From: Eledone cirrhosa
Lineage: Eukaryota
Direction of reading: 5' to 3'
DNA length: 64,000 nt
NCBI GenBank assembly: GCA_964016885.1
Contig: OZ024741.1
Span: 186,682,001-186,746,000, forward strand
Under the pieces are notes generated by a model, which worked only from the letters and a program-made list of their open reading frames with translations, made no database searches and was not told the DNA's origin. Below, piece by piece: positions 1 through 64,000 of this stretch (position 1 is the first letter of the stretch; every line of letters starts with the position of its first letter). The translations under genes and the position numbers were made by a program.

Positions 1-2759
1 TCCAATTTCTAATTTCTGCCGGACCGGCAACCGCTCTTTCAAACCAGTTCCTGTACACAGCTAAGTATTCTATAAGTCTCTAGCTGTGTCATTCTCGATA
101 AAAGCACTGGATATGTAGTCCTGATGATTTCTTACGAGAATGAAACGCGTAGATTACTTCCCTTGCTTTTATCGAGAATCTAATTGTAATACTTGACGTA
201 TTCTATTCTATAGCGATTAGGTCTTCAAAATGTTTATTATAAACATACAGAATATTTTCGAATATTCTATGTCTATATTCACATATATATCGCTATTTCA
301 GAGCATTTATTCCAATTTCTAATTTCTGCCGGACCGGCAACCGCTCTTTCAAACCAGTTCCTGTACACAGCTAAGTATTCTATAAGTCTCTAGCTGTGTC
401 ATTCTCGATAAAAGCACTGGATATGTAGTCCTGATGATTTCTTACGAGAATGAAACGCGTAGATTACTTCCCTTGCTTTTATCGAGAATCTAATTGTAAT
501 ACTTGACGTATTCTATTCTATAGCGATTAGGTCTTCAAAATGTTTATTATAAACATACAGAATATTTTCGAATATTCTATGTCTATATTCACATATATAT
601 CGCTATTTCAGAGCATTTATTCCAATTTCTAATTTCTGCCGGACCGGCAACCGCTCTTTCAAACCAGTTCCTGTACACAGCTAAGTATTCTATAAGTCTC
701 TAGCTGTGTCATTCTCGATAAAAGCACTGGATATGTAGTCCTGATGATTTCTTACGAGAATGAAACGCGTAGATTACTTCCCTTGCTTTTATCGAGAATC
801 TAATTGTAATACTTGACGTATTCTATTCTATAGCGATTAGGTCTTCAAAATGTTTATTATAAACATACAGAATATTTTCGAATATTCTATGTCTATATTC
901 ACATATATATCGCTATTTCAGAGCATTTATTCCAATTTCTAATTTCTGCCGGACCGGCAACCGCTCTTTCAAACCAGTTCCTGTACACAGCTAAGTATTC
1001 TATAAGTCTCTAGCTGTGTCATTCTCGATAAAAGCACTGGATATGTAGTCCTGATGATTTCTTACGAGAATGAAACGCGTAGATTACTTCCCTTGCTTTT
1101 ATCGAGAATCTAATTGTAATACTTGACGTATTCTATTCTATAGCGATTAGGTCTTCAAAATGTTTATTATAAACATACAGAATATTTTCGAATATTCTAT
1201 GTCTATATTCACATATATATCGCTATTTCAGAGCATTTATTCCAATTTCTAATTTCTGCCGGACCGGCAACCGCTCTTTCAAACCAGTTCCTGTACACAG
1301 CTAAGTATTCTATAAGTCTCTAGCTGTGTCATTCTCGATAAAAGCACTGGATATGTAGTCCTGATGATTTCTTACGAGAATGAAACGCGTAGATTACTTC
1401 CCTTGCTTTTATCGAGAATCTAATTGTAATACTTGACGTATTCTATTCTATAGCGATTAGGTCTTCAAAATGTTTATTATAAACATACAGAATATTTTCG
1501 AATATTCTATGTCTATATTCACATATATATCGCTATTTCAGAGCATTTATTCCAATTTCTAATTTCTGCCGGACCGGCAACCGCTCTTTCAAACCAGTTC
1601 CTGTACACAGCTAAGTATTCTATAAGTCTCTAGCTGTGTCATTCTCGATAAAAGCACTGGATATGTAGTCCTGATGATTTCTTACGAGAATGAAACGCGT
1701 AGATTACTTCCCTTGCTTTTATCGAGAATCTAATTGTAATACTTGACGTATTCTATTCTATAGCGATTAGGTCTTCAAAATGTTTATTATAAACATACAG
1801 AATATTTTCGAATATTCTATGTCTATATTCACATATATATCGCTATTTCAGAGCATTTATTCCAATTTCTAATTTCTGCCGGACCGGCAACCGCTCTTTC
1901 AAACCAGTTCCTGTACACAGCTAAGTATTCTATAAGTCTCTAGCTGTGTCATTCTCGATAAAAGCACTGGATATGTAGTCCTGATGATTTCTTACGAGAA
2001 TGAAACGCGTAGATTACTTCCCTTGCTTTTATCGAGAATCTAATTGTAATACTTGACGTATTCTATTCTATAGCGATTAGGTCTTCAAAATGTTTATTAT
2101 AAACATACAGAATATTTTCGAATATTCTATGTCTATATTCACATATATATCGCTATTTCAGAGCATTTATTCCAATTTCTAATTTCTGCCGGACCGGCAA
2201 CCGCTCTTTCAAACCAGTTCCTGTACACAGCTAAGTATTCTATAAGTCTCTAGCTGTGTCATTCTCGATAAAAGCACTGGATATGTAGTCCTGATGATTT
2301 CTTACGAGAATGAAACGCGTAGATTACTTCCCTTGCTTTTATCGAGAATCTAATTGTAATACTTGACGTATTCTATTCTATAGCGATTAGGTCTTCAAAA
2401 TGTTTATTATAAACATACAGAATATTTTCGAATATTCTATGTCTATATTCACATATATATCGCTATTTCAGAGCATTTATTCCAATTTCTAATTTCTGCC
2501 GGACCGGCAACCGCTCTTTCAAACCAGTTCCTGTACACAGCTAAGTATTCTATAAGTCTCTAGCTGTGTCATTCTCGATAAAAGCACTGGATATGTAGTC
2601 CTGATGATTTCTTACGAGAATGAAACGCGTAGATTACTTCCCTTGCTTTTATCGAGAATCTAATTGTAATACTTGACGTATTCTATTCTATAGCGATTAG
2701 GTCTTCAAAATGTTTATTATAAACATACAGAATATTTTCGAATATTCTATGTCTATATT

Positions 2760-2770
<11 letters not shown>
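1..2770 (+). repeat. Tandem array of about 8.9 copies of a 310-bp unit, each with a hammerhead ribozyme (retrozyme-like / Penelope pLTR array); runs off the left edge
   Basis: tccaatttctaatttctgccgg recurs at 1, 311, 621, 931, 1241, 1551, 1861, 2171 and 2481. Units look identical by eye. The array ends in a (TA)n tract at about 2763. Confidence 0.97.
115..157 (+). ncRNA. Minimal type I hammerhead ribozyme, repeated every 310 bp (9 copies)
   Basis: Stem I gtagtc/gattac; core CTGATGA (121-127); stem II ttct-tacg-agaa; GAAA (142-145); palindromic stem III ACGCGT; predicted cleavage after GUA (151). Flanked by a 16-bp inverted repeat attctcgataaaagca (91-106) / tgcttttatcgagaat (164-179). Confidence 0.88.
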
Positions 2771-2810
<40 letters not shown>

Positions 2811-2834
2811 CAAATACTTTTATAGCTCTACATG

Positions 2835-3245
2835 GCTAAATATAAGAAGTGAAAATCTGAGTTTTTTAAATATTAATAGTAATATTTGATTCGTTTGCAA
2901 TTATGCAAACAACCTCTTAAGCCATGTCAGTAGAATGCCTCCTTCATTCTTACCCTTGCGTTGGCATATATACACACCAGCAGACACTAATGTTTCTGGT
3001 TTATTACCCTTCAGCAGTACCGTATACTTTTTACCTGCCAATTGTCAGAGCTAGTGAAAATATATGATATATTCTGGAATATACATTCACTTTTCGGCCT
3101 GATTTGCATATTAGCAGGCAGCCTGATCAGTCAGATCTACATATTAGCTGACCCACTAATCATCCAGACTTGCATATCAGCAGATAGGTCAGGCAGTGTT
3201 TATGTATACGAACGATGGATGGCTGGCTTTGCCATAGTCAAATAA
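2835..3245 (-). mobile_element. Short non-coding repeat with a degenerate HHR (core CTGCTGA); paralog of 23836-24245
   Basis: Collinear similarity to 23836-24245 (gcagacactaatgtttctgg, gtcagagctag, ggcctgatttgcatattagcag). Confidence 0.7.
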
Positions 3246-3322
3246 CTAACAAATAGTTTACCGCTCAACATGGTTGAATACAAGAAATGTAAATATGAGT
3301 TTATATATTAATATATATATAC

Positions 3323-3414
<92 letters not shown>

Positions 3415-4387
3415 GCAACGAAATAATCAAAATTTTAATATTTTCGATCAAAGACCTGCATGATAAGGGCTGACCTGAGATTAACAGCAGACTTACAACT
3501 GATGATCTTAGATATCGCCACTGAAGGTTGGGTGGGGCGTCTCTCAATATTGGCCTGTGATCTTTTCGTTGTCTCATCGTTATGTTGGTCTATTCACGTA
3601 AACTCTCTGTAGATAAATCGATGTACCAAGAATCTACGGGGACTGCTGCAGCTGTCGAAACTGCTGTTGTTACTTTTGTTTAGCGCCAGACAGGTACTGT
3701 TAAGAGATGGGCCCAACTAGTTTTTAATTCTTGTTTTCCATTTTGTAGGTAACCTATATATGATATCTACATATTACATAAGGTATTTTGTTTTAATTTT
3801 TATTAATTTTAATAAGATACTCTACGAATTAAGTAATCTTGCATTCAGTACAGATTGTGTCTAGTCTTTAAGCTTTGATATATCTTAGTACACCCTTAAG
3901 TGTATATGAATATATTTCTTTAACTTTCTTATAATTGATATATTACACACATCATAATTTTAGACATATTTTGAAAAACATTAATTAATGAGTCCTCTTT
4001 TTTAAGGCAGTAAGATATGATGTAAGATAGATTTTGATGTCATGTCTTAATGGATGAGCTATAACGTACAGCTACTCATGCGGAACATAGTATTGTGATA
4101 ACATTTGTAGCTATCTACATTTTATGGCAAGTCAACACACATTGCAAAGACTTATCAAACATGCTAACAATAGACAATCTCATCTATGTTCAATACATGA
4201 AGTAATCTGTAACAGCTTTTATAAGTTTAGCAGCTTGTCATTCGACGCAAATTTGGGTGCTTTTTAAAGCTGAAGGTTGAAACAACTAGTTTCAGGCATG
4301 CATGTACACACACACACATTGTGTGTGTGTGTGGGGGGGGGGGACTCATTAATTAATGTTTTTCAAAATATGTATAAAATTATGATG

Positions 4388-4430
<43 letters not shown>

Positions 4431-4494
4431 TATATAACGGCGATGAATTACTTTTGCGAGGTTTTTTATATGAAGTCGTGTGTCGAAACAAATA

Positions 4495-6365
4495 TTGTTA
4501 TACTTGGGAAGGTTGATTGGGTGGACCAAAGCTATACGGACCCCGCCAAAACAATGATCAGGTAAGAAAAATGGCCCCACATGCAATAGGGGCTAGTATC
4601 AAAACTACCCTATAGGGCCACATATTCAAATTCAACGAGAAGATCTACACCCAAAATGAGGGAGCACCCACTGGTGTCAGCATAGCAGGTGACGTTGCCA
4701 ACCTTTTTATGGTATGGTGGGAAAGTACTCTCGTTACGTAGACGACATCAATATAGTAATAAGGAATCCCCACAAGAGAGTACTAACAAGTTTGATTTAG
4801 AACGTAGCACAATGGAAAGCATCCAGCAGATAGCTAATTCCATACACCAGAGAAAAACTGTAACTATAGACTACCCTAACAATAGACTACCTGTATTAGA
4901 CACGGAACTCTGGATTAACACTATAGACGAGAGAGCCCAAATTCTCCACTAACACTATGCTAAACCCATGGCCTCCAAATATCTGATACTCAAATCTCAG
5001 CAATGTCCAGTAGTGCTAAGTTTAATATTCTGATCGCAGACTTGGTACGAGTGATGAAGAACGTGTCCCGCATGTGCGACCCAACAGAAATGGAAAGACA
5101 CATCCAACACTTCATCAACCGTATGCAGTTCTCTGGCTACAACCAAAGAGACAGAATCAGAGTATACGAAGGAGCCACGGAGAAGTATAAGACTCTCATA
5201 GAACTGGACATGAAAGGAATTTGCCCATTATGCAGAAGCAAATAATGGAATAGCTTAGATAGGACTAGACATAAGATAGGTAAAGCCACATCATGGTACG
5301 ACAACAAGAGATACCAGAGTGTCATGTTTGTGGACACTACCCCTGGAGGGAAATTAGTTAACCAGTGTAGAAAGGCCCTGAGAAAGACCCACTTAAAGAT
5401 TAAGATGATAGAAAAGCCAGGAACTACCATAAAATCCCTGATCAGCAAAACTTACCCTTTTAAGAAAACCCACTATACTAATAGGAAATGTATTATATGT
5501 AAAGTAAACCCCCGGATAAACTGTAAAACTAGAAACGTAGTCTATAGCATAAGATGTACAGAGGGTACTTTCAGAAACATGACAACAACATACATAGGCG
5601 AGACAGCTCATAGCATAGGTGAAAGGATAGACCAACACTGGGGTGAACTAAAAGGACGAAAAAACGGTTCAGTACTATACGAACATGCCAGACAAAACGA
5701 CGGTAACATAGACAACATAGAAATTAGAATAATATCTAAACATAGAAATGACCCAGCAGATAGGCAAATCAGAGAGGCCAGCGAAATAGAACTTAGAAGG
5801 CCAAGGCTAAACAGAAAAAAATTAATGGAATAACAACAACACCCAAACAAACAAAACTGACCTAAGAGAAGTATAAATAAATAAATAAATACATACACAA
5901 GCACAATAACAACAAACACATATAAACACATACTAGTAAACTAACATAGAATACAATAACCAATACACAGTCACCCAAACACGAACACACATCAAACAAA
6001 ACACTATACACACACGGAAACGCATGCGCAGAGAAGACAAAAAATAAATAAATAAATAAATAAATAAACAGACTAAATAAAGATGGCGTAGGCATACAAT
6101 ACAACCGGAGGAAACATAATAGCACCACTGACGATGTTGCAGATGTGCAACGAAAGAACATTGTTAGACTATATATATGTGTTTGTGTCTATATTGTATC
6201 TGTATTTTTGACCGTTGGTCAGTCAATGGTAAACATTGAGGACCGAATAAATTAAATTAACCGATATAAAAGACACAGAAGCGAAAACCAACCAAACAGT
6301 GAGTGTGTTCTGTTATTAAATCTGGCAATATTATTACACAAATATGACCCTCCCCAAGTATAACA
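4495..6365 (+). mobile_element. Decayed, 5'-truncated Penelope-like element (RT remnant, C-terminal GIY-YIG endonuclease, 3' pLTR)
   Basis: Broken frames give YTQNEGAPTGVSIAGDVANLFM (RT motif 4), NNRLPVLD, YAKPMAS and CKTRNVVYSIRC..YIGETAHSIGERIDQH..REASEI..PRLN (GIY-YIG). The termini ttgttatacttggga and ccccaagtataacaa are inverted. Degenerate HHR at about 6128-6170. Confidence 0.88.
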
Positions 6366-6395
6366 ACATATATATATATATATATATATATGTGT

Positions 6396-6492
<97 letters not shown>

Positions 6493-6494
6493 GT

Positions 6495-6582
<88 letters not shown>

Positions 6583-6759
6583 ATGTATGTATGTATGTAG
6601 ACCATTACTCACCAGGCTACTTGATACTTGGGATAGTAGGGTGGGTAATATGAAAAATTCGGGATCTAGCTGTTGAAACGGTGGGAGCTCAGCCGTCGGG
6701 GTCCTAATTCAAGAGATAAGAGTAATATGGTTGTCTGTACAATAAGGGCTTTATTCACA

Positions 6760-6870
6760 GTGCTGACAATTGTTTCTTTGATCTGGTAGGTCTAGAGTTC
6801 GCTAATCGCTAGATGTTGCGTCAATCGAACTCCAATACTTTGTTTATAACCAGTTAATTCATCAGAGCGA
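6760..6870 (-). ncRNA. Type I HHR-like motif with long stem II
   Basis: Minus strand: gct CTGATGA (about 80 nt, ctggt/accag) GAA ACAATTGT C agc; palindromic stem III, GUC site. Confidence 0.6.
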
Positions 6871-7121
6871 GCGAATGTGAGGATAATATACAAGGCATGG
6901 CTTTTATAGAGGAGTGGTATTAGACCAGAACAATAATATCAATAACAAAATAACTAGATACTGAAGAGTTAAATTAATAACATCAATATAAGTGAGAAAT
7001 AGAATACAATGATAAAATGATAAAACTAGCATGGTAACCGAAGTGATATGATACAGATGTATGAGTATTCTAACTAAACTACTTCTAAGTGGAGTGCCTA
7101 TAACTATAACTTGTTATCCCG

Positions 7122-7326
<205 letters not shown>

Positions 7327-7399
7327 GGTAAACAGAAATAACAACACAATCGGTACAGTATATGGAAGGTATACATCAGGTTAACGCTTGATATAGAAG

Positions 7400-8740
<1,341 letters not shown>

Positions 8741-8870
8741 ATTCTAGACACTTCTAAGTATATTAAGGAACTGAATAGTGTGCTATATATATAATAACGC
8801 ACATGGTATCTTAGCGTGTCTCACAAACTTACACCACTAAAAATAGCAGCAAGGTCTAGGATATTAATTC

Positions 8871-8948
8871 ATCGCCCACTGATGAGCAAGAATTGGTAAT
8901 TCTATTCACAATTAATATTGCGAAACATCACCAAGCTGTCTGGGTGAT
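8871..8948 (+). ncRNA. Type I hammerhead ribozyme
   Basis: atcgccca CTGATGA gcaa..ttgc GAA ACA tcaccaagc TGT C tgggtgat; all three stems pair; GUC site. Confidence 0.85.
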
Positions 8949-9378
8949 TGGTAGTTACCACAATTCCGGTTTGTATTTATTTTCTTGATTTTTTTCTTAA
9001 ATTGAGACAGGCAAACCCTATTGTCTATAGTTAGTATTTTTTTCACCTTAGCGAATCTGGTCCCTTGCGATTTGAACACATATATGTATATATCTGTGTT
9101 CGTTTTTCTTTTATATTCTATTATAATATACGGCTCGGAAACATCTCTTTCTTAGAGCTATTTTATTGTAAGAGACTATTTTGAGTTCCTAACTCAATAT
9201 ATACCTTTGATATATTCCGCTCCGTTAATTTGTTGAGCTATTTCAAATGTCGAATAAACCTGGCTGCTGTTTTTAGTGGTGTAAGTTTGTGAGACACGCT
9301 AAGATAGCATGTGCGTTATTATATATAGCACACTATTCAGTTAGTTAATATACTTAGAAGTGTCTAGGATACTAATTC

Positions 9379-9456
9379 ATCACCCACTGATGAGCAAGAA
9401 TTGGTAATTCTATTCACAATTAATATTGCGAAACATCACCAAGCTGTCTGGGTGAT
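9379..9456 (+). ncRNA. Type I hammerhead ribozyme (second copy)
   Basis: Perfect 8-bp stem I atcaccca/tgggtgat; same core as 8871. Confidence 0.87.
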
Positions 9457-9715
9457 TGGTAGTTACCACAATTCCGGTTTGTATTTATTTTCTTGATTTA
9501 TTCTTAAATTGAGACATGCAAACCCTATTGTCTATAAGCTGTATTCTTTTCACCTTAGTGAATCTGGTCACTTAGGATTTGACCACATATATGTATATAT
9601 CTGTGTTCGTTTTTCTTTTATATTCAATTATAATATACGGCTCGGAAATATCTCTTTCTTAGAGCTATTTTATTGTAAGAGACTATTTTGAGTTCTTAAC
9701 TCAATATATACCTTT

Positions 9716-9898
<183 letters not shown>

Positions 9899-10217
9899 GT
9901 GTGTGTGTAGTCAAATACGGCATAATTTTCAAACTCGCTAGCCGTTTGTAAACAAAGCCTGCTTTGTGTCTCCCTAGTTATATACATAAATATATATATA
10001 TTTACTTATGTGTATATATATATCTATATGTGAGTGTATTCAAATTGGGTGTTTATATATGTACGTGCAGGTTCGGGTATGTGCCGACCGGAATGATCAG
10101 CTAGACACCTGCAATCAGGTGTTGTCAGCTAAAATGTTTTATGATCGACTAAAATCTCTTGAAAATGGAGCTCTAGCATAGATTCCGTAAATATATATAT
10201 ATATGTGTGTGTGTGCA

Positions 10218-10253
<36 letters not shown>

Positions 10254-10283
10254 TCTGAGTGTTGTGTGTGTGCGTGTGTTTGT

Positions 10284-10354
<71 letters not shown>

Positions 10355-10392
10355 TGTGTGTGTGCATGTGTGAGTCTGAGTGTGTGTCTGAA

Positions 10393-10428
<36 letters not shown>

Positions 10429-10502
10429 TGTCTGTGTATGTGAGCTAGAGAGTGTGTGCGTGTGTGTATGAGAGGAAGAGAGAGAAAAGGTGAGAGAGAG
10501 AG

Positions 10503-10603
<101 letters not shown>

Positions 10604-11160
10604 GAGTTTGTGCGTGAGAGTGTATGTCTGTGAGAGAGAGAGAAAGTGTGTGTGTGAGAGAGTGTATGTGTGAGAGAGCATGTCTTTTCTGTTGATCATA
10701 TGCGCTCTGTTCTCATTTCTTCCTGCAAACAATTTCAGAAAATGTTTATCTACGAACGATTACCTATTTACATATGATTCAATAGTTGAAACATATATCA
10801 CAACACGTAGTAAAATATATATTCCTTTCATTCATTCTCTTCGCTACCGATCAAATTTCTACTTTACTTAATCCCACTTCTATTCAGTAACACATTCACA
10901 TCAATATAATGTATTGTTCTTTCCAGTATTGCGTAGAATAAGAGAAAAACAACCACATGAGATATATGTTGAAAGATTTGATAATTTTATTTTCATATAA
11001 TTTGCAATTAATTGCAATTCTTAAGTTTCTTTTGAATTTCATCAATCACCCGCAATTCAATGTGATTCCTAACACGTATTCTTCAGTAAGCAAATATTAC
11101 ATAAATATTGCGCATATATATGTGTACATATAAGTATATATATATATATATATATATATA

Positions 11161-11380
11161 GTAATAATAATAAATTTGAAGACTAAAATCAAAAGAGGGC
11201 TCGATAAGGATAAATATATATCAAATATATAAGAACCGTAGAGCAAATATTTATTAAAATAACAGATTAAAGTTTAAGCAAAGAATCGCTGCTTTCACCC
11301 TTAACGGGATCTTCTGAAACTAACAAAGTCAATCTGCAGCGATTCTTTACTTAAACTTTAATCTGTTATTTTAATAAATA
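11161..11380 (-). mobile_element. Short fold-back element with variant HHR (CAGAAGA core) at 11271-11321; family also at 19660-19870 and 27601-27820
   Basis: Three near-identical copies in (TA)n tracts, each with a different partial inverted duplication. Confidence 0.75.
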
Positions 11381-11402
11381 TATATATATATATATATATT
11401 AA

Positions 11403-11715
11403 TACAATAACAGAGAAAGCTTTACGCTAAACTCCGACTGGTAACCATCTCACTCAACAAACATTAGGTTATACGTTAGTATAAACCCAATTTAGTGTCT
11501 GGGGTGCTAACTATATGTATTTTGTGGAAAGCCAGTTGTATTATTTTATATGAGATATAATTAAAATTAAAATGTATCTCTCTTTCCAAACAATTGTTAC
11601 ATTATAAGTATTCTACAAGTTGGGAGAATATTTCCAGTTTATGTAGAAGCCTAATATATTTTCATGTAAGAATACAATTAGGTGGGAACTTATAAATCGT
11701 CAGTGGAAGCCCATT
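11403..11715 (-). mobile_element. Short non-coding repeat with degenerate long-stem-II HHR (11584-11708); paralog of 15143-15448
   Basis: Shares catctcactcaacaaacattagg..ggggtgctaact with the paralog; minus strand ttcca CTGACGA..GTA ACAATTGT T tggaa. Confidence 0.7.
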
Positions 11716-12923
11716 AAACTTTGATATAAGAAAAATTTCTTACCGCAGTTAATTTTCGTGTCTGCTAATTTGTCCCTTCACGCATCGAATGACCGCCAAA
11801 TTTGAAATTCCAGCAGTCCTTTGACTGAGGAAGTATCATAGCGGGAAAGGGAGACAATCACGAGTCACGAGAAAAGAAAAATAATATACACGTGGGTTAA
11901 TTAGTTTTTTCAAAAACATTATCAATCCTTCATGTTAAGAACTCAATTAATTTTTAAAAAATAAATGTATGCGTGTATTAATTACACACGCATATAGATA
12001 TTTTCTTAGGCTAAAAACAGAGAAGTGATACCTGAATAACGAACAATATCTCACAACTGTAACAAATACGGAAAGTTACGCCTTAAAAGACATTTGGGAA
12101 TGTAAATCTCTGGCCAAATTAAAAGTAAAATATTTAATACACGCGGGTTAATTAGTTATTTCAAAACCAATATCAATTCCGCGTGTTAAGAACTCAATTA
12201 ATTTTAAAAAATAAATGTATGCATGTAGGAGAAGATCATCTGATATAAAACCTACGCCTTCGTTCTACTTTTTGGGAAAATGCATTCGATGTTCAGAGAG
12301 TGGCCCCGTGCAAAGCTTTTCCTCACTTAAAAAATCTTCAAGCTTAGGCTTCTCTTGATATGTGACATTTTTTTATGATGCATGGTATTGTTTACCATAG
12401 GGAAGTCCCTAGCAGGACTAGAAGCCACGTCCGTGATTCTCATGGTTAAGTAGCAAGCGATGGCATTACTCAAAATCGAGTGGCAGCCATCATGTATGTA
12501 TGTATACGAGAAACTTTCTGGCATTCTCTGTCTACCAACTTTCATTCACAACACTTTGAGTAATGCGATGCTTGAGCCAACGATATTTGTTAAAGTTATC
12601 ACTCAGTCTAACTGAACTAGAAGCTACGCCTTAGAGACGCGGATATCCGACCACACAACCATTTATGTGCGATACAATGTGTGTTTGCTTATGTATATGT
12701 GTGTGCATGTGCCTGTATATATAGAAGCTGAATATAGTCATATAGCAATGTTGTTCGTATTATTTTAACCGATTTATTTCACAAACATGCCAATAAATGT
12801 TGTCGTTATACAGGTGATATTTTAACGTTTCCACCCAAGTTTTAATAATGATTTCTAGTATAAGCACAAGGCCAGTAATTAAATCGATCCCAGTACGTTA
12901 CTGGTACTTTATTTGCTTTATGA

Positions 12924-13035
<112 letters not shown>

Positions 13036-13397
13036 TAGAGAGAGGGGGGAAAGGAGGGGATAGATAGAGGGGGAGAGAGAGAGGGGGGCGGGGGGTGATA
13101 AAACAATTTCGTCCATCTAAGGAAATGGGTGACAGTTGTAAATCTCTCTTTTGGAACAAAAACAAGATTACAAATCCCACACCACATACGGGCAGTTTAA
13201 GGGAGGAGATTTCAACGAGATTCTCTTTGGGTCTTCTGGACCCATATTTGAAAAAAACAAACTGATTTTAGAATATTTATTCTGACGAAAGTTTGATGTG
13301 CGTAGATGATTAAAATGGCGATGTAACAAACTTAAACAACAGAGTAAAATAATAAGTATTTCGAAAGACCTGTAACTTAAGCATTATTAAATTTGAA

Positions 13398-13760
13398 AGG
13401 GCGGTGAATTGGCAGTATCGGTAGAGGGATGGACGCCATGCTTTCTAGCATAGTTACGTCCCTTTACAGTCTGAGTTCAAATCCCGCCGAGGTTAACTTT
13501 GCCTTTCATCCTTACGGGGTCGATAAAATAAAGTACCAGTAATGTACTGGGTAATTTGCTGGCCTTGTGCCTAAAGTAGAAACAATTATTAAATTTGAGT
13601 TCAAATCCCGCCGAGGTTAACTTTGCTTTTCATCCTTACGAGGTCGATAAAATAAAGTACCAGTAATGCACTGGGTTTTGCTGGCCTTGTGCCAAAGGTA
13701 GAAACAATTATTAAAACATGAGGCGGTGCATTGGCAGTATCGGTAGAGGGTCAGACGCCA
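13398..13760 (+). mobile_element. Cluster of tRNA-derived SINE family A copies (full, 5'-truncated and 5' fragment)
   Basis: A-box-like tggcagtatcggt, B-box gagttcaaatcc, tail gctggccttgtgcc..gtagaaacaattatt; attattaaatttga is repeated as a TSD. Confidence 0.88.
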
Positions 13761-13761
13761 T

Positions 13762-13793
<32 letters not shown>

Positions 13794-13930
13794 CAAATTA
13801 TAAAATAAGAAGAAATAATAGACGCAGATATATACCTATGATTTTCTTCAAATCCCGACTGAACAGTTTCCCTGCTCGGTATTCAACAATTGCACATTAT
13901 AGATGTATAATATTGTTGTGAGGCAAACCA

Positions 13931-14750
<820 letters not shown>

Positions 14751-15142
14751 TGATTATTACGTAAAGTAATTAATCATAGTGTCTGACAAAGGTATAGGTT
14801 GATCATAGTGCTACAGGTTGTCACTATTAGTCACTATTAAGACACCTCTACTTACATAAATTAAAAAAATTCATTGGGAGCAGTAACATAAACATTCAAG
14901 GTTATAATATTGTCCAGAATCTAGACAATATATAGACTCTAGACATATGTATCCACAGGTTAACTTTGCCTTTCATCTGTACGGGGCCGATAAAATAAAG
15001 TACCAGTAATGTACTGAGTAATTTCTGGCCTTGTGTCAAGAGTAGAAACAATTATTAGTATTTGTAAGATTATACAGGAGCAATGGTATAAAAAGATCTG
15101 AGAGAAGAGTTGTTATCAGATAGAGTATATATATATATATAT

Positions 15143-15448
15143 ACAATATATAAGCAGAGAAAGCCTTAAGCGATACTCTTACCAACTTCATCTCACTCAA
15201 CAAACATTAGGATATACCTAAGTATTTTCCCAATTTAGTGTTTGGGGTGCTAACTAATCAGTATTACGTGGATAGCTGGTTGTATTATTTTATATGAGAC
15301 ATTATTAAATAAATATCTCTTTCCTTCCAGACGGCCGTTTCGTTATAAGATTTCTACAATTTGGGATAAATAATTTCCAGGTTATGTAGAAACTTGTATA
15401 TAATCCATAGTTTTATACACAAGCGGGCTCTTATAAACTCATCAGTGA
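15143..15448 (-). mobile_element. Short non-coding repeat with long-stem-II HHR (15325-15448)
   Basis: Minus strand: ca CTGATGA gtttataaga..tcttataac GAA ACGGCCGT C tg. Confidence 0.72.
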
Positions 15449-15504
15449 TAGAGAGAGAGAAAGAGAGAGACGGATAGAGAGAGAGGGGGAACAGAGAGAA
15501 GGAG

Positions 15505-15567
<63 letters not shown>

Positions 15568-15689
15568 TGGTAAAATCAATCTCATAACAACTTTCTCGGA
15601 TATTCTGATAGCATTGCGCCTGTATAATCGTACAAACACGCATAATGTGGATACATGTTTATACATACATATAAAGATGTATTGTTTAT

Positions 15690-15875
15690 AATTGTTTTTA
15701 CTTTAGACACAAGGCCAGCAATTAACCAGTGCATTACTGGTAGTTTATTTTATCGACCCCGTAAGGATGAAAGGCAAAGTCAACCTCGGCGGGATTTGAA
15801 CTCAGACCGTAAAGGGACGTAACTATGCTGGAAAGCATGGCGTCCGACTCTCTACCGATACTGCCAATCCACCGT
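15690..15875 (-). mobile_element. SINE family A with TSD tgtttataat
   Basis: Reverse complement of the 13398 copy; direct repeat tgtttataat on both sides. Confidence 0.88.
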
Positions 15876-16011
15876 GTTTATAATGCGCTGAAACATCCGT
15901 GACCCGTAGTAGACAACTGACGAAGGGAGACTGTCCAGCTCTTGTTTGTATTGCCTTGCCTTCTAACACTCGTTATCAGTAACCACACAGCCTCTCCTCT
16001 CAATCCATAAT

Positions 16012-16044
<33 letters not shown>

Positions 16045-16469
16045 ATATGTCTGTGTGTGTGTGTTAAAAAATCTATCTACATATTTATCTTTGCACCCCT
16101 CTACCTATTTACACAACGTCAATATATATCTATCCATCTTTCTACCCCCCTATCTCTCTTTCTCTCTCCCGCCACTGAAAAGGACAGACATACGCTACTA
16201 ACACCATATTTGCATGAAAATAGCACATGGTCGGTTTTTACGGCAGTTCAATTTATCATTGCAATGAAAGTTGGGATCTAGGAGAGATTTGGCTGCTACT
16301 TTTAACACATCTCTTGACTACATATAGGCAATGTAAACAGTGTGATATAATGTTCCAATTTACGGAGCGTTTATAAACAACAGCTAACACAGGACTTTGT
16401 TTACTAAATTAAATTCTGGTTTAACTCAAGTGTGCTCTCATATTGCTACCACTTAGCTTTCTGTTTCAT

Positions 16470-17270
16470 TGTAGTGGCAGTGGTGTGAGTAGGGTGATTT
16501 TGAGTTAGTAGAACCGGTTGTGGAGTGTTGGTGGTGGTGGTGGTGGTGGTGTTGGTGGTGGTGGTGGTGGTGGTGGTGGTGGGGTGTTGGTGTTGGTGGT
16601 GGAGTGAGCGGCGGTTCCAATGCAGTGATGTTCATAGTGGTGGAGATGATGGTAGTAATGTTGGTGATGTTGGTGTGGCGCCGGCGGTGCTAGTGGTGTT
16701 TGTTTTTTTGTTGTTGTTGTTGGTGCTGGGGTGATAGTGGTGGTGATGGTGATGCTTGTAGTGATGTTGGTGGTGATGTTTTGGTGTTACTGATTATTGA
16801 GTTAGTAGGACGGTGTTGATGTTTGAATAAGTAGTGGGGAATTTGATGTTTGTGATAATAACGCCAATATGGGTGGAAATGGTGGTGGCGATGGTTGAGT
16901 TAGTGATAGTGGCATTGGTGGCGGTGATTAGACCGCTGGTGATGAAGTGGGTAGTGGTGGTGTTCGTGATGTTTGGTTTGTAGTTCAGGGGTAGTGGTGT
17001 TATTAGTGTCTATAAAGGCAATGGTAATGGGGGTGGTGGTGATGGTAGTGATAGTGAGATAGCGTTGGTGATCGTTGATATGATGTTGGTGGAGGTTGTC
17101 GTTGTAATGGTAGACGATAGGTGATGGTAGTGTAGTGGTATTAATAGTTGTAGTGGTGTTGGTAGTAGTTATAATAGTGAGGTAGGGGCAATAGCAGTGA
17201 TAGTGGTAAGGAGATGTTTGAGATGTTAGTGTGATATAGAGATGATATTGGTGTTAGTTGGGGTTAGAGT
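16470..17270. repeat. Degenerate (GGT/GAT/GTA)n low-complexity tract
   Basis: Cryptic trinucleotide periodicity; no coding signal. Confidence 0.8.
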
Positions 17271-17431
17271 AGTCTTATTCATATACGACACTGTTGTTGC
17301 TTCTTTAATTTAACCCCTGGTCAACCCTGAACGAGCAGACGTATGATCATCGAAAATATTTAAACATTATGCTGACCTGTCATGTGAGTGGAATGTAGAA
17401 ACATGAAGCTATGCGGAGGGCCATAGCAAAA

Positions 17432-17705
17432 TGTAACCTAGTGGTAAGGGTGTTGGACTTACGATCATAATGTCGTGGGTTCGATTCCTGGGCTGGTTGC
17501 GTGTTGTGTTCTTGGGCAAAACACTTCATTTCATGTTGCTCAAGTATACTCAGCTGAAAATCAGTACCAACAATATCTGGGGGATTAACCCAGCGATGGA
17601 TTAGCGTCTTGTCCAGTGGGAAGTCTTGTACTCTCAGTCGCTTCACGCCATGAAACCGGGGCTGGCCTAACAAGCCTTCTGGCTTAAAACAGACGTTAGA
17701 TCTTT
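17432..17705 (+). mobile_element. tRNA-derived SINE family B (fragments also at 24660-24735 (-), 45900-46120 and 48458-48535)
   Basis: tagtggtaagggtg A-box, ggttcgattcc B-box, central tgtgttcttgggcaaaacactt domain shared among copies. Confidence 0.8.
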
Positions 17706-18559
17706 TAGATAGGTATTTATTTCCTTGGTTGTTCTGCAGAGTGTGACTATATCCAATGAATTCGCATGAGCTAGGAAAGTATTGCAGGTCTTTTGGAAAG
17801 ACATGAAGAGATACGACGTTCTAGGAAGCCAACACTCTGGAGAGGAAGAACTAGGTGTAGTGGTTAGGGAGAGGCCTAGGTGTCTGAACCCAACGGGGAC
17901 AGTTAGAGAGGAAGAGATGAGTAAGTGGTGAATCTGTTGAAGTGAAGTGCCGTGGGTAGGGGAGATTTTCCATCAAGGAAGCTGAAGTCTGCTGGGATGG
18001 AAAGGGATATAGATTAGGAAGCGATTTACAAAGTTTGTAGAATGTATGTAGAATTAGAAAGAAGCAGGCACACAATCATCATTATTGTGGATTTGGGGAA
18101 AGGAAGATTGTGTAACGTTGGTAGAGATACTTTTAGAAAGAAAAAAAACAAGATGTATCGGATGCAATTTAAGAAGAAGAAGGATGTGGAACTCTATGAA
18201 GCTGATTTTTGCAGTTCAGTTTGTGGCCTAGCGAGAGTTGTGTTGTTGAAAAAAACGCTGCCACAATTTTCCGAAGGAATGTGTCTTTCTTCAGGCGTTG
18301 TAGGTATTGTATGTTATCAGACCTTTTGCAGCGCAGTTATGATTGTAACAATCGGGGTACTTTGGGCATTGTGATTTAGTCTTGGGGAATGAGGAAGGAT
18401 ATGTTTAACAGTGTGTTTTCAGTTACACATTTGTCCGTTTCTGATTAGTCTGGATATGTGCTACCACATATAGCACATGCTGAATCAAAGTGCCATAGAG
18501 TCAGGAAGTGCGTAAATTATGTGTTATGGGGGTATGCAATGATAAGAGACAGAGCCAGT

Positions 18560-19035
18560 TACAGTCTGGGTAATATTGATAGGGCATTTTCCATACCGTA
18601 GAAATGTGACCTGTCCAATAGTCTATCGTTTAGGTAATTGATCTTTGGTTCAACTTTCATAATTATTTGTTCCGTATAGGAAGGCCACAGCGAAAAATAG
18701 TATTCAAGGTGGGGCCGGGCAAAGGTAGAGAAGAGAAGGATGGTGATATAAATATATTTAGAGCGAGATGTTCTAAACATGCCAGAGAACATCTTGTTGG
18801 CTATCAACTTTGTTACTTAAGTAGATACTCCAGCTTAGTGTGTTTTGTGGGCTTTACTACTGTTGGATGCCAAGTAAGTGGTTTTTACTTGAGAGAGGAG
18901 AATATGGTGAATTCAAAACATACGCGGGATGATGTGAATAACCTTGTCAAAGGTTTTTCTGAAGTCAACATACATAACAACAATGTTGGAGACCTCTCCC
19001 AATCACTTTAGAATGTCATTAAATTGATCCTGAAG
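18560..19035 (-). pseudogene. CR1-like LINE RT fragment
   Basis: Translation includes LLFSTFARPHLEYYFSLW, the post-RT motif of CR1/L2 LINEs. Confidence 0.6.
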
Positions 19036-19158
19036 CTGCTTTAAGTAGCCTATGGTGTAAGGGAAACTATGTTATCAAATGTACATACATGATAGCATAT
19101 ATATGCATCATTCGAAAATACACAAACATAGTTCTTAAAAGATTGCAATCAATAAAAG

Positions 19159-19251
<93 letters not shown>

Positions 19252-19272
19252 ATATATATATATATTATGTAT

Positions 19273-19548
19273 AAGAGAGACGGCTTTATGTGTACTTTCT
19301 GTATATAACATAGTTCTGTTATAGGTATTTCGAAGATGTCAGAAGGTTATTATGCAACCACTCTGACATCTTCGACATACGTATAACAGAACTATGTACA
19401 GTTAAAAATGTCTCTCTTATCCATAATATTGAAACTCCGGTTGATACCTTACCGATAAAATCCTAATGAATACAAGTCATAGACTGCTCTATGTCTATTT
19501 ACAAAACAAAGTCGGCGGATTATATGAGCAACAAACTTTCATTAATTG

Positions 19549-19552
<4 letters not shown>
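19273..19552 (+). mobile_element. Fold-back element between (TA)n tracts containing the 3' half of an HHR
   Basis: About 36-bp inverted arms (19308-19343 / 19362-19397); arm consensus GAAATACGTATA has a palindromic stem III. Confidence 0.55.
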
Positions 19553-19644
<92 letters not shown>

Positions 19645-19659
19645 TAGACTAATGTTTAC

Positions 19660-19870
19660 GAAAAGAATCGCTGCTTTCACCCCTAACGGGATCTTCTGAT
19701 CAGTTTCAGAAGATCTCGTTAAGGGTAAAAGCAGCGATTCTTTGCTTAAACTTTAATCTGCTATTTTAATAAATATCTGCTCTATGGTTCTTATTTATTT
19801 GAGATATATTTATCCTTATCTTTGGATTTTAATCTTTGGATTTTAGTCTTCACATTTATTATTATTACTA
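19660..19870 (+). mobile_element. Second copy of the CAGAAGA-HHR fold-back family
   Basis: agttt CAGAAGA tctcgttaagggt aaaagca..tgctt aaact at 19702-19752, preceded by an inverted partial copy. Confidence 0.75.
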
Positions 19871-19896
19871 TATATATGTGTGTGTGCTTGTGTGTA

Positions 19897-19965
<69 letters not shown>

Positions 19966-20679
19966 AAATCATTACCTGTCATTAATGCTGAGTGTTTACG
20001 TCAAAGATTCAGCGATGCTATCAACGTCTCAAACTGAGAATCCACTGTCAGCTAAAGGTCAAAGTAAATTCGCATTTTGATAATATTCGTATTATATTTA
20101 TTATATATATGCCTTTGAGTATATGAAGTAATAGACACAAACATAAACACATACATGCATACATGCACTCAAAGAATTTGCATACAGCTAAATTCAATAT
20201 TCAGTTTTTAATACACTGTCTACATAGTTACTCGACTTTTACATGTTTATATAACTTAATATCTTAGTTTCATAAGAAAAAGCTATGTTTAATGTTGTGT
20301 TCTCTCTCAATTGCTTAAACTGATATTTACATCAGCTTATATTCTCATCTACGTCTTGAGAATATAATCTATGTTTATATCTATTTGTATAAATATACTT
20401 ATGCATATAAATATATATACATACACACACACACACACACACACAGACACACACATACACATACACACACATTCATGCAAACACACTCACAGCCACGCAC
20501 GCACACAACCACGCACACACACACACACACATACACACACACACACACACACATATGTATATATATTTAATTATGAGAGATGAAACTTATGGAATAGAAT
20601 GAACACAGCTTCGGTCGTTCCCTCAATCACTCAATAATCTCTCTCTCAGTAATCCATGACCATGGCAAAAACACACTCG

Positions 20680-20762
<83 letters not shown>

Positions 20763-20770
<8 letters not shown>

Positions 20771-21130
20771 AATAAAGTAAGGAGTGTGGGACTGCATACG
20801 GTTCTTTTCTTTTAATCCAGTTAGTAAAATAAGTTGGATTTCTTTGAATAAATAATGAATGAATATTACATAATTTATCTACTAAATTTCGTAGCTGTTG
20901 ATTAAATGTATTTTATTGTTTATTTAAAGATTCACTTCTTTAAAATGTTCAAATGTCAAAACTTCCTCCGTCACTAATCATCTCCTAATGCAGTTTATAT
21001 ATAATATCATCTTTTTTTAATGTATCATAGATTACGTTACTGGTTACATAAAAGAGTGTACGCAGTCTTCGTTCAATTTCTGTATATATTGTCAATTATG
21101 ATTTTATTTGATGTATATCTATCTACATGC
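20763..21130 (+). mobile_element. Partial non-autonomous Helitron related to 22106-22880
   Basis: Shares aaactataataaag..gtgggactgc and the downstream blocks; internal segment is shorter. Confidence 0.65.
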
Positions 21131-22105
21131 ATATATATTTTTATTTTATCAAAATATGAACACATGATATATACAAAGCATATAAATATATTTACAGTAG
21201 AATAACATAACAGATATGTTTTAGATATATACATAAATAACATTACAAATGCTTAGATAACATTATAAATTGCTCGCGATTCTGTCAGAAGGATATATTA
21301 TTTAATGTATCAACATTAAAAAGGGGTGAACAACCGATACCAGGTAGACGCGTAACAGCAATTTCTGCCCATATTTGGGAACTCCAACACAACAATATTA
21401 CCTACCATCTAAGCTGGAAACTACTTTCAAAGGCAAAATCTTACTTGGGAGGACGCCGTCCGTGCAATTTATGCTCGGAGGAAACGATCCAAATGCTGTT
21501 TGCCAAGGACCAATTGTTGAACAAAAAGGATGACTCGTTACCTCGTGTAAACACAGAATATACAGGACATATCTCACCTTCAAACCCCCTCATGCTCCAG
21601 TTGGGTAGATCTCGGCTTTATTTCCTTCCCAATTACAAACTAACATAGACGAAACCCCAAGCACACTTAGGTAGAAATAGAATTTTTTCTTTGTTATTTA
21701 CACATTCTAATTACACTTAGGTGGATCTTTGTATACTTACACTATTATAAACAGATCCTAATCTTCCTTAGTTAATACATACAATCCTATGGAACCGACT
21801 GAACAGATGGCTATGATACCTTACTAGACTAGGGTTTATTTTGGGGGTGTCTGATTATAAGAAAATACTAGTAAATTAGTGTATTGAGGAGCCCTTCCGG
21901 TGCATTAGAGATAATTGGATTTCTTTATCAAGAACTGAATTAGTATTAACATATAAATGCTTTGATCTTTAGCCAAGTGTTAGATTAGGCAAAGTTAACT
22001 TAAACTTTCTAACTAACTTCTTGGATTCTTACACGTTGAAAATATATTCTTATCTCTTTAAATTGTAGTTTACCGTTTCTATAAATGAAAGATAGTTGTA
22101 TAGAA

Positions 22106-22880
22106 TCTAAACTATAATAAAGTGCGGGACTGCGTACGTTTTATAATTTGTTATCCCATTAGTAAAATAAGTTGGATTACTTCGAATAAATAATGAATGA
22201 ATATTACATAATTTATCTACTACATTTCGTAGCTGTTGATTAAATATATTTTATTGCTTATTTAAAAGATTCATTTATACCATAAACTTGGTCTTGTCTT
22301 TGCATGAAATTGTTCTTCACGTGCCACATAACGACGTATTATCATCGCCTTTTTCCCGTTCATTGCCAGGGAACCTCTTCACGAACCAAAACATCGTCTT
22401 CCTGTTTTCGTTCGGTTGCAACGTTTCTCGAAATATTTACTTCTGCGTTCATAGATTACTCTCAGTTCAATTTGAATGGGAAATTCCTGTTTCATCGATT
22501 TTCTCCGTAAACATGGAAGCTTGTACCCTAAAAGTCGACCCAACGCCTCCTCGGGTCATTCTGCATAACTCTGTAAATTTTCGCTGCATTCCACCAAGCC
22601 ATTTCGACGTTTATCCGACTACACCTAATTACTTAAATATACAACATCCAACCACTTCCAATTTATATAGTAGATATCGTCTTTTTTTATTGTATCATGG
22701 ATTACGTTACTGATTACATAAGACAGTGTAACGCAGTCTTCGTTCTATTTCTGTGTATATTGTCAATTACGATTTTATTTGATGTATCATTTCTATATGC
22801 ATATATACTTGCGTATAATATCAATATGCACACTACACATGCCAGTAGAAAAAACACCCGAAGGGTGGTTTTAATTCTAG
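22106..22880 (+). mobile_element. Non-autonomous Helitron with canonical ends
   Basis: A|TCTAAACTATAATAAAG 5' end; subterminal hairpin aaacaccc-gaa-gggtggttt; 3' CTAG|T; no TSD. Confidence 0.8.
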
Positions 22881-23271
22881 TTCTTTCTTAATGCCGTGCG
22901 TGCACGCCTGACTGGCTTGGCATCCACAGGTCAGACTGCCTTCTTACTCCCTCCCTTTTGTTCTTCAGGCCTGATCATCCCGCCCGCCGCTATGAAGGAA
23001 TTTAGCTATGTACACGACATCGTAGATCATTGACCACTCCCCGTGACAGACAAGAAAAACAAATTTTTAGGATTATTTGCTTAGATATTTCTGTTTTGTC
23101 TTGTTTTGGTTTGTTTTGTTTTTTTTGTTTGTTTTCACTGCATGCTCATACATGGACTGTACCCCTTGGTAAGTTAAACTAGATTGCCGCCGTTCTAATA
23201 CTGGTGGATTCGTTCGAATCTAGCTGTCAAAACGGCCAAAGCTCAGCCGTCGGCGTCCTGACTCTCTCTCC

Positions 23272-23316
<45 letters not shown>

Positions 23317-23378
23317 GGAAAAAGTATGACCCCGACGGCAGACTTCAAGCCGTTTCGACGGCTATTTCTGATTACATT

Positions 23379-23506
<128 letters not shown>

Positions 23507-23786
23507 AGATCAAAAGATTGTTAAAAGAGTTCCATGTATTTTATTATGCGCATTTCAAAAACAAATATCATTATGCGATAACATTTGCGTTTTCGTCAGA
23601 TAAAATAGGGAGCAAATGTTATCGCATGATGATATTTGTTTTTGAAATGCTCATAATAAAATACATGGAACTCTTTTAACCATCTTTTGATTTTATATAT
23701 TATTTATACTCCAATCCTACAAACTGTAGAGTGCTTCTTATCCGATATCTGCATTGCTTTATTGTACTACAATAAAACTCACCTCC

Positions 23787-23835
<49 letters not shown>

Positions 23836-23839
<4 letters not shown>

Positions 23840-24245
23840 TAAATGTAATCTGAGTTTTTCGAATATTAATAATAATATTCGATTCGTTTTCAATTATGCA
23901 AACATCCTCTTTTTTAAAGCCAAGTCAGTAGAATGAACTCTTTATTCTTGCTCTTGTATTGGCATGTAAACAAAGCTGCAGACACTAATGTTTCTGGGTA
24001 ATACCCTTCATCAGTGCAGTTCACTGTTCACCTGCCAACTGTCAGAGCTAGCGAAAATATATATTATTTTCTAAAATATACAGTGATTAATCGGCCTGAT
24101 TTGCATATTAGCAGAATGGCTGATCAGTGAGGACTGCATATTATCAGATGCACTGAGCAGCCAGATTTTCATATCAGCAGACATGCCAGTCAGTTTCCTG
24201 TATAGGAGCGATTAATGGCCGGCTTTGCCCTATCGGAGGCCATAT
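23836..24245 (-). mobile_element. Short non-coding repeat carrying an HHR
   Basis: Paralog of 2835-3245; terminal piece also found at about 49695-49945; abuts (TA)n. Confidence 0.72.
23976..24019 (-). ncRNA. Compact type I hammerhead ribozyme
   Basis: Minus strand: ctgca CTGATGA a-ggg-tatta-ccc-a GAA ACA ttag TGT C tgcag. Confidence 0.85.
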
Positions 24246-24866
24246 TCAGTTGAATCAGCTTTATTTAAATCACATTAATGTATGCATATTTCACTGAGGA
24301 CTATCGATTATGATAGCCTGTACTCTTCAGACGGCAAAACCTAAAATAAATATAGAAAGTTCCTAAGAATCCTTTAAATTTAGAAAATCTATTTGAAAAA
24401 GATTTTCTTTTCATGATAGAGAGGCCGGCCGAACGCGTGGTGTAGTTTTTTCGACAGTCGACCTTCATTTTCATTTCATTTCATTTCATTTTTACGTCCG
24501 CTTTTCCCTGCTTGCAAGGGTGGGACGGGAACAGATTCTGGCTTGATTTCTACAGCTGGATGCCCTTCCTAACACTAACCTCATTTACAGTGAGTGCTGG
24601 GTGCTTTTTTGCCGTGGCTCCTCCACGACCACTTTGCAGTGGAATGATAGGGACTGGGGTCCCTATCATCTCATTTCTACAGCTGAGGAACCTGGAGCAA
24701 TGTGAAATAAAGTGTCTTGCTCAAGGAAACAACACATCATATATATTATAAACAAAGTTTCATAAACTTAACATGTGTGAAACTTTGTTTATTTATACTA
24801 AATAAGCACTCATGCAAAAGATCGAGCACTGTTTTCCTTGATCTTTCATCTACCGATTTCTACAAA

Positions 24867-24932
<66 letters not shown>

Positions 24933-24938
<6 letters not shown>

Positions 24939-25413
24939 TAAATAAAAGTCAAATGATTAAAATTTAGCTTCGTTTATTACTGCTATATATATTTCAGTGA
25001 CAGCCATCTTTGGCTGTGACCTCTTCAGGCAGTTTGAATTAGTATGGTATAGACAAGTACATATGTTGTTTAGGTGTATAATATTGTCAATACTCTGATA
25101 TGCCCAGTTCCTTGTTGGGTTGTTATTTCACTGGGGAACTGGAGTCATATCAGAGTATTGACAATATTATACACCTAAACAACATATGTACTTGTCTATA
25201 CCATACTAATTCAAACTGACTGAAGAGGTCACAGCCAAAGATGGCTGTCACTGAAATATATATAGCAGTAATAAACGAAGCTAAATTTTAATCATTTGAC
25301 TTTTATTTAACTTTATTTTACACTACTCCGGAGTAACCAAACCAACCTGCGCACTTCGTCGAGTGCTCCAGCCTGCATACTGAGGTGTTGGTATACAACC
25401 AACATAAACTCAA

Positions 25414-25414
<1 letters not shown>
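24933..25414 (+). mobile_element. Fold-back element with about 180-bp inverted arms, each containing a minimal HHR, plus a 100-bp unique tail; in (TA)n
   Basis: 24933-25111 is the reverse complement of 25135-25316. HHR at 25215-25269: actg[a/c] CTGAAGA acagcca/tggctgt GAA ATATATAT A gcagt. Confidence 0.85.
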
Positions 25415-25463
<49 letters not shown>

Positions 25464-25619
25464 TGTTTTTGACGTTTCAGCTCAATACGTCGGTTCAGAG
25501 ATGTTGATTTTCCTCACATTTTGCGTCGTATATAATTCGTTGTTCAACTTAATCTGTTCATATCATTGGAAAAGCCACTAGAACTACAATGTGTCAACGA
25601 CCGCTGCCACGATGTTGCT

Positions 25620-25701
<82 letters not shown>

Positions 25702-25732
25702 AAGCAGCAGCAGCAGCAGGAGCAGCAGCAGC

Positions 25733-25780
<48 letters not shown>

Positions 25781-26364
25781 CATGGTGGTGGTAGTCATGG
25801 TGGTGGTACTCATCGTTGTAGTGGAGGTGGTTGTCATATTGGTGACAGTGGGGATGGTTTTGTTATTGATTTTTTGGGGACGGGGTCGTGATTGGATATT
25901 GGCGGTTTCTCTTCAGTTATCAATCGTATGTTTTTGTATATATGTGGCAGGTTTTTTTGTTATTGCTCTGTAGTGTTGTATGGGGCAGAAGATGATATAG
26001 GTAATTGTCAAATCCAGTATAACTTAAATAACATAGACATGCTGTGACATGTTCTTTGCCTCAAACTTAATGTCTTCGGTCATGCAATGCTGAAGACAGG
26101 AAGACAAGCAAATACCGGAACCCATCTGGCCGCTTTCTCTTTGCACCACTCCTCCACAATATCGGAACATATACACTAGTCCTTTATGGAAGTTAGAAAC
26201 AGAGAGAAGAAAAGATGTTTAGAAGAGATAAGAGAAACTAAGTCAAAAGAGAGAAAAAGAAGGGAAGCAAGTAGAAACGAAGGAGGTAACACCTGATGTT
26301 GCTACACAGCCAACTTTAGATTATATATGTATATATGTATATATGTAAATATGCATGTATGTAT

Positions 26365-26760
26365 GGTAACATGTAACCCAGTAAATCTGTCTCATGGTCG
26401 GGTCGTCGGCGATTATAGCTGGCAACCCCACTAAGATTGCTTGGTGAGGAGGGTGATATTTGGACACCCTGCGGGATGAAATACAAGACCCGGCGAAGGT
26501 CGAAGGAACTCAGCAGAGTCAACGGCCATCCAAATAGTACTTTTTTTACCTGGGAGTGAAAGGCCCCCAGTTGTTGTCACAACACCTTTCTAAGAGAGGG
26601 AAACTGAAAAAAAACCTGTGGCTTTGGAAGCATCCGATGATGTTGACCAGTTCTCCTTTTCGGGTAGTGTTTTCGATGCTCAGAGAGTGGGATTGGTCGA
26701 GTGCAAGGCCTTTCCCCACTTTAAAAACATTCAAAGCACAGACATTGCTTGTTCAGATTA
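26365..26760 (+). mobile_element. Diverged non-autonomous RTE-related element (5' part)
   Basis: Similar to the 5' end of 40362-40950 (ggtaacatgta.cccagta..ctgtctcatggtc, cttggtgaggagggtga, gagtcaa.ggccatccaaa). Confidence 0.6.
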
Positions 26761-27073
26761 TGTTACAGGTTCGTGTGGCTGGCTGTAGACTAAAGGTGCA
26801 CCATTTTCTATAATCTGACAAGCGATTGCAATACTCTTAGCAAAGTTTGCAGTTATTATGTATGTATGCATGATGTATATACGTATATATATCTGTATGT
26901 AAGCATACTTGCATGTATTTAAGCGTGTGCATACATTTGTTTATTTACATGTTTATGTAAATACACATGATATGAGGATACTCCTACTTGAAACTTGCGT
27001 TGTTTGTTGTGTCTGGGCCTATTGTTTTGTGTTTAGGCACTCTAAACTTTGATGTGTTTGCGATTTTTTGCGC

Positions 27074-27131
<58 letters not shown>

Positions 27132-27234
27132 GGAAAAAATGAAACGAAATTTCATTTCCCACTCTTAGTACGGCTGTTACTTAAATATAAGTATGTACAC
27201 GTACATACATATATGTATACAAACGTACAGTAGA

Positions 27235-27486
27235 TCTGAATCTTGAGGACATTCAGGACAAGAGACAGAGAGACCATGTTGACACTATGGAGGACATTTG
27301 TCCTAAACCACCTGGCCTACTGCTCCCAACTGTAGTCACCACATAGTATCAAAGGAACTACGTGCTTGAGGCAATCCAACGAAGCTACACCAAGAGGATT
27401 GCCATGATGAAGGAGATCAGCTACTGGGAGAGGCTAAAAGAACTGAAACTCTACTCCTTGGCACGACGACGGGAGAGATACGCAAA
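27235..27486 (+). pseudogene. CR1-like LINE 3' fragment
   Basis: LEAIQRSYTKRIAMMKEISYWERLKELKLYSLARRRERY. Confidence 0.8.
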
Positions 27487-27490
27487 TTAT

Positions 27491-27820
<330 letters not shown>

Positions 27821-27844
27821 TATATATATATATATGTATATATA

Positions 27845-29233
27845 TAAAACTGAGGTTGTCTGTCTGTATGTTTGTCTGTATGTCTACTAAAACGGTCGGC
27901 ACACATCGCCTCCTAAACCGTACGTTCAAATGTCGGTTAAATTGCTACACTTATAGATGAAGGTCCGGCGGAGACATCGGTCAAAGAAATTTTCAAATCG
28001 ACTCACGCCAAGTGCAAAAATCGAATTTGTAATGTATTGATTTTTCAGTTCAAATGTATAAATAGAGATGAGAGACGAGTTATTTCCTTTTTATTGCACC
28101 ATTATGTTTATCTATTTACGTTACGAATAAATGACGCGTGCAAAAGTACAAAAAATAGACGAACAATTTTCGGGCCAACAAAATTTTAACCTGCAAAATT
28201 CATGAGTTCGAAGTTTCAACATTAAGTTTTCATTTTGCTTCAATTCCATTAAAAAGTCTTTTAAAACAATAATTTTACTTGAAAACAAGCCTATTTGAAA
28301 ACACCGTAAAACAAGCAAATATTTTGTAAAAAAAAAGCATTGATCTCGAATAAAGCCTTATGAGATTTTCATTTAGAAGCAATGATTTTAAACGACAGAC
28401 ATGTCGTGCAGAGAGGTGATATAGGCGATAAAATTGTGCAGACAGACAATCGGGCTGATAGACGATGGAGGCATGCAGACAAACAGTCGTGCAGAGACGT
28501 GATATAGGTGATAAAGTTGTGCAGACAGACAGTCGTGCAGAGAGGTGATAGGCGATAAAATTGTGCAGACAGACAGTCGTGCAGAGAGGTGATATAGGCG
28601 ATAAGGTTGTGCAGACAGACAGTCGTGCAGAGAGGCGATATAGGCGATAAAGTTGTGCTGGCAGACAGTCGTGCAGAGTGTTGATATAGGCGATAAAGTT
28701 GTGCAGACAGACAGTCAAGTGCATCAAATACATATGTAAGTATGTTAATAAAGGCTCTGACGCTGCTTCGTTCGGTATACTCAACGAAAACAATAGAGAC
28801 GAAATAACGCAATTCAAAGTAGGGCGCTACATAAGTAGTAGCGAGGCCTTTTGGTGAATCTTCGGATAACGCATTTTTTATTTTTTTATTTTCCTGTCCA
28901 TCCAATTTCTTTGTTTCAAAATAACTGATAGTTTGGTTACGCTGATGTTTTTCTCTGAGACAAGTGTTGCAGTGTTTACATTTTCGATTTTTGTTAATAG
29001 ATTACCAGTGCAATTTTTATCCCCAGCATCCTCTTTTGTTTTAACATTCGGGTTATGGTTATGTTTTCTTAACTTCATAAGGCATACTATTGATTGAGGG
29101 AATATTAATCAAAAGTACCACATGAAAATCTACACTGTAGACTCTACAGTTTTTAAGCCAAGAAAGGAACTTAACATTGTAACTTTAACACAGCTACTGA
29201 GCAGCCCCGAGCAACGCCGGGCTTTACGGGTAG
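27845..29233 (+). mobile_element. Non-autonomous Helitron with an internal minisatellite
   Basis: 5' tatataaaactgaggttg followed by (tctg)-like repeats; 3' hairpin cccg-agcaacg-ccggg then GTAG|T. Confidence 0.7.
28395..28716 (+). repeat. Minisatellite with about 46-bp unit, 6-7 diverged copies
   Basis: Unit gtcgtgcagagaggtgatataggcgataaagttgtgcagacagaca. Confidence 0.9.
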
Positions 29234-30269
29234 TATATATATATATATAAGCACAGAGTTATTTAATTTGTTGGCTATTCAACAAATTTAATCATAACAG
29301 ATTGGTACCCTTGAAATATATATAATAAAATAAATATGGTTTTATAAAGTATAGTTTCCATTTATTAATATCATTGATATATATATGTGTATATATATAT
29401 ATGAGAGTTTATATAATTATGTATGTCCTGTGTATTTGTGTTGAGTTGTATGTATTCACCCGCATACATGTCTATGTGTATTTGTAAATGTACCTGATCA
29501 TGAGTATCAATGTTTGTATAAGAGAGTCTGTTTCATATTAATGATCCTATAAAGCAACTATTGGTCGTCTCTTGTGGTTTCATCAAAGCACTGTCTATAC
29601 ATTAGGTACACGGGGTGGATACAAGCACCGCGGTGTTCCGCGTAACCATAGCAATGTATGCATCAGTAGGAATATCAGCTAGATTCATCATTACATATAA
29701 TCGATAAAATTGGTGACAATTCGTTTGAAGAATTAAGAGCCAAACAACGGCGACAACACTTCCGCCATCAACAAAATTATTATTATATCAATATCAGAAA
29801 AAAAAGAACAATTATGGCGACTAAAAATCAATAACTACAAAATCATAAGACCAAAAAAATAAACAACTACTACAAAACATAAAAAAATAACGAAGCCACA
29901 AGGAAGCTTCTATGCACTAATTGGACCTGTTAGAAATAATAGCTAAATATTTTTGAAATCATAATCTACAGACTTCAAGAAATAGTAAATGAATAGTATA
30001 GTCCTATATACTCTTAAATTAGATAGGATGATCACACCTGGAATAATTCTCATCGTAGGTGTGTTTGATCAAGTTTCACCTGGATCCAAACATCAACAAC
30101 AATACCAAGAAATTCAATATCGGACCATCAATAACGACAATTACAAAACAGCATGCAGGAAATTGGCAGTGGCAGTAGTGCGCATGACAAAATATATGGC
30201 CGTATTTCTTCTGGTTCTCTGTGATCTAAGTCTAAAATCCGGCAGGAATCGGCATTATATTTCATTCTT

Positions 30270-30510
30270 CCTGTGACGTTAAAACAATGGCTCTTCCAGC
30301 GCATTTCCCTTACCATCCTCCGGGGAAACGCCTTCTCCATTCTGTCCGCCGGGGCTGTGGGGTGCTAGCAAGTGGCACCCCATTTGCTCACTATACAGAG
30401 AGATAGGGAGGGTGAGAGAGAGGGGTGCGATGACGGTGGGAGTTCGGCCCTTCAGTGTTCGGACACATTGAGCCTGTCATTTGGATCATGTGATAATTTC
30501 ATTTTTGTAA
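30270..30510 (+). pseudogene. 3' fragment of a CRE-like (RLE) non-LTR retrotransposon
   Basis: Translates WLFQRISLTILRGNAFSIL, resembling the FQRxSxxxxRGNA C-terminal motif. Confidence 0.55.
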
Positions 30511-30959
30511 ATATGCTTACTGAAAACATAGTGATGTTTCTTACAGTATATACACTCAAATAAAGTCGTGCGCTAAACAATTACTATTGTACCAATTTCC
30601 ACTTTCTCTACTAACAGTCATAAACTCTGGTTGATAAACTGTTATCTACCTCAAAAATATCTCATCGGGTGGTTGAGTAAGATTTCAGTATTAGAAAAGG
30701 ACGCAAAGCAAGGTGACAAGAGACTACAATTTTTATAATGATTTTCTTCATCATCTTAATACTAATAGCAATGACAATGATGATAACAATGATGATGGTG
30801 GTGGTCTTGGTGGTTTTAGTGGTGGTCGACATGATGGTAATGGTTATTGTGGTCATGGTGGTGGTGATCGTGGTGGTGGTGGTGGTGGTAGCGGTAAGAT
30901 CATTTTGAAGAAGATTCTGATGATAATGTTAATACTACTATTGATATCTTACAAGCCCG

Positions 30960-32090
30960 ACTAGGTCCATACACGACAACCGCCACGTCATATGATACAT
31001 CATAGATAGGGTAGGGTGTAAACCTGCATTCTGTGGGGCTCTCATCAATTTATATCAATTCAAAGCTTTCGATAGGGCTGGCCATCGACATCTGTGGGCA
31101 GTCTTTGAATCGCCTCAATGCACAGCGGCATCTGTTCGGTGGTCGAAGTAAATGGCCACTGTTCGGAAGTGTGCAATCGATCCGTCAACGTTTCCCTCTC
31201 TCCTCCCTTCTGTGCGTATTGACTCTCGAACCCTTACTGCGGAAGCTGGAGCTGTGCAGGCTATCCCCATGAATCAGGACGTGGAAGGGCTGTGTCGGCA
31301 TATATGGACGACATCAGTGTGACGCTGTCGAACACCCCTGAAATGGAGGTTGACGGGCGCAAATTTGAACGCTGAGAGTCGGTGGGCTTACATTTCGGCA
31401 CCTGGAGAAGCGAATCCATGCCGTTCAACAGGGGGATAAGTAGTGGGACGAGGTAAGGAGTAGGATGTCCTCTCTTACCCAGAATTGGGCCGAAAGGAAG
31501 CTATACCTGAAAGGCCAGCCCGAGATTGTGAACGTGTACACAGCGTCCGTCATCTACTATCGCCTGACCATCGTGCCTTGCTACACTTCGCAGAAATACC
31601 TCACTTGGCAGAATTACCTTCTGCCTGGTGGCAGTTGCGAAAGAGGTTGTATGGTGGACCATGTTGAAAGGACTGAAGACAGATACTATTTTCTTCGACT
31701 AATCCCTCATCGGCGTTTTCAAGTTTCACTCGGAAAGGAAGGTGAGGGTGGAGAGAGAAGTGCTGCCCCCCAGTACATGTGCTGAAAGGTGGGTGAATGT
31801 GTCGAGAATCGCCCGTGTGAGTGGGCCTGTAGGTAGGTGAATTTGAGGAGGAGTGGGGTACCCTTCCCGGGTGCTCTCGAAGCGTCGGGTGGTTCAGGAT
31901 TGGTGGGGTACCTGAGTCAACCCTGGGTGATTATCCCCCCTATTGGGGAATTTTTCATTGTTGTATTTTTCTTGTTATTTTTTTATTGTTATTTATATTT
32001 TTACACGTTTTATATGTAATCCCCCACTGTCCCTGTCTAGTGTATCGTCCCCTATATGTTGGCCCTTGTGGCCAATAAATGAAATATTAT
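30960..32090 (+). pseudogene. Heavily deleted Tx1/L1-clade LINE relic
   Basis: SIRQRFPLSSLLCVLTLEPLLRKL and SAYMDDI (RT motifs); 3' UTR tattggggaatttttcattgtt is shared with 54068-54090. Confidence 0.75.
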
Positions 32091-32093
32091 GTT

Positions 32094-32094
<1 letters not shown>

Positions 32095-32147
<53 letters not shown>

Positions 32148-32367
32148 GAGGAGGAGGAGGAGGAGGAGGAGGAGGAGGAGGATGGGGGAAGGGGGAGGGG
32201 GGGGGGGGGAGGAGGAGGAGGAGGAGGGGGAGGAGGAGGAGGATGGGTGGAAGGAGGAAGAGGAGGAGTAGCAGCAGTAGTAGTAGTAGCAGCAGTAGTA
32301 GTAGTAGTAGTAGCAGCAGCAGCATCAGCAGCAGTAGTAGTAGTAGTAGTAATAGTAGTAGTAGTAA

Positions 32368-32421
<54 letters not shown>

Positions 32422-32524
32422 CAACAGCAGTAGTAGTAGTAGTAGTAGCAGCAGTAGTAGCAACAGCAGCAGCGAAAGCGACGGCAGCAGCGGCAGCAGC
32501 AGCAGCAGCAGTAGTAGCAGCAGC

Positions 32525-32579
<55 letters not shown>

Positions 32580-32580
32580 T
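32095..32580. repeat. Compound (TAG)n/(GAG)n/(CAG)n microsatellite
   Basis: Direct reading; similar tracts at 25620-25800, 38510-38656 and 38925-39166. Confidence 0.95.
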
Positions 32581-33214
32581 TTGATATCGGTTGAATACAA
32601 GGCAATAAGGAGAGAGACAGAGAAATAAGAGAGTGGGGCGAAGAACAAAGAAAGTGATTTAGAAAATGAGAGAGTGACGTCCCTCTATCAGTAATATTAA
32701 TGACGGCATTGTTCCCGAAACGTGTCCTTAGCGGAAATCTGCGAGAAATGTGGAAGACAAGTACTTCCTCTGTAAATGTTTCCTGTACTTGAGATGATCT
32801 TTTGCATGCCTGATATTGCGTAGTAGCAATAGTGTACTGGTAGCGTAAATACGTGAGTACATTTGATGGTGCGTAGCTGGTTCTGTGTGAGGAATGGCAA
32901 GACGTTATGTGTAACACTTTATAATTGAATATACGCAGTCGTTTGTATAACTTTTGTTCAATAAATAGGTTTTTTTTTTTTTTTATTCAGTCTATATGCG
33001 GTCGGCTGTGTGTGGAATGGAGGATACATATATATATATACATACTTTAACTAGAGCAAATCTAAGCAAAATCCATTTCTATCCATGAAGCAAACACAAA
33101 TCATAAGTCTGCAATCAACCCCCATACACCATACTCACACCACCCCAGTCATGAATTAAATTCAGACATGCCATGTACAAATATAGACCAGCCCTTTCCT
33201 ACATATGCCCCAAA

Positions 33215-33289
<75 letters not shown>

Positions 33290-33414
33290 TATATAGGAAA
33301 AGAATCAGCAACCCGTAGGCTGAGCTCCGGCCTTTCCGACATCTAGATCCGGACTGTTTGGATCTAGCTGTCGAATCGGCCGGAGCTCAGCCGTCGTGGT
33401 CCTGACTCTTTTCC

Positions 33415-33448
<34 letters not shown>

Positions 33449-33486
33449 TGTATGTATGTATGTATGTATGTATGTATGTATGTATG

Positions 33487-34156
33487 TCAAGGCAGATTTC
33501 TAGGAGAAGGAAAACTGATATAACATCTGCAACCCTGATGGTATCCAATGATGTTGACTTGTTCTTCTTTTTGGTAAATATCATCTTGGTTAAGAGAGTG
33601 GGACTGGCTTTGTGCAGTGCCTTTGCTCACTATAAAAGCTTCACAGCACAGGCATTGCTTTATATCTGGAGATCTCTCTGCACTTGTCATCACATGGTAC
33701 CATGGGCCCAGCACTATGTGTCAATAATTGTCACAAGTGTAGTGTTTGTACCAGAGTTTTCAAGTCGCTGGCTGGACTAAAGGGTCACACTTGTTTAGCG
33801 CATCAGTAGGAGTTCTCCTACATGGATATAGAGTAGTGGCCGTACTCGAAAACGAGTTGGCAGCCACCACCATGTATGTATGTATGTATGTATGTATGTA
33901 TGCCTTTGCTCACTATAAAAGCTTCACGGCACAGGCATTGCTTTATATCTGGAGATCTCTCTGCACTTGTCGTCACATGGTACCATGGGCCCAGCACTAT
34001 GTGTCACAATAATTGTCACAAGTGTAGTGTTTGTACCAGAGTTTTCAAGTCGCTGGCTGGACTAAAGAGTCACACTCGTTGAGCGCATCGGTAGGGGGTT
34101 CTCCTACATGGATATAAAGTAGTGGCCGTACTCGAAAACGAGTTGGCAGCCACCAT
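33487..34156 (+). mobile_element. Two 5'-truncated copies of a non-autonomous RTE-derived element, separated and flanked by (TATG)n
   Basis: 33487-33872 and 33902-34156 match 40362-40750 (-); the 3' part encodes CSVCTRVFKSLAGLKSH (RTE C-terminal zinc finger). Confidence 0.78.
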
Positions 34157-34519
34157 GTATGTATGTATATGCGTATGTATATATGTATGTATGTGTGTAC
34201 GTATGTGTGTATGTATGTATGTATGTATGTATGTATGTATGTATGTATGTATGTATGTATGTATGTATGAGCATATGTATGTATGTGTGTTTTTCTTTGT
34301 GTTTGTGTGTGTGTATATTCATGTATGTATGTATATAACATAATGATGTAAATTAGATAAATTCAAATAAGATAAAGCAAAATAAAACCAGATATAAAGA
34401 AGGGAACTTTCTTTGTCAGAAAGCAACGCTTTTCCCTAGCGGAAAGTACGAAAAAATGTGAACTTGCGGCAATATCTAATGAATGGAATGTCCCCTAGTG
34501 CTAACCGTATTCAAAATAC

Positions 34520-34561
<42 letters not shown>

Positions 34562-34564
<3 letters not shown>

Positions 34565-34756
34565 AAAATGTTCAAGACCCCGACGGCAGAGCTTAAGCCG
34601 TTTCGACCATTATTTCTGGACTCGAAATAGCCGTCGAAACGGCTTGAGCTCTGGCGTCGGGGTCTTGAACATTTTCCTATTACCCACTCTACTACCCTAA
34701 GTATTGAGTACTCTGCTGCTTTAGGGTCCATCTGGCTCCTTACCACACTTCCTTCG

Positions 34757-34760
<4 letters not shown>
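34562..34760 (+). mobile_element. Fold-back element with the 3' half of an HHR (GAA ACGG..[C/G]CGT C gggg); relatives at 6600-6710, 23215-23260, 23316-23375 and 33296-33415
   Basis: About 45-bp inverted arms ggaaaatgttcaagaccccgacgg / gcgtcggggtcttgaacattttcc between (TA)n tracts. Confidence 0.65.
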
Positions 34761-34790
<30 letters not shown>

Positions 34791-34864
34791 CAAATTTAGA
34801 CGGGAACAAAACAGAGAGGCAGACAAATAATGGTTTATTATGTTCGCGCTCTTGAGAGTGGGGG

Positions 34865-34897
<33 letters not shown>

Positions 34898-34902
<5 letters not shown>

Positions 34903-35290
34903 ATACTTTGGGAGGGTCATGTTGCCAATAAGAAACACACGCACCAGTTGCTTTCACTTCAATTTAATTTATTATATATTTATAAATTTACAAATTTATA
35001 AATTTCTGGTTGGTTGGTTGGTTCCACAACCAGATAGTTGTTTATATATATATAGTCATAGTTCTTTCGTCACACACTCTGTGACCTCTTCAGTGACTGG
35101 GGATTTCTTTCTTCGTTTCTGTGCCTTTCCTTTCTTCTATCCTACGCCATTTTGTTTGTATATATATATATATATGCATATATATTTCCTTTTGTTACGC
35201 ACTCTAGATGGAAAATGCACCGGAGTATTCAATCATCCGGTAAGTCACAAGGACTTCAAACAGATAATACTTTACTTAAATGTGCGCAGC
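34898..35290 (-). mobile_element. Penelope pLTR/3' fragment related to 4495-6365
   Basis: Shared terminus atgaccctccc.aagtataacaa and upstream atggcgtagg; contains an intact HHR. Confidence 0.75.
35054..35098 (-). ncRNA. Minimal type I hammerhead ribozyme
   Basis: Minus strand: agtca CTGAAGA g gtcaca..tgtgac GAA AG-aa-CT A tgact. Confidence 0.8.
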
Positions 35291-35291
35291 A

Positions 35292-37045
35292 CCTAGCAAG
35301 GCTGATTTTTGTATGGCACGTATCTTGCCTGCTATTTCCAACCACTTTAAAACGTCTTGGTGATTGACCCTAATTTCCCGATCACAACTGGTATCACTTT
35401 CACATTTAACTTCTCGCATTCCGAACAGACTTGCAACTCCAATTCGGAATACTTGGTGATTTTTTTAACCTCTTTACTCGCAATATCCATGTCCACATCT
35501 ATAATCTGACAGTATTTGTCATTCTTGTTCAATATGACAATGACCAGTCGGCGATGCCTACTCTATCAGTCTGAAAATCATAATCACAGAATATCATTGT
35601 TCTCCCATCTTCTTGCATTACTTTACAAAACATATGCTCATACCAATTCTCTATTAAAAATTATTGATATTTACGAGATAATAATCAATGAAGGTAAAAC
35701 CAAATTTTATCATGGCGGTGCTTGTATTTTTTTTTTTTTTGTGCAAGGCTCTTACATCCACTTAGCAAGTGAGTTACATTTTTCACATTCTTTCCATAGA
35801 GTCTGTATTTCTGAGTGCCAGAAGCTTTGTAGATGTTATACTTCACCGAATTTGTAGCAAGAGCTTGATTTTGTGCTGGGGTCTTAATGCTTTCAGTGGT
35901 ACGCTTTGAATCACCTGGCTTAAAGCCATGTCCATGATGTTTCTTTATCCTTGATATCTTGTGTATTACTTTCAAAGTGCTCGTGCATTCTTATTTCCTA
36001 AAGATCTTCTTTTCTCTTTTCTTCAACTTTTTCGTTAATATCTTCCTCAACTGCCATTTCTTGTGCATTTATACCTATATCTTCTTCTGCCTATGACGAC
36101 AACTCTTCGTCACTGCAAGCTGTCTCCTTTCCCTCCTGATTCAATAATCCTCACATCTATATTCATGTATAATCTGTTTATATTTGTTTCAGGGCGTAAA
36201 GTCCGTACAATGTCATTAAATTTCTCGTCTTTCTATCCAATTTTGCTATTTCTTCTTCAGTTCACCTGAGAATGGACACACTATATCTAACCACTGCAAC
36301 TGCCCAGATATCCATTGCAGTAACTAGATTTCTTGCATTGAAATTGGATTTTAAAATCGTTTTTGCTCTTTTTGAATATCTCTTTCCGTTCATTACTGCA
36401 TGTAAAATGTCGTCCAGTTCAAAACTCCCAAAATATTTGCATCCACTATCTTCGTTTGTCCTCTGGTTTCTCCCGATAACAGACTTAATCCACTTCATAC
36501 TGCATATTTCTCTCTGTTAATATCGTGCACAGGGCATTTGGAGATCCCAAATTCCATAGCGATATTACTACTACATATATGGGCTGTTTTAATCAAAGAA
36601 TCCATCACGTTTTCGATTTCCCAAACAATTTCAAGTCATCCATAAACAGATAATGGTTTACGAATGGTCCTTTCCTTCCACATTGATAACCAATTTTAAC
36701 TTTCTAATTGTCAAATGTTGGTATGAGGGCAATGATAAATAGTAATGTTGAAAATGAGTCACCTTGGAAGATACCCCTTTTAATTTCTACTTCTCCAAAG
36801 AATATATTACTCAAGTACAACGTGCTTTTCCACTCTAGAATGATATTCAGCATACCAAACATCTGCAGGCATTAAACAATTCAAGAATGAGGCACCATAT
36901 CATATAATTTCCTAAAATCAACCCAGGCTATAGAAATTTTGGTATGATGTTTTTTCCAATGCCTCAAATCTGTCTTATTGACCACCATAGGATCTTTGGT
37001 ACTTTGAGATCTTCTCCTACATCCTTTTTCTTCCCTTGGAAATAT
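35292..37045 (-). pseudogene. Old degenerate R4/Dong-clade LINE
   Basis: Broken frames with GIFQGDS, FMDD, WAVAVVRYS, AQNQALAT, HLLSGCKSLAQ..YKHRHDK and KVIPVVIG, collinear with the 1130-aa ORF. Confidence 0.85.
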
Positions 37046-37054
37046 TCATTATTA

Positions 37055-37222
37055 TTAGTAATATTAGAGTTATGGCCTTTTATATTCTGAGTTCAAATCC
37101 CGCCGAGGTTAGCTTTGCCTTTCATCCTTACGGGGTCGATAATATAAAGCACCAGTAATGCACTGAGGTCTTTTAATCGACTTTCCCTTCCTCTAAAATT
37201 GCTGGCCTTGTGCCTATAGTAC

Positions 37223-37271
<49 letters not shown>

Positions 37272-37500
37272 TTTTATTATTATTTTATGTTATTATACAC
37301 TGCAGTCATTTTTTTAATCAAGGAATATTTTCAAATAAGTTATACTTATTTGAAAATATTTGAGGAAATGTTTTAATAGTTGGCATTCAAATAATTGTTT
37401 CTACTTTTAGCACAAGGTCATCAATTATCCCAGTGCATTACTGGTACTTTATTTTATCAAAGCATGGTGTCCGACCGTCTACCGATACTTCCAATCCACC
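37055..37500. mobile_element. Two SINE family A copies in opposite orientation (37055-37223 +, 37391-37500 -)
   Basis: Match to the family A consensus. Confidence 0.8.
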
Positions 37501-38922
37501 GTTTTAAACCAGGTGAACAGAAAAAATGCCGCCATCGTTTACGAATGTTTTGAAAAATAGTAAAGAAATAAAACATATACTAATAAACCTGCAGATTATA
37601 AATATTTTAGAACAAGCTATCAATATCAAAATTGATCTTTCTGGATATGTGTAAGAAAAGATCAAAAAAGAAGAAAGAAAAAATTAGAATTGATAGAATT
37701 GGCTTGGTATCGTGGTTTGTTAATAAAATCTGCTTTGATCATAAGACACTTAAGGTACGATTTTTTCGTAGGACTATCGATTTACTGAGAGAATAGATCT
37801 GATTTATGTTTTTGCATAAAGGGATTGTGGCTTTGAGATAGAATAAATATTGCGCAGACGAATACTTAGAGTATAACGAAAGGTATCTAAAGCGTGTTGT
37901 TATTGAGAACTAGTAAATACTAATCTTCAAATATTGCCTAAACGTAAAATAAGAAGTGTCAATTTGTTTATGATTGTTTTAGTTAAAGCTGTCGAATTAG
38001 GCGAGATAAGTTACCAAATATAAGTAATCACTTTTGTAGTTACTTAATAAAATTCTCTGCTTTTGGAATAAAACTCTTGTTGTATATTTTCCTGGTAGAT
38101 CTAAGTGGGTGGATCTAATTTCTGCTTCAGTATATAATGTTAGTGGTGTTAAGATAGAAGCAGGATATTGAAGAAAAGCAAAGGAAAAACAGAATAAGAA
38201 AAGGGATCTTTGTAACAAACAGACACTACAGTCGTATTAGTAGAAATAGTATAAAAACCCGCCTTTGGTGTGTATATATTTTAGCATCGTAAATCTCCCA
38301 CCATGACTAATTCTTCATCAATAATACACCTCTTTTATAGTCTGAATGCAATTGCATAAATACACAAAACTGCTCACACAATGAAAAAATTATTCTTGAT
38401 TCAAATAGATAAATCAGATAGATATGTATAGCGATTTCTCGGTGGTTGACCGTGTATTTACAACACAAAGCCATTACAAAATATTACACACATGACGCGC
38501 AATTGAAGTGGAAGAAGAAGAAGAAGAAGAAGAAGAAGAAGAAGAAGAAGAAGAAGAAGAAGAAGAAGAAGAAGAAGAAGAAGAAGAAGAAGAAGAAGAA
38601 GAAGAAGAAGAAGAAGAAGAAGAAGAAGAAGAAGAAGAAGAAGAAGAAGAAGAAGAGAGAGGTAACAGATAAACTGATAGAAGAATAGGCATATATGGAT
38701 AAACATACGCATAAATATATGTATATATGTCTATGTTTATGTGTCTGTGATTAAATTTATATAATTGATTGTTTTTGTTCTCGCTGTTTTTATTTTTATA
38801 GTCATTTGTTCCATTTCATAGCAATTATCTTTATTTATTTGTTTATCTACAAATTTGTTCAGAAAACTGAAACTGAAAGTACTTGTATACAAAGTGCTTG
38901 ATAATGATCATAATTTGAATGG

Positions 38923-38993
<71 letters not shown>

Positions 38994-39029
38994 GTGCTGC
39001 TGCTGTTGCTGCTGCTGTTGCTGCTACAG

Positions 39030-39096
<67 letters not shown>

Positions 39097-39117
39097 CACT
39101 AATAATAATAATAATTT

Positions 39118-39148
<31 letters not shown>

Positions 39149-39605
39149 AAGAAGAAGAAGAAGAAGACAGGACCTTTTAGCCCTGTCAAAAAGAAGAAAG
39201 GCTATGCCCACGCAACACACGTGAAAGTCATTTAGATCAAGTGATGCCTGTGGGTGCTTGGGGTTTTTTTAAGTGAAGAAAGGCCTTTCACTGGACCAAT
39301 CCCACTCTTCTCTGAGCAACAGTGACTGATATCCAAAAAGTAGAACAGGTCAATATAGAATGTTGACCTAATAAAAACTAGGGGTCTCTTACTCACGGGG
39401 CGCTAACATCGCGATAGGTTAGCAAACCGGTTACATTATATAGATAATACAATTATATATATATATATATATATATACTCACATACATAGACACATATGA
39501 AGAAAAAAAGCATACATACATACATACATATATACATACATACATGATGATGATGGCTGCCCCCTCGTTATCGAGCATGGCCATTGCACGATATACCATT
39601 ATTAA

Positions 39606-39796
39606 TAATTCTTTCTACTTTTGGCACAAGGCCAGCAATTACCCAGTGTATTACTGGTACTTTATTTTATCGACCCCGTAAGGATGAAAGGCAAAGTTAA
39701 CCTTGGCGGGATTTGACCTCAGAATGACAAGGGCCGTAAATCTATGCGTCAAAGCATGGCGCCCGACCCTCTACCGATACTGCCAATCCACCGCAT
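39606..39796 (-). mobile_element. SINE family A with TSD cattattaat, inserted in an RTE-related fragment
   Basis: Full-length copy with flanking direct repeat. Confidence 0.87.
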
Positions 39797-40361
39797 TATT
39801 AATTAATTCTATTGTGCAATGCCTGTGCGTGAAGATATTTTTTAAAGTGAGGAAAGACTGTGCACTGAGCCAATATATCGGGTTAAAGCTACTGTCGCTC
39901 AGAGAGTGGGATTGGCTCGGTGCACATACATACATACATAGATACATATAGACATACACACATATGTACATACATACATATATACATACATACATATATA
40001 CATAAATACAATGTATACAGCCTGTCTGAACCTATTTCTCCAAAAACATCATCACAGATGAGCAAGCAGCTGGGAAGTGAGATGTTTCGGATGTGCTGAA
40101 CAACTCCTAATTAACAAAATCCCGATGCCAGAGGTGCGACAACACAGGAGGAATATCGTTACAGTCTGGCTGGACTAGAGGAAAGCATTTGATTCTGTTC
40201 CCCACTCTAGGGTGAAAGAAGCCTTATCCTAAAGTTACATGCAGAAAAGACAGACTCCCTTTTCCCTGATAAAATACATACATACATTCATACATACATA
40301 CATACATACATACATACATACATACATACATACATACATACATACATACATACATACATAC

Positions 40362-40950
40362 ATGGTGGCAACTAACTCGTTTTCGAGTACGGCCACTACT
40401 TTATATCCATGTAGGAGAACGCCTACTGATGCACTGAACGAGTGTGACTTTTTAGTCCAGCCAGCGACTTGAAAACTCTGGTAGAAACACTACACTTGCG
40501 ATAATTACTAACACATAGTGCTGGGCCCATGGTACCATGTGACGACAAGTGCAGAGAGATCTCCAGATATAAAGCAATGCCTGTGCCGTGAAGCTTTTAT
40601 AGTGAGCAAAGGCACTGCACAAAGCCAGTCCCACTCTCTTAACCAAGATGATATTTACCAAAAAGAAGAACAAGTCAACATCATTGGATACCATCAGGGT
40701 TGCAGGTGTTATATCAGAGTTTTCCTTCTCCTAGAATTCTGCCTTGACAAAGGCTAAGGGGTCATCTCTCCCGGTGATTTTGGATGGCCATTGACTCTTA
40801 AGAGCTCCTTTGCCCTTTGACAGGTTTTGTTTTTAGTCCTGCAGGATCTCCAAAGTCACCCTCCTCACCAAGAAACCTTGCTGGGGTTGCCAGTTTAGTT
40901 GCCAACGACCTGACCATGAGACAGGTTGTACTGGGATACATGTTACCAGT
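40362..40950 (-). mobile_element. Apparently full-length (about 590 bp) non-autonomous RTE-derived bipartite element
   Basis: Flanked by (CATA)n on both sides; 5' part matches 26365; 3' part matches 33487/33902. Confidence 0.75.
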
Positions 40951-41141
40951 ATACATACATACACACATACATACATACATACATGCATACATACATACAT
41001 ACATACATACATACATACATACATACATACATACATACATACATACATACATACATACATACATACATAGATACATACATACATACATACATGATGACTG
41101 CCCCCTCGTTATCGAGTATGGCCATTGCACGAGAAAAAAAA

Positions 41142-41175
<34 letters not shown>

Positions 41176-41202
41176 GAAATATATATATATATACATATAC
41201 AT

Positions 41203-41252
<50 letters not shown>

Positions 41253-41404
41253 ATATACACACACACATACATTAATAACAATAATAATAATAATAATAAT
41301 AACAACAATAATAATAACGACAACAACAATAATAATATACATATACATATATATATACACACACACGCACACACATAAGCGTATCTACACACACACACAC
41401 ACAC

Positions 41405-43245
41405 GATAGCAACTAACAGCGCTGCGATCGAATGTGGCTTTTTAGCCCAGCCAATGATCTAAAATGTCTTGTACAGAGTCGGCAACCAAAACATTCACTG
41501 GGAATAGTCGGCTGTGGTTGGAGTTAGTGTACTTTTGCATGTCGCTTGAGCCCTCCTGCTGATTTACATTCTCTACCACATGGCAAGCATGATGAGTAGC
41601 ATCTCCAACAGCAGCCTGGTAGTCAACCACTGGTCTTCCCTTATGACTGCGAAGATGACTTTCGAGTCCAGCTTTGCTTAGGCAGAGTCTCGCACATACG
41701 CTGCATGTCAGCACCATAGGAGGACCCTCGCCGTCTGGAAGTGCAACAGCAATGCCCTTCCTCACATCCCGCTTTACTTTCTCGTATGCGATTCGAGATG
41801 CCTCAAAGGCAACTTTTCCCTCATATACAGTCTTTCTCCATTTATTACGATCAGCAGCAATATTCTCCCATGTATCAGCAGAGATGTTAGCGTCTTTCAG
41901 AGAGGCTTTCAAGGAATCCTTATACCTCTTTTTTGGTTTATGTGGCGGTCGTTTTCCTTTAACCAACTCTCAATAAAAGTGTTGTTTTGGTATTCTAGAA
42001 TCCTTCATCCTGGCAAGGTGACCACTCCAGCGGAGTCGTTGCTTAAGCACAAGAGCTTCTATACTGTCACACATAGAGCTTTCCAAAATCTCGACATCAC
42101 TGATGTGGTCCCTCCAGTGAACGCCATGGATCCGTCTGAGACACATCTGATGGAAACGCTCCAATTGCTTAAGGTGGTGTCGATATGTGACCCAGGTCTC
42201 GCAGGCATAAAGAAGACAAGAGAGCACACATGCCCTGTACACCTTTACCTTTGTCCTCCTGCATATGTCTCGCCGACCCCAGAGTCGCCTTTCTAGCTTT
42301 CCGAAAGCATCACTTGCTTTCCTAATCCTAAGTGAGATTTCACTGTCAATCTTGCTGTATCGATTGACAGTGCCCCCCAGGTAGACAAACTGATCAACCA
42401 CTCCAAGTCGTTTGCTATACACATAGATGTTTCGTTCAGTGTACTGCTTACCAGGGGCAGGTTGGTACATGACGACGGTTTTCTTGAGACTGACAGTCAG
42501 ACCTAGGGCAGTGCAAGCGTCAGAAAATGCATTCAAAATGTGCTGCATATCACTCTCTGTGTGCGCTACAAGATCACAATCATCTGCATACAAGAGGTAT
42601 CTTATGAATTGATGTAAATACTTTTGTCTTCGCAGCAAAGCGCCTGGTGTTAAATATGCCGCCTGAGGTTCGATATCGGATGTAAACACCATGCTCGCAA
42701 TTCCTGAATGCAATACAGAAAACCATTGCAAAGTATATGGCAAACAGGGTCGGTGCTGGAATATCCCCCTGTTTCACTCCATTTTTTACTGAGATAGGCT
42801 CCGACATGTTACCCCCGACATTAACCCAGGCCTTCATGTCGTCATGGAAAAACCTAACTAAAGCAAGGAACTTATCAGGGCAACCAAGTTTCTGGAGAAC
42901 CTTCCATAATGCATCTCTGTTAACAGTATCGAAAGCTTTTGTCAGATCGACAAAAACCTGATACAGATCCAAGCCTTGTTCCATGCACTTCTCCTGGAGC
43001 TGTCTAGCTGAGAAGATCATATCAGTAGTGCCGCGTCCAGCACGAAAACCAGATTGACTTTCAGGAAGAACACAATCTGCAATGTGTGTCAGCAGACGGT
43101 CCAGAAGCACCCTACATAAAACTTTCCCTACGACAGAAAGCAATGATATACCTCTGTAGTTCCCACAATCGTTCCTGTTACCCTTTCCCTTGTACAAGAC
43201 CATCATTACTGCATCTCTCCAGTCCTCAGGTACGGATTCATTAGC
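41405..43245 (-). mobile_element. 5'-truncated RTE-clade LINE (RT plus C-terminal zinc finger), frameshifted
   Basis: NYRGISLLS, PESQSGFRAGRGTTDMIF, FVDLTKAFDTV, GVKQGD, LLYADD, RLRWSGHLARMKDSRIPKQ, CSVCARLCLSKAGLESHLRSH; 5' junction in (CATA)n. Confidence 0.93.
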
Positions 43246-43327
43246 ATACATACATACATACATACATACATACATACATACATACATACATACATACATA
43301 CATACATACATACATACATACATACAT

Positions 43328-43655
43328 GAAATCTTGAGAAGCTAGGCTTCACAGGAACAGAAAGAACACTAGATTAGGAAATTACAAGTACAATCCATTA
43401 ATGGAACAGTAAAAATATGTAAAACATTCCAAACATTTTGCATCTAATAACTGCATATACACATGCACACATACAACTCAAAACATCCACATCCACACAT
43501 ACAATAACATCCATATCTACACATGCATGCATACATACATACCTACCTAGTTGATGTTGTGTAAATTCCAATGAGAGAGTCTTGTGTCTATGTTAGAAAC
43601 CGACTCTCTCTCTATTGGTAAAACTTTGTGAAATTATAAAACGAGAAGAACATAC
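43328..43655 (+). mobile_element. 3' fragment of a probable RLE-type non-LTR element
   Basis: Translates NLEKLGF..IRKLQVQSINGTVKICKTF before a 3' UTR; family not resolved. Confidence 0.4.
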
Positions 43656-44203
43656 ATACATACATGCATACGTACATAGTGACAAATACACAAACGCATT
43701 TTGTATAGCATATAGGCTTAAAATGTAATACATATACAAAATACGTTTGCTAACGAGACAGGTATATGCATAATCTGGGTGCAAGTACACATTGACTTAT
43801 ATACACACACTGACGTATATACACACTTATATACACACACTAGCATAGACATTCTTTGAACTATCTTGATTATAATAAGATTTTGGTCACTTCTATAATA
43901 ATAGGCTTGAATTCTGAGGGAAATGTATGTAAATCTCAAAAGTTGACATATGTAAACGCACATACCCAAACACAAGCTCAAATACATATACATATGTCTA
44001 TGTATACGTAAATAAATATACATACACACACACACTCATTCATGCATACATACTACCAACTTACGTAAATATTTACGTAAATACAGAGAGACACATACAG
44101 ACACACAGCTACACGCATACAGAGATACACGTACTACAAACACACACACAAATGTATATGTATACATATAAATAAAAATGGTCAGCTGTGTTGTTACAAT
44201 TAA

Positions 44204-44303
<100 letters not shown>

Positions 44304-44587
44304 TTATATATATACATATATATATATTCGGGCGTCAAGTATGAAATTTGTAGAAATTTGTAGACAAATAAGAAATTTCTACAAATTTCATACTTGGCGA
44401 CCCAATATATATATATATATATGTGTGTCTGTGTGTGTGTGTATTTATATGTCAATATGTATTGATACAGTCTGACTCAGCATAAAACAGATCGATAAAT
44501 TACTTGAAAGTTGTCGGATCAACGATTGATGTCAGTTGTGCTGTGGGACTGCTTTATATATAATTATATGATTGACTTTATATATAC

Positions 44588-44659
<72 letters not shown>

Positions 44660-44671
44660 GAAAATATATAT

Positions 44672-44713
<42 letters not shown>

Positions 44714-44734
44714 GAAGAGAGAGAGAGAGATGGG

Positions 44735-44778
<44 letters not shown>

Positions 44779-45797
44779 GAGAAATAGATAATTGATTGCA
44801 TGGACGTATATCATTCTGAGTGCACGCCATGGAGGTTATGCACCGGACTGCTAGTGCCACCTACCAACTATATTAAATATGGTTATCTGGAATTCCATTG
44901 GCCAATATCCACAGCTACACCTCTCTCTCTCTCTCTCTCCCTCTCACTCTCTCACTCATGTTCCCTCTCTCACTCTACTCCACCCCACTTACACTTCCCT
45001 CTACAGACAATTCCAATGACTAACTCCAATATCGATTCGCCCAGATATAATTCCAACACTATCTTATATGAATCACTTTCCTTGCTGTCCTCATTCTTAT
45101 ATTTATCAGGAATATTACAGAGTGAAATCATTCAGACAGTACTGGAGAGCGCCCACGAAAAATGGCTTCTATGTGGTCACGTGACATGTAAATGGTTCTT
45201 GGCATGTCTCTATGGTTGAAAAGTTCAGTGTTGTGTTCTATCTCAGTTCATGTCACCATGGATAGTGTTTTATAACAGGGCTTCAGATTTTAAGATGCTC
45301 TCTGAATTAAATTTGTGAGAATATAATTGTGCGTAAGATTCTCGGACATGTAAATATATATAAAACTTACACATACACACACACACACTATATGCAAATG
45401 ACCATTTCCAGTCTGTTCTATTTTTTTCTGCTATACGCAAATGAGAATCCCAAACAGGGGATCATCACATAAAATTCTACATAGAATATTGTATATTTCA
45501 TAGCAGTACATTTTCAGTGAGACACTGATGATAGATGAACAAATCCCGAAACAGTGCTCTCTGACATTCTCAAAATATACTTGTGTGATATATTCACAGA
45601 GAACAATAGCAAACAATTTTTTTTTTTTTTCGTTTTGTTTCATTACGAAAAATTATTTTTTCTTCGACTGTGTGGCTACCCATATGTTTATTATATGTCA
45701 CCATATATTTATATATGTTTATTATGTTTTCATATGCACCTCTATATTGATTAAACGCTGTCTTAGTGGTATCGCCAACTCTCTCTCCATCTCTCTC

Positions 45798-45902
<105 letters not shown>

Positions 45903-46120
45903 GATTCCTGGGTTGCGTGTTGTGTTCTTGAACAAAATACTTCATTTCATGTTGCTCCAGTATACTCAGCTGAAAATGACTACCAGCAATAACTGGAGGT
46001 TTAACCCTGCGATGTACTGGCGTCCTGTCCAGGGGGGGGGGTCTTGTACTCCCAGTCGCTTCATGCCATGAAACCGGGATAGCACCAGCCAAATGAGCCT
46101 TCTGGCTTAAGACAGTCTTT

Positions 46121-46162
<42 letters not shown>

Positions 46163-46599
46163 TTAAAAAATTAACAAAAGAGAGGACAAGAAAGACAACG
46201 AATGGAAACAAGGCAAAACAAAAAACAATTTTTTATGGGGAAACCTTAAAAAATTATTTTAAAATATCAAAATACAAACGAAGGCTACAGAACACAGGGG
46301 ACATTAACCGCTGAAGTGCTCGTCCACCCGGAGTCATAGCGTCTGACACAAGCCAAACGCTATCCAGTGCAATAAGGGACGAGAGACACACATATATATA
46401 TTAAAATATTGATTAACCCTTTAGCATTTGCATTACTTTATAATCACTATTGCATTTTCACAGTAAAGACTTTACCTCATATAATTATCTCACAATATCG
46501 AATCTATGACATTTTGAAATTTATTTTTTAATGTCAGTATGAGCGGCCGGTTACAGCTGGTTTGAACAGGGTGGATTGGCGGTTAATAACGGTGCAGAG

Positions 46600-46870
46600 C
46601 CATGAAATGGTCGATGCTGGGAATCTCCATGAGAGATTACTTTCGCGAAGATCAGGGAAAGAACCGGAGTGAAGGACGTTATCGCCGAGTAACGTCTGAA
46701 CAAACTCAGATGGGTGGGAGTTGTCGTAAGGTTCACTGATAATGGCTGAAACCCATGCGGGTGGTAACAGTCACTCGGAAAACCTCAACTCAGACAGATT
46801 GACCGTATAGAGAGAATAATGGGACTGCAATGAAAAAGGAGGATAAGATTAAGAATGGAAGGGATGAAAT
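46600..46870 (+). pseudogene. RTE-like LINE 3' fragment
   Basis: IRERTGVKDVI..KLRWVG..R..DN resembles the RTE RWxGHVxR motif. Confidence 0.5.
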
Positions 46871-46950
46871 GCTGTGACCAGCAATTCAAAGTGACATCTG
46901 GCAGTCAGACCGGTCAAGGTGATCAAAGTGACATGCACACACACACGCGG

Positions 46951-46998
<48 letters not shown>

Positions 46999-47247
46999 GC
47001 ACACACACGCACGCACACACACATACACGCACAGATATATATATTTCAAATTTAGCGATGTATGAGCACGATGACAATGCGAGTTGATTTATCGGAAAAA
47101 ACCCAATCAACTCTCAGCATACATGACATTAATTCCTTGTTTTAGATTAGCAATTAATTAATTAATAGATGTTTAAACATCTGTGAACAGTAGGCATAGT
47201 GAAATGTATTGTCGTATTTGAACGATTACAACACTCAATTATACACA

Positions 47248-48393
47248 CTACAGAAAAACCGCCCACGGGCGGTTTTCTACTACCATATGTAGTGTGCATA
47301 TTGGTATTATACGCAAATATATATGATATATAGATATATGTTAATTGAAAAGTAAAATGACCACATCTTCTTCTTCGCCCCCTTATTTCTGAGAGGGTCG
47401 TGGGTCAGAGTCCTTCTGAAACACTCCTTCCAGCGAGTCTGTCAGAAGCAAACATCTCTAACTGATCCAGCTTGATCCCAAAGTGACCAGCTAAGCTCCT
47501 GGGTGTTATACAAACATCTTGCTCAGGGTCTACCCATGGGTTTTTGCCAGTTGGTTATGCTAGTAAAATCTGTCCAGCAATTCTTGCACTTAATTCAGCC
47601 TCCTATATTCCATCACTCATGAACGTGGGTCCGAGATACTTGAACTTCTCTACCTTATTTGGTAGAACTCCATTCACATGTATGTAAATTTAAAATTTGA
47701 AACTTTTAAAAGAAGTGAATCGTGAAATAAGCAATAAAATTATTTATGTTTAATCAAGCGTTTCGAAATTTAGTACATATATTATGTAATATTCATTCAT
47801 TATTTATTCAAAGCTTTCATCCTTACGAGGTCGATAAAATAAAGTACCAGTAATGTACTGGGTAATTGCTGGCCTTGTGCCTAAAATAAAAACAATTATT
47901 TATTCAAAGGGTGGTGGATTGGCAGTATCGGTAGAGAGTCGAATGCCATGCTTTCCAGCATAGTTACGTCCCTTTACGGTCTGAGTTCAAATCCCGCCGA
48001 GGTTAACTTTGCCTTTCATCCTTACAGGGTCGATAAAATAAAGTACCAGTAATGCACTGGGTAATTGCTGGCCTTGTGCCTAAAGTAGAAACAATTATTT
48101 ATTGAAAGGGTGGTGGATTGGCAGTATCGGTAGAACATCAGACGCCATCCTTTGCAGCATAGCGTTATGGCTCTTCAAGGTCTCAGTTCAAATCCCGCCG
48201 GGGTTAACTTTACCTTTCATCCTTACGAGGTCGATAAAATGAAGCACCAATAATGTACTGGGATAATTGCTGGCCTTGTGCCAAATGTAGAAACAATTAT
48301 TTATTCAAACTAATCCAACTTATTTTACTAACGGGATAAAAAAAAAAACATAAACAGGACACTGTCCCGCACTCCTCCCTTTATTATAGTAAG

Positions 48394-48394
<1 letters not shown>
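47248..48394 (-). mobile_element. Non-autonomous Helitron (family of 22106) disrupted by a LINE fragment (about 47367-47680) and three SINEs
   Basis: Minus strand 5' TCTTACTATAATAAAG; 3' hairpin aaaaccgccc-gt-gggcggtttt then GTAG|T. Confidence 0.7.
47813..48300 (+). mobile_element. Three head-to-tail SINE family A copies separated by a repeated target sequence
   Basis: attatttatt[c/g]aaa at about 47799, 47895, 48094 and 48296. Confidence 0.9.
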
Positions 48395-48460
<66 letters not shown>

Positions 48461-48632
48461 TAAGGTTGTGAGTTCGATTCCTGGACCAGGCGATGCGTTA
48501 TGTCCTTGAGCAAGACACTTTATTTCACGTTGCTCCTTCCACCTGGAGTTGCGACCGATAGATAGTATTAGCAATTGGAAAGACCAACGGAAACATTGTT
48601 CCCTCGGTCCGATTTGACGAAAGTCGATCGTT

Positions 48633-48690
<58 letters not shown>

Positions 48691-49139
48691 TACATATATA
48701 TATATATGTACATATATATATATATATATAGGTATTTGGTTGACGGTTGAAGCAAAAGAGTACTCAATAACGAAGTTGTTTTAATATTAATCACATGGTC
48801 ATCAGATAAGATGACCTTGTGATAAACAGGTCAATCTCCAGAGCAACAAGACTCACTATTTAGCCTTAATAAAATGAATATATATATATATATATATATA
48901 CATAAAAAGGAAAGGTTCTATGTGATACCACTAATATTTCACTTATACTACTTTAAATAGTAGAAGTACTCAAGAATCCCTGCATATTCTTCCAAAGTAA
49001 CACTATGCAGTAAAGTTGCGATTTCAGAATTCATTACAAACTATATGGCTAAGGAATTAGGATCTGTGTGTACTGTCATTGAATGAGGAATTACTATATT
49101 GCTCATTCCAAGGCCTCTATATAAACAACATTCTTGATT

Positions 49140-49695
49140 TTGCAGTGGTGCAAATGACAACTGAATCTGGTCGTTATAATCCTTTTCAAGAAGCGCGTTT
49201 CCCAATTTAAGTAGATGGATGGCAAACTCACTGACACCTTCGTCATCAGTCAAGTGAACGCGCATATTGGTTGTAAGGCTCAGCCGCTGAAAGTGGGGAC
49301 AGAGATAGGATGTTTTCAAACAGGCATTGACCTGATCAGTTCGCGTCCCTCGGGAAATTACAGGCAGAGTTGTCACTCCTCCCATTATGCAAGTATTTTC
49401 TCTCAGATTCCAAGCTTACCGTTGGGTAAGTTCTTGATGTTGAAAAAGATTGTTCATGTCGTGTGAGGTCTATGGGCTGCTTAAACATGGAGTGTGCAAT
49501 TCTTCTTCCATCCAGAAGTGTTGCTGCAATGCCACCTGAAGCCACGACAAGGGCAATATGTTGCTTTTGGTGAGACGTTGCAAGTAGGAGGTTTATGAGA
49601 AATGTCTTGCCTGTGCCAGCAGAAGCATTGATGACGAAAAGTCAGCCCCTGTCATTTTGAATGTTTTCCTGACATGGCTTATAAAAGAGGCTGTT
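49140..49695 (-). pseudogene. Helitron PIF1-like helicase relic
   Basis: VASGGIAATLLDGRRIAHSMFK, LPVISRGTRTDQVNACLKTSYL, LTTNMRV, EFAIHLLKLGN; frameshifted. Confidence 0.85.
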
Positions 49696-49731
49696 TCCAT
49701 AAATGCAAACGAATCGAATATTATTATTAAA

Positions 49732-49912
49732 ATTGGCAGTATCGGTAGAGGGTCGGACGCCATGCTTTCCAGCATAGTTACGTCCCTTTACGATCTAAGT
49801 TCAAATCCTGCCGAGGTTGACTTTGCCTTTCATCCTTACGGCGTCGATAAAATAAAGTACCTGTAATGCACTGGGTGATTGCTGGCCTTGTGCCTAAAGT
49901 AGAAACAATTAT
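49732..49912 (+). mobile_element. SINE family A with TSD attattaa
   Basis: Interrupts a fragment that is contiguous at 23838-23900. Confidence 0.87.
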
Positions 49913-50350
49913 TAATATTCGAAAAACTCAGATTACATTTATTGTATTCAGCCATGTAGAGCGATAACTTTTTGTTATATATATCTGTGAGTGTGTGCGT
50001 GCGCGCGTCTGTGTGCGTGTGCGTGCGCGCGAGCGCGTGTGTGTGTGTCTTTCTGTCAGCACGCACGTTTGTGTGTGGAATCATACGTTTCTGTATCATC
50101 ACCGATGTTAACCATATGTTTATTAATATGAAGATTGTAAGATAGTTTTCCTTTTGCACTCACCTGAAATTTAGATTTCTTTAACATATACCTAGGTTTG
50201 GCGTCCGTCATAATTCTGCCGTTTGCCTCGAATGTTCAAGATATTTCAGCTATGTGGCTTTTAACATCTGATATTTTCCTTAACGAATATTTATTCACAT
50301 GAAAATACTTTGAAGCCGTCTCAAAATGTTATTTTCTTAAGAAAGATTCG

Positions 50351-50381
<31 letters not shown>

Positions 50382-50431
50382 CTTCTTCTTCTTCTTCTTC
50401 TTCTTCTTCTTCTTCTTCTTCTTCTTCTGTA

Positions 50432-50497
<66 letters not shown>

Positions 50498-50680
50498 GGG
50501 GGATTGGCAGTATCGGTAGAGGGTCGGATGCCATACTTTGACGCATAGAGTTACGACCCTTGCCATTCTGAGTTCAAATTCCACCGAGGTTAACTTTGCC
50601 TTTCATCCTTACGGGGTCGATAAAATAAAGTACCAGTAATGTACTGGCTAATTGCTGGCCTTGTGCCAAAGGTAGAAACA

Positions 50681-50685
<5 letters not shown>
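50498..50685 (+). mobile_element. SINE family A inside (TTA)n
   Basis: Consensus match; (TTA)n on both sides. Confidence 0.88.
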
Positions 50686-50716
<31 letters not shown>

Positions 50717-50937
50717 ATTGAATGGTATGGTTGACGGAGGCTCGGCTCTGTAAGGTATTGTAAATTTTGAACGCTATAACAATCGTAAATTGTTTAAAAC
50801 TTTAACTAACTTGTAGACAAAGACACCCTTCTCCTCGTGAGAGGGTTCTTTCTGCCCGTTATTTAGCCCTTCGGGGTTAAATAACTGCTTATTGGGATTT
50901 TGTGCCCAATATTTATTTTAAACAAAAAAAAAACAAC

Positions 50938-53032
50938 ATGGCTACGAAAAAGAATTTTCATAGGTCACTCCCACTCATTCCGTCTTCTTCTTCCTCAATC
51001 GTCACTACAGCAGAGAGAAGATTGTCTCCCTCCCTCCCTTCTTTAAATGTGTCTCTCTCCCTCCCTTCTCTTTCGCAAGCGACGACAGAAAAGAAAAGTC
51101 TCGTGCAAAGCGTGCAAGATTTCTCCACGACGACGACGACAACGACGAAACAGGTGTGCGGGAAATACGAAAACCCATTTCATTCGTCTGACGTCAGGAA
51201 TAATAGCAGTAGCAGCCGTAATAACAACAGCAACAGTGACAATGAAAACAACAGTAGCAGCCGCAACAGCATCAGCAGCAGCATTAGCAGCAGCAACAAC
51301 AACAACAACCACAGCAACAGCGGCGGCGGCAGTAGTCGTAGTACCTGCAGCAACAACAAAAGTAACAGCAGCTCTGACGACAACAACAACAACAATAGCA
51401 GCAAAGAAAAAACCAATCTCGTTTGCAGGTATCGCGAAGAACCTGGAAACAATCCTCATAACAAATGAGGAATTAGAGGAAGCGAAGAAGATGGTGACAA
51501 AAACCGGACACCGAGCAATCTGCAAGGCAGCTGAAAAGTTTTTCGAAACCCAACAGCACTGTACGGTCACGTACCGTACAGTAAGTACAAAATCCCGTAG
51601 GGTGGAAAGAGCCACAGAGGCTCAAATACAAAAAGCCTTGGGGTCTGTGTGGCAGTGGAAAACGCACATCACCCGAGGCAAGAAATATGCCACCGTAGAC
51701 GTACATTTTGCCACACCCCAGGAGGCAAAGGCTCAATCCGTAGTGAACCTAAGGAGCGAGGAAATGGTGTTGGTGCCCTCCTACTGCGGGCAAAAAATTG
51801 TGAGGGTCAAACTGACCCACGTCCCCCCCGGGATGGCCCCTTCTTAGCTGGCCGCGTCTGTCCTCGTCAGAATCGAGGACAAAACAACTGTACTGCAAGT
51901 ACAGAAACAAGTAAGAGAAGGTTGGGTCGGCACCTCCATTGAGATGTTAATCCAAACCAACCAGGAGTGCATCGAAGCTATCCCGGATGTGATACACTTC
52001 GATAACGGCACTCAACTGCCCATAAGTGCTGAGGGCAAACGCCCGAAATGCTTTCGCTGTGGATCGAAGACTCACCTCAGGGCCTTCTGCAACGAGAAGA
52101 CCCTGAGAAAGGAGAAAACCCCCCTCCTTCCGAAACCGGCTCCACGGCTACCAGCAACAGGACAAGCGGCAACCAAGAACGATAGGTCCGTGGCACCCAT
52201 ACCCACGCCACAGAAATCAAAAACAGCAGCAGCAGTGGAAGTATTAACAACAACAACAGCAATACCAAATGCAGCTGCAACAGAGACTCCAGTGCAAACA
52301 TCACCAACAACAACAAGTGAAAGACTGGAGCTGGTACCCCTCCCCGACCTCACAGAATCAGACATGGAGTGTGAGGTGGGAGAGGGATGGCAAAAGGTCG
52401 TAAGAAGGCACAAACGCAGAAGCAGCGCATCGTTGCCTTTGAAAAGGGAGGAAATAAATAAAAAAAGGGTAAAGTCTACTGCAAAGAGACTCACAGCAGC
52501 AACACCACCAACACCATCACCACCCACACTAGGACCACCATCACCACCGGCGACAACCCCACCGCCAACAACAACAACACCTTCAACACCACCACCACAA
52601 GCACCAACATCGCAAACACAACAACAAAACACACACACCCAGCAATAACGACAAGAAAATAGCAGAACCACACCCCACCCCCAGAAAAACAAATGCACGG
52701 CAATAAATACACACAAGAAACTAATGACTTACATAATTGAACACACAGACATTTCACAACACGACTACATAATACCAGCACCAATCAAAACGCCAACTAA
52801 CATAAGACTGCTAAAAATAGCACAGAAACAATACACAAACAATAAAACGAAATTCCCCAACGCAGTTGGTGATTTCAGAGACCTAGGAGGAACTATCAAC
52901 CGAAGAGTATATTCGGACATACTCATAGAAGAGCCGATGACCAGCCGAAGGGACGATTCAACGGTCCCTTCACCAGACGATCAAGTGAAAAGGGATGTAA
53001 AAATCATCCCTCCTCTACGAAAAGTACGGTAA
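50938..53032 (+). pseudogene. Tx1 ORF1 (gag-like, zinc knuckle) with a probable early frameshift and in-frame stops
   Basis: ORFs 51047-51847, 51944-52648 and 52724-53032 share one frame; CFRCGSKTHLRAFC; the TAG at 51845 corresponds to W in the paralog at about 62230. Confidence 0.8.
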
Positions 53033-53067
53033 GTGGTCTTTCCCATCTTTTCCACTCTATTTTAAAC

Positions 53068-53964
53068 ATGACCTCACTCAGAATAGGCAGCATAAATGCG
53101 CGTGGCTTGGGGTCGTCATGGAAGCAGGGCCACCTGCTCAACGACCTCAGGTCACTAAACATAGATGTAGTGGCCATCAGCGAGACCAGAATCTCCGAAG
53201 CACGGGCCTTCGCACCGATCTTCGGCGGCTACGATGTGTACGCATCTCCCAGCCGTCCTGGATCCGGTGGAGGAGTTGCTGTACTTTTTCGGAGAGGTTT
53301 GGATCTCGCCATACGGGCCATCTTCCTGGACCCAGAGGGTAAGCTGGTGGTGCTGGACGTGACCAGCGGAGACGGGCAAGCTTTCAGGCTAGTGGCCGTC
53401 TATGCCCCGACAGGAGCAGGGCGGCCTGATTTCTTCCGGCGTCTGGAGACCTTTCTTGGAACGTCCCGCTCTTTAGTGTTAGTGGGCGACTGGAACGGGA
53501 TCTTAGATGCACGCTGGGACTGTGTGGGATTAGCGGATAGGGGTGGAGGGTGCAAGAGCCTCACCAACCTGCTCAGGCGTTTTGAACTGTCTGACAGGTA
53601 CCGATTGGATTTCCCGAATGTGCCAATGTGGACTTGGACAAACCGCATAGGGTCATCCAGATCATATCTAGATAGAGTATTTTGTAGGATTGCCCCGCCC
53701 TCCTCCTTTAGCCGGGAAGGGCAGGCAGTTTTTATCTGTCTGGTGGCCATGGCGAAAGAGATAGTATGGTGGACACGTTTGAAAGGGCTGAAGACGAGCA
53801 CTTACCTCTTCGGTGATGCTCTGATTGACTTTTTCAAATTTCATTTGAAAAGGAAAATCAGAGTAGAGAGGGAAGTGCTCTCTTCCCAGCATTTTGTTGA
53901 AAGATGGGTGAGAGAAGCAAGAATGGCCCGAGTGAATGGGCCTACTCTGAGTATATATCTGTAA
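53068..53964 (+). CDS. Internally deleted Tx1 ORF2: truncated APE endonuclease fused in frame to the C-terminal about 90 aa; no RT
   Basis: NARGL, DVVAISET, GGVAVLF, AVYAP, GDWN and SYLDRVFC, then RIAPPSSFSR, which matches the ORF2 C-terminal region at 63973-64000. Confidence 0.8.
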   Translation: MTSLRIGSINARGLGSSWKQGHLLNDLRSLNIDVVAISETRISEARAFAPIFGGYDVYASPSRPGSGGGVAVLFRRGLDLAIRAIFLDPEGKLVVLDVTSGDGQAFRLVAVYAPTGAGRPDFFRRLETFLGTSRSLVLVGDWNGILDARWDCVGLADRGGGCKSLTNLLRRFELSDRYRLDFPNVPMWTWTNRIGSSRSYLDRVFCRIAPPSSFSREGQAVFICLVAMAKEIVWWTRLKGLKTSTYLFGDALIDFFKFHLKRKIRVEREVLSSQHFVERWVREARMARVNGPTLSIYL

Positions 53965-54196
53965 ATTAAAGGTGGAAAACTGGGAGAGGGCACTTGCCTT
54001 GGTGGTCAGGGTCATTGTGGCCTTTTACTGGGCTTTCTCCACAGATGTCCCTCCAACCCTCCCCACTATTGGGGAATTTTTCATTGTTATTTTTTGTTAC
54101 ATCCTCTGTTTTTGTTTTTTACACGCAGAAGTGCCCATTTGTCCTGCACTGTCCTTAATGTCTACTTTATGTAAACCCTTGTGGTTAATAAAGAAT

Positions 54197-54234
<38 letters not shown>

Positions 54235-54242
54235 GTTATTGT

Positions 54243-57200
54243 TATTCCTTGAATCTCAGTCATTGATGTTGGTTAACTGGAAAGTCCGTTGGATTGAATA
54301 TCAAGCCACTACCTGCAGCCTCAGATATTCAGGACGTATCGGAGGGTTCTTGCTGTTCCAAGCAAGCATGCCTTTTGAAGCGTTCCAAAAAGCGTGAAGG
54401 GGCCGATTTTCTTTAACCATCCCTGGAAACCTTTGGAGATAGTCCCCAGTGCGCCTATGACAATCGGGATCACTTTGACTTCATGGCAGTTCCAAATCCT
54501 TTTCACCTCCCACTTTAGGTCCTGGTATCGGTTAATTTTCTCCCTCTCCTTCTCTTGCACTCTCGTGTCGAACGGGCAGGCCACATCCACAATCAGGCAC
54601 GATCTTTTTTCTTTGTCCACAACCACCAGGTCAGGTCTATTGTGTTCCAGTTTTTTGTCCGTCTGTATCCTAAAATCCCACAGCACCTTCACCTGACTGT
54701 TCTCCATCACCGCCTCTGGCCTATGCTCATACCATTTCTCAGAATGTGGTAGATTGTTTACTTTGCACAGGTGCCAGTGGATCACCCTGCCCATCACATC
54801 GTGTCTCCAGCCCTTATAGTGGGTCTGGGCTAGGTGTTTACACTCGGACACAATGTGAGCCACAGTCTCCTCTCTCTCTCCACAGATCCTGCACAGTGGG
54901 CTAGCCTCCTCCTTGTAGATATGGTGCTTCAACCACTTCGTTTTGAGGGCCTGCTCCTGCGCAGCCATTAGCATTCCTTCTGTAGCCTTTTTGAGGTCTC
55001 CTCTTCTCAACCAGTTCCATGTCTGTGGATCTCTAAATTCAGTTTTCTCAAAGAAGGTACTATGAAGGGATTTTTCCTTAAGGCTGCTCTTCCTCCTTGA
55101 TGTTATTTCCTCCTTGGACATCCCCTGGCCTACTGTCCCCTCCTTCAGTACAGTTCTGAGCATTGGCTCCTTACTATAGGTCACGTATTTGTATAGGTTG
55201 TTTTTCTCCATCTGAACACAGTCCTCTATGCTGATAAGACCTCTTCCACCCTCAGATCTCCTTAGGTAGAGTCTATCGACATCACTCCTCTTGTGGAACA
55301 TGTTGTAGATAGTCAATAGCTTCCTAGTCTTTCTATCCATTTCTTTTTGTTCAGCAACATTCCATCTCAGAATTCCCGCACTGTACCTAATAATAGACAC
55401 AGCTCGGGAATTTACTGCGCTTATGGCATTTCTGCTGTTCAGATGTGACTTCAATACGCTCCTTACTCTCCGAATGTATTCAGTTCTTAACAATTCCTTC
55501 ATTTTTTTGTTCTTTATGCCATCAGCCTCCAGAATTCCCAAATACTTGTATCCTTCCTCAGAGTCAATTTCCTTTATCATCTCACCTGTTGGTATCTGGA
55601 TCCCGTTACTTCTGCTCAACCTACCCCTCTTCATCACAATGACTCCACATTTACCAATACCAAACTGCATACATATATCACTGCTGAAAATACGGACAGT
55701 GTCAACAAGCACATCCAACTCCTTCTCACTTTTCCCGAAGAGCTTAAGATCGTCCATGAAGAGGAGGTGATTGATGGTAAGCTCTCCCCTTCCCAACTTG
55801 TATCCTGCTCTCACTTTTCGCAGCATAATGGTCAAGGGCATCAGGGCAAGGACAAACAACAGAGGGGACAGGCTATCTCCCTGGAAGATACCTCTCTTGA
55901 TCTTCACGCTTCCCAAGGATACTCCAGTTGATGTCAACTCTGTCTCCCAGGACCCCATACTCCTGCCCAGCAACTGTCTGATGTTATCCGCCACCCTGAA
56001 GATCTCCAGGCTTTTGGTGATCCAGGAATGAGGCACCATGTCAAATGCCTTTCTGTAGTCTATCCATCCCATGGCAAGATCAGTGTGTCTCCTCCTGCAA
56101 TTCCCCATTACCATCTTATCAATAAGCAACTGGTCCTTTGTACCACGTGACTTCTTTCGGCATCCTTTCTGTTCGTCCGGTAACAAGTTGTTTGTGTGGA
56201 GGTGATGGTAGATTTCCTCAGACACAATGCTCGTCAACAGTTTCCACATTACGGGCAGACATGTGATAGGTCTATAGTTGGTAACATCATTACCCTTGAT
56301 TCGGTCTTTCATTATCAGAACTGTGGTACCTTTTGTCAACCACTCTGGCACCTCACCCGACACCAAGCAGTCATTGAACATGGCCGTCAGCTTCGGGTGG
56401 AGGGATGTTAAATGTTTAATCCAATACCCCTGCACACCATCTGGGCCTGGTGATTTCCAGTTGGTTAGTTTTTTGGCTTGCCCCTTAAGAGTTTCAACTG
56501 TGATACTCAAATCAGTCTGTTGTTGTGCCTGCTCACCGATCTCCCTCTGTACTGTCTCAATCCACCCTGCCTGGGCATTGTGTCTAACATCCTGCTCCCA
56601 TATTCCTCTCCAGAATGTTTTAGCTTGTTCCGCCCCAGGGATCAAGTCGTTGCCTCTTTCTTTCCCCTCAAGCTGTCCAAACAGCATCTTCTGGTTGTTG
56701 TCGAACATGCGGTTCTGTTTATACTGACTGACTCTGTTCTCGTATCGCCTGATTTTTGCACTCTTTGCTACAATGCGTTGCTTCAATTCCTCTATGATAA
56801 TATTTAGCTTTTTACTCCTAGTTTTGTATTTTATTTCCAGTCTATTTTTAGTGCCTATGTTTTTTAGTGTCCCATTCAGTAGTGACTCAAGCTTTCCTAT
56901 GTCATTTCTCATTTCCCCGATTTGCCCACTCAGTCGCTTCTTCCACCACGGCTCTGCTCTTTCTTGTCTGTTGTTTCCTCTCGCTTTTATACCAAGTAGT
57001 TTCCTCACCGTATTTGCTGTTGCTTTGAGGATATTGTTGCACTGGTGAAGACTCCTCGCCTCAGGGTATGGGATGACTTTGTTTACCTTAGCTGTTGTTT
57101 CTTTTAACTTTTTCCTGTCTACAAATCTTAGGTTCATAGGTCTCCCACTATCATTGTTCAACTCATCTACCACTAAATTTAGGATGTCAACCGAATCTTG

Positions 57201-58190
57201 TCCTAGCCCGTCAGCACTCATCTCCTCAGTGGCCGTATCTCTGTTCCAGGTATTATTTATCTCAGTATTCAGATCATTGTCTGCTTCGGGTGGTTCCTCC
57301 GTTCTCAGGACCTCCTCAGCTTCATTTCCCGCCGGCTCGCTTGTCTGGCACACTACACCCGCCATCTCCAAGCCATTCTTTCTGCTCAGTTCCTCCAGTT
57401 CCAGCTCGCTTATCCACCCATTAGTTCTTATTACCCGAGCCTGCCCGGCCAATTTTTGTTCATCTAATTTAAATAAACCAATCTCGTTCCAGATGTTATG
57501 CATCCGTCTCCTGTAGCCCCTCTCCTTGGGGTTACTTTTCAGGTAGCATTGCATAACAGTTCTATTCAATTCTTTCGTCCAGTTGGTTCTGGCCCCTTTC
57601 CTTCTTCTTCTTCCTCCAACATCAGCAGTATTTGGTTGACAGTCAGGTTCCTGATGCTGAGCCAGGGGGCACCTGTTAGGTGAGAGTCTGTCACATGACG
57701 TTCTAGTCTCCATTTCACCGTTATTCGAACTGTTTATGTTCGATATTTAAACACTCTTATCGAGGATTGGCGAATGTATGTTTACATAGCCATCTGTGGA
57801 TCCGCCATCCCACTTGGCCCTTGTGTGGCATTATCACCACGCTGTATACGAACACACATAAACAAACAAACACACGGGCAGAAAGGGCCCCAAAAATGAA
57901 TAAGCATAAGTTTCATTGTAATGTAGTATTCGAATGTCTGACTTAGTTTTTGTTTTTTAAGTTTTACTTTCCCCCCCCCCTCTTCTCTGTCCGTCCGCCT
58001 GCTTCTCTCTTCATTCTTATTTTCTTTACGTTTTTGGGGTTTCTTTTTTTGTTTTTGTTTTTCTCTGTTTGTTTTTCTCGTTTTTTGCTGTTGTTGCTGT
58101 GCTGCTTTGGTTTTGTTGTTGTTTGTTTTTTCTTTTTTCTTTTGAGTCTATCTATATATTTTGATGCCTTCCTCTTTGTTAGTAGTAGGA
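54243..58190 (-). mobile_element. Full-length R4/Dong-clade non-LTR retrotransposon in (TAA)n
   Basis: Single intact ORF, about 78-nt 3' UTR, (TAA)n on both sides; the 5' boundary is uncertain. Confidence 0.9.
54321..57713 (-). CDS. R4/Dong-type polyprotein: RT, CCHC zinc knuckle and restriction-like endonuclease (1130 aa)
   Basis: NWKSPGPDG, NYRPITCL, WIDYRKAFD, RGIFQGDSLSPLLF, HLLFMDD, YKYLG, CRIC..ETVAHIVSEC, RHD, NRPDLVVVD..DVACP..EKINRY. Confidence 0.95.
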   Translation of the reverse strand: METRTSCDRLSPNRCPLAQHQEPDCQPNTADVGGRRRRKGARTNWTKELNRTVMQCYLKSNPKERGYRRRMHNIWNEIGLFKLDEQKLAGQARVIRTNGWISELELEELSRKNGLEMAGVVCQTSEPAGNEAEEVLRTEEPPEADNDLNTEINNTWNRDTATEEMSADGLGQDSVDILNLVVDELNNDSGRPMNLRFVDRKKLKETTAKVNKVIPYPEARSLHQCNNILKATANTVRKLLGIKARGNNRQERAEPWWKKRLSGQIGEMRNDIGKLESLLNGTLKNIGTKNRLEIKYKTRSKKLNIIIEELKQRIVAKSAKIRRYENRVSQYKQNRMFDNNQKMLFGQLEGKERGNDLIPGAEQAKTFWRGIWEQDVRHNAQAGWIETVQREIGEQAQQQTDLSITVETLKGQAKKLTNWKSPGPDGVQGYWIKHLTSLHPKLTAMFNDCLVSGEVPEWLTKGTTVLIMKDRIKGNDVTNYRPITCLPVMWKLLTSIVSEEIYHHLHTNNLLPDEQKGCRKKSRGTKDQLLIDKMVMGNCRRRHTDLAMGWIDYRKAFDMVPHSWITKSLEIFRVADNIRQLLGRSMGSWETELTSTGVSLGSVKIKRGIFQGDSLSPLLFVLALMPLTIMLRKVRAGYKLGRGELTINHLLFMDDLKLFGKSEKELDVLVDTVRIFSSDICMQFGIGKCGVIVMKRGRLSRSNGIQIPTGEMIKEIDSEEGYKYLGILEADGIKNKKMKELLRTEYIRRVRSVLKSHLNSRNAISAVNSRAVSIIRYSAGILRWNVAEQKEMDRKTRKLLTIYNMFHKRSDVDRLYLRRSEGGRGLISIEDCVQMEKNNLYKYVTYSKEPMLRTVLKEGTVGQGMSKEEITSRRKSSLKEKSLHSTFFEKTEFRDPQTWNWLRRGDLKKATEGMLMAAQEQALKTKWLKHHIYKEEASPLCRICGEREETVAHIVSECKHLAQTHYKGWRHDVMGRVIHWHLCKVNNLPHSEKWYEHRPEAVMENSQVKVLWDFRIQTDKKLEHNRPDLVVVDKEKRSCLIVDVACPFDTRVQEKEREKINRYQDLKWEVKRIWNCHEVKVIPIVIGALGTISKGFQGWLKKIGPFTLFGTLQKACLLGTARTLRYVLNI

Positions 58191-58250
<60 letters not shown>

Positions 58251-58252
58251 GT

Positions 58253-60898
58253 TATTCCTTGAATCTCAGTCATTGATGTTGGTTAACTGGAAAGTCCGTT
58301 GGATTGAATATCAAGCCACTACCTGCAGCCTCAGATATTCAGGACGTATCGGAGGGTTCTTGCTGTTCCAAGCAAGCATGCCTTTTGAAGCGTTCCAAAA
58401 AGCGTGAAGGGGCCGATTTTCTTTAACCATCCCTGGAAACTTTTGGAGATAGTCCCCAGTGCGCCTATGACAATCGGGATCACTTTGACTTCATGGCAGT
58501 TCCAAATCCTTTTCACCTCCCACTTTAGGTCCTGGTATCGGTTAATTTTCTCCCTCTCCTTCTCTTGAACTCTCGTGTCGAACGGGCAGGCCACATCCAC
58601 AATCAGGCACGATCTTTTTTCTTTGTCCACAACCACCAGGTCAGGTCTATTGTGTTCCAGTTTTTTGTCCGTCTGTATCCTAAAATCCCACAGCACCCTC
58701 ACCTGATTGTTCTCCATCACCGCCCCTGGCCTATGCTCATACCATTTCTCAGAATGTGGTAGATTGTTTACTTTGCACAGGTGCCAGTGGATCACCCTGC
58801 CCATCACATCGTGTCTCCAGCCCTTATAGTGGGTCTGGGCTAGGTGTTTACACTCGGACACAATGTGAGCCACAGTCTCCTCTCTCTCTCCACAGATCCT
58901 GCACAGTGGGCTGGCCTCCTCCTTGTAGATATGGTGCTTCAACCACTTCGTTTTGAGGGCCTGCTCCTGCGCAGCCATTAGCATTCCTTCTGTAGCCTTT
59001 TTGAGGTCTCCTCTTCTCAACCAGTTCCATGTCTGTGGATCTCTAAATTCAGTTTTCTCAAAGAAGGTACTATGAAGGGGTTTTCCCTTAAGGCTGCTCT
59101 TCCTCCTTGATGTTATTTCCTCCCTGGACATCCCCTGGCCTACTGTCCCCTCCTTCAGTACAGCTCTGAGCATTGGCTCCTTACTATAGGTCACGTATTT
59201 GTATAGGTTGTTTTTCTCCATCTGAACACAGTCCTCTATGCTGATAAGACCTCTTCCACCCTCAGATCTCCTTAGGTAGAGTCTATCGACATCACTCCTC
59301 TTGTGGAACATGTTGTAGATAGTCAATAGCTTCCTAGTCTTCCTATCCATTTCTTTCTGTTCAGCAACATTCCATCTCAGAATTCCCGCACTGTACCTAA
59401 TAATAGACACAGCTCGGGAATTTACTGCGCTTATGGCATTTCTGCTGTTCAGATGTGACTTCAATACGCTCCTTACTCTCCGAATGTATTCAGTTCTTAA
59501 CAATTCCTTCATTTTTTTGTTCTTTATGCCATCAGCCTCCAGAACGCCCAAATACTTGTATCCTTCCTCAGAGTCAATTTCCTTTATCATCTAACCTGTT
59601 GGTATCTGGATCCCGTTACTTCTGCTCAACCTACCCCTCTTCATCACAATGACTCCACATTTACCAATACCAAACTGCATACATATATCACTGCTGAAAA
59701 TACGGACAGTGTCAACAAGCACATCCAACTCCTTCTCACTTTTCCCGAAGAGCTTAAGATCGTCCATGAAGAGGAGGTGATTGATGGTAAGCTCTCCCCT
59801 TCCCAACTTGTATCCTGCTCTCACTTTTCGCAGCATAATGGTCAAGGGCATCAGGGCAAGGACAAACAACAGAGGGGACAGGCTATCTCCCTGGAAGATA
59901 CCTCTCTTGATCTTCACGCTTCCCAAGGATACTCCAGTTGATGTCAACTCTGTCTCCCAGGACCCCATACTCCTGCCTAGCAACTGTCTGATGTTATCCG
60001 CCACCCTGAAGATCTCCAGGCTTTTGGTGATCCAGGAATGAGGCACCATGTCAAATGCCTTTCTGTAGTCTATCCATCCCATGGCAAGACCAGTGTGTCT
60101 CCTCCTGCAATTCCCCATTACCATCTTATCAATAAGCAACTGGTCCTTTGTACCACGTGACTTCTTTCGGCATCCTTTCTGTTCGTCCGGTAACAAGTTG
60201 TTTGTGTGGAGGTGATGGTAGATTTCCTCAGACACAATGCTCGTCAACAGTTTCCACATTACGGGCAGACATGTGATAGGTCTATAGTTGGTAGCATCAT
60301 TACCCTTGATTCGGTCTTTCATTATCAGAACTGTGGTACCTTTTGTCAACCACTCTGGCACCTCACCCGACACCAAGCAGTCATTGAACATGGCCGTCAG
60401 CTTCGGGTGGAGGGATGTTAGATGTTTAATCCAATACCCCTGCACACCATCTGGGCCTGGCGATTTCCAGTTGGTTAGTTTTTTGGCTTGTCCCTTAAGA
60501 GTTTCAACTGTGATACTCAAATCAGTCTGTTGCTGTGCCTGCTCACCGATCTCCCTCTGTACTGTCTCAATCCACCCTGCCTGGGCATTGTGTCTAACAT
60601 CCTGCTCCCATATTCCTCTCCAGAATGTTTTAGTTTGCTCCGCCCCAGGGATCAAGTCGTTGCCTCTTTCTTTGCCCTCAAGCTGTCCAAACAGCATCTT
60701 CTGGTTGTTGTCGAACATGCGGTTCTGTTTATACTGACTGACTCTGTTCTCGTATCGCCTGATTTTTGCACTCTTTGCTACAATGCGTTGCTTCAATTCC
60801 TCTATGATAATATTTAGCTTTTTACTCCTAGTTTTGTATTTTATTTCCAGTCTATTTTTAGTGCCTATGTTTTTTAGTGTCCCATTCAGTAGGGACTC

Positions 60899-60901
<3 letters not shown>
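58253..60901 (-). mobile_element. 5'-truncated, near-identical second Dong copy with one nonsense codon (59591-59593)
   Basis: Collinear with 54243-56891 with only scattered substitutions; GAG>TAG splits the ORF; truncated at (TAA)n. Confidence 0.93.
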
Positions 60902-60957
<56 letters not shown>

Positions 60958-60958
<1 letters not shown>

Positions 60959-61146
60959 GGGGGATTGGCAGTATCGGTAGAGGGTCGGACGCCATACTTT
61001 GACGCTTAGAGTTACGGCCCTTGCCATTCTGAGTTCAAATCCCGCCGAGGTTAACTTTGCCTTTCATCCTTACGGGATCAATAAAATAAAGTACCAGTAA
61101 TGCACTGGATATTTGATAGCCTTGTGCCAAAAGTAGAAACAATTAT
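60958..61146 (+). mobile_element. SINE family A inside (TTA)n
   Basis: Consensus match. Confidence 0.88.
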
Positions 61147-61159
61147 TATTATTACTATT

Positions 61160-64000
61160 GGCGACCTACGTAGGAAATCGTATTATAGTGAGCTCCGCAA
61201 AATTTGTTGTTTTCAGTTGTTTCAAATTGCTAGTTATGGAAAATGTTTGTTGTTAACTGTTTATAAGTTCACATATATTGCTTTCTGAAAAAGGACACTC
61301 AACAATATTGGGGCCTTGAACCCAAAATTTAAACTTTTATAATTATCAAACAAAAACTTTCTTTGAAAAAAAACATGGACGGCTCTCAGCCACACAAAGC
61401 TGACAGCTTCCTCACAAACTAACACCACACACCACCATTAACACCACCATTGTAGACATTACTACATTTGCCAACACTAAAAATATAAGCAGTGGCAATA
61501 ATTTAAATTTGTCACATGCAGACATTCATTTCCCGCCATTACCAATAACTGCAGGTGTTAAAGTCGCCACCCCCACCACCACCACAGCGACAACAGAAAC
61601 AAAGAAAAATAAATTATTATCTCGTGACATCGAAATGGATTCACCCAGAATCGACTCTTCCACGCCAAACACCACTGACGCCACCACCACCACCACCACC
61701 ACCATCACAACGGAAACTAAAAATAACAATAACAAAAATAACAATAACAACAACAGCAACAAGGAGAATGACAACAACAACATCAACACCAGTGCAAAAC
61801 CAAATGTGTCGTTTGCCAAAGCAGCTAAGAAAAGCGAAAAAAATCGAGGTAAACCAGGATGAATTAAATGTACCGAAGAGAATGGTAAAAAAAGATGTGT
61901 ACAGGGTCAGCCCCACATCTCATAAAATAGAGCATCGGCGCTTATGCACCGTGTCATATCGGACAATAAACACAAAATCACACCGAGGGGAACGGGCATC
62001 CGAGTCCCAGATACAAAAAGCTTTGGGACATGTGTGGGCGAAAAAAACCCACATCAGACGTGGGCAGAAATATGGAACTGTGGACGTGTTCTTTGGAACC
62101 CCACAGTAAACCAGAGAGCACTTCATAGCCACATTAAGAAGTGACGAGTTCACACTCGTCCCAAACTATTGTGATCAGAGTCTCGTGAAGATCAGGGTAA
62201 CCCACGTTTCGCCGACCATCGAAATTCCATGGCTAATGGCTGCCGTCTTCGCCGGCATCGAGGCCAACACGAAAATAATTTAGGTAACAAAAGAAAAGCA
62301 GGAGAACTGGTTCGGATCTGGGATGGAGCTCCTGATACAAGCGTACCAAAAAAACATTGAGGAGATTCATGGGTGATAGACCTCTACGACGGCAGCCACC
62401 TCACCGTAATCGTTGAGGCTAGAAGGCCTAGGTGTGTCGTTTGTGGCGAAGGAACCCACCTAAAGCTTTCTGCCTGAGGCTAAAAAGTTGAGGCCACCTC
62501 TCCTACCCACCCCAGTGACTCAACTATCAAAACCATCAGCAGTACAAATGGCAGCAACAACTGCAGCAGCAACAACCCCAGAAACAGTAGCAAAATCAAC
62601 ACCACCACCACCCAGAATCAGCACCAGCGCCTCCACCATCCACCACGCCACAACCAAAAACCAATCCCTGTGGACGATTTTCCACTGCCCGACCTATCCC
62701 AATTGGAGACAGATTGTGACGATGAGGAGGAGAGGGGAATGGTATCAGGAAAAAAGAAAAAGAAAAAAAGATCCCCAAAATGAAAAAATCCGCTTCCTTG
62801 ACCCTCCAAAAACAAAATGCAGGGGGAAACAAATAAGCAAACAACCCAAAATGTTAAGACAGCTATTCCACCACACACACCAGCATCACACGCCCTATCA
62901 CCACAAACACCAACATCATCACCATCTTTAACCCCACAACCACCATCACCAACACCACAAAAATCACCAAAAATCGAAACAGAAACAAACCCACAGCAAA
63001 CGTAAACAAAACAAAACAACCAAAACGATACACACTACACAGCATTAAATTTGAACAACCAATTATTACACTACATCCAACACAACACCAGCATCACAGA
63101 AAAAGACTACACAACACCCCAAAAATTCACACCACCTCCACACATACAAATCACTCGCATCACACAGAAAACGTACACGACACTAAAACAAACATTCCCA
63201 AGGACATCGGAGACTTCCGACAAGCACTCTCCAGGAGGATTTATAAGGACATCCTTGTCCTAAACTATCCTAAACGCCTGACTGCGCTGGAGCGTTTGCT
63301 CTTTCGCTTTTTGTGGAAGGGACGCACTCCAATGTTTAGGCGGTCCATCTGCTGTCAACACCCGCTACGTGGAGGGTTGGGCATGCCGCGGCTGAGGCTG
63401 CGAGACACGCGCTCAGGCTACGACATCTCCACCTCTTCCTCGACGGTGATCAGTTGTGGTCGCAGTTTGCTATACGCGTCTTTCCACAGCTCGTCTCCTT
63501 GACGGAGCTGCAGTCCTGGGTCAAGCGAAGCCCGAGAAGGAGCGCTTGGAGACTGGAATGTCTTCAGGCGCTCACAGCCCTCGACCAGTCGGGCAATGTG
63601 ATCGGTGGAAACTCCACCTTGGCGTTCTAGAGAGGATTAGTGGAGGGGAAGGGCGACGACGTACTTTGGGAAACTCTAGGCGTCGACGAAAATCAACTAG
63701 CCAATCTCTTCGGAAGAACTTTCGGGCCTAGGCCTATGGACAACTTCCAGAAATCCCTAGCCTAGCAGTGCTACCGAGGAGCCTTGCCAGTTCGGGATAA
63801 ACTCTACAGGCATGGAGGTGCCGTCACCGGGCATGTCCGAGATGCGCGCAGGGCGACGAAACCGTCCTGCACGCACTCGTCCAGTGTCCGAGCATTGCTG
63901 ACTTGTGGGTTTACGTCGAACACCTGCTGTCGCGTGTAGGACGGATCCGGCTATCAGCTGAGTCCATCGTGAGGATTGCCCCGCCCTCCTCCTTTAGCCG
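61160..64000 (+). mobile_element. Second Tx1-clade LINE: decayed ORF1 joined directly to the post-RT part of ORF2; runs off the right edge
   Basis: CTVSYRTINTKSHRGERASESQIQKALGHVW..RGQKYGTVDV is homologous to the first ORF1; LFRFLWKGRTP..CCQHPLRGGLGMP begins at about 63270; ends in aggattgccccgccctcctcctttagccg, identical to 53686-53714. Confidence 0.85.

Follow-up and report, generated by a model that had tools for sequence, protein, structure and literature searches.

The axolotl retrozymes Rtz331 and Rtz353 (PMC7229834) resemble the element described here. According to the accessible text of that report, they form tandem arrays of ~300 bp units with a GC content under 50% and no ORF, and have one type I hammerhead ribozyme per unit and a self-paired monomer. 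Helix III of HHR_Amex1 is one pair with a palindromic tetraloop and stem II of HHR_Amex2 starts with a U.U pair, both as in our element, and the two ribozymes cleave better as dimers. Cleavage and RNA circles were demonstrated in the axolotl (PMC7229834), whereas for the present element both are predictions from genome sequence. Return of retrozymes to DNA through a circle copied by a retroelement reverse transcriptase, with Penelope-like elements (PLEs) as the candidate, has hitherto been a proposal: PLE mobilisation was put forward for the axolotl retrozymes (PMC7229834), and both the origin of retrozymes from PLEs and their dependence on them have been proposed in print (PMC7229834; bioRxiv 10.64898/2026.07.22.740005). 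Vertebrate retrozymes were described as PLE derivatives by Li, Clavereau and Pollet (bioRxiv 10.64898/2026.07.22.740005). In the available part of that preprint they are likewise non-autonomous, PLE-related and of similar unit length, the evidence consists of co-occurrence and pLTR homology, and local DNA amplification is proposed for the tandems. In contrast, the ends and haplotypes reported below indicate that the tandems arose during insertion, and no pLTR homology was detected.

Endonuclease-bearing PLEs, among them non-autonomous elements of Chlamys such as MRC1, share with our element an inverted 5'-truncated copy, a tail at one end and microsatellite targets, and their non-autonomous members also form multicopy head-to-tail insertions (PMC8557442, accessible text). 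Our element differs from the endonuclease-bearing PLEs by having no ORF and a tail of 26–35 nt. Most Chlamys elements are without hammerheads, and no circle template is proposed for them in the accessible text (PMC8557442). The anole Poseidon element PAc has two internal starts bounding a tail, an AT-rich target, extension of both strands and a predicted dimer, which is comparable with the features found here; as far as the available portion of the report goes, PAc was assayed on linear RNA only, and its ribozyme required protein (PMC11167929). Back-to-back arms, fixed end sites, (TA)n targeting and fixed A-to-G changes, all present here, are not described for the axolotl retrozymes in the accessible text (PMC7229834), and we found no description of a two-armed build with fixed starts or of fixed A-to-G changes in retrozymes in the literature, supplements and subscription papers aside.

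The window is a stretch of 64,000 nucleotides of the Eledone cirrhosa genome that starts at position G000:C2:186,682,001 of the assembly. Self-comparison showed that positions 1–2770 (+ strand) are the right-hand 8.9 units (8.93 copies) of a sense arm built of a 310-bp unit. Units 1–8 were mutually identical, and unit 9 was the same up to base 2770, where periodicity stopped and gave way to a (TA)n run at 2763–2809. The array that the initial annotation had placed at 1–2770, ending in (TA)n, was therefore real, but it extends 9.3 kb past the left window edge and includes an inverted arm that had been missed. The sense arm totals 34.1 units and begins at G000:C2:186,674,192, 7.8 kb to the left of the window. 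It is preceded by the inverted arm of 4.85 units (~4.9), which starts at G000:C2:186,672,688, and the two arms meet back-to-back with a 1-base overlap. The entire insertion measures 12.1 kb, of which the window covers about a quarter. Both outer ends abut (TA)n; the run at 2763–2809 is the right half of the target microsatellite, a matching run lies at the left end, and a target duplication is unreadable inside (TA)n. The base change 193T (position 193, + strand) was present in 39 of 39 passes in both arms and, on this haplotype, only in this insertion. The array belongs to a single young insertion with two arms, made by a non-autonomous hammerhead element of 310 bp, probably a non-LTR retrozyme.

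Rare variants suggest a further event in the long arm. Changes 132C and 111C were each present twice, 17 units apart, which indicates an original arm of roughly 17 units that has been doubled, either by duplication in DNA or by the assembler. The explanation of the identical units by reverse transcription, suggested earlier, thus holds in part, the duplication or doubling of 17 units also contributing. Contigs assembled from the raw data of four sequencing runs (kind unrecorded, contigs only) bridged the junction from base 310 to base 1, which speaks against the array being an assembly artefact; the 17-unit doubling could be an assembly error. In run X1 the depth of the single-copy flank was about 10, and the summed depth of the unit was over 100,000, a sum that is no copy number, in a run that may be the assembly's own source. 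Runs X4, X5 and X6 each yielded one 340-base contig in which the unit was closed on itself; these were set aside as evidence for circles, since assemblers collapse tandem DNA in the same way.

Nine hammerhead cores were located in the window at 121+310k, in agreement with the nine copies at exact 310-bp spacing noted before. In unit 1 the predicted type I motif occupies positions 115–157 (+) and recurs every 310 bases; the prediction is based on sequence and on covariation in sister families. Stem I is formed by 115–120 and 152–157, the core CUGAUGA lies at 121–127, stem II at 128–141 has a U.U pair at its base and a UACG loop, GAA follows at 142–144 and the self-complementary ACGCGU at 145–150. 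Cutting is predicted after A151 of a GUA triplet. The core, palindrome and GUA of the initial annotation were correct, and its stem II had been drawn without the basal U.U pair. The hammerhead was found in all 37 full units of the insertion, two of which had a changed stem II. The UACG loop-2 variant, which may affect tertiary contacts, is rare in the genome (232 of 14,232 motifs), the usual loops being AACA and AACG. No hammerhead core was found on the minus strand of the array, and Rfam covariance models gave no hammerhead match at E <= 1 in window positions 1–4000; the hammerhead call therefore rests on hand anatomy and covariation. With 6 bp in helix I, 4 bp plus U.U in helix II and 1 bp with a palindromic loop in helix III, the ribozyme is by its sequence of the canonical metazoan type I build with a weak helix III needing a second copy. 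It is not the minimal type of PLEs that had been invoked, which according to the accessible text of PMC4209133 has a helix II of 7–8 bp, a helix I of 4–5 bp and essentially no helix III.

The motif is enclosed by a perfect 16-bp helix with its 5' strand at 91–106 (+) and its 3' strand at 164–179 (+). This helix had been described earlier as a perfect enclosing extension, correctly as regards its pairing; two small internal loops and 3 bp separate it from the 6-bp stem I. Together, the 16-bp helix and stem I are predicted to clamp both ends of the cut monomer (152 to 461). The monomer fold was more stable than its shuffles (z = −4.1 for the linear and −4.6 for the circular form), and ACGCGU was computed to pair with a neighbouring copy over 6 bp at −9.5 kcal/mol. 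The unit contains 106 G or C among 310 bases, and the longest stop-free frame in the array has 59 codons, which agrees with the earlier statement that no ORF is present. The features used to recognise metazoan non-LTR retrozymes (non-coding units of 150–450 bp, GC under 50%, a type I hammerhead in each, self-pairing) are thus all found here, and the assignment to this type of array, with a dimer-type helix III, stands: the units are of 310 bp with a 1-bp helix III and a palindromic loop.

Older sister families of 313–322-bp units were observed at L088–L117, L052:5960–6210 and L057:8100–8900. They have the same end region and build, with swapped ribozyme modules, a longer palindromic helix III and a U3-A8 core, a swap known among hammerhead variants (PMC4209133, accessible text). 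The end region is common to these families, a related motif giving 5,482 matches, whereas their ribozyme modules differ from that of the window family. Core positions 3 and 8 were paired in all 14 modules compared (6 C-G, 8 U-A). Stem II and the outer helix varied in sequence among modules with pairing kept, and stem II pairing was 0.98 within modules as opposed to 0.70 across modules. The 14 modules were picked by hand from 52 distinct sequences and are related, so these values are support and not a statistic. Locus-fixed core changes in 73 loci were solely at the free position 7. These sequence comparisons support selection on the ribozyme. Upstream of it, two short blocks are kept across the sister families, at unit bases 68–77 (ATTCTATAAG) and 24–52; judging from sequence, they are possibly an internal promoter.

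Genome-wide, the ribozyme pattern had 14,232 matches and its reversed control none. The exact pattern of one insertion end (B) had 1,058 matches, which indicates at least 1,058 dispersed insertions; that of the other end (A) had 1,601, a figure with double counts on one strand. We examined 106 insertions, namely 24 taken from the best BLAST matches, the first 15 on contig C1, 7 picked by variants and 60 picked by their B end. Ninety-four were two-armed and back-to-back, nine were single-armed and three were unclassified because of a tangled end or N gaps (L043, L055, L167). One A and one B end were present in 92 of 92 two-armed insertions in which both ends were seen. This was the case in all 37 insertions not picked by an end (19+11+7), and in the B-picked insertions the far end was A in 55 of 55. 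Single-armed insertions ended at A in six cases and at B in three; the rule that single arms always end at A, which held for the first six loci, was given up when the three B arms were found.

End site A, ACATATATAT (281–290, +), is present in every unit and is used at the right end of the window insertion (2761–2770). The short ATATATAT that had been taken for the unit end is thus one of two fixed insertion end points. End site B, TCCAAT (311–316, +, reaching unit base 5–6), lies 26–35 bases downstream of A and forms the outer end of the inverted arm; ends at this site clustered at 315–316, with a few at 310–323. The segment between the two sites (291–316, +) corresponds to a PLE-type tail. 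Site A matches (TA)n over up to 8 nt and would be a reverse-transcription start that pairs with the target, and site B would be a second start. PAc differs in this respect, its starts not being homologous to the target in the available text (PMC11167929). Outer ends sat in TA-rich microsatellite runs, except for the A end of L057, which was in merely AT-rich DNA. At L123:2870–8830, the (TA)n target is enclosed by an inverted repeat of about 35 bp that is made up of the insertion's flanks.

Inner ends, unlike the outer ones, were scattered over the unit. Of 92 junctions defined by BLAST ends, 45 had overlaps of 1–6 bases, 8 were blunt, 26 had extra bases and 13 overlapped further. The median insertion contained 8.6 units, both arms were usually multi-unit, and divergence was 0.03%. 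Arm lengths were weakly correlated (rho 0.36, p 0.051, 30 loci, the window arm entered as 17.1 units), and a model of lock-step extension was dropped for this reason. The longest arm seen has 45 units with higher-order variant repetition (L152–L153, G000:C1:97,461,504–97,476,483). In L137:1–3452, the junction and the right end are duplicated 3.06 kb apart, which is a local DNA duplication.

Endonuclease-bearing PLEs leave an inverted 5'-truncated copy and a 30–40 bp tail at one end and are biased to (TA)n and other microsatellites (PMC8557442), and the anole PLE protein starts reverse transcription on both strands from two sites inside the RNA that bound the tail, both target strands being cut and extended (PMC11167929; available portions of both reports). 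By analogy, the architecture of our insertions is the inverted-copy-plus-tail signature of PLEs. The earlier proposal that a PLE enzyme mobilises the element is supported by the A and B ends, the inverted arm and the (TA)n target, and we consider insertion of the retrozyme by a PLE enzyme very likely.

A young PLE, found at L029:520–4247, has an RT-endonuclease frame of 897 codons and, at 4044, a hammerhead-like core; its (TA)n end harbours a retrozyme insertion. Copies of this family are 96–98% identical, with frames of up to 1,280 codons, and show the same two-ended, (TA)n-embedded build with an inverted arm. The tail is about 55 bp long and unlike that of the unit, so this family is a comparator, not a proven partner; its similarity to the unit did not exceed chance (local score 25, 21% of shuffles as good). 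No PLE sharing the A/B end region was found among 30 motif loci, 63 endonuclease-end flanks (part of the output) and the L029 family, nor was an ORF joined to the end motif of the sister families at the 30 motif loci. A Neptune-like family at window positions 8168–8653 was rejected as partner: it is old, its other copies being at most 88% identical. It lies in a region (7950–9700) that comprises an old Neptune-like endonuclease fragment (−) and, after it, a pair of 508-bp pLTRs in which hammerhead-like cores with a long stem II occur at 8879 and 9387.

A-to-G changes provide a record of the copied strand. Among locus-fixed changes on the ribozyme strand, a hand count gave 16 independent A>G and 4 T>C events (p = 0.001), leaving out 153A>G, an older subfamily marker; the same comparison for single-unit changes gave 7 to 14. 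Recurrent A>G changes occurred on several backgrounds at helix sites 100, 117 and 171, each with a 5' U, and 9 of 10 changed sites were in predicted helices. A100 lies in the 5' strand of the 16-bp helix and is unchanged in the window insertion; A171 is in the 3' strand. Changes at the three sites were fixed in 13 of the 14 insertions carrying them and never appeared as a single-unit change in 730 units. Genome-wide, A100G had 821 matches in whole-insertion runs, which may descend from few founders (3 backgrounds seen); the first 100 matches formed 8 clustered runs with no isolated unit. Controls in the same helix were mostly scattered, with 9 matches for the mirror change T170C, 1 for A98G (5' G) and 13 for the equally wobble-tolerated C96T. 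The last two values rule out wobble tolerance alone as the cause of the excess. The sequence context agrees with ADAR, which disfavours a 5' G and, in invertebrates, prefers a 3' A (PMC5625713, accessible text). From the substitution pattern, we think it likely that the marks are due to ADAR. Since editing acts on single molecules, an edit shared by all units of the two arms suggests repeated copying of one monomer.

Haplotypes were in line with this. Across 73 insertions and their 730 full units, loci with under 3 full units being excluded, we counted 33 haplotypes and 73 single-unit substitutions, and the modal unit was equal in both arms in 50 of 59 insertions. The variant 193T had 64 matches in 6 places, of which 39 were in the window insertion. 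The other five places had other backgrounds, and in four of them 193T filled all or nearly all units. No second locus with the window haplotype was found in the assembly. In 963 crossings of the predicted cleavage site there was a single indel, where the background is 0.7 per equal window; of 184 inner ends, 4 fell there against 6.5 expected (L016 left out of this test). Because of these clean crossings and because arms do not stop at the site, the template is covalently continuous, that is, a ligated circle or uncleaved RNA and not cut monomers joined by jumps. Internally uniform, private haplotypes, fixed A-to-G changes and the continuous junction together favour the single, probably circular monomer template suggested earlier, and on balance we take a single monomer circle to be the usual template.

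Had one long linear transcript of a typical array served both enzymes, the two arms would mirror each other in their unit-level changes. At 72 two-armed loci with 245 units of overlap (L016, L044, L137 and L158, which are cut, rearranged or incomplete, left out), changes were mirrored at 2 loci and 70 bases were unmirrored, although the test is weakened by the chance that unmirrored single changes arose through later mutation of the DNA or errors of assembly. In the two loci, L148 and L168, the arms agree in a unit-level change and in the pass that bears it, and a monomer circle would need a joint template switch there. The haplotype changes part-way or differs between the arms in L139, L176, L122 and L022. 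The switch in L168 comes in each arm when exactly two passes have been completed, and L122 switches at both inner ends. Joint template switching is a possible cause in L139, L168, L122 and L022; in general, mirrored and switching loci need template switching or occasional multi-unit templates. A multi-unit template could be the source of two further matches between arms that lie at different passes (L129, L034). Arms of 17 or more units repeat variants (the window insertion and L128, L129 and L152, with arms of 19–45 units in the latter three), and DNA-level duplication therefore contributes to long arms.

Taken together, we consider it more likely than not that a PLE reverse transcriptase-endonuclease wrote the element into its (TA)n site by copying a single, probably circular monomer RNA, through the following steps. 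Pairing via the ACGCGU palindrome would let tandem transcripts form double hammerheads, and cutting after GUA would release 310-nt monomers, as suggested by anatomy, covariation and the axolotl precedent. About 25 bp of pairing are predicted between the monomer ends, which RtcB would probably ligate by analogy with PMC7229834 (accessible text), and ADAR likely edits some molecules within the end helix, as the substitution pattern suggests. The PLE protein would then cut both strands of a (TA)n run, and one DNA 3' end would prime at site A and the other at site B, 26–35 nt downstream; both end sites are observed, and the priming is modelled on the available account of PMC11167929. Both enzymes would circle the template, typically for 1–13 rounds, and the two cDNAs would be joined back-to-back at random points through microhomology or a few extra bases, as seen at the junctions. 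Long arms, that of the window included, gained length later, by DNA duplication or by doubling in assembly, as their repeated variants show. In a more far-reaching version, to which we give somewhat less than even odds, a PLE protein dimer would prime the cut ends of a (TA)n run at two points 26–35 nt apart on one ADAR-edited RNA circle, displace strands for up to about 17 turns per arm and sometimes swap circles; an insertion would then be a tape recording of one circular RNA, and its edits would be inherited as variants of the element that can be amplified.

The same element and PLE enzyme could instead use RNA transcribed from a homogeneous donor array, as an uncleaved linear multimer or as a dimer or still larger circle; the hammerhead would then be a passenger or only occasionally active. 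Such a template gives equally clean junctions and would account for the mirrored changes in L148 and L168. It also agrees with multimeric RNAs seen in the axolotl (PMC7229834) and with uncleaved RNA being the dominant anole PLE substrate in vitro (PMC11167929; accessible texts of both). The latter result, the insertion of ribozyme mutants in the same system (PMC11167929), and the cleavage in vitro of only 1 of 9 Xenopus retrozyme dimers (bioRxiv 10.64898/2026.07.22.740005, available part) count against the ribozyme-circle pathway. However, the assembly contains no donor for the window haplotype, and independent editing along a multimer would give mosaics instead of A-to-G changes fixed in 13 of 14 insertions, so a monomer bottleneck is required at some step even here; we consider such a template unlikely. 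Insertion of one to two units per arm followed by satellite-like expansion through slippage and unequal exchange is true in part for long arms, given the doubling of 132C and 111C at a distance of 17 units and the repeated variants in the 19–45-unit arms of L128, L129 and L152. As a general explanation it is improbable: arms under about 15 units carry single-unit rather than repeated substitutions, haplotype switches aside, and both arms are usually multi-unit (median 8.6 per insertion) at 0.03% divergence.

Replication of the monomer circle from RNA to RNA in the manner of viroids, with the resulting multimers copied by a PLE enzyme, would likewise yield identical units with fixed edits, and the heterogeneity of mussel circles was left open to RNA replication (PMC7229834, accessible text). 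The minus strand of the array, however, is without a hammerhead core and the A-to-G bias is wholly on the ribozyme strand, and we regard this course as very improbable. Even less credit can be given to the unit being merely the pLTR of a neighbouring full-length PLE or to the array being an assembly artefact, two objections raised with the initial annotation. Units are perfectly identical and the 17-unit doubling could be an assembly error, yet these readings are already largely refuted by more than 1,000 separate insertions, by the bridged 310-to-1 junction in the contigs of four runs and by the abutment of both outer ends on (TA)n. No PLE reading frame, that is, no RT-endonuclease ORF, was attached to the window insertion on either side. 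Within 20 kb leftward, the sole PLE-like match was a 51-codon piece 20 kb off. A PLE remnant located 1.7 kb rightward is an independent copy that carries frameshifts.

Returning to the pathway through an edited circle, more than a thousand young insertions would record the class of enzyme (PLE ends), the strand (A-to-G bias), the number of templates (fixed private or edit-like variants) and the closed state of the cleavage site. Making the template would be a likely function for PLE-type hammerheads, and the fixed A-to-G changes would be an example of RNA editing feeding inherited sequence change. Since two candidate start sites can be named, an in vitro assay of the PAc type is possible on a defined 310-nt circle.

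Other repeats were observed in the window. The PLE remnant to the right of the insertion (4437–6370, +) is frameshifted, matches P0001 at about 60% identity and is bounded on either side by (TA)n; it has a short inverted end and, at 6128, a hammerhead-like core. Tandem SINE-like repeat copies with periods of 124 and 199 bp are located at 13472–13715 and 47814–48309. Two near-identical copies of a non-LTR retrotransposon occupy 54321–57746 (−) and 58331–61063 (−), the first of which has an open frame of 1,141 codons with RT and a C-terminal nuclease-like region.
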